Source: Aggregatilineales bacterium
GTDB taxonomy: Bacteria > Chloroflexota > Anaerolineae > Aggregatilineales > Phototrophicaceae
Direction: 5' to 3'
NCBI GenBank assembly: GCA_038251045.1
Contig: JBBSBS010000001.1
Coordinates: forward strand, 1 to 56,914
Length of the DNA: 56,914 bases
Made by a program: the position numbers and the translations under genes. A model generated the notes under the pieces. That model saw only the letters and a list, made by a program, of their open reading frames with translations. It was not told where the DNA came from and ran no database searches. This document shows, piece after piece, positions 1-56,914 of this stretch. Numbering within the stretch: the first letter of the stretch is position 1; every line of letters starts with the position of its first letter.

Positions 1-100
1 CGACCTGTACATTGTAGGGATTCCAGATCAGGCAACCCTGATCCGCCCAAAAATTGTGGAGTTTCATGATAACTTGTTGGAAATTAAGAGGTTTCGCCAT
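1..100 (-). CDS. glyQ: Glycine--tRNA ligase alpha subunit (or fused alpha/beta), 5' end only; runs off the window
   Basis: Not in the ORF track. Manual translation gives [33 protein letters not shown], the typical GlyQ N-terminus (FQ..I..L..FW...GC....PY..EVGAGT). Confidence 0.9.
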
Positions 101-137
101 GTCTTTGCCTTATTTTCGGTTTGTATCAAGGTTATTT

Positions 138-166
138 ATTATAAAGAGTCGGCTGGCAGTTGGCGA
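138..166 (-). promoter_or_regulatory. Sigma70-type promoter of glyQ
   Basis: Minus strand TCGCCA-N17-TATAAT, about 38 nt upstream of the ATG. Confidence 0.55.
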
Positions 167-240
167 GGGGGCAAGATGAATATTACAAACATGAAAAATT
201 TGTAACAGTCATGTTATCGAACAAAACCTTAATTCAGTGT

Positions 241-254
241 TGTGAAAGTTCGCA
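241..254. promoter_or_regulatory. LacI-family operator-like palindrome
   Basis: TGTGAAAGTTCGCA fits TGNNANCGNTNNCA with one mismatch; similar site at 30683. Confidence 0.3.
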
Positions 255-334
255 TATCATCAATCTATAGGCCATTAGTACTAACTAAGTTCAACAATAA
301 TCGTTATTTGTAAGAGTTATCGAGGAGCTAAATT

Positions 335-634
335 ATGAGCACCCCCTCCACTCAACGACCTGCTTACTATGCCCGGCTCATTTGTGAACATATGAAGCGT
401 TTACCGAGCTTCTACGCGCCTGATTTGGATGAAGTCAAACAAGCGTTGGGACTTTCTGATCACGCTTTTAAAATGGGCATAGATTGGTGCATCTCCCGCA
501 AGATTATTGTGATGGACAGCAAGTCTCCCGTTACACCGGCGTTCAGCGCCAATGTTGAAGAAGAAGCCATGAAGGGCGACAGCACCCGTTTGAGTTCGAT
601 GCTGCGTTCACCGGCCTACGCAGAAGCCTCATAA
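335..634 (+). CDS. Small hypothetical protein, possibly winged-helix-like
   Basis: RBS GAGGAG and its own terminator; LDEVKQALGLSDHAFKMGIDWCISRKII resembles an HTH plus wing. Confidence 0.7.
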   Translation: MSTPSTQRPAYYARLICEHMKRLPSFYAPDLDEVKQALGLSDHAFKMGIDWCISRKIIVMDSKSPVTPAFSANVEEEAMKGDSTRLSSMLRSPAYAEAS

Positions 635-665
635 AGCACAATTGGTCTCGTCAAAGCACATTTTG

Positions 666-698
666 AGCGCGTAGTCTGTCGATTACGCGCTTTCTTTT
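666..698 (+). terminator. Intrinsic terminator
   Basis: AGCGCGTAGTC-TGTC-GATTACGCGCT followed by TTCTTTT. Confidence 0.85.
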
Positions 699-796
699 GC
701 AAGATTTACACATCCATAGTCCACAGACAACACTTTCATTACACCTCCAACATAACCTATTGTCAAAACCAAGCTGATTGATCAGGAGTAGCAATT

Positions 797-1678
797 ATGA
801 AGCGTGCCCATATCTTTTCAATACTTATCACGGGAATCGTGTTCAGTTTAATGCTGGTGTTGATGACCGGTACGGCTGCGGCACAGCGTCCCGGTCGCCC
901 AACACCGGTGGCTACGCTAGATCGCTCCAGCATCAACACGAACCGCACACCGATTGCTACGCCGAATGCAGCCCAGCCCACATTCCAGCGCCCCACTACG
1001 GGAAGCGCCTTGAGTATTGTTGTGCCGACTTTTAGCCTGCCGATCAACCTGACGCTGACCCCGCACGACACACTTTCACTAACGGGGGCTTCGGAAGAAG
1101 CAGCAACGGTGGTCAACAGTTTCGCCAGCAGCTACCTCGGCACATCCTACACTTTCCTCTACAGCGGCAGCCTGAGCGACAGCAACACATCAGAAAACTG
1201 GGATGCGATTATGGCGCAGCTACCCGCAAACATCCAATCATATATTACAACCTTCACGAGCGCGGCTGCGGGGAGTTATTGGGGTGCATTCCAAACCGGC
1301 ATCGGGATAGTCGCGGTCGGGGATTGCACAAATAACCCAACCTGTACCATCAACATGGACAACTTAAATGTGTACCTGACGAATGCATCAGCAGGTGTGT
1401 ACTCGACCTATACGGCAGATACGGTAGCAAGCGCCGGAGATGCGTTAAACCTGATACACGCGGTTTATCCGGAATTAAACGGGGTTGCGCTCCAAGCCAT
1501 TAGCAGCGATCAAGGATATGTGTTTCAGGCGGTTACTTATGCGACAGGTGTAAGCAGCACAAAACAGGTGACGGCTTCTTCAAAACTATACGCGGCAGGG
1601 GTCATCAACGCAGGGACGCAAGCGCTGGTATATGCGATAGTGGGCATCGGTGACGGTTATGTTGGGATGATGAACTAA
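797..1678 (+). CDS. Secreted hypothetical protein
   Basis: RBS AGGAG; signal peptide ending AAAQ; Pro/Thr-rich linker; CTNNPTC pair. Confidence 0.8.
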   Translation: MKRAHIFSILITGIVFSLMLVLMTGTAAAQRPGRPTPVATLDRSSINTNRTPIATPNAAQPTFQRPTTGSALSIVVPTFSLPINLTLTPHDTLSLTGASEEAATVVNSFASSYLGTSYTFLYSGSLSDSNTSENWDAIMAQLPANIQSYITTFTSAAAGSYWGAFQTGIGIVAVGDCTNNPTCTINMDNLNVYLTNASAGVYSTYTADTVASAGDALNLIHAVYPELNGVALQAISSDQGYVFQAVTYATGVSSTKQVTASSKLYAAGVINAGTQALVYAIVGIGDGYVGMMN

Positions 1679-1701
1679 GCGAATCATCCAATAAGGCTTT
1701 C

Positions 1702-1724
1702 GGGGAGAAACCTGAATTCTCCCC
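1702..1724. terminator. Hairpin or probable terminator
   Basis: GGGGAGAA-N7-TTCTCCCC between convergent reading frames. Confidence 0.5.
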
Positions 1725-1742
1725 ATCAGACTACGACTGCAA

Positions 1743-1895
1743 TTACCCCTGCGGTTCGCCTAATTCCACCGGATTAGCTTTTAACGCAACGAGCGCCATG
1801 AGAATACATGCGCCGCCGATAAGTTGAATCCCCGCCATTTGCTCACCCAAAAACAACATCGACTCGACTGCACTAAAGACGGAAATTAGCGTCAG
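1743..1895 (-). pseudogene. C-terminal remnant of an EamA/DMT transporter
   Basis: MLFLGEQMAGIQLIGGACILMALVAL matches DMT C-termini (compare LFLDEQMQSVQLIGGVFIVASVLVL in 31384-32364); the rest of the gene is absent. Confidence 0.6.
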
Positions 1896-2022
1896 GTAGA
1901 GGGCTTTGAATTCGGTTAGAATATGGGCGTAAAATGGATTGATTAAGAAGGCGGTTGCGAGAGATGCGGATTCGCCCTTACACTCAACATTATTACATTG
2001 CACAAGCGGTAATTGACTATTC

Positions 2023-2496
2023 ATGATCTACGAAATTCACCTATACGTACCTAAAACCAATCAACTGACCCCTGCCATGCTGGAATGGTTATTCGAGCAT
2101 GGGCAAAGTACCAGCCAACCGGAAGCCTTCTGGCCTGTGCGGAAAATCCGGCAAAAGGGATTGGCGCGGATGATGCTGAAACTTGATCCGACACTGATTC
2201 CGGTGCGGGGACCGACGAACGATGTGGAACTGCATTACCCGAATAAGGACCTCGGCATCGTGCTGTATATTCATGACCGTGGGGCGATTTTGTTCTTCCC
2301 GTATATGGCGTACGGCATTTACTCGCGGATTGTGATCGGCATTTGCTATACGTACATCCGGTATCTGTACGATGCGGTGGGGTTCTGGAGTTATGATCCG
2401 CAGCTTGATGTGCTGTCGTTCGCAGATGATTTTCAGTCGATTGAGGACACCGCGCAGTTGATGGACGCGATCATGCCGAAGCTGTTGGGCGGATGA
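2023..2496 (+). CDS. Hypothetical protein
   Basis: 157-aa ORF with coding-like codon usage, collinear with downstream genes. Confidence 0.75.
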   Translation: MIYEIHLYVPKTNQLTPAMLEWLFEHGQSTSQPEAFWPVRKIRQKGLARMMLKLDPTLIPVRGPTNDVELHYPNKDLGIVLYIHDRGAILFFPYMAYGIYSRIVIGICYTYIRYLYDAVGFWSYDPQLDVLSFADDFQSIEDTAQLMDAIMPKLLGG

Positions 2497-2509
2497 CACA
2501 AATTCAGGA

Positions 2510-2550
2510 TTAACCACAGAGACACAGAGAACGCAGAGGAATACAAAGAA
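2510..2550 (+). repeat. Short periodic repeat TTAACCACAGAGACACAGAGAA, copy 1
   Basis: 22 bp (2510-2531) identical to 3175-3196; internal CACAGAG/CGCAGAG units with 8-9 nt period. Confidence 0.85.
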
Positions 2551-2558
2551 GGTTTTAT

Positions 2559-3161
2559 ATGCTGGGTTTACTAGATTACCGGAAGCAGGTACATGAGATA
2601 TACCGGAACGTCCGGCTGGCGGAGGGTGATCCGGCGGCATGGGTCGAGTTTCGTAGTAAGCGAGATGACCTGTTCCGCAATCATCCACAATCGGCGTTGA
2701 ATGGTGAGCAGCAGGCGGGATTCGTGGCGCTAAAGTATTACGATTATGATCGGGCATTTCGCGTGATGGCGAAGGTGGAACTGGATGTCGAGCCGGAAAC
2801 GGTGGTGATTGAATTGGAAGGCGATGGGCGCTTTTCGTATCGACGCTTCGGGCAGGTGACGTTCACTTTGCCGACCGGAACGGGGCGACTGAGCCTATTC
2901 TGGATTAACGGTTATGGCGGTGGTGTGTTTCTGCCGTTCGGTGACGTGACCAACCGACAGACGACATATGGCGCTGGACGTTATTTATACGACACGATCA
3001 AAGGGGCTGATTTGGGGGCGACGCTGGACAGCTTGGTGCTGGATTTCAATTACGCGTATAACCCATCATGTGCTTACAACGAGCGCTGGGTATGCCCGCT
3101 CGCACCGCGTGAAAACCGGCTGCTCTTCCCAATTCCGGTAGGGGAACAAGTTTGGGCGTAA
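2559..3161 (+). CDS. DUF1684 family protein
   Basis: RDDLFRNHPQSAL, F.D.TN..TTYGAGRYL and LDFNYAYNPSCAYN..W.CPLAP.EN.L motifs. Confidence 0.9.
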   Translation: MLGLLDYRKQVHEIYRNVRLAEGDPAAWVEFRSKRDDLFRNHPQSALNGEQQAGFVALKYYDYDRAFRVMAKVELDVEPETVVIELEGDGRFSYRRFGQVTFTLPTGTGRLSLFWINGYGGGVFLPFGDVTNRQTTYGAGRYLYDTIKGADLGATLDSLVLDFNYAYNPSCAYNERWVCPLAPRENRLLFPIPVGEQVWA

Positions 3162-3174
3162 GGCAAAATACAAT

Positions 3175-3205
3175 TTAACCACAGAGACACAGAGAAAGCG
3201 GAGAT
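3175..3205 (+). repeat. Short periodic repeat TTAACCACAGAGACACAGAGAA, copy 2
   Basis: Identical 22-mer to 2510-2531. Confidence 0.85.
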
Positions 3206-3275
3206 AGTTTTCCATAGACATTTAGGGTGCGAAATGTCATGATTAGACCTGCCGTAAGATGAGTAATGAGATGAC

Positions 3276-4283
3276 ATGACGCAAATATTAGAAGCACCTG
3301 TACAAGCGGCTTTACGCCCGATGTGGATTGGTAATGTATATGTTGAAACGCCGCTAACGCTGGCTCCGATGGCGGGGCAGACGAACCACGCCTTCCGCAC
3401 GATGTGCCGTGAGATGGGCGACTGCGGGTTGGTCTGCACCGAATTGATTAGCAGCCAAGCTATTCATTATAAAAACAGAAAGTCGCAGCACTATTTCGAC
3501 TGGACGGAGGCCGAGCGCCCATTTGCGGTGCAGCTATTCGGTAATGATCCAGCGATTATGGCGGAGGCGGCGCGGATGGTGGTTGACCTCGGCGCGAATA
3601 TCGTGGACATCAACATGGGCTGCTGGGTTCCGAAGGTCGTCAAAAAAGGTGGCGGCGCGGCGATGCTGGCGGACATCTGTAACGCGACATGGGTGGTGGA
3701 AGCGATTGTGAAAGCCGTGAACGTGCCGGTGACGGTGAAGGTGCGTACCGGATTAGACCCGGAGCATATTACGGCGATTGAGTTCGCAAAAGTAGCGGAA
3801 CAATCCGGCGTGAAGGCGATTGCCGTCCACGGACGAACGGCATCGCAGGGGTTCACCGGCAGCGCTAATTGGGACATCATCCGGCAGGTTAAGGAAGCGG
3901 TAAGCATACCCGTGATTGGCAACGGTGATGTGAAAAATGCAGCGGATGCGGCACGGATGCTGACGGAAACTGGCTGCGACGGAGTGATGATCGGGCGGGC
4001 GGCGCTGGGCAACCCGTGGCTGTTCCGCGAGATCGCACACGAAATCCGCACAGGCGAAGTGCTGGCTACACCCACATCATCCGAACGGGCAGCGGCAGCT
4101 TTGCGCCATGCGCGATTGAGTGTTGAAGTTAGTGACATTGGTGAACGACAGACTATTTTTGAACTGCGCGGACAGTTGACCAAATATCATCTTGGCGTGC
4201 AGGGGGCAGCATCTGTACGCGAACGGTTGGTTTTCGCGGAAACGCTGGCGGATGTCGAGGCGATATTGGAGCCATTTTTGTGA
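3276..4283 (+). CDS. dusB: tRNA-dihydrouridine synthase B
   Basis: LAPMAG, VQLFG, DINMGC, VTVKVRTG, VHGRT, IGNGDV and GVMIGRAALGNPWLF motifs. Confidence 0.93.
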   Translation: MTQILEAPVQAALRPMWIGNVYVETPLTLAPMAGQTNHAFRTMCREMGDCGLVCTELISSQAIHYKNRKSQHYFDWTEAERPFAVQLFGNDPAIMAEAARMVVDLGANIVDINMGCWVPKVVKKGGGAAMLADICNATWVVEAIVKAVNVPVTVKVRTGLDPEHITAIEFAKVAEQSGVKAIAVHGRTASQGFTGSANWDIIRQVKEAVSIPVIGNGDVKNAADAARMLTETGCDGVMIGRAALGNPWLFREIAHEIRTGEVLATPTSSERAAAALRHARLSVEVSDIGERQTIFELRGQLTKYHLGVQGAASVRERLVFAETLADVEAILEPFL

Positions 4284-6256
4284 GACTCATTCAACGTATA
4301 TCTCGCCACAAAGGGTTGAGTACCGCCCATCCTGAATCCCCACCCCAACCCTCCCCCGCAAGCGGAGGGGGTCAAGCAAACCAGAATCACTATTTCCAGT
4401 GGCTAATTCAAAAACGTCTTGTTCCACACCACATTATAGGTGGACGAGGCTGGCGAATTTTATTCGTGCTGCTAGCTGTGGGGCTGGCAGGGTGCGGGGG
4501 ATTGAGCGGCGAGCCGCAGATTGTGGCGACGCTGCCGCCGGTCATAGAGACGATTGAACTGCCGACTACGCCGCCTGATCTGGCGATGGGAGCGACAATA
4601 TTTGCCGAGCGCTGCACACGCTGTCATGGGGTAAGCGGTGCGGGTGACGGCGAATTGATCGGCAGTGGGCCGAACCAGATTGGTAATCATCCACGCAGCT
4701 TTCAGGACGCGGCAACGAGTGCTGACCAGACACCGCTGACATGGTACGAGACGATTACCAACGGGAGCATCCAAAACATGATGCCCCCGTGGAAAGACGC
4801 GCTAACAGCGGAAGAACGGTGGGCGGTTGCCCTGTATACGTACACGCTGCATTATGGACAGGCCGATATTCAGGCGGGTCGTGATTTGATGGCGGGTACG
4901 GCGGTCGCTGCCGCCAGCCTACCTTCGCTTGAAAATGCGGTCACCCTGACGGATGCGGAATTGATTACAGACGTGGGGCTGCCGGGTGCGTTCATTCAAA
5001 GTTTGAGTGAAGCGCAACGGGGCGAGGTGGCGGCTTATTTGCGTTCACTGACAGTAGCACATGCCGAGGAAATGGGTGAGATTACGTCTGCACCGCTGGT
5101 CACAGCAGAACCGCAAGTGACTCCAGAGGTTACCGAGCAAGCGGCAGTGGTTGGGACGGGGACGGTCAGCGGGACAGTGACGAATGGGACGGCGGGCGAA
5201 TCGCTGACGGATGACATGACCGCCAATCTGTATGTCGTGACCTCACAGGGAGCGCTAGCACCGGTTGAAGCGCACATAGAATCAGATGGACGTTTTGCGT
5301 TTGCGAATGTTGATTTGCGTGCTGACCAGCAGTATGTGGTGACGACCAAGTTCAAGGGACGGGCATTCGGCAGCGATGCCAAAGCGGGTGACCCGACGAC
5401 CAATACACTCGATTTACCGATCACCGTTTATGAAACGACGGATGATGCGTCGGTGCTGAATATTTCGACGTGGGAATTGCAAGTACAAATCGTTGGCAAC
5501 ATGCTACAAGTGATTAATTTCATCAAGTTCACTAACAGCAGTGACCGTGCGTATTCAACCAACGATATGGTGGATGACAAACGATTTGCCGGAGTGCAAA
5601 TCCCCGTACCAAATGGGGCGCAAATTTTGAGCGCAAATGTGAGCAATTCAAGATACACGATAAGTGCTGATGGGCACAACGTAATTGATATTGCATCGGT
5701 AATACCTGGCGAGACTTATACGTTCCAAATGGTTTATCTGCTGCCTTATCAGGGCGATCTACAAATTGAGCAGCCTGTTTCCTATACCTTTAACGGTGCT
5801 TACATCTTATTGGTCAACGTACCGAACGCAAGCATCACTTCAGATATTTTAAAAGTACTTGGTCCACAAGATTTAAATGGAGTGCAATATCAAGGTTATG
5901 GGGCGGCTGTCAACCTAAAGTCAGGTGACAAAATCACATATACCATAAAAGGCGGCGTAACTCCCAGTTCAACGACGGGGACAGTCATCAGCGCGGATCA
6001 ACTGGTACCACTGCTGTTCATTTTTGTGGGGTTGATCGCGATTCTAGCGGCAGGTGTGTTGTATATGGGGAAAAACCGTGCGCTCACGGTGCGGCGGGGA
6101 AATGATGATCCCAACGATGTACTGGTTGACGGCTTGATTCAACAAATTGCCGAGGTGGATGAGGCTTACAACACGGGCAAGCTGGATGAAGCGACCTACA
6201 TCAAGCGGCGTGAACGGTTGAAAGCACGGTTAGCGACATTGATTGATGAGGGATAG
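4280..6256 (+). CDS. Membrane-anchored c-type cytochrome lipoprotein with beta-sandwich domains and a C-terminal TM plus SHOCT/CcmI-like tail; true start uncertain
   Basis: Lipobox LAGC; CTRCHG heme motif with MPPW axial Met; GTVSGTVTNGT Ig-like domain; C-terminal TM then LIQQIAEVDEAYNTGKLDEATY. Confidence 0.85.
   Translation: MRLIQRISRHKGLSTAHPESPPQPSPASGGGQANQNHYFQWLIQKRLVPHHIIGGRGWRILFVLLAVGLAGCGGLSGEPQIVATLPPVIETIELPTTPPDLAMGATIFAERCTRCHGVSGAGDGELIGSGPNQIGNHPRSFQDAATSADQTPLTWYETITNGSIQNMMPPWKDALTAEERWAVALYTYTLHYGQADIQAGRDLMAGTAVAAASLPSLENAVTLTDAELITDVGLPGAFIQSLSEAQRGEVAAYLRSLTVAHAEEMGEITSAPLVTAEPQVTPEVTEQAAVVGTGTVSGTVTNGTAGESLTDDMTANLYVVTSQGALAPVEAHIESDGRFAFANVDLRADQQYVVTTKFKGRAFGSDAKAGDPTTNTLDLPITVYETTDDASVLNISTWELQVQIVGNMLQVINFIKFTNSSDRAYSTNDMVDDKRFAGVQIPVPNGAQILSANVSNSRYTISADGHNVIDIASVIPGETYTFQMVYLLPYQGDLQIEQPVSYTFNGAYILLVNVPNASITSDILKVLGPQDLNGVQYQGYGAAVNLKSGDKITYTIKGGVTPSSTTGTVISADQLVPLLFIFVGLIAILAAGVLYMGKNRALTVRRGNDDPNDVLVDGLIQQIAEVDEAYNTGKLDEATYIKRRERLKARLATLIDEG
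4338..4372. repeat. REP-like palindromic element
   Basis: CCCCACCCCAACCCTCCCCCGCAAGCGGAGGGGGT, a CCC-rich arm plus CCGC-AA-GCGG hairpin of a widespread interspersed repeat type. Confidence 0.65.
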
Positions 6257-6352
6257 TCGTAGGATCGCAGGGTGCAAAGACGCAGAAAAAAACGAAGCGG
6301 ATTGAGCATATTATCAGCATAGAAATCGTCGGGTTGTTATGTGAGGGAAATC

Positions 6353-7396
6353 ATGAGTTTAGATTTTTTGAAGCAGTTGTTGAATGCGCCGGGGCCTTCA
6401 TCACAGGAGGTTGCGCCGGCGCGGGTGTGGCGGGATGAGGCGGCGACATTCGCAGATGATGTGCTGACGGATGTGCGTGGCAATTCGTTCGCAGTGCTGA
6501 AGGGTGGCGCGGTGCGTGTGCTGCTGGCAGGACATATTGATGAAATCGGCCTGATCGTCAGCTACATTGATGATGACGGATTCCTGTCATTTGCGGGCAT
6601 TGGCGGCTGGGATGCACAAGTGCTGGTCGGGCAGCGCATCCGGCTGCTGGGCAAAATGGGTGATGTCATCGGCGTGATTGGCAAGAAGCCGATCCACTTG
6701 ATGAAGAAGGATGAAGGCACGAGCACGATTGAGGATTTGTGGATTGATATTGGTGTGACCAGCCGAGCAGCGGCATTGGAAGTCGTGCGAATCGGGACTG
6801 TGGGTGTGATCGACGCGGCGATGTACGAACTGCCGAACGGGCGGATTGTCTCGCGCAGTGTTGATAACCGGATCGGGGCGTACACGGTGTTGGAAGCGCT
6901 GCGGTTGCTATCACAGAATCGTCCGGTAGCTACAGTAGCGGCAGTGGCAACGGCACAGGAAGAAATCACCTTTGCGGGGGCGCATACAGCGGCGTTCAGT
7001 TTTGAACCGGACGCGGCGATTGTAGTGGATGTGACCCACGCGACCGATTATCCAACGGCGAATAAGAAACAGGCCGGTGAGGCTAAACTGGGTGGCGGGC
7101 CAGCAATTGCGGCGGGTTCGGTCAACAGCACAGTAGTGCATCAGCGGCTGTTGGATTTGGCAGAAACCGAAGGCATCCCATATACGGTCAAGGTCAATGC
7201 GGCGCGTTCAGGAACGGATGGCGATGTGATGCAGTTCGCGCGGGGCGGTGTGGCATTGGGCGTGGTTTCTATCCCCAACCGTTATATGCACTCGCCCAAC
7301 GAGATGATCCAAATGAGTGATGTGGAACAAGCAGCGCGGTTGATCGCAGCGTTCGTGCGTTCGCTGACAGCCGATACCGACTTTATACCGCGATAG
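6353..7396 (+). CDS. M42 family metallo-aminopeptidase
   Basis: GHIDEIG, DNRIG, QEEI, GTDGD and RYMHSPNE metal-ligand motifs; RBS GAGGGA before ATG 6353. Confidence 0.93.
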   Translation: MSLDFLKQLLNAPGPSSQEVAPARVWRDEAATFADDVLTDVRGNSFAVLKGGAVRVLLAGHIDEIGLIVSYIDDDGFLSFAGIGGWDAQVLVGQRIRLLGKMGDVIGVIGKKPIHLMKKDEGTSTIEDLWIDIGVTSRAAALEVVRIGTVGVIDAAMYELPNGRIVSRSVDNRIGAYTVLEALRLLSQNRPVATVAAVATAQEEITFAGAHTAAFSFEPDAAIVVDVTHATDYPTANKKQAGEAKLGGGPAIAAGSVNSTVVHQRLLDLAETEGIPYTVKVNAARSGTDGDVMQFARGGVALGVVSIPNRYMHSPNEMIQMSDVEQAARLIAAFVRSLTADTDFIPR

Positions 7397-7404
7397 GAGC
7401 GATT

Positions 7405-7860
7405 ATGGGTTACTTCATGCGCTATATTCTGGCAGATGCGCGACCTATCAACTTCGCCTTGATTGGTGAGACGCTGGCGGTTCTTGACCCGCTGTACAGT
7501 CTGCGAGCAACCGATCTCGACGAGTTGGTCGAGGTGTTATACGACGACCAATTGTATGGGCAGATCGAGATCGATGTGCCGGGTGATGAACTATTTGACG
7601 ATGACCTGAGCGCATTTACAGAAATGTTGGGCGAAACAACTGGCGCAGAAGAACAACTTGTCGCAGAAATACTCAGCGAGGCAACACAGATTCTAGCCGT
7701 TGAGATGTTCTGGGAAGGCGAGAATTCTGAAGCGACCTATGCCCGGTTCGACCCGTTGTGGATATGGTTGTTCGCTAATCGGCGCGGTGTATTGCAGGCT
7801 GACAGCGAAGGTTTTTACGGCGCAAGCGGGTTGTTGGCAGAGCGCAAGTTTATGCTGTGA
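7405..7860 (+). CDS. Acidic hypothetical protein
   Basis: RBS AGGAG, directly after the M42 gene. Confidence 0.75.
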   Translation: MGYFMRYILADARPINFALIGETLAVLDPLYSLRATDLDELVEVLYDDQLYGQIEIDVPGDELFDDDLSAFTEMLGETTGAEEQLVAEILSEATQILAVEMFWEGENSEATYARFDPLWIWLFANRRGVLQADSEGFYGASGLLAERKFML

Positions 7861-7865
7861 GCCGG

Positions 7866-8516
7866 TTATTCACAGGCAGTACGTCCGGTGGTGCGGCAGA
7901 AGGAATAAATGGTTTCATCGGTACGAGCATATTCAGCAATCAACGGATACGAATAGGTGAAATCTTGAGGGGCGGTATTATGACAGAGGAAGCAGATGTT
8001 GAGGCTTTCGTCATAATCCGCACCTGTTTTGGTATCGAATGAGCCAAAATTCCAGCCGCCGCTGCGAGCATCACTGGTAAAGTCAGCCGATGACCAATCG
8101 GTGCGTTTTTCACGGACATGAATAAAAGGCATGGGTTCGCCTTTGACATAATGCCCATTTGAATCGGTCACATAACTTCCATCTGCATTTTCAACAGCAT
8201 AATAACCTTCTACGACCATGACTGAATTGGCAGGCAGGACATGATTGTATTTCACGGCATTTAGGCCAACGGGATTGATGTAGAGATCACGAATCGTACC
8301 ATCCGGACGCTGGATAGTCGAATAGAGGGTGAAGTCCTGACGATAGCTGCGCGGATATTGAACACCGGGAGGGCGAGGTTCTGGCGGCACAAAAAGATTA
8401 GAGCCGGAGTTGGCAATAAAGACTACCAACAACGGGATCAATATTACAGCAGCAAGGCCGATTAAGGTGCGATTGGTGAAGATGGGCGAACGATTCATTT
8501 GCCTATTGTGGCTCAA
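7866..8516 (-). CDS. Cytochrome P460 / cytochrome c'-beta family protein
   Basis: N-terminal TM; YP..YR, R.LYIN, LP..SV.V.E, H.REKR, GGWNFGSF and C-terminal CFLCH..A..DFTYS. Confidence 0.8.
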   Translation of the reverse strand: MSHNRQMNRSPIFTNRTLIGLAAVILIPLLVVFIANSGSNLFVPPEPRPPGVQYPRSYRQDFTLYSTIQRPDGTIRDLYINPVGLNAVKYNHVLPANSVMVVEGYYAVENADGSYVTDSNGHYVKGEPMPFIHVREKRTDWSSADFTSDARSGGWNFGSFDTKTGADYDESLNICFLCHNTAPQDFTYSYPLIAEYARTDETIYSFCRTTGRTACE

Positions 8517-8672
8517 ATTACTTACAAAAGTCTATCCTGTGGTTGCTGCTTCTCATGAACTCCCAAGCCATTTTCCCACAGCGGCACAAATTCAAATCGC
8601 CAAATATGGGGTTGATAGAAATCTGGATATAATCAGCATATCGATCAAACAGCGGCACGGAGGCACGAACTT

Positions 8673-8741
8673 ATGCTCCCCTTTCAAGTGACCAGCACAT
8701 TTTCAAACGTCAACTTCTTTCATCTCCCACAACTTGAATAA
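8673..8741 (+). CDS. Putative 22-aa leader peptide MLPFQVTSTFSNVNFFHLPQLE
   Basis: GGAGG RBS upstream; TATAAT at about 8627; ends 26 nt before the methyltransferase ATG. Confidence 0.35.
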   Translation: MLPFQVTSTFSNVNFFHLPQLE

Positions 8742-8767
8742 ACTCGATATCAAAGGAGCAATCTCCT

Positions 8768-9508
8768 ATGTCACTGCGATTTCATGAGATTTCTGAAGGT
8801 AACCACCGCATCCTTAATCCGTTCAGTGAAAATGATTTGATGTTACTGGGCGAAATTTGCCGATTACAGCCGCAAATGCGCCAACTTGATCTGGCCTGCG
8901 GTAAAGGTGAAATGTTGTGCCAATGGGCGCGGCGCTGGGGGATCACCGGCGTAGGCGTAGACATCAGCAAGGTTTTTCTGCCAGCAGCCCGGCAGCGAGC
9001 AACCGAGTTGAATGTCACCGATAAAGTCACATTTATTGAGGCGGATGCGGGCACTTACATGACTGAAGGGCAGCAATTCGATATTGTGAGCTGCATCGGT
9101 GCAACGTGGATTGGTAAAGGCTTGGTGGGTACACTGCGGCTGATGCAACCGGTGCTTAAACCGGACGGGCTGCTGCTGGTTGGTGAACCGTACTGGAAAG
9201 AACCACCGCCGGATGAAGCTTATCAATCGGCGGGGTTGGGTAAAGACGACTTCACCTCGCTGATCGGTACGCTTGATCGATTTGAATCGGCGGGCTGCAA
9301 AGTGGTTGAAATGGTGCTGGCAGATTTGCACAGTTGGGATCGCTATGTGGCGGCACAATGGTGGACGGTGAATCAATGGACATCTGAGAATCCAAATGAC
9401 CCTGACACAGCGGAGTTACAAGCGTGGATAGAATCCAATCAACGAGATTATCTGCAATATGGTAGGCGCTATCTGGGATGGGGCGTGTTCGTGGTTAAGC
9501 TGAAGTAA
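8768..9508 (+). CDS. Class I SAM-dependent methyltransferase, YjhP-like
   Basis: HRILNPF, LDLACGKGEML, CIGATWI, LVGEPYW, WDRYVAAQW and YLGWGVF motifs. Confidence 0.9.
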   Translation: MSLRFHEISEGNHRILNPFSENDLMLLGEICRLQPQMRQLDLACGKGEMLCQWARRWGITGVGVDISKVFLPAARQRATELNVTDKVTFIEADAGTYMTEGQQFDIVSCIGATWIGKGLVGTLRLMQPVLKPDGLLLVGEPYWKEPPPDEAYQSAGLGKDDFTSLIGTLDRFESAGCKVVEMVLADLHSWDRYVAAQWWTVNQWTSENPNDPDTAELQAWIESNQRDYLQYGRRYLGWGVFVVKLK

Positions 9509-9510
9509 TC

Positions 9511-9546
9511 AAAAGGGGTGGTGGCTAATGGTCACCTCCCCTTTTT
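9511..9546. terminator. Bidirectional intrinsic terminator
   Basis: AAAAGGGGTGGTGGC-TAATG-GTCACCTCCCCTTTTT between convergent genes. Confidence 0.8.
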
Positions 9547-9559
9547 CATACGGAAAACT

Positions 9560-10282
9560 TCAAGGCACGGCAGTAGACACGGCAAAAGGTGTGCCGGATG
9601 GTGCGGTAGATGTGAGGACGATGGCGGTGGCTGTCGCATTATTATCGTTCACACGGTCGACTACACGCCCGATCAACCGGAGGGTGGCGAGCACACTAAT
9701 GACGATTAATACGCCGACCAAAATACCTGTCCATGGCAGTACCAACTTTTGTTTGGAAGGCGAGACAGCGACAACATTCGGGGGATTTAGAACCGGCTGT
9801 GATTCGTCGTCGGCTAGTGGATAGGTATCACGAATAGTGGTAATGAGGCGAGCGATGTCACGGTTAAAGTCGGGGTCGTTACGAACAGTGGCGGCATTGC
9901 GGTAGTAGATGGGTTGTAGACTCTCTGGCAAATCGGTGAGTGCGGGCATTGCTCCATCGTCCACGAGCAAGGGAATCACCAGTACCGAATCGCGTTTTAG
10001 TCCGGCTTCGATTTCGATGCGCACAAAGTCAGCCGGATTATCGAGGCGGCGCTGACCATTGTTTTCGACGGCACCCAGCCAGTGAGAGCCGATGACCGCC
10101 AGCAGTACATCACAACGCTCGACGGCCTCGTTTAATAGTGCTGGATAATTCGCACCCAGCGGAATTACGTCTACATCTTTGAAAATGGATTTTTCGCCGA
10201 AGGCCACGCAAAGACGATCATAAATCCGTCCACTGGCAGCGGCACTGTCGCTGCGGCGATAGGAAATGAATATACGCGGCAC
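9560..10282 (-). CDS. TIR-domain (TIR_2) protein with one C-terminal TM helix
   Basis: IFISYRRSDS, IFKDVD.IP.G, DVLLAVIG..W and DFVRIEIE (catalytic Glu); TM WTGILVGVLIVISVLA. Confidence 0.9.
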   Translation of the reverse strand: MPRIFISYRRSDSAAASGRIYDRLCVAFGEKSIFKDVDVIPLGANYPALLNEAVERCDVLLAVIGSHWLGAVENNGQRRLDNPADFVRIEIEAGLKRDSVLVIPLLVDDGAMPALTDLPESLQPIYYRNAATVRNDPDFNRDIARLITTIRDTYPLADDESQPVLNPPNVVAVSPSKQKLVLPWTGILVGVLIVISVLATLRLIGRVVDRVNDNNATATAIVLTSTAPSGTPFAVSTAVP

Positions 10283-10345
10283 AGATGCCCCTCATCAATC
10301 GGCAGGTACATTACAGTATGCTTATTATAGTGCGGATTGCGAGGT

Positions 10346-10375
10346 AAAATAAGAGGCCTACCCAAGTAAGCCTCT
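10346..10375 (-). terminator. Intrinsic terminator after the YceI-family gene
   Basis: Minus strand AGAGGCTTAC-TTGG-GTAGGCCTCT-TATTTT. Confidence 0.75.
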
Positions 10376-10398
10376 CATCAATGCCAGACTGTGAAACG

Positions 10399-11277
10399 TT
10401 ATTCGGTAGCGATTGGAGCCGAAAACTTAATATCGAGTGTCACATCATTGCTGACGTTGGCTACACCGGGCGCATTGGGGATTTGCAGATTGAATTGTTC
10501 ACGGGTGACGTTGGTAGTGGCTGAACCGGTCAGCGTGTCGTCAGCGGCAGTTACCGAGACATCAAAGGTCACAGATTGGACAATTTCGCGGATCTTCAGA
10601 TCACCTGTCACTTTGAAATTGATGGTCGAGCCTTTGTCCACACTATCGGGCAAGCCAGTGATGCCAGTCGGTGTGAACTCTATGAACTGATACTTGTCAT
10701 TGGCAGATTCCAAAATCTGGCTGCGAATAGCACGATTGCGGAATTCCTCCGGTGTTACCAGTGTGCGGGCGTTGATCCGCAGCACACCGATTTTTGAGTT
10801 AGAAGGTGTCGTGAAGTCTACAAAAATATCGCCGGCGACCTGATCGGTAGTGCCGACAACGGTAGTGGGCACACCACGCAAATCTTCGGTCAGGGTAAAG
10901 CTGACTTCCGATCCATCGGTGGCGATACGGTAAAGTGTGCCAGCAGCGGCAGCCTGCACGGCAGCGGTCGCTTCAGGAGTGATTTCCATCATAGCAGTGG
11001 TTGCTTCAGCCGTCATTTCCGCGGTCGCTTCGGCAGTGGTTTCCATGATGGCTTCGGCAAGGGCAGTGCTCAAGGCTTCATTGGTCGCTTCCAGATCGGC
11101 AACACGGGTTAATGCGATGTTGGGTGTGGGTGATGAAAGATCAAGCGTGGGGGCACTCAAGGGTTCGGTTGCTTCACCATTACCGCCTACAAAATAGATG
11201 TAGGCGAAGATACTCACAGCAGCGGTGATAGCCATGAGTATAAAAATACCGATAGTGTTCAAAGTACGACGCGACAT
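10399..11277 (-). CDS. Membrane-anchored YceI family protein
   Basis: SEVSF...E.L.G....VVGTT..V.G, RNRAIR..IL and GDLKIR....VTFDV motifs; N-terminal TM and TAEAT linker. Confidence 0.88.
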   Translation of the reverse strand: MSRRTLNTIGIFILMAITAAVSIFAYIYFVGGNGEATEPLSAPTLDLSSPTPNIALTRVADLEATNEALSTALAEAIMETTAEATAEMTAEATTAMMEITPEATAAVQAAAAGTLYRIATDGSEVSFTLTEDLRGVPTTVVGTTDQVAGDIFVDFTTPSNSKIGVLRINARTLVTPEEFRNRAIRSQILESANDKYQFIEFTPTGITGLPDSVDKGSTINFKVTGDLKIREIVQSVTFDVSVTAADDTLTGSATTNVTREQFNLQIPNAPGVANVSNDVTLDIKFSAPIATE

Positions 11278-11393
11278 TAGTCCTCCAAATTATAAAGATC
11301 AATGAGGCATCAAACGAAACCCCTTGAAGCATGATAACAGAGGGTTGCCCTAGTTTAGATGTTTTGGAAACACTTACTCATTCACTTCTAAAA

Positions 11394-12431
11394 TTACAGG
11401 CCGCCGACCGCCAGCACAACGCCTGTTTCCGGCGCACCAAGCGCATTGACGGATATAAACAACTGACCATCTTCACTTTGTGCGATGCCATAGGGTGAGC
11501 TGAGTTTATCCACCACCACTTCCAGACCGTCTTTGCTGACTTTGACAAGGCTTCCAGTATCGGCATTAAAACCGGTGTCGCCGTAGCCATCCGCCATCTG
11601 TACGGCATATAGTGTGCCATCGGCAGCCAGCAATATGTCGGTCACGAGAGTCAGATTGGCATAAGTGTCTTTCAAGGTGCCGTCGGCAGCGTAGACTTCA
11701 ATGCGGGCGCTGTCTTTAGCAAAGGGATAACCACCGAGGAAGCCGACATAAATATCACCATCGGGACTCATCGCAAGCGAGGTCGGTACAGACTGCGGTT
11801 TATCCTGTTCAGCAGGCCACGAGGCGAAAATCTGGAGGCCATCTTGTTCCGTCCAAGTGAGCACATCATTTGCACTGGCATCGGCAATAAAGACCTTGCC
11901 GTCACTATCAACTACCAGAGCAGCGGGATTAGAAACCATTTCCTGCGCTTTATCGGGATTATTGGCAGCCTCAAAAGCGGCGAGGTCAATAACCTGTTTG
12001 GCTTCACCCGTGATTTTGTCAAATTGGACGAGGGCAGCACCCTGCTTGCCATCTGGTAATCCAGCGGTCAATGACATACCGAGGGTTACCCAAATACTGT
12101 CCTCGGTCACGACCATATCGGTTGTGCCTTCGATTTGTCCGCCGTTATCCATGCTGATGAGATTGGGAATGACAACCGCTTGTTCACCATCAGCGGTGAC
12201 TGCCGTGATTTGAGATGTTTCACCGAACTTTACCGGGCCATATGGGCCTTTGCCATCTTGATCGCCACCGATACCCGCTTCGGCAACGTATAGTGTACCT
12301 TCGCTATCAAAGGATATATGACGAGGGTTGTTGAGGCCGCTGGCAACCGGTTCATCCTGTGCGGCTACATATGACAATGCGCTTAAGGACAACAATAGAA
12401 CGGTCACAAGCAATATCGTTTTACGAAACAT
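11394..12431 (-). CDS. ScyD/ScyE family secreted beta-propeller protein
   Basis: VASGLNNPR, LYVAEAG.GG, FEAANNPD, SNP, DASAN.VL and QSVPTSLA..PDG..YVG.L.G.PF motifs. Confidence 0.85.
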   Translation of the reverse strand: MFRKTILLVTVLLLSLSALSYVAAQDEPVASGLNNPRHISFDSEGTLYVAEAGIGGDQDGKGPYGPVKFGETSQITAVTADGEQAVVIPNLISMDNGGQIEGTTDMVVTEDSIWVTLGMSLTAGLPDGKQGAALVQFDKITGEAKQVIDLAAFEAANNPDKAQEMVSNPAALVVDSDGKVFIADASANDVLTWTEQDGLQIFASWPAEQDKPQSVPTSLAMSPDGDIYVGFLGGYPFAKDSARIEVYAADGTLKDTYANLTLVTDILLAADGTLYAVQMADGYGDTGFNADTGSLVKVSKDGLEVVVDKLSSPYGIAQSEDGQLFISVNALGAPETGVVLAVGGL

Positions 12432-12473
12432 AGGTAAAATCCCTTCCAATGATTGCCGAATATGTTTTGTATT

Positions 12474-12734
12474 TTAATAGGCAGTGGGAACGCCAATTTC
12501 CTGTACATCAACACACACACCGTCTAATTCAGCAGGGATCATGTCCTGCGGGGAAAGCGAGTCCAGCGGCTGCTTTTGATCCACCAGCACAACCAAACAG
12601 ACATCTCCAGTGTATGCTCCGGCTTTTTTTTCCAGCCCGACGGCTACGCCCATGACATGCGGAATTTTGAGAAGCATCCCGGTATATTTGTTTTGCACGA
12701 GGGTTGCCTTGGCGGTCATTTCATCCTGTGACAT
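12474..12734 (-). CDS. Stand-alone homolog of the N-terminal domain of the adjacent NAL1-like protease
   Basis: RBS AGGAGG; LL.IP.V.GVAVG..GD...VVLV..K.P...L.....IP.ELDGV..DV.EIG aligns with residues ~15-85 of the upstream protease. Confidence 0.85.
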   Translation of the reverse strand: MSQDEMTAKATLVQNKYTGMLLKIPHVMGVAVGLEKKAGAYTGDVCLVVLVDQKQPLDSLSPQDMIPAELDGVCVDVQEIGVPTAY

Positions 12735-12761
12735 ATGAACCTCCTTTACGGACGCACTTTG

Positions 12762-13862
12762 TTAGAGATTAACCTGTAATGCGTTCAATACTGCATCAAT
12801 CGGGTTGAAAATTGTGGATAGGTTAGAACCCGCGAACAGTAAGCCTACGGCTTTATTTTCGGCGGCATCCACCAGAAGCGAACCGGAGTCACCACCCTGA
12901 CTCATGGGCGAGCTGATGATTTGACCGGTAAATCGGGCGGTGCGTGAGCCATAGGCCACATTCACGGTCGCATTCAAGAGGGTAATGGTTCCGGTTGTAT
13001 AGCCGGTGGTGCGTCCAGATTTGCGGACGGCCATACCCAAGGCGGCGGGTTTGGTGCCATGCACCTGACCGATGCCGAGAATATCACCGGTAAACTTGCT
13101 AGGATCGAGGGGTTTGGCAAGCGCACAATCCACCTCATTGGATGGCGTTTGAGCGACCGCATCTATCCCACCAACTGATTGGGTCTTGGTCGGCAGGACA
13201 ACAGAAGTAGAAGTCACACGCTGCTGCGAACCCAACAGCGCGGCGACCGCATTGACAACTGCGACAACCGAATTCACGACGGTGCAGCTTCCGGGCGCGC
13301 CGGGAGTCGGTGTAGGCGTAGGAGTGGGTGTCGGCGGCGGTGGGACTGGGATGTCGGGGTCATCAACATAGCGCAGGGCAATAAAACGCTCCAAGCGAGC
13401 CACTATATCAGCCGGATTTTGACCACCATCCGCAGTACCGGGTTGGAGGATGGCATCCCCAACCAGTGCATCGTTGCTGTTCGCCAGCACGTGGTTATTC
13501 GAGAGAATGAGCTTTTCGCCCGTAAGACGGTCGGTGACGATGGTGCCGAGTGTGCCGGCTGTGATTTTATAGTGACCAATGCTGATGCCGCTGGGGATTT
13601 CGGGACGGAAGCGGTCACGCGGGCTGTCGTAGGCGCGCAAATAACCGACTTCAACCACATCAGTTTTCACGCCGTCTACTTCTTTGGGTACTGCTTCGGC
13701 AACTGTAAGCGCAGCCACAGGGACTTTGCGCTCGACAAGCACGACTACTGAGGGATCGCCTACACTGTTTTTCAGACCGATAGCAACACCGATGACATTG
13801 GGCTTCGCCAAGAGTGATTCCTGAAAAACGCGCTGCGCCTGAAAAGCTTCATTCATAGACAT
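12762..13862 (-). CDS. NAL1-like trypsin-fold serine protease, no signal peptide
   Basis: GISIGH...TAGTLG, LSNNHVLA (His), VDCALA (Asp), KSGRTTG.T.G, GGDSGS (Ser) and GLLFAGS; RBS GGAGGGAG before ATG 13862. Confidence 0.88.
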   Translation of the reverse strand: MSMNEAFQAQRVFQESLLAKPNVIGVAIGLKNSVGDPSVVVLVERKVPVAALTVAEAVPKEVDGVKTDVVEVGYLRAYDSPRDRFRPEIPSGISIGHYKITAGTLGTIVTDRLTGEKLILSNNHVLANSNDALVGDAILQPGTADGGQNPADIVARLERFIALRYVDDPDIPVPPPPTPTPTPTPTPGAPGSCTVVNSVVAVVNAVAALLGSQQRVTSTSVVLPTKTQSVGGIDAVAQTPSNEVDCALAKPLDPSKFTGDILGIGQVHGTKPAALGMAVRKSGRTTGYTTGTITLLNATVNVAYGSRTARFTGQIISSPMSQGGDSGSLLVDAAENKAVGLLFAGSNLSTIFNPIDAVLNALQVNL

Positions 13863-14099
13863 TTTTACTACTCCCTCCAAATAAGCACACTACCCTTCTT
13901 GACACATTGTAGCATCGTTTGAGGGGGTGCGCTGAAGGCAATAAGTCAGCCGATTCGTGCCTCATTTTATGTTAATTATGCTAAACTCGGTGGGGAACTA
14001 ATAAATTCGTGAGATCAGCGAACTTTTAGGCCAACTATGGGATATAGTATTAGTTTACAACTCATTAGGGGTCGGCTGCGCCTGACGACAAGCATTCCC

Positions 14100-14972
14100 A
14101 TGAACAGGAGAAACAGTGTGAGAATACGTATGTTGGCTTTTATGGTAGGCGTATTTCTGCTGGGTGCATGCAGCGGCACAAGTAGTCCTGTTAAGCAATT
14201 TACAAAAGGTGCCGAGCTGGTATTTTACGATTTCACGACTCCTGCGACATTTGAGGAAGGGTTGTATGGTAACGGCAACGCACGGCTGCAAATTGCAAAC
14301 GGTGTGTATAACATTTCGGTGACCGCTGGCGACAACACATTGTATTACGGACAGTGGGGGTCAGCGCTGGCGGATGTGGTGGTTGATGTAGAGGCGCGGC
14401 AAACATCCGAGGATGTCAACACCACTTACGGGGTAATCTGCCGCGCACGCGGTACAGTGGGTCAAACAATAGAGGCGGTGGCTGAAGCTACCGAATCGGC
14501 AGGCAGCGATACAATTATGGCAAGTGCGGACAGCGAAGGCACGTCAGAAGCTACACTTGAGTCCACAGCCGAAGTAACGGCAGAAGCTACAATAGAAGCG
14601 GCTGCGGAAGGCGGCACATCCAACGCCTTGCGCGACAACACATCGAATAATGGTGATGGGTATCTTTTCATGATACAAGGCAGCGGACGTTACGCCATTT
14701 TACGGTCACAAGGTCGCAAGATCACGCCGCTGGTCAATTGGGCATCATCGAGCGCTATCAATACCAGCGCGGCACAGAACCGCATCCGCGCCGTGTGCAT
14801 GGGAAGCTATTTAGCACTATACGTGAACGGGCAATTCATAGCAGACGCTACCGATGATTTGTACACTCAAGGTCAAATTGGTCTGGTGGGTGCATCCGCC
14901 GGACGAACCGGAATGGCAGTGACGTTTGACAACCTATCTATCAGCGCAGTTAGCGAAGCAAAAACGGGTTAA
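14100..14972 (+). CDS. Lipoprotein with a DUF1080/concanavalin-like beta-sandwich and an acidic TAEAT insertion
   Basis: Lipobox LGAC; YGVICR, GYLF.I...G.Y.I, N.IRAVC.G..L.LYVNG, G.IGL and V.FDNL motifs. Confidence 0.75.
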   Translation: MNRRNSVRIRMLAFMVGVFLLGACSGTSSPVKQFTKGAELVFYDFTTPATFEEGLYGNGNARLQIANGVYNISVTAGDNTLYYGQWGSALADVVVDVEARQTSEDVNTTYGVICRARGTVGQTIEAVAEATESAGSDTIMASADSEGTSEATLESTAEVTAEATIEAAAEGGTSNALRDNTSNNGDGYLFMIQGSGRYAILRSQGRKITPLVNWASSSAINTSAAQNRIRAVCMGSYLALYVNGQFIADATDDLYTQGQIGLVGASAGRTGMAVTFDNLSISAVSEAKTG

Positions 14973-14980
14973 ATCCAGCG

Positions 14981-15739
14981 ATGATTGAAGCCGACCCCGT
15001 ATTTGGCAATGTTATTGGTAATTACCCCAGCAACCGGGCGCGATTGGTCGCCCCGGCTGTCATATTATCGGGTGTGGCATCGGTCATCCTGAACGCCACG
15101 CTGGCGGCGGTTGAGGATTGGTGGGGGCCAGCCTTAACGGTCATCATCATGGCGGCAGTGGTGCTGGTTCTGGGATGGCGTGTGCTGCACTTCTGGAATC
15201 ACGAAGTGGTGCTTTACGATGAGGGACTCAGTTACCGCGAAGGGGCACGTCCGGTCTTTTTCCTGTATCACGAGATTTTGAGCGTCCGGCAGCAGGGGCA
15301 GCGATTGGCCTATTTCGGCGGCCTGATACGGCGTAACACGTATCGTTTCACGCTCACCACGCTGCGGGGTGAGGTGATGATCCTCGACAATCTTTATGTG
15401 CGGGTAGAGGAACTGGGCGCAAATGCCGAGAAAAAAATCTACGCGGTACTTGAACCGTATCTAAAAGAATTGATGGCAAAAGGCGAGAAGATCCCTTTTT
15501 CAAACAGTCTGCGGTTGAGCAGCGAAGGATTGCACGAAAAAGGCCGCGACCTGCCGTGGGCAGAATTCGACGGATACAAAATCAGCAGTGGACAAATGTC
15601 CCTGTTCGCCCAACCGGACAAAACTGTGTGGCTCACGATCCCGCTGCCAGAAGTGGACAACATACCCCTTTTGATTCGCTGGCTGAAGCAGCACGAAAAT
15701 ACCCTTCCAACCATGATCACACTAGAAGCTCATTCGTAA
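14981..15739 (+). CDS. Two-TM membrane protein with PH-like domains (DUF6585-like)
   Basis: Two N-terminal TM helices, then V.LY..GL, GE.I.F..LRLS..GL, LPW.E and V.NIPLL. Confidence 0.65.
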   Translation: MIEADPVFGNVIGNYPSNRARLVAPAVILSGVASVILNATLAAVEDWWGPALTVIIMAAVVLVLGWRVLHFWNHEVVLYDEGLSYREGARPVFFLYHEILSVRQQGQRLAYFGGLIRRNTYRFTLTTLRGEVMILDNLYVRVEELGANAEKKIYAVLEPYLKELMAKGEKIPFSNSLRLSSEGLHEKGRDLPWAEFDGYKISSGQMSLFAQPDKTVWLTIPLPEVDNIPLLIRWLKQHENTLPTMITLEAHS

Positions 15740-15834
15740 CATTTACCAACCCTGCCCATAGGTTCAGTAGACTACAGTCCATCTGTTCTGTATGATTTAA
15801 CCACAAGAACACACGGTTTTGACCGGAGGTAATT

Positions 15835-17787
15835 ATGCATGGTGGTGGTTGGTGGGTTTATGCTTGGGGCAGTGACCAAGATAAGAAAAATAACGTAACG
15901 TGGCCGCTGGTCAAACGCGTGCTGGGTTATGCGCGGCCTTACTGGGGCAAGATTGCGATCACTTTAGTGACGATCTTGATCACAACGGGATTAGGATTGC
16001 TCACCCCTTTAATTTTCCGCGATTTGATTGATAACGCATTACCGAATGGCAATGTAGAACGATTAAACGTACTGGCAATAGGATTGGTACTGATACCCAT
16101 ATTCGTCAGCATAGTGGGTATGTATTCGCGCTTTCTAAACGCGCAAATCGGCGAGGGTGTAATTTTCGACTTGCGAACAGCACTCTACAGCCATTTGCAA
16201 CGCATGTCTCTGCGCTTTTTCACCAATACGAAGGTTGGTGAATTGATGAGCCGCCTCAACAATGATGTGGTGAATGCACAGTCGGCTATCAGCGATACGA
16301 TTGTGTCGATGGTGGTCAATGTAGTGCAGGTGGTGGCGGTGATGGGTGTCATGCTGACGCTGGACTGGCGGCTGACCGTGATGAGCGTGGCGGTGCTACC
16401 GGTATTCATCGTGATCGCGCGGCGGCGCGGGGGCAAACTCCGTAATATCCGGCGTGAGGGTATGGAATACAACGCGCAGATGAACGCCATGATGAATGAG
16501 ACATTGAATATTGGCGGTACGCTGCTGGTCAAACTTTTCGGACGCGGGACGCTGGAAACCGAGCGCTTCGCTAACCGGGCTGGCAAAGTACGGGACATTG
16601 GAGTCAGAGAAGCGTTTCTCGGTAACCAATTCTTTGCGATTGTCGGGTTGGTGAGTGTGGTCGGAACAGCGGTGGTTTACTGGGTCGGTGGTCATCTGGT
16701 GTTGGACGGTGTGTTCACGATCGGTACGATTGTGGCTTTCAGCGCTTATCTCGGTCAACTGTATGGGCCGCTGCAATCGCTCACCAATGCACCAGTGATG
16801 TTCGCACGATCTATGGTTAGCTTCGAGCGTGTGTTTGAAGTGATTGACCTGCCGCTGGACATTGTCGAAAAACCGGATGCACTTGTCTTGAAGGATTCGC
16901 GCGGCGAACTCACATTTGATCATGTCGGGTTCAAGTATGACATTCGCGCCGAAAACTTGCTGGTGGAAGTCAACCGTCCGGGGCGAATGGATAACATCAA
17001 AAATGTGATGTCGCTTGATAGCAATGGTGATGGTAAAGCGGTAAAAGCTGCCGGCAATGGCGAGGCTGACAAACCTTATACACAGGCGCGGGAAGCAGCA
17101 TTGGACGATGTGTCGTTCACAATCCAACCGGGGCAACTGGTGGCGCTGGTCGGCCCAAGTGGCGCTGGCAAAACCACGATGACCTACCTCATCCCACGGT
17201 TGTATGACCCCAGCGAAGGACGCATCTTGATTGATGGTCATGATTTACGGGATGTAACGCTGGACTCGTTGGCGCGGCAAATCGGCATGGTGACACAAGA
17301 AACGCATTTGTTCCACGATACGATCCGCACTAATTTGTTGTATGCCAAAATAGATGCGACACAGGATGAGATGGAGGCGGCTTGCAAGGCAGCCAACATC
17401 CACGACTTTATTATGGGGTTGGCAGATGGTTACGACTCAGTGGTCGGCGAACGCGGTTACCGACTGAGTGGCGGTGAAAAGCAGCGCCTCGCCATCGCCC
17501 GTGTCGTCCTTAAGAACCCGCGTATTCTGGTGCTGGACGAGGCCACCAGCCACCTTGACAGCCAATCGGAGGCGCTTATTCAAGATGCGCTGAAAACGGT
17601 TATGGCTGGACGCACCAGCATTGTCATTGCCCACCGCTTGAGCACCATTCTGGCGGCTGATCAAATTCTGGTGATGGATCGCGGGCAGACGGTTGAACGC
17701 GGTACACATCAGGAACTTCTGGCACAAGGCGGCTTGTACGCTGACCTGTATGAAACGCAGTTCAAGAGCGACCGCGAATTAGCCTGA
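15835..17787 (+). CDS. ABC exporter, fused TMD and NBD (MsbA/multidrug-like)
   Basis: GPSGAGKT, LSGGEKQR, LVLDEATS and IAHRL motifs; six-TM N-domain. Confidence 0.95.
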   Translation: MHGGGWWVYAWGSDQDKKNNVTWPLVKRVLGYARPYWGKIAITLVTILITTGLGLLTPLIFRDLIDNALPNGNVERLNVLAIGLVLIPIFVSIVGMYSRFLNAQIGEGVIFDLRTALYSHLQRMSLRFFTNTKVGELMSRLNNDVVNAQSAISDTIVSMVVNVVQVVAVMGVMLTLDWRLTVMSVAVLPVFIVIARRRGGKLRNIRREGMEYNAQMNAMMNETLNIGGTLLVKLFGRGTLETERFANRAGKVRDIGVREAFLGNQFFAIVGLVSVVGTAVVYWVGGHLVLDGVFTIGTIVAFSAYLGQLYGPLQSLTNAPVMFARSMVSFERVFEVIDLPLDIVEKPDALVLKDSRGELTFDHVGFKYDIRAENLLVEVNRPGRMDNIKNVMSLDSNGDGKAVKAAGNGEADKPYTQAREAALDDVSFTIQPGQLVALVGPSGAGKTTMTYLIPRLYDPSEGRILIDGHDLRDVTLDSLARQIGMVTQETHLFHDTIRTNLLYAKIDATQDEMEAACKAANIHDFIMGLADGYDSVVGERGYRLSGGEKQRLAIARVVLKNPRILVLDEATSHLDSQSEALIQDALKTVMAGRTSIVIAHRLSTILAADQILVMDRGQTVERGTHQELLAQGGLYADLYETQFKSDRELA

Positions 17788-17797
17788 TCTGCAAAAT

Positions 17798-17817
17798 GGG
17801 GCGGGCACAACCGCCCC
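17798..17817. repeat. REP-like hairpin GGGGCGG-N6-CCGCCCC
   Basis: Perfect 7-bp stem; related to 42178-42202. Confidence 0.55.
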
Positions 17818-17897
17818 TTAGCAGGCCATTTCCAATCCCCTCTTACGCTCATCTGCAAAGTCAGGTATCCTTTTTCGAAATGTGACATATACAGGAT

Positions 17898-18314
17898 ATG
17901 CTTATGGCGATTGAGGTTGTTTGGGATGATCAATTACCAAATTTGATTTGCTACCGGTTTCCGGCACGCTGGACATGGGAAGATTATTTAACCGCATCCC
18001 AACAAGAATCAGCGCTGGCCCAAACAATCAACAATGAGCGTTACGATGTCATCGGGGATTTTCTGCAAAGCCCATATTTGCCAACCGGTTCAGGCATCAG
18101 CCTTGTATACAGCGCGTTCAAGAAAAGCCGTCATCAACGCGGTCTGGTGGTGGTCGTCACTACGCAGTTGTTGATTCGAACAATGGTTGAAATTGGTACG
18201 AAAGCCTACGCGGAGACGCGCAACAGTTTTGCGACAACCAACAACCTCAAGCAGGCGTACACAATCATCGAAAACAGCCGCATCAAAGCACATCAGGAAA
18301 TAAAAGCATTATGA
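17898..18314 (+). CDS. Hypothetical protein (STAS/SEC14-like Anaerolineae family)
   Basis: IEVVWDD...I.Y.F...WTWEDY...I.DF pattern. Confidence 0.7.
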   Translation: MLMAIEVVWDDQLPNLICYRFPARWTWEDYLTASQQESALAQTINNERYDVIGDFLQSPYLPTGSGISLVYSAFKKSRHQRGLVVVVTTQLLIRTMVEIGTKAYAETRNSFATTNNLKQAYTIIENSRIKAHQEIKAL

Positions 18315-18691
18315 CCGATCCACTTCACTTTGCTTGCGGCTGGGTTATCCGTCCGGACACCGATTATGATGGGCTGATGCAGAAGGCTGGCGAATGTGGC
18401 TGCGAACTGGTGGCAGTCGCGCCGATCAATATGACGCAGCAGGGATTGGCTGTCATGACATTTGCCATCCGCACGCTTGAGGAAGCCAACCTTGTCAACT
18501 TCATCCGCAAAAATGCGCCGGAAATGGGGCTGACGCACTGGTACGGCGTACCGGAGTCGTACTTTGAGCAAGGCACACCGCTGTATGTCGAACTTGTGCC
18601 GGAAGAAATCCGCGAACAATGGCTGGCGGGGTTAAATGCCTACGGCAAGCATAATGACGAGCAGCAGAAAAAACTAAACGGGGTCGAATAA
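18311..18691 (+). CDS. Hypothetical protein
   Basis: ATGA overlap with the upstream gene; coding-like codon usage. Confidence 0.75.
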   Translation: MTDPLHFACGWVIRPDTDYDGLMQKAGECGCELVAVAPINMTQQGLAVMTFAIRTLEEANLVNFIRKNAPEMGLTHWYGVPESYFEQGTPLYVELVPEEIREQWLAGLNAYGKHNDEQQKKLNGVE

Positions 18692-18760
18692 ATCCCTACA
18701 GAATCTGTCCCGACTCTGCTATCCTGTTAGTAACGCTAAATTATCAACAACAAACATCAT

Positions 18761-19675
18761 ATGACTGACTGGTATTTAATTGTCGGCTTGGGCAACCCCG
18801 GCAAAGATTATGAAGACACACGCCATAATGTTGGCTTCCGTGTGGCAGATGAACTGGCACGCCGTTATAACATGACCTTTGGCAAAACCGAGCGTAAGGC
18901 TCAGGTCGCCAGCGGGACGATCAAGGATAAGAAGGTTATCCTCGCCAAACCACAAACTTATATGAATCTGAGTGGTGAGGCGGTACGGTCACTGGTTGAC
19001 TTCTACAAGGTCGAACTCGCCAATATTCTGATTATCGCGGATGACCTCGATATTCCGCTGGGGACGGTGCGGCTGCGCCAATCAGGCGGCGCGGGCGGGC
19101 AGAACGGTATCAAGAACATCATCCAACATCTGGGTACGCCGGAGTTTAACCGCCTGCGATTCGGCATCGGGCGGCCTCCGGGCAAGATGCAGGCCAAAGA
19201 TTATGTCCTGAGCGCGTTCAGGGGCGATGATGCTATCCTTGCATCACAGGTGATTGACCATGCCGTAGCCGGTGTTGAAACGTGGTTGGTCGAAGGTATT
19301 GATCTGGCGATGACCCGTCATAACGGCAATATTGATGACCCGAAACCTACGCCAAAAAAAACCACGCCTGAAAAGCGCAAACAGGTTGAATTACCGCCCG
19401 ATTTTGAACAGCTCAAAAATCATCTGGATGTGGAGGGACGCTTGAAATGGTGGCCTTCCAAGCGGTCAAAACAGTTGGTAGCGCTCGATTATCTGGCAAC
19501 AAAGTTTGAAGCGAGCAAAACGTACAGCGAGAGCGATGTCAACTATTTACTGAACCAATGGCACACGTTTGGCGATCCGGCACTGCTGCGGCGTGAACTG
19601 TTCGATGATGCCCTATTGAACCGCCAACAGGACGGTTCCGAATACTGGTATACACCCGCTACTAAAATATACTAA
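18761..19675 (+). CDS. pth: Peptidyl-tRNA hydrolase fused to a C-terminal DUF2087 domain
   Basis: LIVGLGNPG, TRHNVGF, KPQTYMNLSG, DDLD, GGQNG and RFGIGRP; then GRL..WPSK, YSE..VN..L, D.ALLRREL and DGS.YW. Confidence 0.92.
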   Translation: MTDWYLIVGLGNPGKDYEDTRHNVGFRVADELARRYNMTFGKTERKAQVASGTIKDKKVILAKPQTYMNLSGEAVRSLVDFYKVELANILIIADDLDIPLGTVRLRQSGGAGGQNGIKNIIQHLGTPEFNRLRFGIGRPPGKMQAKDYVLSAFRGDDAILASQVIDHAVAGVETWLVEGIDLAMTRHNGNIDDPKPTPKKTTPEKRKQVELPPDFEQLKNHLDVEGRLKWWPSKRSKQLVALDYLATKFEASKTYSESDVNYLLNQWHTFGDPALLRRELFDDALLNRQQDGSEYWYTPATKIY

Positions 19676-19734
19676 GCGACGTTGGATATGTATGGGCGGG
19701 AACGTGTTTGGTTATATAACACCGGTATAAGTGA

Positions 19735-20385
19735 ATGACACTCGACATCTGGTTGTCGTTAGCGGCTATACATATTGCGACGGTGCTCACCCCCGGCGCG
19801 AATTTTTTAGCTGTCACACAAACGGCGCTGACCCGTTCACGTCAAGCCGGGTTGTGGGTGGCCTGCGGAATCGTCACTGGATCGGTGATTCATGTGGCAG
19901 CCGGAATGATCGGTTTCGCAGCAATTATTTCACAAATTCCGGTAGTATTCACAGCGATCCGTCTGCTCGGTGGCGCATACTTCGCTTACAGTGGTCTGCG
20001 GATGCTCAAAGCAGCTTATGCACAGTTCTGGCTGGGACACGCTCTACCGATTAATACCCAACATGACCCGTTGCAGGTCACGCTCGGCAATTTAGCACCA
20101 TCCCAAGCGTACCGACGCGGTTTGTTCACACACCTTTCTAACCCGGCATCGATGCTGTACTATGTAGCATTGTTCACAGGCTTTGTCCCACTTACGGCAA
20201 CCGTGACCGACAAGCTCTTGATTGCAGTTGGTTTGCTGGGTACAACAGCCGTCTGGTATTTGTTGGTCGCACTGATGTTTTCGCAAACCCACATACGCCA
20301 ATTTTATTTCCGCATCACCCCTTATATGAACAGCTTGTTTGGTTTATTGTGGATTCTGCTGGCGATCAAATTGCTGCTCGGCTAA
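19735..20385 (+). CDS. LysE/RhtB family exporter
   Basis: TPGANF, G...A.GI..G, GGAY..Y.G and G..T.LSNP motifs. Confidence 0.9.
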   Translation: MTLDIWLSLAAIHIATVLTPGANFLAVTQTALTRSRQAGLWVACGIVTGSVIHVAAGMIGFAAIISQIPVVFTAIRLLGGAYFAYSGLRMLKAAYAQFWLGHALPINTQHDPLQVTLGNLAPSQAYRRGLFTHLSNPASMLYYVALFTGFVPLTATVTDKLLIAVGLLGTTAVWYLLVALMFSQTHIRQFYFRITPYMNSLFGLLWILLAIKLLLG

Positions 20386-20537
20386 TTCTCGTGCATTCAG
20401 TTCCGAATTAGATGTAAAATCACTTGCAATATTGTTAAGAACAGTTAAAATAGTTTATCTGCTTAAATCCAATATTAATTTTTAATAAATTAATTTGTAC
20501 ACTTAACAGCACCCGGGATCTATAGAAAATTCTTTAA

Positions 20538-20568
20538 ATCTCCACAAGATGTCCACATTGTCTCCATA
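20538..20568 (+). promoter_or_regulatory. Three 11-bp-period direct repeats, probable regulator binding site
   Basis: ATCTCCACA / ATGTCCACA / GTCTCCATA at 20538, 20549 and 20560. Confidence 0.45.
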
Positions 20569-20611
20569 AAATTTGCAGTTCAAGTTGTAACAATCCTGTT
20601 CAAAACTGATA

Positions 20612-22465
20612 GTGAGATCGATAAACCACCTAACAATGGCAAAATATTGTATTCTAATCCTATTGCTGCTGCTGGCAGCTTGCGCACCTACTACTGAACC
20701 TACCCCTGATGTCAGTGAATTGATTGCCGCTGCGGTCGCTGCCCAAGAGCAAGAAGCCGCACGTATCCCACCTATGCTAGAGTCACCGGACGATGATGCC
20801 GTCTTTGATAACATTGCGGAAGTCAAGCTGGCATGGAATTGGATGCGCCCGCTGGCAGATGACGAAGTGTTTGATGTGCGCGTGTGGCGAGAAGACGATC
20901 CACACAACGGCATTGCGTGGACACAAGATACGCATATGGATTTGACCAATTGGCTGCTGTATCAAGAACCGGGGACATTTCACTGGACAGTGGTCGTCCT
21001 CAAGAAAGAGGCTGACAGCACACAAACCCAAGAAATCACCGATCTTGCCCAAGAACACAGCTTCAGCATGAGCGCCATCAATATGAATATTATTGACTTA
21101 CCACCGGGCTTTGAATCGAAGCTGTATGCCCATCTGCCGATAAGCGAACCGACGGTCATGACATTTGATGCCAGCGGAGCAATGGTTGTGCTGTCATTAG
21201 ATGGTCATATTGTGCAAATGACTGACATCAACCACGATGATTATGCAGAAACCAGCACCATGTTGTTTGATGACCCCCAAGACCAACTCAATCACGCGGT
21301 GGGGATGGCTTTCCATGACGGCAAAACCTATATATCAGATGCAGGGCGAATCAGCATACTCAGTGATAGCAACGGGGACGGTATGATCAATGCCGTAAAT
21401 CCGATTGTAGATGGACTGCCAACATGGCAGCACACTTTCCATTCTAATAACGGCATTGCTTTTGGTCCGGATGGCAAACTATATGTGGGGGTTGGCTCTA
21501 CGACTGATCACGGCCCATTGCAAGTCAAAAATGAAGCTTCTATCTTACGGATGAATGATGACGGCACTGATTTAGAAGTATTCGCGGCTGGTTTCCGTAA
21601 TCCTTATGACCTCGCATTTTCCCCTGACGGCGAGTTATTCACAGCCGATAACAGCCCCGACGAACCGGACGACACACTGGCATACTTACCGCCGGAAGAA
21701 CTGGATTTCGTCCAACAGGGTAAGAATTATGGCTTCCCCTATGTATATGGGACGGCAGGAAGCGGCGGTGATTATACTGCCCCTATAACTGATCTCTTCA
21801 CATCATCCGCCAGCAGCGGACTAACGTATTATTCGGCTGACCAGTTTCCGCCGGATTATCGCGGTATCTACATCGCGCAGTTTGGTACGGGGGCAGCGTT
21901 CGCCAAAGCACAGGGTCTCACCAACGGACAAATGGTGGTTTTCGTGGCACTCAAGCCCGATGGCAGCGGTGGATATACGGGCAAATGGCAGCCCTTCGCA
22001 CGCCTCCGCACAGATCTGGGTGTTTATAACCCGATTGATGTCACGGTTGGGCCGGACGGTTCGCTGTACGTTGTGGAATGGAACACGGCTACTGTTTTCC
22101 GTATCACCTATACAGGGGTCTCCGCAACGAAATTATCCGCGACGAACAGCGCCGAAATACCGCAATCGGCAGGGGAAACCCTGTTCCATCAGGGTGCGAA
22201 TGGCGCTCCGGCCTGCATCACCTGCCATACGTTAGATAGGGGTACAGCAGGGGTTGGGCCATCGTTATTGGGGCTGTCCGAAGAAGCAGGCAAACGGGTC
22301 GTCGGATTGAGTGCAGAGGATTATGTGCGGCAGTCTATTTTGCAGCCTAATGCATATGTCGCACCGGGGTATATCGCGGGGGTGATGTATCAAAATTACG
22401 CCGGACAACTGCAATCCGATGAAGTTGATGCACTGGTGAACTACGTGCTATCATTGACGAAATAA
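20612..22465 (+). CDS. Lipoprotein: PQQ-dependent sugar/sorbosone dehydrogenase-like propeller plus C-terminal cytochrome c
   Basis: Lipobox LAAC; FGPDGKLYVGVGS, GFRNPYDLAF, EEL....G.NYGFP and GPDGSLYV; CITCH...GPSL.G...SI..P......GY...VM. Confidence 0.9.
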   Translation: MRSINHLTMAKYCILILLLLLAACAPTTEPTPDVSELIAAAVAAQEQEAARIPPMLESPDDDAVFDNIAEVKLAWNWMRPLADDEVFDVRVWREDDPHNGIAWTQDTHMDLTNWLLYQEPGTFHWTVVVLKKEADSTQTQEITDLAQEHSFSMSAINMNIIDLPPGFESKLYAHLPISEPTVMTFDASGAMVVLSLDGHIVQMTDINHDDYAETSTMLFDDPQDQLNHAVGMAFHDGKTYISDAGRISILSDSNGDGMINAVNPIVDGLPTWQHTFHSNNGIAFGPDGKLYVGVGSTTDHGPLQVKNEASILRMNDDGTDLEVFAAGFRNPYDLAFSPDGELFTADNSPDEPDDTLAYLPPEELDFVQQGKNYGFPYVYGTAGSGGDYTAPITDLFTSSASSGLTYYSADQFPPDYRGIYIAQFGTGAAFAKAQGLTNGQMVVFVALKPDGSGGYTGKWQPFARLRTDLGVYNPIDVTVGPDGSLYVVEWNTATVFRITYTGVSATKLSATNSAEIPQSAGETLFHQGANGAPACITCHTLDRGTAGVGPSLLGLSEEAGKRVVGLSAEDYVRQSILQPNAYVAPGYIAGVMYQNYAGQLQSDEVDALVNYVLSLTK

Positions 22466-22522
22466 CACGAAAGAAATGAGAAACTCAAGACTTCTATAAT
22501 TAATAAACTTATTGGAGTCCTT

Positions 22523-23044
22523 ATGGTTTCGGGACACTTACCATCCATAATTGCGCGAGATGCCGGAGCCGCGGATTTGTCTGCTCTAACAACCGTTAGA
22601 CAACCTGAAGGTCTCCATCTAAGTCGGCTGCGGGATGCCCAGCGTTCGGATTTCCGGTATTTTATTTTACTCGATGATGAAGCAATTGTTGGGTTTGTGT
22701 GTCTGGTTTTTCGTCGCCCCGATACTTGGTTAAACGCCAATGATACGAATCATCTCCCAGAAATAAATGATTTGTATATCGCAGAGGAACGACGTGGGCA
22801 TGGTTATGGTTCCGCAGCGATTCGCGCTATGGAACATATCGTCTTCGAGGCGGGTAGTAAGCAACTCTACATTTCTGTCGAGCCGGTGGATAATCCCCGT
22901 GCATATGCCTTGTATCAGCGGCTTGGTTATCAGCAGATACAGCCTGAGCCTCACCACCATACATGGTCATCTACTTACGGCGATGGGACGATGCATTCAG
23001 GCGAGCTATGGCTGGTAGACATGGTAAAATCATTGAACAGTTAG
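22523..23044 (+). CDS. GNAT family acetyltransferase
   Basis: LYIAEERRGHGYGS and NPRAYALYQRLGY motifs. Confidence 0.9.
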   Translation: MVSGHLPSIIARDAGAADLSALTTVRQPEGLHLSRLRDAQRSDFRYFILLDDEAIVGFVCLVFRRPDTWLNANDTNHLPEINDLYIAEERRGHGYGSAAIRAMEHIVFEAGSKQLYISVEPVDNPRAYALYQRLGYQQIQPEPHHHTWSSTYGDGTMHSGELWLVDMVKSLNS

Positions 23045-23128
23045 CGCCTAACTATCCCGTATGAACGAACTTTCAACGATCTATTTCCGCAAGCGTTGGA
23101 AGCGCCGCATTGCATTAAGTTCAGGTGA

Positions 23129-23386
23129 TTAATCCCACCAGCGATACCACTGTTTGCGGGGTGTGCCAGACACACGACCAATCGGCGCGGGTGATATATA
23201 GTATAACCACGCCCAAAACATGGCTAAAAAGACAAAGCTGCCAATCGCACCGATGACCATGCCAATGATGCCACCCATCGTTACATCACGACCGGTACGC
23301 TGGTGAATATAGGCTGTGCCGAATGAGCCGACTATCGCGCCAACAATTGACCACATCGCCACATACCACATTGTGGGAATCCTCAT
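23129..23386 (-). CDS. Small two-TM membrane protein
   Basis: Gly-rich hydrophobic helices, Trp-rich tail. Confidence 0.7.
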   Translation of the reverse strand: MRIPTMWYVAMWSIVGAIVGSFGTAYIHQRTGRDVTMGGIIGMVIGAIGSFVFLAMFWAWLYYISPAPIGRVSGTPRKQWYRWWD

Positions 23387-23594
23387 ATCTTATTCGCCAA
23401 TAACTATATCATACAATAATTCGGTGAGGATTGAGATAAGGATAAACGAACTACGTATAACTTATGAAACACAAGCGATAGTACCATTTCTATAATGTCC
23501 TCATTCCCTTTTTAGCTACAAAGTTTATAATAAACGGTTGCTCGTTAGCCGACGGGCAATCATGATTCAATTATTCAGGACTCAACTGAAGCTT

Positions 23595-26500
23595 ATGCAA
23601 CTCACTGGACTTCTTGATCTTTTGCGCGGCAGCCAAGTCTACCGCGATTTATTGACTCATTTGCAGGGTGGTGCTGCGATGCCGGAACTCGGTGTTATCC
23701 GCGCTGCAAGACCATTCTTATTAGCAGCGCTGGCGCAAGATTGGGCTGGCCCCATCATTTACATCACCGGACGTGTAGACCGTGCTTATAACGTATCGGA
23801 ACAACTTCCAGTGTGGTTAGGTGAGCGCCCGATTTATCGCTTTGCTGAACCGACTGCCCTATTCTATGAACGCACGCCGTGGGTCGAAAATGTCATTCGC
23901 GGAAGAATCGCCGCGCTGGCAGCACTTACGCCTACAGACGATCAGTCCAGCAGCAATAACCAACCGGTTATCGTCACATCTGCCCGCGCGGTCATGCAGC
24001 GAACCATGCCTGTCAACCAGTTCCGCAAATCGACGCTGGTGCTTAAGCCGGGGCAGCGGCACACGTTGGATGTTCTGCTCGGTCGCTGGTTCAAGCTGGG
24101 TTATGAACCGGTAACGGTGGTGGTTGAACCGGGCACATTCAGCCGGCGCGGTGGTGTTGTCGATATTTTCCCACTGGCGGCGGATAAGCCAATTCGAATT
24201 GACTTTTTTGACGACGAGATTGAAAGTATCCGTGAGTTTGATCCTTCGACGCAGCGATCCGCCGACAAATTGGCGATGGTTGCGATTCCGCCGGCCCGCG
24301 AAGTGCTGCCAGAACAAACCCCGCCGCTGGCTGAACATCTTGCGCCGTATTTCGCCAGCCTGCCCTCTACGGGCGAGGATATGACCACGCCTAACCGCGA
24401 TGTCGAAGCCATGACCAATGGGGTCGCGTTTCCCTACCTCGAACACTACATCCCCTACATTTATCCGCAGCCCGTGAGCTTATTGGATTATGCGCCGCCG
24501 GATGCGCTGATCGTGGTTGAAGATTGGGCAGAACTGCGCGATACGATTGCAGGCGTAGAGGAAGGCGCAATTAAAACCCGCGCTGAGCGCTTATCCGCTA
24601 ACGAACTGGCCTCGGACCATCCCCTGCCTTATCTGACGTGGGACGCACTGGCGGAGGAGTTCGAGAACCGCAGCACCGTACATTTCGGCAGCATGATTTA
24701 TGCCGATGATGACATTGAAGACGAAGACGCACCTATCGAAATAAAAGAGGAGAACCTGACGTTTCGCGGTGTATTTGCGCCGGAAGAACGTTTCGGCGGT
24801 CAGCTTAAACCCCTTCTCGCCCGCCTGCGAAATGCCAAAAAAACCGGCGATTGCGCGGTGGTTGTGTCGCAGCAGTCGGCGCGTGTGGCTGACCTGTGGC
24901 GCGAACAGGAAGGCTTCGTTCCCACGCTCAAAGATATTCTTGAGCCGCCCATGCCGGGAACATTTTTGCTGATCGACGGTGCGCTGGGTGAAGGTTGGAA
25001 ACTGCGCTTGCCCGGTATCGAAGTGCATCTGCTGACTGACGCGGAAATCTTCGGTTGGAATCGTCCCGAACCTCGCCGCCGTAAAACGGTCACGAAAGGT
25101 CGCCTGCCTGAATCGAGTTACGCTGATCTTAACGCAGGTGATTTCGTGGTGCATCGTGATTACGGTATCGGGCGTTTCGGTGGGATGCGCCGCCGGACGA
25201 TCGAAGGGAACGAACGCGAATATCTAGTGATTGAATACGCGGGTACGGATATGGTGTTCGTACCGATTCATCAAGCGGATCGACTGACGCGGTACGTCGG
25301 GCCGGATGACCGACCACCGAGTTTAAGCCGGCTGGGCAAACCGGACTGGGCAAAAGTCACCACTCAAGCGCGGAAAGCGGTCGAGGACGAAGCCAAAGAA
25401 CTCTTGCAGCTATACGCCGAACGAATGGCGACTACTGGCTTCGCCTTTGCGCCGGATACAGCATGGCAGCACGAACTGGAAGCATCCTTCCCGTATGTCG
25501 AAACGGATGACCAAATGAGGGCTATCCGTGAAGTCAAGGGGGATATGGAGCAGCCTGTTCCGATGGATCGGCTGATCTGCGGTGAAGTGGGTTATGGGAA
25601 GACTGAAGTGGCGCTGCGAGCCGCATTTAAGGCAGTTATGGGTGGTAAACAGGTGGCGCTGCTCGTCCCGACGACTGTTCTGGCACAGCAGCATTATGAG
25701 AACTTTAGCCAGCGTTTGACGAACTTTCCGGTTAAGGTCGAGATGATCTCGCGCTTCCGCAACAAGGATGAACAGCGTGCCATATTGCCGCTGATCGCCA
25801 ATGGTGAGATTGACATCATTATCGGCACGCACCGGCTGTTGCAAGATGATGTGATCTTTAACAATCTTGGGCTGGCGATCATTGACGAAGAGCAGCGCTT
25901 CGGGGTAACACATAAGGAATATCTGAAGCGGATGCGAACGCAGGTTGATGTGCTGACGCTGACCGCTACACCTATCCCCCGCACCCTGTATATGAGCCTG
26001 ACGGGTGTGCGCGACATCACCATGATTCAAACACCTCCAGAAGAACGTCTGCCGATCATCACCCATGTTGGGCCGTTTGATGACCGACTGGTGCGCCAAG
26101 CCGTTGTGCGCGAGATGGAACGGGGCGGGCAGATTTTCTATGTCCACAACCGGATCAGCACAATGGATTCAGTGCGCGAACGGTTGGAAGAAATCGTGCC
26201 GGAAGCCCGCGTGGTGGAAGGTCATGGGCAAATGGACGAACGCCTGCTGGAAAAGGTTATGGGTGCATTCGGGCGCGGTGAGTATGACATCTTGTTATCA
26301 ACCTCCATTATCGAAAATGGGATCGATATTCCCAACGCCAATACGCTGATTGTTGACCGTGCGGATTGGTTCGGCATGTCGCAGTTGTACCAGCTGCGCG
26401 GGCGAGTCGGGCGCAGTGCTCAACAAGCCTTCACATACTTCTTCCATGCCAGCAATAATCGGCTGACGGATGAAGCCCGTACCCGTCTGGAAGCACTGGC

Positions 26501-27140
26501 GGAATACACCGAACTGGGCGCGGGTTATCAAATCGCCATGCGCGACCTCGAATTACGCGGTGCAGGCGACATCCTCAGCACCCGCCAAACCGGGCATGTG
26601 GCGGCTATCGGGCTGCACCTGTATACGCAGTTGCTCACCCATGCCGTGCAGCAGCTTAAGAGCAACATCAACCAAGACATTCAACCGCCGCTGGTCGTTA
26701 GCAATGTAACGATTGATCTGCCATTGCCCGCATACTTGCCAAACGACTGGATCAGTGAGATGGAGCTGCGGTTGCAAATTTATCGACGTGTAGGCAGCTT
26801 GAACAGCATGGAAGATGTCGACATGATGCGCGATGAACTGCGTGACCGCTTCGGTTCACTGCCGCCAGCGGTAGATGGCCTGATGTACGGCATTGATGTC
26901 AAATTACTGGCGCAGCGAGCCGGAGCTACGGGTGTGATTACCATCAACGACACTATCCATATCAAGCTGCCCTATCTGGCAGAGATAAACCGCGAAAAGC
27001 TGCAAGCCGACCTCGATAACAATGTACGTGTCACCCGAACCGCCGTCATGCTGCCCACCGATGATGAAACGTGGCAACTACAGTTACTAGATGTACTAGC
27101 CAAACTGGCTGAAGGGGCGCACGCAGGCATCGGGTTGTAG
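23595..27140 (+). CDS. mfd: Transcription-repair coupling factor (start may be 23562 or 23595)
   Basis: UvrB-like N-domain; RID (GDFVVH.DYGIGRF); GEVGYGKT, DEEQRFG, TATPIPRTL and QLRGRVGR; TRCF domain. Confidence 0.97.
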   Translation: MQLTGLLDLLRGSQVYRDLLTHLQGGAAMPELGVIRAARPFLLAALAQDWAGPIIYITGRVDRAYNVSEQLPVWLGERPIYRFAEPTALFYERTPWVENVIRGRIAALAALTPTDDQSSSNNQPVIVTSARAVMQRTMPVNQFRKSTLVLKPGQRHTLDVLLGRWFKLGYEPVTVVVEPGTFSRRGGVVDIFPLAADKPIRIDFFDDEIESIREFDPSTQRSADKLAMVAIPPAREVLPEQTPPLAEHLAPYFASLPSTGEDMTTPNRDVEAMTNGVAFPYLEHYIPYIYPQPVSLLDYAPPDALIVVEDWAELRDTIAGVEEGAIKTRAERLSANELASDHPLPYLTWDALAEEFENRSTVHFGSMIYADDDIEDEDAPIEIKEENLTFRGVFAPEERFGGQLKPLLARLRNAKKTGDCAVVVSQQSARVADLWREQEGFVPTLKDILEPPMPGTFLLIDGALGEGWKLRLPGIEVHLLTDAEIFGWNRPEPRRRKTVTKGRLPESSYADLNAGDFVVHRDYGIGRFGGMRRRTIEGNEREYLVIEYAGTDMVFVPIHQADRLTRYVGPDDRPPSLSRLGKPDWAKVTTQARKAVEDEAKELLQLYAERMATTGFAFAPDTAWQHELEASFPYVETDDQMRAIREVKGDMEQPVPMDRLICGEVGYGKTEVALRAAFKAVMGGKQVALLVPTTVLAQQHYENFSQRLTNFPVKVEMISRFRNKDEQRAILPLIANGEIDIIIGTHRLLQDDVIFNNLGLAIIDEEQRFGVTHKEYLKRMRTQVDVLTLTATPIPRTLYMSLTGVRDITMIQTPPEERLPIITHVGPFDDRLVRQAVVREMERGGQIFYVHNRISTMDSVRERLEEIVPEARVVEGHGQMDERLLEKVMGAFGRGEYDILLSTSIIENGIDIPNANTLIVDRADWFGMSQLYQLRGRVGRSAQQAFTYFFHASNNRLTDEARTRLEALAEYTELGAGYQIAMRDLELRGAGDILSTRQTGHVAAIGLHLYTQLLTHAVQQLKSNINQDIQPPLVVSNVTIDLPLPAYLPNDWISEMELRLQIYRRVGSLNSMEDVDMMRDELRDRFGSLPPAVDGLMYGIDVKLLAQRAGATGVITINDTIHIKLPYLAEINREKLQADLDNNVRVTRTAVMLPTDDETWQLQLLDVLAKLAEGAHAGIGL

Positions 27141-27152
27141 TTTTTAAGCGGC

Positions 27153-27632
27153 CTAGTTCGGCAAGCGTCCCATCAAACCAAATACGCCGCGTATAAACCG
27201 GTGAAAACCGTCTGAAGTCTGCCCGAACATCGATGGGCAGGCTCCGGCAATCACGGTGATGTTATGATCGCGGCAGTACTCTACTGCTGTTTCGGAAACA
27301 CTGCTGCCGGGTCCGTGTACACCACCATGCATCCATACGCGGTGTATACCTGCCTCGGCACAATCCCGCACAACATCATCGGTAACATCGGCATGGGTTA
27401 CGATGATTACGCCATCCACCGAACCGGGAATTGCTTTAACGCTCTTATAACAGGTTGTACCTTCCACCACTTCAGCATTGGGATTAACCGGATAAACATC
27501 ATAACCCTCATCCCGAAAGCGCCGGTAAATGGCGTTGGCTGCGCTGGAAGCATTGGTATGCGAAACACCGGCTACGGCAATCTTCTTCTGAGATAGAAAA
27601 TCATCAACTTTTGTATTCAAATTGGTACTCAT
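27153..27632 (-). CDS. CoA-binding protein (YccU-like)
   Basis: IAVAGVS, VYPVNP, VDGVIIV, RVWMH and CPSM motifs. Confidence 0.88.
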   Translation of the reverse strand: MSTNLNTKVDDFLSQKKIAVAGVSHTNASSAANAIYRRFRDEGYDVYPVNPNAEVVEGTTCYKSVKAIPGSVDGVIIVTHADVTDDVVRDCAEAGIHRVWMHGGVHGPGSSVSETAVEYCRDHNITVIAGACPSMFGQTSDGFHRFIRGVFGLMGRLPN

Positions 27633-27801
27633 ATACATCTCCCCATAGGCAAGAACCCGACACAAGACGTGCAAGATTAATTACATCTGGCATTACTGCA
27701 GGGCTGGATTTAGGTCAGTACCAGTGATGCTTGTAACAGGAGACAGATTACAGTCATCAGATTCAGGCCAAGTTATATTGAGGGGAAATGCCAATCATTA
27801 A

Positions 27802-28287
27802 TCAGGCTTCACGGCGCACATCAACAAATGTACCTCCGGTAATTAGTTCTAACTGATCTAATGTAACACCAAATATGGCATTGCTTGCTCCACCCGCCGG
27901 GTATATCTGCGGGTAGCGTTTTAATGCGTCATCCAAATACACGGCGCGCGGTGCTGTACGATGAGCGAGGGGCGGCACACCACCCGGAGCATAACCAATT
28001 TGCTCAATACACTGCTCTGGCGTAGCGAACTTCACCTGCTTGCGCGAAACGCCAAGTAAAGCCGCTACTTTCCGGTCATCTACACGCTGGTCACCACTAG
28101 CGATGACCACAACCGCTTTATCATCTACGATAAAGCAAATACTCTTAGCGATTTGACCCAACTCACAACCAATCTCATCGGCAGCCAATTGTGAAGTAGC
28201 GGTCGAGTTTTCAAAAAAGCGAATTTTGATGCCTTGATTGAAAGTATCCAGAATGTCCTGCACATGCTGCGGCGTTAATGGCTCCAT
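27802..28287 (-). CDS. YbaK/EbsC family aminoacyl-tRNA deacylase
   Basis: T.T...AA..IGC..GQIAKS, SGD.RVD, GY.PGGVPP and AGG motifs. Confidence 0.92.
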   Translation of the reverse strand: MEPLTPQHVQDILDTFNQGIKIRFFENSTATSQLAADEIGCELGQIAKSICFIVDDKAVVVIASGDQRVDDRKVAALLGVSRKQVKFATPEQCIEQIGYAPGGVPPLAHRTAPRAVYLDDALKRYPQIYPAGGASNAIFGVTLDQLELITGGTFVDVRREA

Positions 28288-28401
28288 CGTTTTCTCCCGT
28301 ACAGATAGTGATTATTTGGATCGAATGTTAAGACATTGGCTAAAAGCGCGCCAATGTTAAGAGTTTTGCAATAGATATTAAATTCTTTTATACTGCACAA
28401 T

Positions 28402-29007
28402 ATGAGGCTAACATATGATACACAAAGTATGACACTATCGTCGATAAAACGCGTACAAGTTAACCAAACCATAATTGAACTCATTGAAGGAGATATAACA
28501 CGGCAAGATACGGAAGCAATTGTAAATGCCGCCAATTCATCATTGTTGGGGGGAGGTGGGGTCGATGGAGCCATCCATAGGGCAGCTGGCCCCGAATTAC
28601 TCGTCGAAACCCGTACGCTAAACGGCTGCCGGACGGGTGATGCCAAGATCACAGGTGGATATAAGCTAAAAGCGAAATACGTTATCCACGCCGTTGGCCC
28701 TATTTATCAACGACAAAGTCCGATTGTTCCACAGATGCTTGCCAGCGCCTACCGCCGCAGTCTCGAAGTTGCACAAGCCAATGGCATCCACAGCATTGCG
28801 TTCCCCTCGCTTAGTACGGGTACGTATGGCTATCCTCTAGAAGAAGCTGCTCCTATTGCGCTTAAAACTGTAGTCGATTTTGTCGTTCAGCAAGAGAACA
28901 TTAAAGAGGTTCGATTCATTTTGTTCAATCAGCAGACCTTGGAATATTTTGTGCGAGCGCTGGCTGAACTTTTACGCAAGGATCATGACAGAATCAAAGT
29001 CATGTGA
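28402..29007 (+). CDS. ymdB: Macrodomain O-acetyl-ADP-ribose deacetylase
   Basis: GDIT, AIVNAANSSLLGGGGVDGAIHRAAG, VIHAVGP and IAFPSLSTG.YGYP motifs. Confidence 0.93.
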   Translation: MRLTYDTQSMTLSSIKRVQVNQTIIELIEGDITRQDTEAIVNAANSSLLGGGGVDGAIHRAAGPELLVETRTLNGCRTGDAKITGGYKLKAKYVIHAVGPIYQRQSPIVPQMLASAYRRSLEVAQANGIHSIAFPSLSTGTYGYPLEEAAPIALKTVVDFVVQQENIKEVRFILFNQQTLEYFVRALAELLRKDHDRIKVM

Positions 29008-29183
29008 ACACTGCAATAACCCCAAAAGTTCAAAGTAGATAAAAACTCAATAATTGAGAACTCTACCGACATAGGGTCAAGATTTCGCAGTGCAATATCC
29101 AGACTGCACCAGATAGTCCACGCAAAGCAAATGTACGTAAAACCAAGCGCATATACCCATATAGATAAGGTGCTTGGCTCCAT
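28983..29183 (-). pseudogene. 66-aa ORF or degenerate MarR paralog fragment carrying a copy of MarR helix 1
   Basis: Contains IWCSLDIALRNLD, versus IWCNLDIALRNLD in the adjacent MarR. Confidence 0.45.
29075..29116. repeat. 42-bp imperfect direct repeat of marR 29690-29731
   Basis: 38/42 identical; three of the four differences are synonymous third positions in the MarR frame. Confidence 0.9.
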
Positions 29184-29274
29184 TATGTAGAATTTGCATT
29201 ACTAGAATTAGGCAAGATCGTTCACTTCAAACAGAACGAACCGCCCCCGACACGATGAAGCCAATATAAATACC

Positions 29275-29299
29275 AAACAGCTTGCGATGAAGCTGTTTT
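29275..29299. terminator. Probable bidirectional terminator
   Basis: AAACAGCTT-GCGATG-AAGCTGTTTT. Confidence 0.7.
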
Positions 29300-29324
29300 G
29301 GGTACACCTTTTGTTAAACTGGTT

Positions 29325-29771
29325 TTATTCGGTTGGCAATGCTTGGAGGTTTGCCAAAACGCTCTGAAAGCCTTTGAAGTCACCACCGGAAACCGATTTG
29401 CGAATACGAGCATCGATCTGTTCAGCACTTGCCTGAACCTGTTCACGGTGGTTATTACCCTTTTTGGTCAGGTAAATACGCACGGCACGACGATCCGATG
29501 AATCAGGACGGCGTTCGATCATGTCTTTGTTTTGCAATTTATCGAGTATGGGCGTGAAAGATGTGGCTGCCCGGCCAACAGCGCGTGCTAACTCCGACGC
29601 GTGCTGACCATCCTGTTCATATAATGAACGCAGAATATACCATTCGATAACAGTAAGCCCGAGCGGCTCAACTACCTGACCATACACTTGGTCAAGATTT
29701 CGTAGCGCTATATCCAGATTGCACCAGATAGAGCCATTAAACCGCATAGATAGATTTTTCGAGTCACTCAT
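29325..29771 (-). CDS. MarR family transcriptional regulator with a helix-1 Cys
   Basis: LGLTVIEWYILRSL, SELARAVG, LDKL....IER and DRRAVRIYLT motifs. Confidence 0.92.
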   Translation of the reverse strand: MSDSKNLSMRFNGSIWCNLDIALRNLDQVYGQVVEPLGLTVIEWYILRSLYEQDGQHASELARAVGRAATSFTPILDKLQNKDMIERRPDSSDRRAVRIYLTKKGNNHREQVQASAEQIDARIRKSVSGGDFKGFQSVLANLQALPTE

Positions 29772-29842
29772 TAGAACCACAGTCTCATTTCTCTGCATAG
29801 CAGCAAATTACAGCAAATTCAAGGGGGCTGCAAAAATAAACA

Positions 29843-30181
29843 TTATTCAAGAGAAAGCAAAAGAACTAAGTCACCCAGACCTAGTTCATCACCAGAATTA
29901 ACTAAATAAGGGGTGTCTGGTTTTAAACGCTTCCCATTTAAAAAAGTTCCATTTATAGAACTTAGATCTAATATATGAATCTTATCTTGATACCGTACAA
30001 AAACTGCATGGCGGCGAGAGACTCCTTTGTCGAGGGCTTTGAATTCTGCTAGATCTATATCCGGTATAAAGCTGCTCCGACTGTCTGATCTGCCTAATAC
30101 AAAACCATCAGTCGTTGCAAGTGAAACCTTCACACTTTGCACAGAATTATCACTTACTTGAAGAGTCAAACTACTATCCAT
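29843..30181 (-). CDS. Stand-alone FHA domain protein
   Basis: LGRSD, GVSRRHA, DLSSINGTFLNG and GDEL.LG motifs. Confidence 0.9.
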   Translation of the reverse strand: MDSSLTLQVSDNSVQSVKVSLATTDGFVLGRSDSRSSFIPDIDLAEFKALDKGVSRRHAVFVRYQDKIHILDLSSINGTFLNGKRLKPDTPYLVNSGDELGLGDLVLLLSLE

Positions 30182-30863
30182 TCATACCTACAGTGTATTA
30201 CTTCGGTCAGAATTTCTTAGGATTTTTATAATAATCGCTATAGTTTACAAACCACTACGATTATTACAATTGCATCTTGCGTAAGAGATAAACTAAGCCA
30301 CACTATTATTGTTAATTATGCCACAAAAGGCAAGATCGCAAAACCCCTTTAATACCAATCGAAATAAAAATATGACATTTTTCATTATTCTCACGCGGTT
30401 TCTGACGAAGAAGCGGGTCTAAAATCACCGATTAATGAAAATTAGTTCTAAGGACTATCCATTAATTGCAAGCTTTATTACAGTCCCAAATTACCGATTT
30501 ATCTATATAATACCATATAACACGCCCTAAAAGCAAAACTGTTATGGTCTGGGCATAGTAATATAATACCGTATGTTACACCAAAATGCAAAGAATCATT
30601 CGCTATTCAGGGGTAAAAAGTTAAAAAAGTTAATTACATAAGAAAATGCATAGAAACTATATTTTATAATACAGTTCTTTGTTGTGAACGGTCACAATTC
30701 TTTCATTCTTTGTGCATCAAGAAACATCTAACATATATTAGTTGTTAAAAATGCTTTAATTTAGTATGGCTAGCGTACTAAACATACTAAAAAGTTGTGG
30801 GGAAACTGTGGAGAGAGTCAAAATTTTTCTGATTTTTTGCAGTTGACGAGGTTTACGAATGAC
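30182..30863. promoter_or_regulatory. 680-bp AT-rich regulatory spacer upstream of FHA-marR
   Basis: No ORF of 60 aa or more; inverted repeats at 30229-30266 and 30760-30791; duplicated ATATAATACC (30505, 30561); TGTGAACGGTCACA at 30683. Confidence 0.6.
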
Positions 30864-31372
30864 TCAAGGTCGCCATGTTGCGCTGTCTACATGATCCGTT
30901 GGTGCAAAACTAAGTAGTGTATTTTGACCCGATTCTTTGAGGTAATAAACTAGGTACTCCTGATTGATGAGCAGCCGCTTATCCGAAGCCAAACTGTGTT
31001 TGAAGCGAATCATCTCGCCATTTTCAGTATCAAGTGTGATTGGCTTCCAAAACATCCAATATGGGGGTAAATAATTTCCGGTTCGGTAGACACCGAAATG
31101 GATCTGCACACGGGCATAACGCCGCGACCGCCGGAACAAAACAACACCTGCGTACGCCAATGCCCCTACCCCCACCATCCACAGCCCGCCGACAAATAAA
31201 GTTAGGAGAAAGCTGCGCAATAAGATGATTGCGGGAACCATCAGCAGCAAAGCGGGTACAAGCGGTTCTAATACGACTTCGCGCCGTTGGTCGCTGTGGA
31301 GCTTGCCACGCCGATTTGCCAGCAGTCGTTCGCGCATTTGGGGGGAAACACGGGTATCAATAACAACATTCA
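30864..31372 (-). CDS. Hypothetical membrane protein
   Basis: Probable start MNVVID just after the EamA stop; two TM helices. Confidence 0.7.
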
Positions 31373-31383
31373 TAGGTGAAATA

Positions 31384-32364
31384 CTAACCGCCATCCGGAA
31401 CTTGTTCAAGGGCAGGCATTTTCGGACGGCTGCCCAATTGCAGCACCAATACACTGGCGACAATGAATACGCCGCCGATTAGCTGTACAGATTGCATTTG
31501 TTCATCCAAGAACAAACGCGCAAATATCAAGGTCAATATCGGCTCGACAGTGCCAATTATAGATGCACGCGCCGCACCAATCTTCTGGATGCCGACGGTT
31601 AAGAAAAATCCACCCAGCACGGTACTCACCGTAGCAATTGCCAACATCCGCAACCACAATTCGATACCGATGGGATGACCACTTGCCAACAGCGGCAGTG
31701 ATAAAACAATCTGACCTATATTGTCCAGCACATTACCGGGCAGTTGTACCGCACGAAATGGGATAAGCAGCAGCAGGGTCAGTAACGCCCCGGTGGTAGT
31801 CCAAGCACTCGCTTTGCCTAGAGCAGTGTGTCCCTTCAGCCAGCGTCCGCTCAAAATGAAATAGATGGCGACCAGAAAAGCACAGAATATGGCTAGCAAT
31901 ACGCCGACCAGATTATCATTGCCAATGCCCTGTCCAAAATCCGGTACGGTTAGAAAAATACCAATGCTGGTCAGCACCAAGGCGACCCAACCTGCGGCAG
32001 GCAGCCGTTCGCCCATTAAAGCCGAAAGTACGGCAACAATCGTAGGATAGGTATAAAACAGAACGACGTATGTACCGGCAGGGATTCGCTCGAAGCCATA
32101 AAACGTGGCAACGGCTGCCGTCGCAAGCAGTGTACCCATCATCAACAGCTTAATACGCGGCAGCGGCTTATCACCATTTGGCATCCGCAGTGCCCGCACC
32201 ATCAGCCAAACCAAAGGTGTAGCTAGGGCAAAACGCCAAGTTGCAATATCCAGCGGGTTTAGCCCTGCCACTTGAATGGCCTTGATGAAGACTGGCAGCA
32301 GCGCATAACCTGTCACCGAGGCTAAAACAAGCAGTACGCCATCACGTTCATTTCGCGTCATCAT
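31384..32364 (-). CDS. EamA/DMT transporter
   Basis: Ten TM helices; LFYTYP, GERL and ARASIIGTVEP motifs. Confidence 0.92.
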   Translation of the reverse strand: MMTRNERDGVLLVLASVTGYALLPVFIKAIQVAGLNPLDIATWRFALATPLVWLMVRALRMPNGDKPLPRIKLLMMGTLLATAAVATFYGFERIPAGTYVVLFYTYPTIVAVLSALMGERLPAAGWVALVLTSIGIFLTVPDFGQGIGNDNLVGVLLAIFCAFLVAIYFILSGRWLKGHTALGKASAWTTTGALLTLLLLIPFRAVQLPGNVLDNIGQIVLSLPLLASGHPIGIELWLRMLAIATVSTVLGGFFLTVGIQKIGAARASIIGTVEPILTLIFARLFLDEQMQSVQLIGGVFIVASVLVLQLGSRPKMPALEQVPDGG

Positions 32365-32374
32365 TACCCCGATA

Positions 32375-33313
32375 TCATCCGACTACGGATGGCATATCGT
32401 CAATTATGGATTTGCCGGGCAGCGCTACACGCCGTACTTGAAGCAAAACCACACTCGCCAGAATCAGACTTCCACCCGCGATCTGGATAAATTCCAGACT
32501 TTCGCGCCGGATAATCACTGCCCAGATCAGGGTCAGAACCGGTTCAATCATGCTGATAATGGAAGCACGCGGCGCACTCAAGCGCTGCATTCCAGCATAA
32601 AAGGTGAATATCGGAATGACCGTGCTAATCACCGCCAGTCCTAAAAATCCGACCCATACGCTGAGGTTAGGCGGCACAGCAGTAACATCACCACGCACCG
32701 CAATAACAATCAACACGTAGATGAACGACCCGGTGATGCTCCATCCACTGGCGGCTGAAAGGTTACTTGTCCCCCGCAAAACACGATTGCTCAGAAGGAT
32801 ATAGAGCGAATAGGACGCGGCATTCGTCAGCACCAGCACCACACCAATGGGATCAACCCCGCCAAATCCTTGAAACAGATTCGGTACGGTCAACACTACG
32901 CCGACGAGTGTTAATCCCAGCGCCATCCATGCCCGTCCGGACAGCCGCTCGCCAAACAAAATCGCACCTACCGCCACCATCGCCGGATAGGTATAGATCA
33001 GCACCGTGTACAACGAAACCGGCACCCTTTCGACGGCAAAGAACGCCACCATCGCAACCACACCAAACAGCAACCCCAGCCCTATCAGCCGTGCGCGGGG
33101 TAAAGGCTCGGCCTTTACGGTCTTTTGACCGCGGCGCAGCCATCCCATTGCCAACCATGTAATGGGTGCGGCCATCACAAAGCGCCACACCAGAATATCC
33201 AGCGGGTTAAAAGTGCTGTTATCGTAAATAAACTTGGTGAAGATAGCGAAAAAAGAATATCCTGCTGCCGAAATGAGGATCAGCAGCAAGCCGTCGCGTT
33301 GGGTGCGGTTCAT
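32375..33313 (-). CDS. EamA/DMT transporter (tandem paralog)
   Basis: MNRTQRDG start parallels MTRNERDG of its neighbour; LIYTYP, GERL and RASIISMIEP motifs. Confidence 0.92.
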   Translation of the reverse strand: MNRTQRDGLLLILISAAGYSFFAIFTKFIYDNSTFNPLDILVWRFVMAAPITWLAMGWLRRGQKTVKAEPLPRARLIGLGLLFGVVAMVAFFAVERVPVSLYTVLIYTYPAMVAVGAILFGERLSGRAWMALGLTLVGVVLTVPNLFQGFGGVDPIGVVLVLTNAASYSLYILLSNRVLRGTSNLSAASGWSITGSFIYVLIVIAVRGDVTAVPPNLSVWVGFLGLAVISTVIPIFTFYAGMQRLSAPRASIISMIEPVLTLIWAVIIRRESLEFIQIAGGSLILASVVLLQVRRVALPGKSIIDDMPSVVG

Positions 33314-33391
33314 AGGTATCCTGATGGTGCGGAATATTGAGTGATAAGTATATGGGCAGTGCAAGCAATTGTACAACGCCAGATGGAACCA

Positions 33392-34546
33392 TTACTTAAT
33401 CGTAATCAGCGCCTGTTCAGCGAATTTTTCGAAGCGACCCTGCCGATCAATCCCTATTACTTGCATGAAATAATCAGTGGCTTTGGCTTGGTTGCCCAAA
33501 ATTAATTCTACCTGTCCGGCTGTATACATAAATACCGAGAAATAGGGCACATTTTTTTGATCTTTAAACTTAAGCGCCTCTTGCATAGCTTTTTTAGCAT
33601 TGGCTACATCGCCAACTTTGGCCTTTGCCCAAGCATAGGTTATCAGATTTATTCCTCGCGAAGCCTCCTTGGACGAGAGGTAGAAAGGCATCGGAAGTTG
33701 AAGTGCGAATTCCATCAACTCCACCGCACGGTTGGCATCCAAACCCTGAGATAAGTACCAACTAGCTAATCCTTCATAAAGTACGGGGATTTCTGGTTGA
33801 ATCAGGATAGCTAATTCCAGTAAGCGCTTCGCTTCACCGTAGCGACCTTGAAACAGCAACTCGCTCCCATAATTATTTAGCGCAACCGCCTCGAAAACTT
33901 TCGCACTTTGGTGCACTGCCAAGGCGTAACGTTGAACTTTTTCACTTTCAGCAAAGTGATCGCTAAATATATAGGCCAAACTGTAGGAGGACGTTGGTCT
34001 CAAACCCCGCAATAGTGGGAAATTTAGTAATAACAACCATCGCTTTATCGTTAAATCGTATTGACCCCGATACAAGGGAGTCGTTGTCCAACTTAAGAGA
34101 AATCCAAACACAACAATAGGTACATAAACGAAAATAAATCCTAACCCAATATCGTGAGTAAGCAGCGTAGACACAATCATGGAGCCAACTACCCACAGGA
34201 TTAGAAACGCCCCCAACGGCGACCTCAATTGGCTAGGGACAGTCGGTAAATCCAGTGCTTTCACCTCAGCCAAATATTGTCCAATAAGCTTACGATGCTT
34301 CATTCGATTGATCGCAAAAACAATTACTACGCCTATTATTGTGATGAGGGGCAATACACTGAATAGGAACGCTGCACAATTGCATTTCCCTTGAGTCGAA
34401 GAATAGGCGGGTGTTTGGAATAAGACGAGTGTTATCAGAATAAGGTAGACCAGTATCGCCACCAGAATCCCCCAACGAAACCGATTTGCTCGCTTAAGAC
34501 GTTTTATTCGTTGTGCTAATTCGACCAAATTAATTGCATCAGACAT
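33392..34546 (-). CDS. Membrane protein with C-terminal TPR repeats
   Basis: Four N-terminal TM helices; ALNNYGSELLFQGRYGEAKRLLELAI and other TPR-like helices; lower GC than neighbours. Confidence 0.8.
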   Translation of the reverse strand: MSDAINLVELAQRIKRLKRANRFRWGILVAILVYLILITLVLFQTPAYSSTQGKCNCAAFLFSVLPLITIIGVVIVFAINRMKHRKLIGQYLAEVKALDLPTVPSQLRSPLGAFLILWVVGSMIVSTLLTHDIGLGFIFVYVPIVVFGFLLSWTTTPLYRGQYDLTIKRWLLLLNFPLLRGLRPTSSYSLAYIFSDHFAESEKVQRYALAVHQSAKVFEAVALNNYGSELLFQGRYGEAKRLLELAILIQPEIPVLYEGLASWYLSQGLDANRAVELMEFALQLPMPFYLSSKEASRGINLITYAWAKAKVGDVANAKKAMQEALKFKDQKNVPYFSVFMYTAGQVELILGNQAKATDYFMQVIGIDRQGRFEKFAEQALITIK

Positions 34547-34592
34547 GAGGTGTCCCAACTACATTTTCAACAACACTATAAGTATATAGTTG

Positions 34593-34628
34593 AAACAAAA
34601 AGCGGTATCGAATCTAACGATACCGCTT
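34593..34628 (-). terminator. Intrinsic terminator of the nuo operon
   Basis: Minus strand AAGCGGTATCG-N7-CGATACCGCTT-TTTGTTT. Confidence 0.85.
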
Positions 34629-34656
34629 CATTGAACTGATTCTTTGAACTTCGATA

Positions 34657-36171
34657 CTACTTCAGTATCGCCGCTGCAATCGTAATTTTATCAGTCAAAT
34701 TAGTCGCAAGGAATGGCAGGATACCCATTACAACTGTACCCGCGAAAGCCACATAAATCGCCCAGTTGACGTATTCGGTCGCGCCTTCAGCCTTATCACC
34801 CTCGCCATCACGCAGATACATATTGACGATGACACGCACATAATAGAACGCGCTCACCACACTCGTCAGCACACCGATGATCGCCAGCGGAATGAGGTTG
34901 GCTTCTAGCGCCACACGGAACACATACCACTTGCCGATGAAACCGGCTGTTAGCGGGATACCGGTCAAACTCAGCATGAACACCGCCATCATGAAAGCCA
35001 ACGCCGGACGGCTCTTTGCCAGCCCAACGAAGTCTTCAAGACTTGTGCCTGTACCGTCGTCCTTTTCAATCGCCATCGCCACGCCGAACGCGCCCAAGTT
35101 GGTAAACATATAGGCGATCAAGTAAAGCAGTGCCGCCTGAATTGCGCCTACGCCCAACCCCGCCGTACCCGCTGCTGCCACTGCCATCATGATATAACCG
35201 GCATGGGCGATCGATGAATAAGCCAACATACGCTTGATATTGGTTTGGGCGATCGCGACGAAATTACCGAGAAGCAGTGTCGCCGCCGCAACCAACCAGA
35301 ATGTCTGCTGCCATGCGGCGATTGTCTCGCCACTGGTCAGGACGAATGTCGGCAGCGCGACGACCACAATCCGCAGCAGCGCAGCGAAACCGCCAATCTT
35401 TGCACCAACGCTCATGAAAGCCGTTACCGGGGTTGGCGCACCTTCGTACACATCCGGTGTCCACATATGGAACGGAACCACCGCCACTTTAAAGCCCAAC
35501 CCCACCAGAATGAGGCCAGTACCCATCAGCAACAGGAAGGCGGATGAACCGCCAGTCGCCACAATCCGTTCGACAGCGACAAAAATCGTGGACAAATTAG
35601 TTGAACCGGTCGCGCCAAACACCAGCGCCGAACCGTAAACAAAGAAAGCGCTGGCAAACGCGCCGAGGATGAAATACTTCATACCGCTTTCTTCCGAGCG
35701 CACATCCGGCACACGGAAAGCTGCCAGCACGTACAACGGAATACTCAGCAGTTCCAGCGCCACGAAGATCGTTACCAGATCATTGGCACTCGCCATAAAC
35801 ATGATACCGCTCAGGCTGAACAGAATGAGCGCATAAAATTCACCGCGCTCGATGCCTGTGCGCTTCAAGTAGTCAATACTCATGAGTACGCTGATGAAGC
35901 CCGTTACGAGGATGATGACGTTGGCAACACTCGTAAAACCGTCAGCGATGTACATGCCTAGAAAAGCCGTGCCTGTTTCGTTGAAGGTGAACATATTCAC
36001 GACGAAACTCAGGACAATAATGCCCAGTGCCAGAAAAGCCGTCACGACTTTGCGGTCACGCGGGACGAACAGCACATCCACCAGCAGCAGCAAACAGGCT
36101 CCCACCGCCAGCACCACACCGGGCGCGGTCATCCACAGGTTTAAATCAGCAAAACTGGGAACTGAAAACAT
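34657..36171 (-). CDS. nuoN: NADH-quinone oxidoreductase subunit N
   Basis: ALELLS, E...KYF, FKVAVVPFHMWTPDVYEGAP and KRMLAYSSIAH motifs. Confidence 0.97.
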   Translation of the reverse strand: MFSVPSFADLNLWMTAPGVVLAVGACLLLLVDVLFVPRDRKVVTAFLALGIIVLSFVVNMFTFNETGTAFLGMYIADGFTSVANVIILVTGFISVLMSIDYLKRTGIERGEFYALILFSLSGIMFMASANDLVTIFVALELLSIPLYVLAAFRVPDVRSEESGMKYFILGAFASAFFVYGSALVFGATGSTNLSTIFVAVERIVATGGSSAFLLLMGTGLILVGLGFKVAVVPFHMWTPDVYEGAPTPVTAFMSVGAKIGGFAALLRIVVVALPTFVLTSGETIAAWQQTFWLVAAATLLLGNFVAIAQTNIKRMLAYSSIAHAGYIMMAVAAAGTAGLGVGAIQAALLYLIAYMFTNLGAFGVAMAIEKDDGTGTSLEDFVGLAKSRPALAFMMAVFMLSLTGIPLTAGFIGKWYVFRVALEANLIPLAIIGVLTSVVSAFYYVRVIVNMYLRDGEGDKAEGATEYVNWAIYVAFAGTVVMGILPFLATNLTDKITIAAAILK

Positions 36172-36239
36172 AATCTACCCCTAAAACCGTTGAGGCACTT
36201 CTAATAAAGGCGGCTCATAAGCCGCCCCGGCCAATCTAT

Positions 36240-37799
36240 TTAGCGCAGTACAGTGCTCGCTACATTACTCAGGTTCTGTGCCACCTGATTAACTGTCGGC
36301 CCCATCGAGTCGAAGAACGCTTTGGGCTGTACACCAATCCAGATAATAACAACAATCACCGCCACCAGCACGGTAGTTTCGCGCCAGTTGAGCTTCTCTA
36401 GATGTTTATTTTCTTCGTGGGTCACTTCACCCATGAATACCTTCTGATACATATACAGAATGTACACAGCCGCCAGAATGACACCCAATGTGGCGAACAG
36501 TGTGAAGAAGAAACCTAATGTCGTGCTGCCCAATGATCCCAACAAAATGGTGAACTCGCCTACAAAACCATTCAAACCGGGCAAGCCCATGCTGCTCAGT
36601 GCGATAACAAGGCTCAAGCCGCCAAAGACTGGCAGCACCTTCCAGATACCGCCATACGCAGCGATGTCTTTGGTGTGGCGGCGTTCATACAACACACCGA
36701 CGAGCAAGAACAAGCCGCCCGTGCTAACACCATGATTGACCATCTGCAAAATAGCACCCTGAATACCCAGCGTATTCAGCGCGAAGATGCCGAGTATCAC
36801 GAAACCCATATGGCTGACCGATGAATACGCAACCAGCTTTTTCACATCGGTTTGGGCATATGTGACCCATGCACCATAGATGATGCCGATTACGGCTAAG
36901 GTCGCCACGAAAGGAGCCCAATAAATCGAGGCCTGCGGGAACAGCGGCAGGCAGAAGCGGATGATGCCGTATGCGCCGAGCTTCAGCAGCACACCTGCCA
37001 GAATGACCGAACCTGCTGTTGGCGATTGAACGTGCGCGTCCGGAAGCCAACTATGAAACGGCCAGATCGGAACTTTAATCGCGAATGCAATCAGGAAGCC
37101 GAGGAACAGCACCGACTGTACGCTGAACACATCGCTCATCGGGAAAACCAGCGCACCCGACTGAATGAGGGTGATGATTTCCGGCAGTGAGAACGTTCCC
37201 GCGTTGATGCCGACATAAAGGATCGCCAGCAGCATCAAGATCGAACCCGCCATCGTGTACAGGAAGAACTTGACGGCGGCATAAATGCGTCGTTCTGCAC
37301 CCCAGATACCGATCAGGAAGTACATCGGAACCAGTGTCACTTCCCAGAAGATGTAGAACATGAACAGGTCTTGTGCCATGAACACGCCCAGCATAGCGAA
37401 TTCCAGCAGCAGCATAAACACGTAGTACAGGCGATCCCGTCCACGTTCATGCAGCACATGCACCCCAAACGAGCTGAGGATGGCAATCGGCATAATGAAG
37501 GTCGTCAGCACAATCAGCAGGATGCTCACGCCATCCACACCGATGTAGAAGCTGATGCCGAGACTCGGTATCCACTCCATTTGTTGTGCAAACTGCAAAC
37601 CGGGGTTGGAGGCGTTAAAGGTTGCCCACATCACCAGCGAAGCCACAAATGCTGCCCCACTGAAGCCGAGTGCCGTCCACTTAATATTTTCATTTACATG
37701 CCCGTCTGCACCCTGCTCTCGCATGAGTAACAGCGGGATAATCCCAATCAGCGGTAGAAATAACACCACTGTCGAGAGTGAAATCGCAGAACTTACCAT
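36240..37799 (-). CDS. nuoM: NADH-quinone oxidoreductase subunit M
   Basis: FWEVTLVPMY, KFFLYT, IKVPIWPFHSWLPDAH, KKLVAYSSVSH and GFVGEF motifs. Confidence 0.97.
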   Translation of the reverse strand: MVSSAISLSTVVLFLPLIGIIPLLLMREQGADGHVNENIKWTALGFSGAAFVASLVMWATFNASNPGLQFAQQMEWIPSLGISFYIGVDGVSILLIVLTTFIMPIAILSSFGVHVLHERGRDRLYYVFMLLLEFAMLGVFMAQDLFMFYIFWEVTLVPMYFLIGIWGAERRIYAAVKFFLYTMAGSILMLLAILYVGINAGTFSLPEIITLIQSGALVFPMSDVFSVQSVLFLGFLIAFAIKVPIWPFHSWLPDAHVQSPTAGSVILAGVLLKLGAYGIIRFCLPLFPQASIYWAPFVATLAVIGIIYGAWVTYAQTDVKKLVAYSSVSHMGFVILGIFALNTLGIQGAILQMVNHGVSTGGLFLLVGVLYERRHTKDIAAYGGIWKVLPVFGGLSLVIALSSMGLPGLNGFVGEFTILLGSLGSTTLGFFFTLFATLGVILAAVYILYMYQKVFMGEVTHEENKHLEKLNWRETTVLVAVIVVIIWIGVQPKAFFDSMGPTVNQVAQNLSNVASTVLR

Positions 37800-37865
37800 A
37801 AGTACGCTCTCCTCAAAATCCGGCTGCGTTCAAAACTGAACCGCACGATTGCCATTATAACCAAC

Positions 37866-40322
37866 CTACCGCTGTAGGGCAGGGAGTATCAAAATTACGA
37901 TCACCAGTACCACGCCCAGCATTAAACTGATGGCGTAAGTACGCACATATCCGGTCTGTACCAACCGTACTCGACCGCTTACCCAGCGCACGATACTGGC
38001 GACACCATTCACAATGCCATCAATCAGTCCCAGATCAACCGGCTTGCTCAACAATTGCGCGATGCCGTTGAAGCCTTTGGCGATGACAGTCTCGTGGAAA
38101 TAATCATGCCAAAAGCGCCAGTCCAGTGTATCTGCTAGGAACTTCGACATGCGATTAAACGGATTCTCGAATAGCTTGAAGTAGGTTTCGTCCCAGTACA
38201 AACGAGCGTTCGCCAAACCGAAGATGGTCGCGCCACCCGACGGAATGCGATCAACCAATGGATCATGGTCTGTTACTACAGACGACTTACCGCGTCCATA
38301 AATCGAACGTGCCGCAAAGATTGCAAAGATCGCCAACCCCAGCGTGAAGATCGCGATTCCCGGTTGGAAATCAGCGGCGTGCGCATGGACGATACTATAT
38401 TCCAGCCACTCGGTGAAGTTGTGCGCGGTAAAGATATTCTCTAATCCCAAGACATTCTTGGGCGTGTTAATAAAACCACCGAAGGTACTGAGCAGTGCCA
38501 GCACCATCAACGGGAAGGTCATCGAGAATACACTCTCCGGTGCATGGTCGGCTGCCTCCGAACGGGCTTGACCAAAAAACACCATCTCGATCTGCCGCCA
38601 CATATAAAATGCGGTGAACCCCGCCGCGGCGACCAACAACACGAAGGCAATGAAACCACCGGCAGAACTGAGGAATGAACCACCCTCAAGTCCGCGCAGC
38701 CATGAATCTGCCAGAATTTCATCCTTTGACCAGAAGCCAGCCAGCGGGAAGATACCTGCCAGCGCCAGAGTCCCGATCAAATAGGTAATAAAGGTAATCG
38801 GCATCTTACGCGCCAACCCGCCCATGTTGCGCATATCCTGCGGGTCGAACTCCGGCTCGTCATGATGCTCATCACCGTGAGCATCCGCATGTGCGTCATG
38901 CCCATGACCACCTGCGCGTTCGTGTGCCAGATGTTCACCATGTTCCATACCGTGAATGACCGAACCACTGCCAAGGAACAAAAGCGCCTTGAAGAAAGCA
39001 TGTGTCACCAGATGGAACATCGCCGCGCCATACGCGCCCACGCCAACTGCCGCCACCATGAACCCAAGCTGGCTCACGGTACTATAGGCCAGAACGCGCT
39101 TAATATCCCACTGCCCCAACGCTACATAACCAGCCATGATCGCTGTCGTCGCGCCGATGATAGCGACCACGAACGAGGTGAACTCGGCATTGTAGAAAAA
39201 CACGTTGCTGCGACACATCATATACACGCCGGCAGTAACCATCGTCGCGGCATGGATCAGAGCACTAACCGGTGTTGGGCCCGCCATAGCATCCGGCAGC
39301 CATACAAACAAGGGGATTTGTGCCGATTTACCCGTCGCGCCCAAAAGCATAAACAGGGTAATGATAACCAGCACCGTATCAATTGGCAGCGAGAACGGAC
39401 CAAAATCGACTTGATGATTCTCTTTGACCATGCGCTCGGCCTGTCCAAAAACGCCAAGCTGCGCGGTCGGGATGTGATCGTTATTGACATAAACGAGTCC
39501 GGCAACCTCGGTAGCATGACCCTCGCCCTCAGTAGCCGCGGCTTCACCTTCTACCGGATGGGCTTCACCCTCGGCGGCGGCGGCCTCCGTACCGTGTGAC
39601 TCACCTTCAGCCACCACTGCCGCATGTTCCCCGCTGGCAGCACTTTCATGTGCCAACATATCGACGTTGGTGATTTCTCCGGGACGGAAATAATCCAGTG
39701 TGCCGAATGTCCAGAAAATCATGAACACTGCCATCAAAATGCCGAAGTCACCCACACGGTTGGCAATCATGGCTTTACGGGCAGCATTACTATTGCGCCA
39801 GCCCACGCCCTTCGTCCGGTCGAACCAGAAGCCGATCAGTAAGAACGAGCATAAGCCCACGCCTTCCCAACCGACGAACATCATCAGGAAGTTGTTACCA
39901 ACCACCAGAATAAGCATGAAGAACAGGAACAGGTTAAGGTAACTGAAGAAGCGTGTGAAACGTGCATCGCCATGCATGTAACCGATGGAATAAATGTGGA
40001 TGAGCGAGCCAACACCCGTCACCACCAGCATCATGGTTACGCTGAGGGTATCCACCCGCAGTTGCCACGGAATACTGACATTTTGCGAAGCAATCGTAAT
40101 CCAGCCATCAAGAAACGGTGGGTTGACCACCGCTGACTCATAGCCAGTTCCGCGCAGGTATGTCCACAGCAGCACCGCTACGCCAAACGACAACAACGCT
40201 GCTGTCGTACCGAGGATGCTTGACTGTCGCTCACCCAGCCGCGATCCCACAAACAGGTTAATAATAAACCCGATGAGCGGGATAAAAAGAATGAGTGTCA
40301 CTAATGACGGGTAATTTTCCAT
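37866..40322 (-). CDS. nuoL: NADH-quinone oxidoreductase subunit L, enlarged (818 aa)
   Basis: WEGVGLCS, GKSAQIPLFVWLPDAMAGPTPVSALIHAATMV, HAFFKA, SKDEIL and QTGY motifs. Confidence 0.97.
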   Translation of the reverse strand: MENYPSLVTLILFIPLIGFIINLFVGSRLGERQSSILGTTAALLSFGVAVLLWTYLRGTGYESAVVNPPFLDGWITIASQNVSIPWQLRVDTLSVTMMLVVTGVGSLIHIYSIGYMHGDARFTRFFSYLNLFLFFMLILVVGNNFLMMFVGWEGVGLCSFLLIGFWFDRTKGVGWRNSNAARKAMIANRVGDFGILMAVFMIFWTFGTLDYFRPGEITNVDMLAHESAASGEHAAVVAEGESHGTEAAAAEGEAHPVEGEAAATEGEGHATEVAGLVYVNNDHIPTAQLGVFGQAERMVKENHQVDFGPFSLPIDTVLVIITLFMLLGATGKSAQIPLFVWLPDAMAGPTPVSALIHAATMVTAGVYMMCRSNVFFYNAEFTSFVVAIIGATTAIMAGYVALGQWDIKRVLAYSTVSQLGFMVAAVGVGAYGAAMFHLVTHAFFKALLFLGSGSVIHGMEHGEHLAHERAGGHGHDAHADAHGDEHHDEPEFDPQDMRNMGGLARKMPITFITYLIGTLALAGIFPLAGFWSKDEILADSWLRGLEGGSFLSSAGGFIAFVLLVAAAGFTAFYMWRQIEMVFFGQARSEAADHAPESVFSMTFPLMVLALLSTFGGFINTPKNVLGLENIFTAHNFTEWLEYSIVHAHAADFQPGIAIFTLGLAIFAIFAARSIYGRGKSSVVTDHDPLVDRIPSGGATIFGLANARLYWDETYFKLFENPFNRMSKFLADTLDWRFWHDYFHETVIAKGFNGIAQLLSKPVDLGLIDGIVNGVASIVRWVSGRVRLVQTGYVRTYAISLMLGVVLVIVILILPALQR

Positions 40323-40369
40323 AATGCCCCTCTGTATCGAGCAGACTTAATCAGCTTACCGGATGAACA

Positions 40370-40404
40370 ACTTACTCCGCGCCCGGTACTCACGACTTGG
40401 TACT
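40370..40404 (-). repeat. Degenerate heptamer tandem repeat
   Basis: AGTACCA AGTCGTG AGTACCG GGCGCGG AGTAAGT between nuoK and nuoL. Confidence 0.35.
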
Positions 40405-40411
40405 GCCCTGC

Positions 40412-40714
40412 CTACCCTTCCATCTGGTGCAATTCGTCGACGTTAATACTCTGTTTGGTGTGGAAAATCGCCACGATTAGCGCCAACCCCACCGCTACCT
40501 CTGCTGCTGCCACCGCAATGACAAAGAACACGAACAGGTGACCCTCCATCTGGTTCCACTGTTTCGCAAAAGCAACCAGTGCCAGATTAGAAGCGTTCAA
40601 CATCAGTTCAACCGACATGAACAGCAGGATAGCGTTACGGCGCAGCAGTACGCCCATCGCCCCCAGAATAAACAACACCGCGCTCAAAATCACAAAATCG
40701 GTTGTATGAAGCAT
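40412..40714 (-). CDS. nuoK: NADH-quinone oxidoreductase subunit K
   Basis: RRNAI, VELMLNA and AAAEVAVGLA motifs. Confidence 0.97.
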   Translation of the reverse strand: MLHTTDFVILSAVLFILGAMGVLLRRNAILLFMSVELMLNASNLALVAFAKQWNQMEGHLFVFFVIAVAAAEVAVGLALIVAIFHTKQSINVDELHQMEG

Positions 40715-40774
40715 TCTTCACTCGCTCCTGAAATTACCCTGATTGGAACAGACACCCAATAACGTGTCTCTGCG

Positions 40775-42088
40775 TCAATCTCCGGCTGCTTCCGGCTGCA
40801 CATCCGGCAAACGCGGAATATTCTCACCGCTTACATCCTGCCCGATCTGGTCGCCGATGACGTTTGTCAGCGGCTTCATCACCTTACGACGTATATCACG
40901 ACGGCGTGGTTGGAAGCCTTCTTTATGCGTCAGCGCAATCGCGCCTACCATAGCCGCCAGCAGCAAAATAGCGATCAATTGGAAGGGCAGCATGTATTTG
41001 CTAAACAACAAATTACCAACCGCCTGCGGACTGCCAAATGGTTCGGATGATTTATCGACCAGAGGAATAGCTACATTGCGTGTGCTGCCGCCGAGTAATG
41101 TCTCGGTTCCCAGCACCAGCAGTTGAGAGGTATCACGCTTGATGTTATAAACTTCCGCGTTATCCAATATGGCTACGGATGCCAGTTTGCTCAGATCTTT
41201 CTGGTTCGCGTCGACTTCGGTGAAAACCCACGACCGCTGACTGGCATCCTCACTCAGAAGTGGCAGTTCAACCAATGAACCGGGCTGAATATCGCCCTGC
41301 ACAATCCGGTCGTCGCGCAGATCAAGTTTCGGCTCGGCATTGTCGGAGGCCGCACCAAAATCCACCAGATTAACCGGTTTGTCATAACCGTTGAAAATTG
41401 CGACCCGCGCCGTACGTGAATCCACCGGTTCCAAATTGCTTTCCACCAAACTGACCTGAGGCGGTGTGCTGGTCGTGCCACCGTAGGCCACAGCAGTATA
41501 GGTATTCGCCTGACGGGTGGTTTCTCCAGACAGTTTAATGGTTACCGTCTGGGCGACAGTATCTGTACCCGCTGGATTAAGCGTAATTGTGTAATCACCC
41601 GGTTCGACCACTTTGAAATCGGTCGACTTACCGAATGACAAGCCGCTAGCGAATAACTCGCCGTTAGCATACACATCAACCGTCCCTGCATATGGCGCGG
41701 CATGTACCACGCGCAGGTTCGGCTCGCGGGTGATGGGTGAGTTCAATTCAATCTTGCCGGTGATGATGCTGTAAAACGACACCATCGCGAAGGCCACCGC
41801 CAGCGCTGTACCCACAATTTCCAACCAGCGAAAACGGCGTACAGGCGCGTTGAGCTTCTCCGCACCCAGCAGCATGATGACAAATAAGAACAACACCATA
41901 ATCGCCCCGGCGTATACAGCAATCTGTATCATGGCGAGGAAAGGTGCGTCCAACATCAGGTATAACAGAGCGACACAGGCAAAGTTCACAATCAGGAACA
42001 AGGCGCTGTGGACGGGGTTATCGCTCAGTAACATAGCTACTGCGGCGAAGACTGCCATACCCATAACAATAATAAACAGTGCTTCCAT
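40775..42088 (-). CDS. nuoJ: NADH-quinone oxidoreductase subunit J with an inserted DUF4397-like domain
   Basis: NPVHSAL, QIAVYAGAIMVLFLFVIML, then ~225 inserted aa, then VG..LF..Y.LPFQ....LL.AMVGAI. Confidence 0.95.
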   Translation of the reverse strand: MEALFIIVMGMAVFAAVAMLLSDNPVHSALFLIVNFACVALLYLMLDAPFLAMIQIAVYAGAIMVLFLFVIMLLGAEKLNAPVRRFRWLEIVGTALAVAFAMVSFYSIITGKIELNSPITREPNLRVVHAAPYAGTVDVYANGELFASGLSFGKSTDFKVVEPGDYTITLNPAGTDTVAQTVTIKLSGETTRQANTYTAVAYGGTTSTPPQVSLVESNLEPVDSRTARVAIFNGYDKPVNLVDFGAASDNAEPKLDLRDDRIVQGDIQPGSLVELPLLSEDASQRSWVFTEVDANQKDLSKLASVAILDNAEVYNIKRDTSQLLVLGTETLLGGSTRNVAIPLVDKSSEPFGSPQAVGNLLFSKYMLPFQLIAILLLAAMVGAIALTHKEGFQPRRRDIRRKVMKPLTNVIGDQIGQDVSGENIPRLPDVQPEAAGD

Positions 42089-42177
42089 ATGTAATTCCCA
42101 CTATTGGATGCTGACTGCCGACGTTTGTGCAGTTTAGCGCAAACTACGTCAGACTTCAAATCTCAAAACACATAATT

Positions 42178-42202
42178 AGGGGCGGATTTTAAGCCCGCCC
42201 CT
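42178..42202. repeat. REP-like hairpin AGGGGCGG-N9-CCGCCCCT
   Basis: Perfect 8-bp stem in the nuoI-nuoJ spacer. Confidence 0.6.
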
Positions 42203-42231
42203 GTCTTTCGTCAATCATTTAGAGATACTGA

Positions 42232-42366
42232 TCACCACTCACCCGCGTAACCGGGGTCATATGGCTCAAATTGAGAAAACGGATAACCCCATTTGAGTGC
42301 AGTCGACTATCGCAGATGCAATAAGTCATGCGCAACCCATGACACCAACATATCTCCCGCGCTGAG
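42232..42366 (-). pseudogene. C-terminal remnant of a DinB/DinB_2 family gene
   Basis: Manual translation LSAGDMLVSWVAHDLLHLR*STALKWGYPFSQFEPYDPGYAGEW*; W.AHDLLHLRQ and YAGEW are typical DinB C-termini; internal TAG where Gln is expected. Confidence 0.7.
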
Positions 42367-42439
42367 GCATACCGCTTATCAAAAGGCAGGTCGTTTAACC
42401 CTCACTGCCCCACAAACAACTTGCTCACATTCATTCAGG

Positions 42440-42934
42440 CTACAACGGGTTTGGCATATCCGGTATCGAGCGCGTATAAACCCCCGGCTCGACAGTTTGC
42501 GGCGTTGCCGGCATTCCCTCGGCAGGCGGATCAATCAACATATCTTTGGTGAAAATAGCATCGCGGCGGTCAGTAAAGCTCAGGCGATGTTCATGCCCCA
42601 GCACAATCGCTTCTGTCGGACAGGCATCTTCACAATAGCCGCAAAAAATGCAGCGCAGCATGTTGATTTCATAGGTCTTGGCATAGCGTTCACCGGGACT
42701 AAACCGTTCTTCGTCCGTGTTTTCTGCCGCCTCAACCCAGATGGCATCCGCCGGGCAAGAAGCCGCACACAGCGAACAACCGATGCACTTTTCCAAACCA
42801 TTGTCATAACGCTTGAGTTCATGTCGCCCTTTGTAGCGTTCAGAAAACTCCTGCACCTGTTCCGGATACTGAATCGTAACGGGTTCTTCCAGCAGATGCT
42901 TAAACGTTGTCGCAAAACCGCGTATTACATTCAT
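42440..42934 (-). CDS. nuoI: NADH-quinone oxidoreductase subunit I
   Basis: CIGCSLCAASCP and CIFCGYCEDACP (two 4Fe-4S motifs). Confidence 0.97.
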   Translation of the reverse strand: MNVIRGFATTFKHLLEEPVTIQYPEQVQEFSERYKGRHELKRYDNGLEKCIGCSLCAASCPADAIWVEAAENTDEERFSPGERYAKTYEINMLRCIFCGYCEDACPTEAIVLGHEHRLSFTDRRDAIFTKDMLIDPPAEGMPATPQTVEPGVYTRSIPDMPNPL

Positions 42935-43027
42935 ATTCTAAACCACTCCTCCAACCCGTTTCCATTACATCGTGTACCAAGTCCCGCTGCTCAGGAACTC
43001 GGTATTATCAGTGATTAACTGTGTGCT

Positions 43028-44845
43028 CTAGCCCTTGTTGGCTTTCTTCTCGCGAATCTTTTCCAGCATCGCCTGCTTATCAAACTTGGGTTTGGCACCG
43101 CCCGCCGCTGCTGGTTTCGCAGTTTCTGCGGGTGCGGCCTTCGCAGGGGCAACCACCGGAGCAGGTACGGCAGCTGCTGCTTGCTTCACCGACGCAGCTA
43201 TTGTCTTTTGTACGGGTGCGGCCTCGCCGCGAAATGTACCGTACTGCTTGGCGAAGGTCACACTAGGGTTTTCTTTGATCGCCAGCGCATTTTCAGTCTT
43301 GACCGGATTCGGGCCAGTCGCGGCAATCTTCTCTAGTTGTTTGATGGTGAACTGTATCAGAGAGAACGGAATAGCCAGCAGCGCACCAACAAACGTCAGA
43401 ATGCTCCAACCGATACCGGTCTGTGCGCCCGTAATAATTGGATCATCCGCCATTTCCTCGGTTGTCTCGGATTGTTCAGTCTTACCCATCTGGCGCAGAT
43501 ACATCCAACCACCACCCGCCACCAGTACGAACAATACACCTGCCGCTATACCGTAAGCCGCCGTACTCTGGAAGGCATCTCCAATGACCAGCGATACAGC
43601 CGTCCAGATGACCGATACCAGAGCCAGTGGCAGCAGCACCTTCCAGCCGAATTGCATGAGTCTGTCGTAACGGATACGCGGCAGTGTCGCACGAATCCAG
43701 ATCATGAAAATTAGCAGTAGTACGACTTTGCCGATCATCACCAGCGGGCCAAGGATCGGCACACTATTGACCAGTCCAAAGCCATCCTGATAACCGCCCA
43801 AGTACAACGCCGAGAAAATCAGGCTGATGGCGATCATACCCAGATATTCCGCCATCATAAACAGCGCGAACTTCATACCGCTGTACTCGGTCATAAAGCC
43901 TGCCGTCAATTCTTGCTCAGCTTCGACCAGATCAAACGGCGCACGGCTGACTTCCGCCAACAGAGCGATGAACAATATGCCCGCCGCTAATGGATTTTGG
44001 AAGATGAACCAGTTCCAGATCATCGGCTGTGCTTTTGAAATATCGCCCAATGCCATGCTGCCGACGATCATCACAGGAACAGCCATACCGAGGCCGAGTG
44101 TCAATTCGTAGCTAATCATCTGTGCCGAAGCGCGCAAGCCACCCAACATGGAATACTTGTTGTTACTCGCCCAACCCGCCAGCACAATACCGTATGTCCC
44201 TATGCTGGTAATGCCCAGAATATACAGAACACCGACACTGGGGTCAGCCAACCCTAACGGTATCTGGTACCACCTGCCGTCAAACCACGGAATGAGTAAA
44301 TCCGGCCCCAGCGGGATAACGGCCAGCACCACCAACACGGGCACGGCCTTAATCATCGGTGCGATAAACCACACCGCATAAGAAACACCCGCCGGTGTGA
44401 TGTCTTCTTTCATAATCAGCTTGACTGCATCCGCTGCTGGCTGCATCAAACCCATCGGCCCTACGCGGTTCGGCCCCACCCGCTGCTGGAACCACGCAAT
44501 AAACTTGCGTTCGAGCAGTGTCGTATAAGCGAAACCTGTAATCACCACCAGCAGCAAAATCGCCGAATAGGCGAAAGCGTGGATAGTCGAGCATGTTGAA
44601 TCCGTCTTGCAAACCACAACCGTTGACGGATCAACCCGTCGCGACGGATTAAACACAAAATTCAGGATGGCATCACCAATCGTGAAGATCACACCTCCGT
44701 TGCCAGAAAGTAGGTTCACGACATCGTAAATCACCGCGCCAACCACTGCCAATGCAATCAATGCGCCCACAATCATAGCAGGGTGAATGCGGAAACCGCC
44801 GCCTGACCCTGCGTTTGGATTGCTATTCATTGTTGATTCAGCCAT
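43028..44845 (-). CDS. nuoH: NADH-quinone oxidoreductase subunit H with N- and C-terminal extensions
   Basis: ERK..A..Q.R.GPNRVG, KEDI.P, ISYE, RAPFDL.EAE.EL, EYSG..F and PR.RYD.L motifs. Confidence 0.96.
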   Translation of the reverse strand: MAESTMNSNPNAGSGGGFRIHPAMIVGALIALAVVGAVIYDVVNLLSGNGGVIFTIGDAILNFVFNPSRRVDPSTVVVCKTDSTCSTIHAFAYSAILLLVVITGFAYTTLLERKFIAWFQQRVGPNRVGPMGLMQPAADAVKLIMKEDITPAGVSYAVWFIAPMIKAVPVLVVLAVIPLGPDLLIPWFDGRWYQIPLGLADPSVGVLYILGITSIGTYGIVLAGWASNNKYSMLGGLRASAQMISYELTLGLGMAVPVMIVGSMALGDISKAQPMIWNWFIFQNPLAAGILFIALLAEVSRAPFDLVEAEQELTAGFMTEYSGMKFALFMMAEYLGMIAISLIFSALYLGGYQDGFGLVNSVPILGPLVMIGKVVLLLIFMIWIRATLPRIRYDRLMQFGWKVLLPLALVSVIWTAVSLVIGDAFQSTAAYGIAAGVLFVLVAGGGWMYLRQMGKTEQSETTEEMADDPIITGAQTGIGWSILTFVGALLAIPFSLIQFTIKQLEKIAATGPNPVKTENALAIKENPSVTFAKQYGTFRGEAAPVQKTIAASVKQAAAAVPAPVVAPAKAAPAETAKPAAAGGAKPKFDKQAMLEKIREKKANKG

Positions 44846-44878
44846 CAAAAGCCCCTTCAACTCTCTTTTACAAGATAC

Positions 44879-44903
44879 GTGAGGGCAAACATTCCGCCCT
44901 CAC
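44879..44903. repeat. Intergenic hairpin GTGAGGGC-N9-GCCCTCAC
   Basis: Perfect 8-bp stem in the nuoG-nuoH spacer. Confidence 0.55.
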
Positions 44904-44953
44904 CGCTTTATTTACTAATCTCACGCACTGCATTCAAACAAACACCCGCAAAC

Positions 44954-47440
<2,487 letters not shown>

Positions 47441-47539
47441 CAGTTATCTCACTCACTCAAAAAAACGAGAACAATTCTAGTGTAGCTAATCTCTGTCCAA
47501 AAGACGAGAACTAGTATTCCTAATGATGTCTTTTACAGC

Positions 47540-47986
47540 TCAATCTATCGGCTCGATGATCGTACCCGCACGTCCCAACGCCCTTAGATTGTAACCATCA
47601 ATCGCCCAACCGCCATTTTGATACACCAGTTGGAATGCCACGAAATGATCACCATCAGCATCAGCGGCACGTCCGGCAACGTACCCTAGATCATCTCTTA
47701 TCGAAAAGTTGTTAAAAGACCAATCCTTAAGCGTGTTACCCGTGAACGATTCGCCGAAGTTCGATCTACTTTCCTGCTCCTGTAAATCCGGGGTGAACAT
47801 CGCGTAGGCATCATCCAACTTGTTGTTTCGCAGCGCCTCCATAAAGGCGTTGGCACTGTCACCCACTTCTCGCGTGCTGTCCAGCATCCCGCTGAAAAGC
47901 TTGATACCACCCAACACACCAATGACCCCACAAACCCCGCAGGCCACTACAATCAGCAACCCAATGATACCGAGTCGCTTAATCAT
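47540..47986 (-). CDS. Membrane-anchored NTF2/DUF4864-like hypothetical protein inside the nuo operon
   Basis: N-terminal TM with ACGVCG; A.AFMEAL.....AY..F...LQ and LVYQNGGWAI.G pattern; overlaps the upstream stop. Confidence 0.75.
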   Translation of the reverse strand: MIKRLGIIGLLIVVACGVCGVIGVLGGIKLFSGMLDSTREVGDSANAFMEALRNNKLDDAYAMFTPDLQEQESRSNFGESFTGNTLKDWSFNNFSIRDDLGYVAGRAADADGDHFVAFQLVYQNGGWAIDGYNLRALGRAGTIIEPID

Positions 47987-48609
47987 AACCGCCGTTGAAC
48001 CTTTTCTAGTCCTGCCAGTGCACGGTCACGCATGGCCTGCTCCATGAAGCCCCAATCTGCGATCTCAAAATGAGCCTCTGCCATCTCATAGGCACACTGA
48101 AAATCAGCGTGTGCCAGCGCGTATTCTCGCAGGTCCATGTACATTTCACCACGCAGCACATAATTCGCAGCGGATTCGGGAGCAACTTCTATCGCTTGGG
48201 TTAGGCTTTCCAACCGCGCCGACAAATCTGCCGGACTACTAAGGAACATACGCCGCACCCGTTGCAGGGTGCTTGGCGGAGTTTGTAAAATAATAGGTAC
48301 TTGTTCTTGTGTATCGTTGACGATTTCCACCGCATCCGGCACATCCGCTAACGGCTCTTGCACAACTTCATCGCGCACTTCTGCATAAACTTCTTCGATA
48401 TTCTCCTCATCTGTGTGCTCAGACGAAAAGTCAGCCGGCGCGCTCGTTAATTCTGGCTCGTGTTCAATTACCAAATCGCCGTTCACTGGAATATCAAAAT
48501 CATCAACAAGGACAAGATCGCTCTCATCCCCTTCAACGATCTCGCTGTTCTCAATATCATGAGGAGCGAAGTCGTCTAACTCTGGATTATCTGGGTCTCT
48601 GCGGTCCAA
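47983..48609 (-). CDS. Protein with an acidic disordered N-terminus and C-terminal TPR, inside the nuo operon
   Basis: Asp/Glu-rich first ~100 aa; LTQAIEVAPESAANYVLRGEMYMDLREYALAHADF TPR. Confidence 0.75.
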   Translation of the reverse strand: MDRRDPDNPELDDFAPHDIENSEIVEGDESDLVLVDDFDIPVNGDLVIEHEPELTSAPADFSSEHTDEENIEEVYAEVRDEVVQEPLADVPDAVEIVNDTQEQVPIILQTPPSTLQRVRRMFLSSPADLSARLESLTQAIEVAPESAANYVLRGEMYMDLREYALAHADFQCAYEMAEAHFEIADWGFMEQAMRDRALAGLEKVQRRL

Positions 48610-48617
48610 ATTGTGTT

Positions 48618-49919
48618 TCAGTCCCCCGCAGCCGCGCCTTGCTTGGCAGGTGCAGATGTCGTCTGGTTAGCAATGTGTTTCTTGAAATCTTCTGGGAAGT
48701 TTTTCGCTGTATGAATAATCGGGTTAGCAGCAAAATCGCCCAAAGCGCACAGGGTTGTACCCTGCATATTCTTGGCGACGTTCACAATCAGGTCAATGTC
48801 GTTGGCCTGCGCTTCATTCGCCATAATCCGGTCAACCACCTTGTCGATCCAGTACGTGCCTTCGCGGCATGGCGTACATTTACCGCAGCTCTCGTGCTTG
48901 AAGAACTTGATGACCTTCGAGGCCACCCAAGTCATATCAACCGTCTCATCCATCACGATAACCGAGGCTGAACCCAGAATTGACCCGGCCTTTGCCATAT
49001 CCTCATAAGAAAGTTTGGTATCCAATATCGGGTCATCATTGCCGTTAACGCGCATGACAGGTCCCGATCCACCCGACGGCAAAATGCCCTTGATCTGCTT
49101 GCCACCCTTGATGCCACCAGCGTGGGTGTACAGCAATTCGCGCATGGTGATGCCCATCGGCAGCTCGTAATTACCGGGCTTTTCCACATGCCCGCTAACA
49201 CAAAACACCTTGGTTCCGGCGCTTTGCTCGGTTCCGATCTTCTTATACTCTTCCGCGCCGTTCGTCATAATCCACGGCACATTCGTCAGGGTTTCGACGT
49301 TGTTGATAACCGTAGGCTCGCCGTACAGGCCGCCGCCCTTATTCGCCGGAAAAGGTGGACGCACTCGCGGTTGTCCCAGCTTGCCTTCCAAACTTTCGAG
49401 CAGCGCGCTTTCCTCACCGCAGATGTACGCACCCGCGCCAAGGTGGGTATAAACTGGGCACGACCAACCGCTGCCCATGATGTTGTCGAAGACGTAGCCG
49501 CCTTTTCGCGCTTCCTCAATATAGCCATCCAGCGCGTGGCCTTGATCCCAGAACTCGCCGCGCAAATAGATGTAAACGGCTGTCGCCTGAATCGCGTAGG
49601 CACAAATCAACGCACCTTCGATCAGTTGGTGCGGGTTCGTCTCAATGATTTCGCGATCTTTAAACGTACCGGTTTCGCTCTCGTCGCAATTCACCGTCAC
49701 GTACTTAACCGGTTCGGATTGTGGGATGAAACTCCACTTCAAACCGGTAGGGAAGCCCGCGCCGCCGCGACCACGCAGCCCCGAAGCCTTCACCAGATCA
49801 ATGACCTCGGTAGGCTTCATCGAAAGGGCTTTCTTCAAGCCTTCGTAGCCACCATTCTTGACATAAACATCCAGCTTGTCTAAATTCGGGATGTCGCGTC
49901 CGCGCAGTAAAATATTCAT
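48618..49919 (-). CDS. nuoF: NADH-quinone oxidoreductase subunit F
   Basis: GLRGRGGAGFPTGLKW, GAGAYICGEESAL and ESCGKCTPCREG...C motifs. Confidence 0.98.
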   Translation of the reverse strand: MNILLRGRDIPNLDKLDVYVKNGGYEGLKKALSMKPTEVIDLVKASGLRGRGGAGFPTGLKWSFIPQSEPVKYVTVNCDESETGTFKDREIIETNPHQLIEGALICAYAIQATAVYIYLRGEFWDQGHALDGYIEEARKGGYVFDNIMGSGWSCPVYTHLGAGAYICGEESALLESLEGKLGQPRVRPPFPANKGGGLYGEPTVINNVETLTNVPWIMTNGAEEYKKIGTEQSAGTKVFCVSGHVEKPGNYELPMGITMRELLYTHAGGIKGGKQIKGILPSGGSGPVMRVNGNDDPILDTKLSYEDMAKAGSILGSASVIVMDETVDMTWVASKVIKFFKHESCGKCTPCREGTYWIDKVVDRIMANEAQANDIDLIVNVAKNMQGTTLCALGDFAANPIIHTAKNFPEDFKKHIANQTTSAPAKQGAAAGD

Positions 49920-49949
49920 TGTCGTCTCCCGACGCTTACATTAATACTA

Positions 49950-50429
49950 TTACTTGGATTCTGCTCGCCACTCATCAAGCTGCGCCCGCATTTTGTCCAT
50001 GTCCAACTTCTCGACAAAATGGAAGTTGCATTGCAGCATCGGTGCTTTGTCGCAGGCCGCAAGGCACATCACATGCTCAACCGTGAACAGGCCATCTTCG
50101 GTCGTCCCGCCGTCATCAACTTTCAACTCGGTTTTCAAGTCCTCATAGAACTTGTCTGCACCGCACAGCGCACATGCCAGATCAGTGCATACCTGTAACC
50201 AGTATTTACCTTTGGGGCTTTCAGAATACATGGTATAGAAACCCGCGATAGACTTCACCTGTGTCGGATCCATCTCACAAATTTCAGCCACTTCCTGAAT
50301 ACCTTCCGGGCTGACCCAACCGTATTCTTCCTGTGCCAGATGCAGCATCGGCATCACTGCCGACCGCTTGTCAGGATATTTGGTAAACGTCTTTTCTATC
50401 TGCGCCGAGTACTTCTCTGTTAAAGCCAT
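49950..50429 (-). CDS. nuoE: NADH-quinone oxidoreductase subunit E
   Basis: FYTMY and CTDLAC...CLAAC..AP (2Fe-2S) motifs. Confidence 0.97.
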   Translation of the reverse strand: MALTEKYSAQIEKTFTKYPDKRSAVMPMLHLAQEEYGWVSPEGIQEVAEICEMDPTQVKSIAGFYTMYSESPKGKYWLQVCTDLACALCGADKFYEDLKTELKVDDGGTTEDGLFTVEHVMCLAACDKAPMLQCNFHFVEKLDMDKMRAQLDEWRAESK

Positions 50430-50454
50430 AATCTGTCCTAAAATGGTTATGGTA

Positions 50455-50482
50455 TAGGGGCTGCCAGCGGCAAACCCCTACA
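50455..50482. repeat. REP-like palindrome, TTTGCCGCTGGCA-core family
   Basis: TAGGGGCTGCCAGCGGCAAACCCCTACA; related copies at 52411 and 56294. Confidence 0.65.
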
Positions 50483-50514
50483 TAAAACGCATCATTTACT
50501 ATCGGTGTTTGATC

Positions 50515-51780
50515 TTAACGGTCACAATCGCCCAGCACCACATCCACACTGCCTACAATCGCCACCAGATCAGCAATCATATGACCGTGAGTCATGATCG
50601 GCAGTGCCCCGATGTGAATGAACGACGGGGTCTTAAAGTGTACCCGTCGCGGCTTGTTCCCGCCCGTACCATGAATATAGCAGCCGATTTCCCCACGTGG
50701 GCTTTCAATCGCGCTAAAAACCTCTTGGTCAGGTGCGGCGAACCCTTCCGTCCACAACTTAAAGTGGTGGATGACGGCTTCCATGCTCTGCCCCAGTTCG
50801 GCACGCGGTGGCGGCACAAACTTGCGATCTTGTGACCGGAACGCGCCTTTCGCTGGCAGCTTCTTAATCGCCTGCTTCAGAATCTTCACACTTTCGCGCA
50901 TCTCAAGAATACGCACATAGAAGCGGTCGTACACATCGCCGTGTTCGCCGATTGGAATGTTAAACTCAAATTCGTCATAGCTGCTGTAGGGCATCGACTT
51001 GCGAATGTCCCACGCCACACCACTGCCGCGTAGGCTCGGGCCGGTAATGCCCCACGCCAGCGCCTTTTCCGGCTCAATTACACCGATTCCCTGTGTGCGG
51101 TCAATCCATAACGGGTTTTTCGTCAGCAGCTTCTCGTAATCATCAATCCGTGCTGGAAAGATTTCGAGGAAGGCTTCCAACTGCGGCAAGAAATCCGCGG
51201 GGAAGTCACGCCACAATCCACCCGGACGAATGTAACTGCCCATCAAACGTTGACCCGAAAGCGTCTCGAACATCTTTAGGATGATTTCGCGCTCACGGAA
51301 CGCATACAGGAACACACTCATCGCGCCCATATCAATCGCGTGCGTACCCAACCACACCAGATGGCTGTTCAAGCGTGTCAGTTCCATACAAATCACACGC
51401 ATAATCTGCGCACGTTTTGGCACATCCAACCCGACCAACTTTTCCACCGCCATGCAATACGCCATGTTGTTCGACATCGGCGCAAGATAATCCATGCGGT
51501 CGGTCAGTGTGACGGCTTTTTCGTATGTCTTGGACTCGATATTTTTTTCGATACCTGTGTGCAAAAAGCCCACATCAGGCAGGCAAGTCACCACTTCCTC
51601 GCCATCCAGTTCCAGCAGCAGCCGCAGCACACCATGCGTGCTGGGATGATGCGGCCCCATGTTCAGCAGCATCGTCTCGCCTGTCATGGCACGCTCGGAA
51701 ACCAACCCCTTTAATTCATCAAGAGCGCCCTGCCACTCATTGATTTCGCCAACGTTATCGCCAGCCGTTTCTATTGCCAT
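50515..51780 (-). CDS. nuoD: NADH-quinone oxidoreductase subunit D
   Basis: NMGPHHPSTHGVLRL, DRMDY, ESPRGE and D.VLGD.DR motifs. Confidence 0.98.
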   Translation of the reverse strand: MAIETAGDNVGEINEWQGALDELKGLVSERAMTGETMLLNMGPHHPSTHGVLRLLLELDGEEVVTCLPDVGFLHTGIEKNIESKTYEKAVTLTDRMDYLAPMSNNMAYCMAVEKLVGLDVPKRAQIMRVICMELTRLNSHLVWLGTHAIDMGAMSVFLYAFREREIILKMFETLSGQRLMGSYIRPGGLWRDFPADFLPQLEAFLEIFPARIDDYEKLLTKNPLWIDRTQGIGVIEPEKALAWGITGPSLRGSGVAWDIRKSMPYSSYDEFEFNIPIGEHGDVYDRFYVRILEMRESVKILKQAIKKLPAKGAFRSQDRKFVPPPRAELGQSMEAVIHHFKLWTEGFAAPDQEVFSAIESPRGEIGCYIHGTGGNKPRRVHFKTPSFIHIGALPIMTHGHMIADLVAIVGSVDVVLGDCDR

Positions 51781-51846
51781 TGTATTTACCCCGCCATCTC
51801 GACGTTTTGGCTTAATACCGAACTGTCTTTGCCTGTCACTTGCGAC

Positions 51847-52383
51847 TTACTCGCGTGACTTCGGCTTATGTTTCATAATTTCTTCTACATTGAAAGAGAA
51901 CATCGGTGTCTCGTAACCCAATGGATAATCCCGACGGTGCGGGTGACCATTCCAATCTTCAGGCATCAAAATACGCCGTTTGTCCGGGTGTCCATTGAAA
52001 TCGATACCCATCATATCCATCACTTCGCGCTCCGGCCAATTCGCACCGGGCCACACAGTCGTTAGGGTCTCCACCGTTGGGTTTTCTTCCGGCAGATAAA
52101 CCTTCAGCCGCAGCCGCCGTTTGTACAGCATCGACAGCAAATGATAGCTTACGCCAAACCGCTCCGGTCGATTGTAATCCGGATAATAATCAACCGCGCT
52201 AATGTCTGAAAGGAAGTTATAGACTAACCCTGCCGTATCGCGCACATACCGTGCCACGGCTGGCAGATAATCCGGATTCAAGACCAGTGTCGTATCGCCT
52301 GCATACTCCACCACATCTTCGACCGCCTGTGGATACGCCTTTTTCACAGCCTCTACCGGGTCAATTGCTGCTGCTACGCTCAT
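51847..52383 (-). CDS. nuoC: NADH-quinone oxidoreductase subunit C
   Basis: SAVDY, RF.V.YHL.S, ANWPERE..DM.G..F.GHP..RRIL and GHP.RRDYP motifs. Confidence 0.97.
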   Translation of the reverse strand: MSVAAAIDPVEAVKKAYPQAVEDVVEYAGDTTLVLNPDYLPAVARYVRDTAGLVYNFLSDISAVDYYPDYNRPERFGVSYHLLSMLYKRRLRLKVYLPEENPTVETLTTVWPGANWPEREVMDMMGIDFNGHPDKRRILMPEDWNGHPHRRDYPLGYETPMFSFNVEEIMKHKPKSRE

Positions 52384-52410
52384 AAATCGTCCTTGGAATA
52401 AATCGTGCTG

Positions 52411-52438
52411 AAGGGCTTACCACTGGCAAACCCTTACA
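52411..52438. repeat. REP-like palindrome, same family as 50455
   Basis: AAGGGCTTACCACTGGCAAACCCTTACA. Confidence 0.65.
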
Positions 52439-52487
52439 TCGCTAAATTTTCTCGCTGTCGATGCCTGTTTAATCCCACAAGTCGAGA

Positions 52488-53006
52488 TTAGACGGTAATT
52501 CTTTCCGCAGCACGGGCTTCATCATCAGCCCAATAACGGATGCTCTCGCCCTTGATCTTTTCGTGTAGGGTCAGGATACCGTGCAGCAGTTGTTCCGGAC
52601 GCGGCGGGCAGCCCGCCACATATACATCAACCGGAATAATCTCGTCGCAGCCCTGTACCACCGCATAGTTGTTGTACACACCACCGCACGAGGCGCAGTC
52701 ACCCATCGAGATAACCCACTTCGGTGCCGACATTTGATCGTACAACTGGCGAACCACCGGAGCCATCTTGCGTGTCAACCGTCCCGAAACAATCAGCAAA
52801 TCGGCCTGTCGCGGGCTAGCACGGTTCAATTCCATCCCGAAGCGGGACAAGTCATAAGACGAACCCTGTGTACCCATATATTCAATCGCGCAGCAGGCCA
52901 ACCCGAACAGCAGCGGCCACATAGCGCCTGTACGTCCCCAGTTAACGGCTGCATCCAGTGTGGTTGTCACCACGCCCAGATTGCCGAGTTTTGAGCTTAC
53001 TCCCAT
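52488..53006 (-). CDS. nuoB: NADH-quinone oxidoreductase subunit B
   Basis: [19 protein letters not shown] and GCPPRPE motifs. Confidence 0.98.
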
Positions 53007-53356
53007 TCCATTGCGCCTTTCTTCCACTCGTAAATGAACCCAATCGTCAAGATGAATAAAAATACGCCCATAACGATTAAGCCGTAAATCCCTAGGTCGC
53101 GCACTTGCACTGCCCAGGGTAGGAAGAACACGACTTCCACATCAAAAATGATGAACAGCAGCCCCACCAGATAAAACTTGATGGGCAGACGACGGTTCGC
53201 CGGGCCAATCGGCTTCATACCGCTTTCATACGGCGCAGCCTTACGTGAATTTGGGCGGTGCGGCCCAAATATCCACGAAATAACCACCACTATAAATGCA
53301 ACAAGTGCAGCCAGTGCGAAGAGTGCGCCTATCGGGGCAAATTCATTAAGTGCCAT
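52997..53356 (-). CDS. nuoA: NADH-quinone oxidoreductase subunit A
   Basis: [19 protein letters not shown] and YEWKKGA.EW motifs. Confidence 0.97.
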
Positions 53357-53408
53357 AGTTTGCTTCCCTGCGGGACTTTGTGCTATTTTGAACAAATAAG
53401 TCTAACGT

Positions 53409-53437
53409 AGATTAACATAATCCACTAGTGCTGTCAA
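53409..53437 (-). promoter_or_regulatory. Sigma70 promoter of the nuo operon
   Basis: Minus strand TTGACA-N17-TAATCT with an extended -10 TG. Confidence 0.65.
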
Positions 53438-53616
53438 ACCAATTTTACCGCGTAATGACCATCTCAGCCAAGCCTTGTTAATATCCATTTCCAATGTAAA
53501 ATCCCGCCCTGTCACCAACCCGTTTCTGTACTAAAATGGCTATTCGAAAGATGCAGCATTTATTTACAGAAATCAAAGTAGACTACAATAGCAGATTGTC
53601 GCAATTGGATAGCACA

Positions 53617-53651
53617 CTGCTAACCGCCAAATCCTAAAGGCTAACCGCTAA
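53617..53651 (+). repeat. Heptamer tandem repeat (STRR-like)
   Basis: CTGCTAA CCGCCAA ATCCTAA AGGCTAA CCGCTAA. Confidence 0.5.
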
Positions 53652-53654
53652 AAT

Positions 53655-54038
53655 ATGATCCGTTTCTTATTATCGCTAGTGATTGCCCTCCTAATTGGTG
53701 CTGCCGTCGGCCTGTATCTTGGCTGGGTACAATTTCCCGTACAGTACCTGAACAGTCCTGCGGCCAGTCTTGCAGATCGCTACAAAGATGAATATACCGT
53801 CATGGTGGCTACTGGCTACCTGAAAGACGGCGATCTGGGCGGCGCGGTCGAACGCCTTCGGATGCTCGGTCAAGCCAACATCCCGGCCTATGTCCAGAGT
53901 GTTACCGAACGTTACATCAGCAATTCGCAGGATGCCAACGACATCAGCTATCTCGTTGCCTTAGCGGAAGGTCTTGGTCGCCTAACACCGATCATGCAGC
54001 CCTACTCCCAATTGCATGCACCGGGGCCGCAGCAATGA
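53655..54038 (+). CDS. Membrane-anchored hypothetical protein
   Basis: N-terminal TM ending GLYLGW; Y..MVA..Y..DGDL..A..RL motif. Confidence 0.8.
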   Translation: MIRFLLSLVIALLIGAAVGLYLGWVQFPVQYLNSPAASLADRYKDEYTVMVATGYLKDGDLGGAVERLRMLGQANIPAYVQSVTERYISNSQDANDISYLVALAEGLGRLTPIMQPYSQLHAPGPQQ

Positions 54039-54955
54039 GCCGCTACGAAAACAGTGGCAACTATGCCCCCGATGCCCGCAGCAAATATCGCCGCCCGCGC
54101 TATCCCTTTTCATCGTGGGGACTCATCATCGGTTTGATTATTGGTATTGCCGGTGGCATCTATTATGCGTGGAATGTTGACCAACGCATTGAGTTTAATA
54201 CCGAGCCTTGGCAATTGAACGAAGCCGACCGCGCCAATTACATTGCCGGTATTACCCTGCAATATGGTTATGACAGCGACTTATCCAAAGCGGTCAACCG
54301 TCTGCTCTTGCTCAAACTTTCCGGTGATCCCATTCAGGCTGTTGCCGATATGGCCTGTAAACTCGCCAGCAGCAGCTATGTAGATAACAGCAGCGGGCAG
54401 CGCGCCGTCCGCAGTATGATGACCTTCTACCAGTTGCAGGGGCGCAGCGGTTGTGCCGACAATCTACTAGCTTCCACCGAACTATCCACACCGGGCATAG
54501 TGATCGAAGCTGCCACACCTACCTTACGTCCGCCCGCAACCAAAACACCGACACCACTGGCTGCGGTACAGGCTACGCCGACTCAGATCACGAACATCGT
54601 CATCCCTAGCATCCAGCCGCAGGCTGATTTCACCTTAGTCGATGTTCGCACCTTCTGTAGTGCCGATCTATCCGGCATCATCGAAGTCCGTGTGCAGGAG
54701 TATAACGGCGATGGCATGCCGGGCACTTCGGTTACCGTAAAGTGGGATAACGGTGCAAGTACATTCCTGACCGGCCTTAAACCCGAACGCGGGTCGGATT
54801 ATGCCGACTTCCAGATGGATGCCGGAAAATCATACACCGTACAGGTTGCCGGACGTTCTGATCCGTCACAAGCACTGGTTGCGGGGCCGTGTAATGATGC
54901 CAACAGTGGTCAAGCTGCCATCATTTCTTATCGTGCCACTTTCCGCCCGCAATAA
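54035..54955 (+). CDS. Membrane-anchored hypothetical protein, paralog of its neighbour with a Pro/Thr linker and Ig-like C-domain
   Basis: GIYYAW...YI..I...Y..D.DL..A..RL; TPTLRPPATKTPTP linker; F.TGLKPE. Confidence 0.8.
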   Translation: MSRYENSGNYAPDARSKYRRPRYPFSSWGLIIGLIIGIAGGIYYAWNVDQRIEFNTEPWQLNEADRANYIAGITLQYGYDSDLSKAVNRLLLLKLSGDPIQAVADMACKLASSSYVDNSSGQRAVRSMMTFYQLQGRSGCADNLLASTELSTPGIVIEAATPTLRPPATKTPTPLAAVQATPTQITNIVIPSIQPQADFTLVDVRTFCSADLSGIIEVRVQEYNGDGMPGTSVTVKWDNGASTFLTGLKPERGSDYADFQMDAGKSYTVQVAGRSDPSQALVAGPCNDANSGQAAIISYRATFRPQ

Positions 54956-55025
54956 CATGAAATAGGTCATCGGGCAGCAGGATTGTCAATATTCCTGTTA
55001 GCCCACTTTTCAAAGGAGCGCCATT

Positions 55026-56282
55026 ATGCCTACCGTCGAAGAACGGGTTCTTGCCGCCATCAATCTTGACGAGATGCTGGCCTTCCTTGGGCAGATGGTC
55101 GCCTTTCCCAGCCTCGGTGGTAACGAATCACCCATTCAGCGTTTCCTCGCCCAATACATGCAGAGCCTCGGCATGGAAGTTGATGTGTGGGATTTGGATT
55201 TCGAAGCCCTACGCCAGCACCCCGCCTTTAGCACCGAAATTGACCGCCCCGAAGGCTTGGGCGTGGTTGGCACGATGGGTCAAGGCGACGGCAAGTCGCT
55301 CATCTTCAATGGTCATATTGATGTGGTTCCGGCAGGCGACACCGCCAATTGGCATTACCAGCCCTTTCAAGCCACTGTAGCCGATGGCAATGTTTATGGA
55401 CGCGGGGCGCTTGATATGAAAGGCGGCCTATGCTGCGCCATCTTCGCTGCCAAAGCTATCCGTGATGCAGGTGTCACCCTCAAAGGCAAGCTGATGATCG
55501 AAAGTGTCATCGGGGAAGAAGATGGAGGGGTGGGCGCGTTAGCAGCCGTCGTACGCGGCTATAAAGCCGATGCCGCTGTCATTATGGAGCCGACTGAACT
55601 CATGATCGCTCCGGCGCAGGCCGGAGCGCTGAACTTCCGCATCACGGTTCCCGGCCTGGCTGCTCACGGCGCTGTCCGCTCAGAGGGTGTGAACCCCATC
55701 GACAAGTTTATTCCCATCTATCAAGCACTCATGTACTTTGAAAGTGTCCGTAACCAGCAGTCAGATAATCCCCTGTTCGCCGCCTATCCGATTCCTTACC
55801 CCATCTGCATCGGCACACTTCAAGCCGGTAATTGGGCATCCACAGTCGCCGAAAGTCTAACTTTTGAAGGTCGCTTCGGCATCGCTGTCGGTGAGGACAT
55901 TCCAACTGCACGTCAATCTTTTGAAGCCGTAATCACCACAGTCGCCCAGTCCGATGAGTGGCTGAGTCATCATCCGCCAGTCGTCGAATGGTGGGGCGGT
56001 CAATTCGAGTCCGCCAGCATCCCTGCCGATCATCCCATTGTCACCACAGTTGGCGCGGCCTTCACTGATATTACAGGCGGCACACCCATCTATCGGGGTA
56101 TGCCCTATGGCGCGGATATGCGTCTGCTCGTCAACAACGGCAATACCCCCACCCTGATGTTCGGCCCCGGTAACGTTCGCAAAGCCCACCAACCGGACGA
56201 ATATGTCCCTGTCGAAGACCTCGTCACCGTCGTCCGCACCCTCGCCCTTACTGCACTCCGCTTCTGTGGCTACGAGGAATAA
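55026..56282 (+). CDS. M20 family ArgE/DapE-like deacylase/peptidase
   Basis: FNGHIDVVP, GRGALDMKGG, GEEDGG, MEPT, GADMR, FGPG and AH.PDE motifs. Confidence 0.93.
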   Translation: MPTVEERVLAAINLDEMLAFLGQMVAFPSLGGNESPIQRFLAQYMQSLGMEVDVWDLDFEALRQHPAFSTEIDRPEGLGVVGTMGQGDGKSLIFNGHIDVVPAGDTANWHYQPFQATVADGNVYGRGALDMKGGLCCAIFAAKAIRDAGVTLKGKLMIESVIGEEDGGVGALAAVVRGYKADAAVIMEPTELMIAPAQAGALNFRITVPGLAAHGAVRSEGVNPIDKFIPIYQALMYFESVRNQQSDNPLFAAYPIPYPICIGTLQAGNWASTVAESLTFEGRFGIAVGEDIPTARQSFEAVITTVAQSDEWLSHHPPVVEWWGGQFESASIPADHPIVTTVGAAFTDITGGTPIYRGMPYGADMRLLVNNGNTPTLMFGPGNVRKAHQPDEYVPVEDLVTVVRTLALTALRFCGYEE

Positions 56283-56293
56283 TCGCTTTATCG

Positions 56294-56322
56294 GTTGGAA
56301 TTTACCGCTGGCATATTCCAAC
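56294..56322. repeat. REP-like palindrome, same core family
   Basis: GTTGGAATTTACCGCTGGCATATTCCAAC. Confidence 0.55.
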
Positions 56323-56380
56323 TAGAAAACTTTATGATAAACTTTTCGGATTGATTGTGTTCTAAAAGTGGCTGGCTATT

Positions 56381-56602
56381 ATGATTGACTATACAGAGAT
56401 CATCACACTTGAGCCCGATAAACGTAGTGGGAAACCTTGTATTCGTGGACTGCGAATTACTGTCTATGATGTACTGTCTTATTTAGCCGCTGGTATGACC
56501 CACGAAGAAATCTTGAGTGATTTCCCCTCACTAACCAATGACGACATATTGGCCTGTCTGAGTTATGTGGCTGATCGTGAACGTTACTTGCAAATTCCGT
56601 AG
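56381..56602 (+). CDS. DUF433 family putative antitoxin
   Basis: GKPCIRGLRITVYDVL..LA.GM...EIL.DFP.L...DI.ACL motif. Confidence 0.93.
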   Translation: MIDYTEIITLEPDKRSGKPCIRGLRITVYDVLSYLAAGMTHEEILSDFPSLTNDDILACLSYVADRERYLQIP

Positions 56603-56625
56603 GGATTTGCTAATAGTAAACTGCT

Positions 56626-56914
56626 TTATAGACCCAGATACACCTCACTGACATCAAGTCCAACTAAAACATCCTCATTAAAAGAAAAATTTAACACCCA
56701 ATACCACCAATTAAATTGTGCTTTTAGTGCATAACAGGTAATTGTTTTAGCACTTTGTTGAATTTTACAGTCGAGTTGACCAAAACTTTGATTATCAATA
56801 ATAGCCTTTACATCGCGCAATGACGATTTATTAATGTTCAGCGATTTCAGTACATGCGCCTTTACCCCATCGCTCGTCCCAAAGTTAATGAAATACGGCT
56901 GACTGCCTAGCAAC
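56626..56914 (-). CDS. Hypothetical protein, 3' part (5' end outside the window)
   Basis: Open frame up to the window edge; AT-rich. Confidence 0.5.
   Translation of the reverse strand, partial: LLGSQPYFINFGTSDGVKAHVLKSLNINKSSLRDVKAIIDNQSFGQLDCKIQQSAKTITCYALKAQFNWWYWVLNFSFNEDVLVGLDVSEVYLGL

What the first reader, a model, noticed from the sequence alone, without database searches (positions are those of the whole stretch)
37950..38198. NuoL transverse helix lengthened by a ~30-aa duplication although the operon has only one nuoM
Seen: there are 80 residues from the conserved YWD to QTG, formed by two similar units (YWDETYFKLFENPFNRMSKFLADTLDWR / FWHDYFHETVIAKGFNGIAQLLSKPVDLG). Only one nuoM lies between nuoL and nuoN. 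Known: this span is about 47-50 aa in canonical NuoL/Nqo12 (my recollection of E. coli and Thermus), and large insertions in this amphipathic helix are the described signature of complex I variants with a fourth proton-pumping subunit (2M complexes). Thirty helical residues span about 45 A, roughly one antiporter subunit. Inference: the complex may take two copies of the single NuoM (L-M-M-N), recruit a NuoM encoded elsewhere, or be a relic of a 2M ancestor. The first two would be a cryptic four-pump complex I that gene counting misses.
Basis: partly seen in the sequence, partly recalled or inferred. Interest (0 to 1): 0.85.

Follow-up and report, generated by a model that had tools for sequence, protein, structure and literature searches.

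The report
Four-pump strap, three pump genes
The side helix that straps together the proton pumps of this bacterium's NADH dehydrogenase (complex I) carries one extra, well-conserved 29-residue module although the operon has only three pump genes, so the enzyme likely holds a fourth pump, most likely a second copy of NuoM; this is untested, and long straps beside one nuoM gene are already known elsewhere.

Summary
Observation confirmed. NuoL's lateral helix spans 80 residues (YWD to QTG) against 47-52 in three solved complexes. The excess is one old 29-residue duplication (8 helical turns), predicted to continue in line. The operon has one nuoM.

It is a clade trait of Anaerolineae NADH-type complex I: 70 of 79 measurable relatives are long, 9 are short (all 51), none lies between. 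The tree shows one gain and three clean losses. No long operon had two nuoM (0 of 66 genome loci and 0 of 56 metagenome loci reaching nuoN), so a decaying 2M relic is unlikely.

This genome, like nearly all long-helix relatives, also holds a separate true 2M operon with an independently duplicated helix, so borrowing is not excluded. Indirect signs favour L-M-M-N from one gene (about 50%): a sister family keeps long helices with no spare pump gene; near-identical nuoM duplicates exist; NuoM Met404 and the nuoM ribosome site track the insert (weak).

Long helix plus single nuoM is in print (PMC9040806), and this scan found it three times in other genomes. The 29-residue first-unit type is not in the papers I could search.

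The parts
37866..40322 (-). nuoL, 818 aa, complex I antiporter-like subunit L with lengthened lateral helix HL
   Evidence: TIGR01974 636.5 bits, cut-off 407.5; Z 46 to solved NuoL
38121..38207 (-). HL unit A, residues 706-734; invariant D711, Y714, D734; lies on the path of the canonical helix in the model
38034..38120 (-). HL unit A', residues 735-763: the extra 29-aa module; invariant H739, H743, D763, near-invariant W735, F737
37950..38033 (-). HL unit B, residues 764-791, ending in the conserved QTG; invariant D768, Q789, G791
37872..37949 (-). last transmembrane helix of NuoL (residues 792-817)
   Evidence: predicted helix 792-817
37809..37814 (-). Shine-Dalgarno-like GAGGAG in front of nuoM, the strongest of the nuoK, L, M and N sites in this operon
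   Evidence: -8.6 against -8.1, -7.3 and -6.6 kcal/mol
36240..37799 (-). the single nuoM, 519 aa; E153, K177, K242, H249, K273, E415 invariant in 71 aligned long-helix sequences
36588..36590 (-). NuoM Met404 (just before the conserved E415 helix), which co-varies with the insert
34657..36171 (-). nuoN, 504 aa
40412..47440 (-). nuoG, H, I, J, K (NuoH with a long C-terminal tail, NuoJ with a DUF4397 insert)
   Evidence: I and K named from sequence and gene order
48618..53395 (-). nuoA, B, C, D, E, F; with nuoG the operon carries the NADH-oxidising EFG module
   Evidence: NuoF; A-E named from sequence and gene order

Best explanation
This NuoL carries one extra 29-residue module in its lateral helix in an operon with a single nuoM, and the assembled NADH:quinone oxidoreductase likely has four antiporter-like subunits in the order L-M-M-N, with the one NuoM predicted to be built in twice. 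Shown: an exact one-module, eight-turn duplication, conserved across several Anaerolineae families, gained once and lost three times as a whole, always beside one nuoM. Predicted: the module continues the helix in line by about 43 A and keeps the same faces. Inferred: since both old docking ends are unchanged, the extra length must span one more pump; NuoM is the subunit that could stack on itself; it would need to be made at twice the rate of NuoL and NuoN; and the complex would move about one more proton per NADH or, run backwards, reduce NAD+ at a lower proton-motive force.
For: Lengths are quantised: 79-81 in 70 and 51 in 9 of 79 measurable loci. D734-to-Q spacing is 55 in 78, 56 in 1 and unmeasurable in 1 of 80 metagenome loci, which were picked by the insert's own motif. 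The insert is as conserved as the old units (entropy 1.53 against 1.50 and 1.65) with three invariant polar residues in 66 of 66. Y714, H739, H743 and D768 fall on one ideal-helix face (100-140 degrees), and the hydrophobic moment repeats (190 and 192 degrees). AlphaFold2 gives one unbroken helix 710-785, pLDDT 81-87 over 711-750, which superimposes on E. coli HL up to residue 748, into the insert. The tree built without HL columns needs 4 changes, read as one gain and three whole-unit losses. In the sister EFG-less family, 20 fetched operons have a 77-78 residue helix and one nuoM. G151 (6 contigs, 97% complete) has only one L, M, N, D and H in the whole genome, so nothing can be borrowed there. 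Family f40 has L-M-M-N with nuoM copies 80% and 89% identical, so near-identical NuoMs can be neighbours. NuoM Met404 is in 77 of 78 long forms and 0 of 21 short ones, changing in all three loss lineages. A Shine-Dalgarno core precedes nuoM in 64 of 81 long and 9 of 22 short operons, while nuoL shows 40 of 78 and 17 of 21. In the sister family nuoM's site beats nuoL's in 20 of 20.
Against: No stoichiometry, structure or proton count exists. Every adequately assembled long-A genome has other nuoM genes: 42 of 44 gave three or more NuoM matches and the other two gave two. The three with one match still hold the second nuoCD and look incomplete. The Met404 signal is one column, and the same scan on the 2M operon also gave 2 hits against 0.31 expected. 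The ribosome-site signal rests on only 4 independent pairs and cannot reach significance (median p = 1); among Anaerolineales long forms nuoM's site is usually weaker than nuoL's. A' has invariant His where unit B has Asp (739 against 768), which may suit a different partner better than a second identical NuoM. Model confidence falls to 57-61 over 761-780. In Manganitrophus Mn1, RNA values for its two single-nuoM clusters fall from L to M to N with no NuoM excess (PMC9040806 Table S6 rows; RNA only). From recalled midpoint potentials, five protons per NADH-to-menaquinone step would be hard to drive forward at a usual proton-motive force.
Confidence: 0.5

Rival explanations
1. The arm has only three pumps. 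The extra module kinks out along the membrane surface or binds something else (an accessory protein, lipid or quinone, or a metal at H739/D740/H743), or the last helix docks further towards NuoH.
For: Gene content is canonical in every long operon seen. Three lineages lost the unit with almost no other conserved change in L, M, N, J or K. P761 and lower model confidence allow a break near 760. A His-x3-His pair on one helix face is a common metal-binding pattern (own knowledge).
Against: The length is fixed at eight turns with helical phase kept and no turn motif beyond the repeated unit. The model is continuous and in line. Both docking ends are unchanged. The insert is not tied to the NuoJ or NuoH extensions: long forms occur with a 170-aa NuoJ and a 335-aa NuoH.
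Confidence: 0.28
2. The arm has four pumps, but the fourth is borrowed from the genome's other complex I (M1 or M2 of the L-M1-M2-N operon on contig C413).
For: The genome encodes both. All 44 long-A class genomes tested have extra nuoM genes. The 2M operon is also in the short-helix sister family f5, so it was probably present when the insert arose. The invariant His pair differs from unit B. M2 also has Met at position 404 (25 of 25).
Against: All nine short-helix genomes also hold extra nuoM genes, so co-occurrence may be simple joint inheritance. M1 and M2 are only about 32-36% identical to this NuoM and belong to another lineage. The sister family keeps long helices with nothing to borrow.
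Confidence: 0.17
3. The insert is a left-over from a 2M ancestor that lost one nuoM and no longer spans a pump.
For: Three lineages dropped the unit. In the sister family the best tree puts the single M with M1, which would fit loss of M2, although the opposite order is not rejected (p-AU 0.19).
Against: No A-type operon with two nuoM was found (0 of 66 and 0 of 56 loci reaching nuoN). All outgroups lack the A-type insert. The unit shows no decay across proteins only about 52% identical. The genome's 2M NuoL duplicates the other unit, so it is not the source.
Confidence: 0.05

Closest known systems
Single-nuoM complex I clusters with an HL insertion in 'Ca. Manganitrophaceae' (Complex_I_1 and Complex_I_2; PMC9040806, passages read, Fig. 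S2 not seen)
   Same: Canonical gene content, a lengthened NuoL helix, and a genome that also holds a multi-pump complex I. The authors already suggest such complexes can take extra pumps or are in transition.
   Different: Different phylum. I did not see those sequences, so whether their insert repeats the first or the second unit is untested. No gain/loss history or stoichiometry argument appears in the passages read.
2M complex I (Chadwick, Hemp, Fischer, Orphan 2018, ISME J 12:2668; paper not held, known only through PMC9040806, PMC6606698 and PMC7117926 passages)
   Same: NuoL helix longer by about one module. The Chloroflexi form (nuoL-M-M-N, nuoBCDI elsewhere with fused CD) is present in this genome as a second system.
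   Different: This operon has one nuoM and a full EFG module. Its insert is 29 aa and repeats the first unit, whereas Anaerolineae 2M NuoL spans 77-81 and repeats the second unit. Its NuoM lies in a different lineage from M1 and M2.
Canonical three-pump complex I (E. coli 3RKO, T. thermophilus 4HE8, M. smegmatis 8E9G, Paracoccus 8QBY)
   Same: Same fold (Z 43-46), same 14 genes, and conserved charged residues in NuoM.
   Different: The helix span is 47-52 in the three aligned structures, against 80 here. None of the top 50 structural matches is described as a four-pump complex.

Membership tests
Complex I subunit NuoL | Scores above the family cut-off and has the NuoL fold | tested here: met
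   TIGR01974 636.5 against 407.5 and NF005141 644.5 against 556; Z 46.4, rmsd 3.3 over 576 residues to 8e9g_L
2M complex I | Lengthened amphipathic helix of NuoL | tested here: met
   80 against 51 residues, +29
2M complex I | A second nuoM gene in the cluster | tested here: not met
   one nuoM here; none of 66 + 56 related loci reaching nuoN has two
2M complex I, Chloroflexi form | nuoL-M-M-N with nuoBCDI separate and nuoCD fused (PMC7117926) | tested here: not met
   not this operon (A-N together, C and D separate); met by the genome's other system on C494, C413, C516 and C43
2M complex I | Four antiporter-like subunits in the assembled enzyme | not testable with these tools
   needs a structure or stoichiometry; only indirect signs here
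2M complex I | Higher H+/2e- ratio | not testable with these tools
   proposed, not measured, in the passages read
Manganitrophaceae-type long NuoL with one nuoM | Canonical cluster plus HL insertion, in a genome with another multi-pump complex I | tested here: met
Manganitrophaceae-type long NuoL with one nuoM | Same insert (length, position, common origin) | not tested
   those sequences were not fetched; the A-type profile matched nothing outside the class at E <= 1e-13 among 301 genomes of the phylum, and other phyla were not searched

The most novel reading that the evidence does not exclude
A large part of the Anaerolineae builds a four-pump, NADH-linked complex I from three pump genes by using NuoM twice. 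Helix length, not gene count, sets the number of pumps, and lineages switch between three and four by gaining or deleting one helix module. Using one NuoM twice would be the step before nuoM duplication, seen as a recent event in family f40, and would explain how 2M complexes arise repeatedly.
Probability: 0.45. Interest if true: 0.85.

Novelty: new variant of a known kind. Interest (0 to 1): 0.55.

Why it matters
Pump number in complex I is read from gene count. If a helix module sets it instead, many genomes scored as canonical have a different proton stoichiometry, which changes energy budgets and the ease of reverse electron flow. It would also show that the pump chain can be extended with an identical subunit, a direct test of how coupling passes along the arm. 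This clade offers natural long/short sister pairs and one residue (NuoM 404) to test.

Tried and rejected
Complex prediction of two NuoM copies (59-512) with HL 702-793: no answer (score 0.00 twice, controls not folded); not used either way.

Chadwick 2018 is not held by DOI or PMC id, so it may already discuss long NuoL in one-nuoM Chloroflexi operons. Paper searches for this arrangement or for HL contact residues: searches gave only the papers cited or unrelated ones; searches gave none. Fig. S2 of PMC9040806 is not held as text.

No RNA holder was listed for the operon. A collapsed nuoM duplicate was rejected.

G110, G344 and G038 as 'long helix, no spare NuoM' were rejected, because each still holds the second nuoCD and G038 also a second nuoH. 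The family search around G110 gave only 4 genomes.

Order of events in the EFG-less family is unresolved: M1+M2 as one clade is not rejected (p-AU 0.19), the second test did not finish, and the careful tree was replaced by the quick one. Sliding comparison of single M with M1 and M2 showed no clear mosaic. The L-M spacer length does not separate long from short. Tree-aware test of ribosome sites: 4 pairs, not significant.

Rows dropped: L054 (cut NuoL) from the span count; 29 of 79 genomes left out by its 50-genome limit; L033, L035 and L078 have a broken nuoM and fell out of the NuoM alignments; L144, L146, L130, L132, L162, L165, L174 and seven f46-type spans (L118, L120-L126 except where parsed) were not parsed by the pattern and were classed by eye; L189 (broken M) and L148, L181, L194 (cut) were left out of the single-M class; 24 of 80 metagenome loci did not reach nuoN.

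Full report
Observation. The window holds a full nuoA-N operon on the minus strand with the NADH-oxidising EFG module. NuoL has 80 residues from Y709 to Q789. Three solved complexes give 47, 50 and 52 for this span, counted by hand, and HMMER aligns them to only one of the two units. Residues 706-734 (A) and 735-763 (A') are an old tandem repeat: 6 of 29 identical, lag 29 the only clear peak, 5 of 2000 shuffles as high. One nuoM lies between nuoL and nuoN.

The genome. G000 is a 7.0 Mb assembly in 731 contigs, 94% complete and 6% contaminated. Its closest NuoL relatives are labelled Aggregatilineales or Anaerolineae. It holds a second complex I split over C494, C413, C516 and C43, with L-M1-M2-N (I call the copy next to nuoL M1) and a fused nuoCD elsewhere. 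That matches the Chloroflexi 2M layout described in PMC7117926 (passage). Its NuoL spans 78 residues by repeating the second unit, so the two long helices arose independently.

Distribution. Of 80 related loci, 79 were measurable: 66 at 80, 2 at 79, 2 at 81 and 9 at 51. Among the 70 long ones, 69 show a nuoM, 66 reach nuoN and none has two nuoM. Of 80 metagenome loci chosen by the insert's motif, 56 reach nuoN and none has two. In a 301-genome class survey the A-type form appears in families f1, f2, f10, f13, f33, f46 and single genomes of f20 and f8. It was not found outside the class among 301 genomes of the phylum. A tree of NuoL core, NuoM and NuoH without the helix columns (56 rows, FastTree) needs four changes, all forced by starred branches. 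Rooted on short outgroups this reads as one gain and three losses: an Anaerolineaceae group, L056 and L133. Each loss returns to exactly 51.

Anatomy. In 66 long forms D711, Y714, D734, H739, H743, D763, D768, Q789 and G791 are invariant, and the new unit is as conserved as the old ones. 29 residues are 8.06 turns, about 43 A. The hydrophobic moments of 721-733 and 749-762 point the same way, and Y714, H739, H743 and D768 share a face on an ideal helix. AlphaFold2 with 59 sequences gives one helix from 710 to 785, pLDDT 81-87 to residue 750 and 57-61 over 761-780. It superimposes on E. coli NuoL as 5-732 on 1-562 and 5-748 on 1-574, so the insert continues along the canonical path. PMC3046159 (passages) places the lateral helix on M and N and the last helix at N, and shows that M K173/H241 and N K158/H224 matter for activity. 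Their equivalents are invariant in the long forms. That the helix's Asp and Glu/Gln anchors bind these lysines is my recollection, not from a call. On that reading the long helix has three anchors (D734, D763, Q789) where short forms have two.

What fills the extra length. Borrowing cannot be excluded here: 42 of 44 long-A genomes gave three or more NuoM matches, and the three genomes with a single match look incomplete. But short-helix genomes hold extra nuoM genes too. In the EFG-less sister family, 20 fetched operons combine a 77-78 residue helix with one nuoM (picked by score, not at random). G151, 97% complete in 6 contigs, has just one L, M, N, D and H. Family f40 evolved a third long helix with recent nuoM copies, 80% and 89% identical; in G160 the first 370 residues are identical, which could be an assembly artefact. 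G115 has a near-perfect helix repeat with one nuoM in the operon.

Two weak signs point at this operon's own NuoM. Met404 is present in 77 of 78 long forms and absent from all three loss lineages and 12 outgroups; NuoL S452 behaves alike, and the control on the 2M operon also gave two hits. A Shine-Dalgarno core precedes nuoM in 64 of 81 genome and 59 of 67 metagenome long operons against 9 of 22 short ones, and the ranking against nuoL flips. In the sister family the nuoM site averages -11.0 against -7.0 for M1 of 2M operons. Kin are not independent, starts were inferred, only four independent pairs exist, and Anaerolineales long forms do not show the energy difference. Published RNA values for Manganitrophus single-nuoM clusters show no NuoM excess (supplement rows).

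Prior knowledge. PMC9040806 (passages) reports the insertion in NuoL of canonical one-nuoM clusters and offers the same two readings. PMC6606698 (passages) summarises the 2M definition. Chadwick 2018 was not available. Three earlier notes of this scan describe 26-27 residue versions with one nuoM in other genomes; none matched this sequence. I found no paper on the 29-residue first-unit type or on double use of NuoM; most subscription journals are not searched.

Verdict. Real, conserved and functional, but a clade trait and a variant of a known pattern. Four pumps from one nuoM used twice 0.50; three pumps with another role for the module 0.28; borrowed pump 0.17; relic 0.05. It is not a member of the 2M family by gene content, but it likely works like one. 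Interest 0.55.

Noticed in passing
L081:3085-4803 (G000:C413) and 24 other 2M operons: The second NuoM (M2) of Anaerolineae 2M operons lacks the central lysine equivalent to window K242 (Leu in 24, Met in 1 of 25), so it may not be an ordinary pump.
   Followed up: partly
window 43028-43170; L083:2807-2944 and about 5585-5700: The Ala/Lys-rich C-terminal tail of this operon's NuoH recurs at the ends of NuoI (77% over 47 aa) and NuoB (by eye) of the 2M system: a shared tag on subunits of two different complexes.
   Followed up: no
window 40775-42088: NuoJ is 437 aa with an inserted DUF4397 domain; most Aggregatilineales-type relatives share the long NuoJ.
   Followed up: partly
L115 (G216), L116 (G160): An independent, recent 2M operon with the EFG module: nuoM copies 80% and 89% identical, plus a second-unit helix repeat.
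   Followed up: partly
L117:2491-4557 (G115): NuoL with a near-perfect 27-residue helix repeat, one nuoM, and no nuoN or second nuoM directly after it.
   Followed up: partly
L147, L150-L153, L175-L193: The EFG-less complex I family keeps a 77-78 residue helix with one nuoM in many families, and nuoM has a Shine-Dalgarno core in 20 of 20. G151 is the cleanest test case.
   Followed up: yes
L130:10414-16531 (G283:C134): A nuoJ-K-L cassette with the A-type long helix is followed directly by a nuoJ-like gene, a 2M-type nuoL and nuoM; may be a hybrid or a misassembly.
   Followed up: no
L120-L126 (family f46): The operon ends at nuoM; nuoN is 3 kb away or elsewhere.
   Followed up: no
G000:C226, C713: C226 is a Proteobacteria-like nuoL-M-N contig (my reading of the sequences) and C713 a second NuoG at 84% identity; probably contamination.
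   Followed up: no
G000:C40, C263, C516: An Mrp-type antiporter cluster (C40, C263); ATP synthase genes directly follow the 2M nuoN (C516).
   Followed up: no
window 47540-48609: Two extra ORFs between nuoF and nuoG: one weakly DUF4864-like, one without a Pfam match.
   Followed up: partly
window about 39500-39610 and 38850-38930: NuoL has a long acidic Ala/Glu/Gly-rich loop (238-269) and a His-rich loop (about 466-490), both of low model confidence.
   Followed up: no
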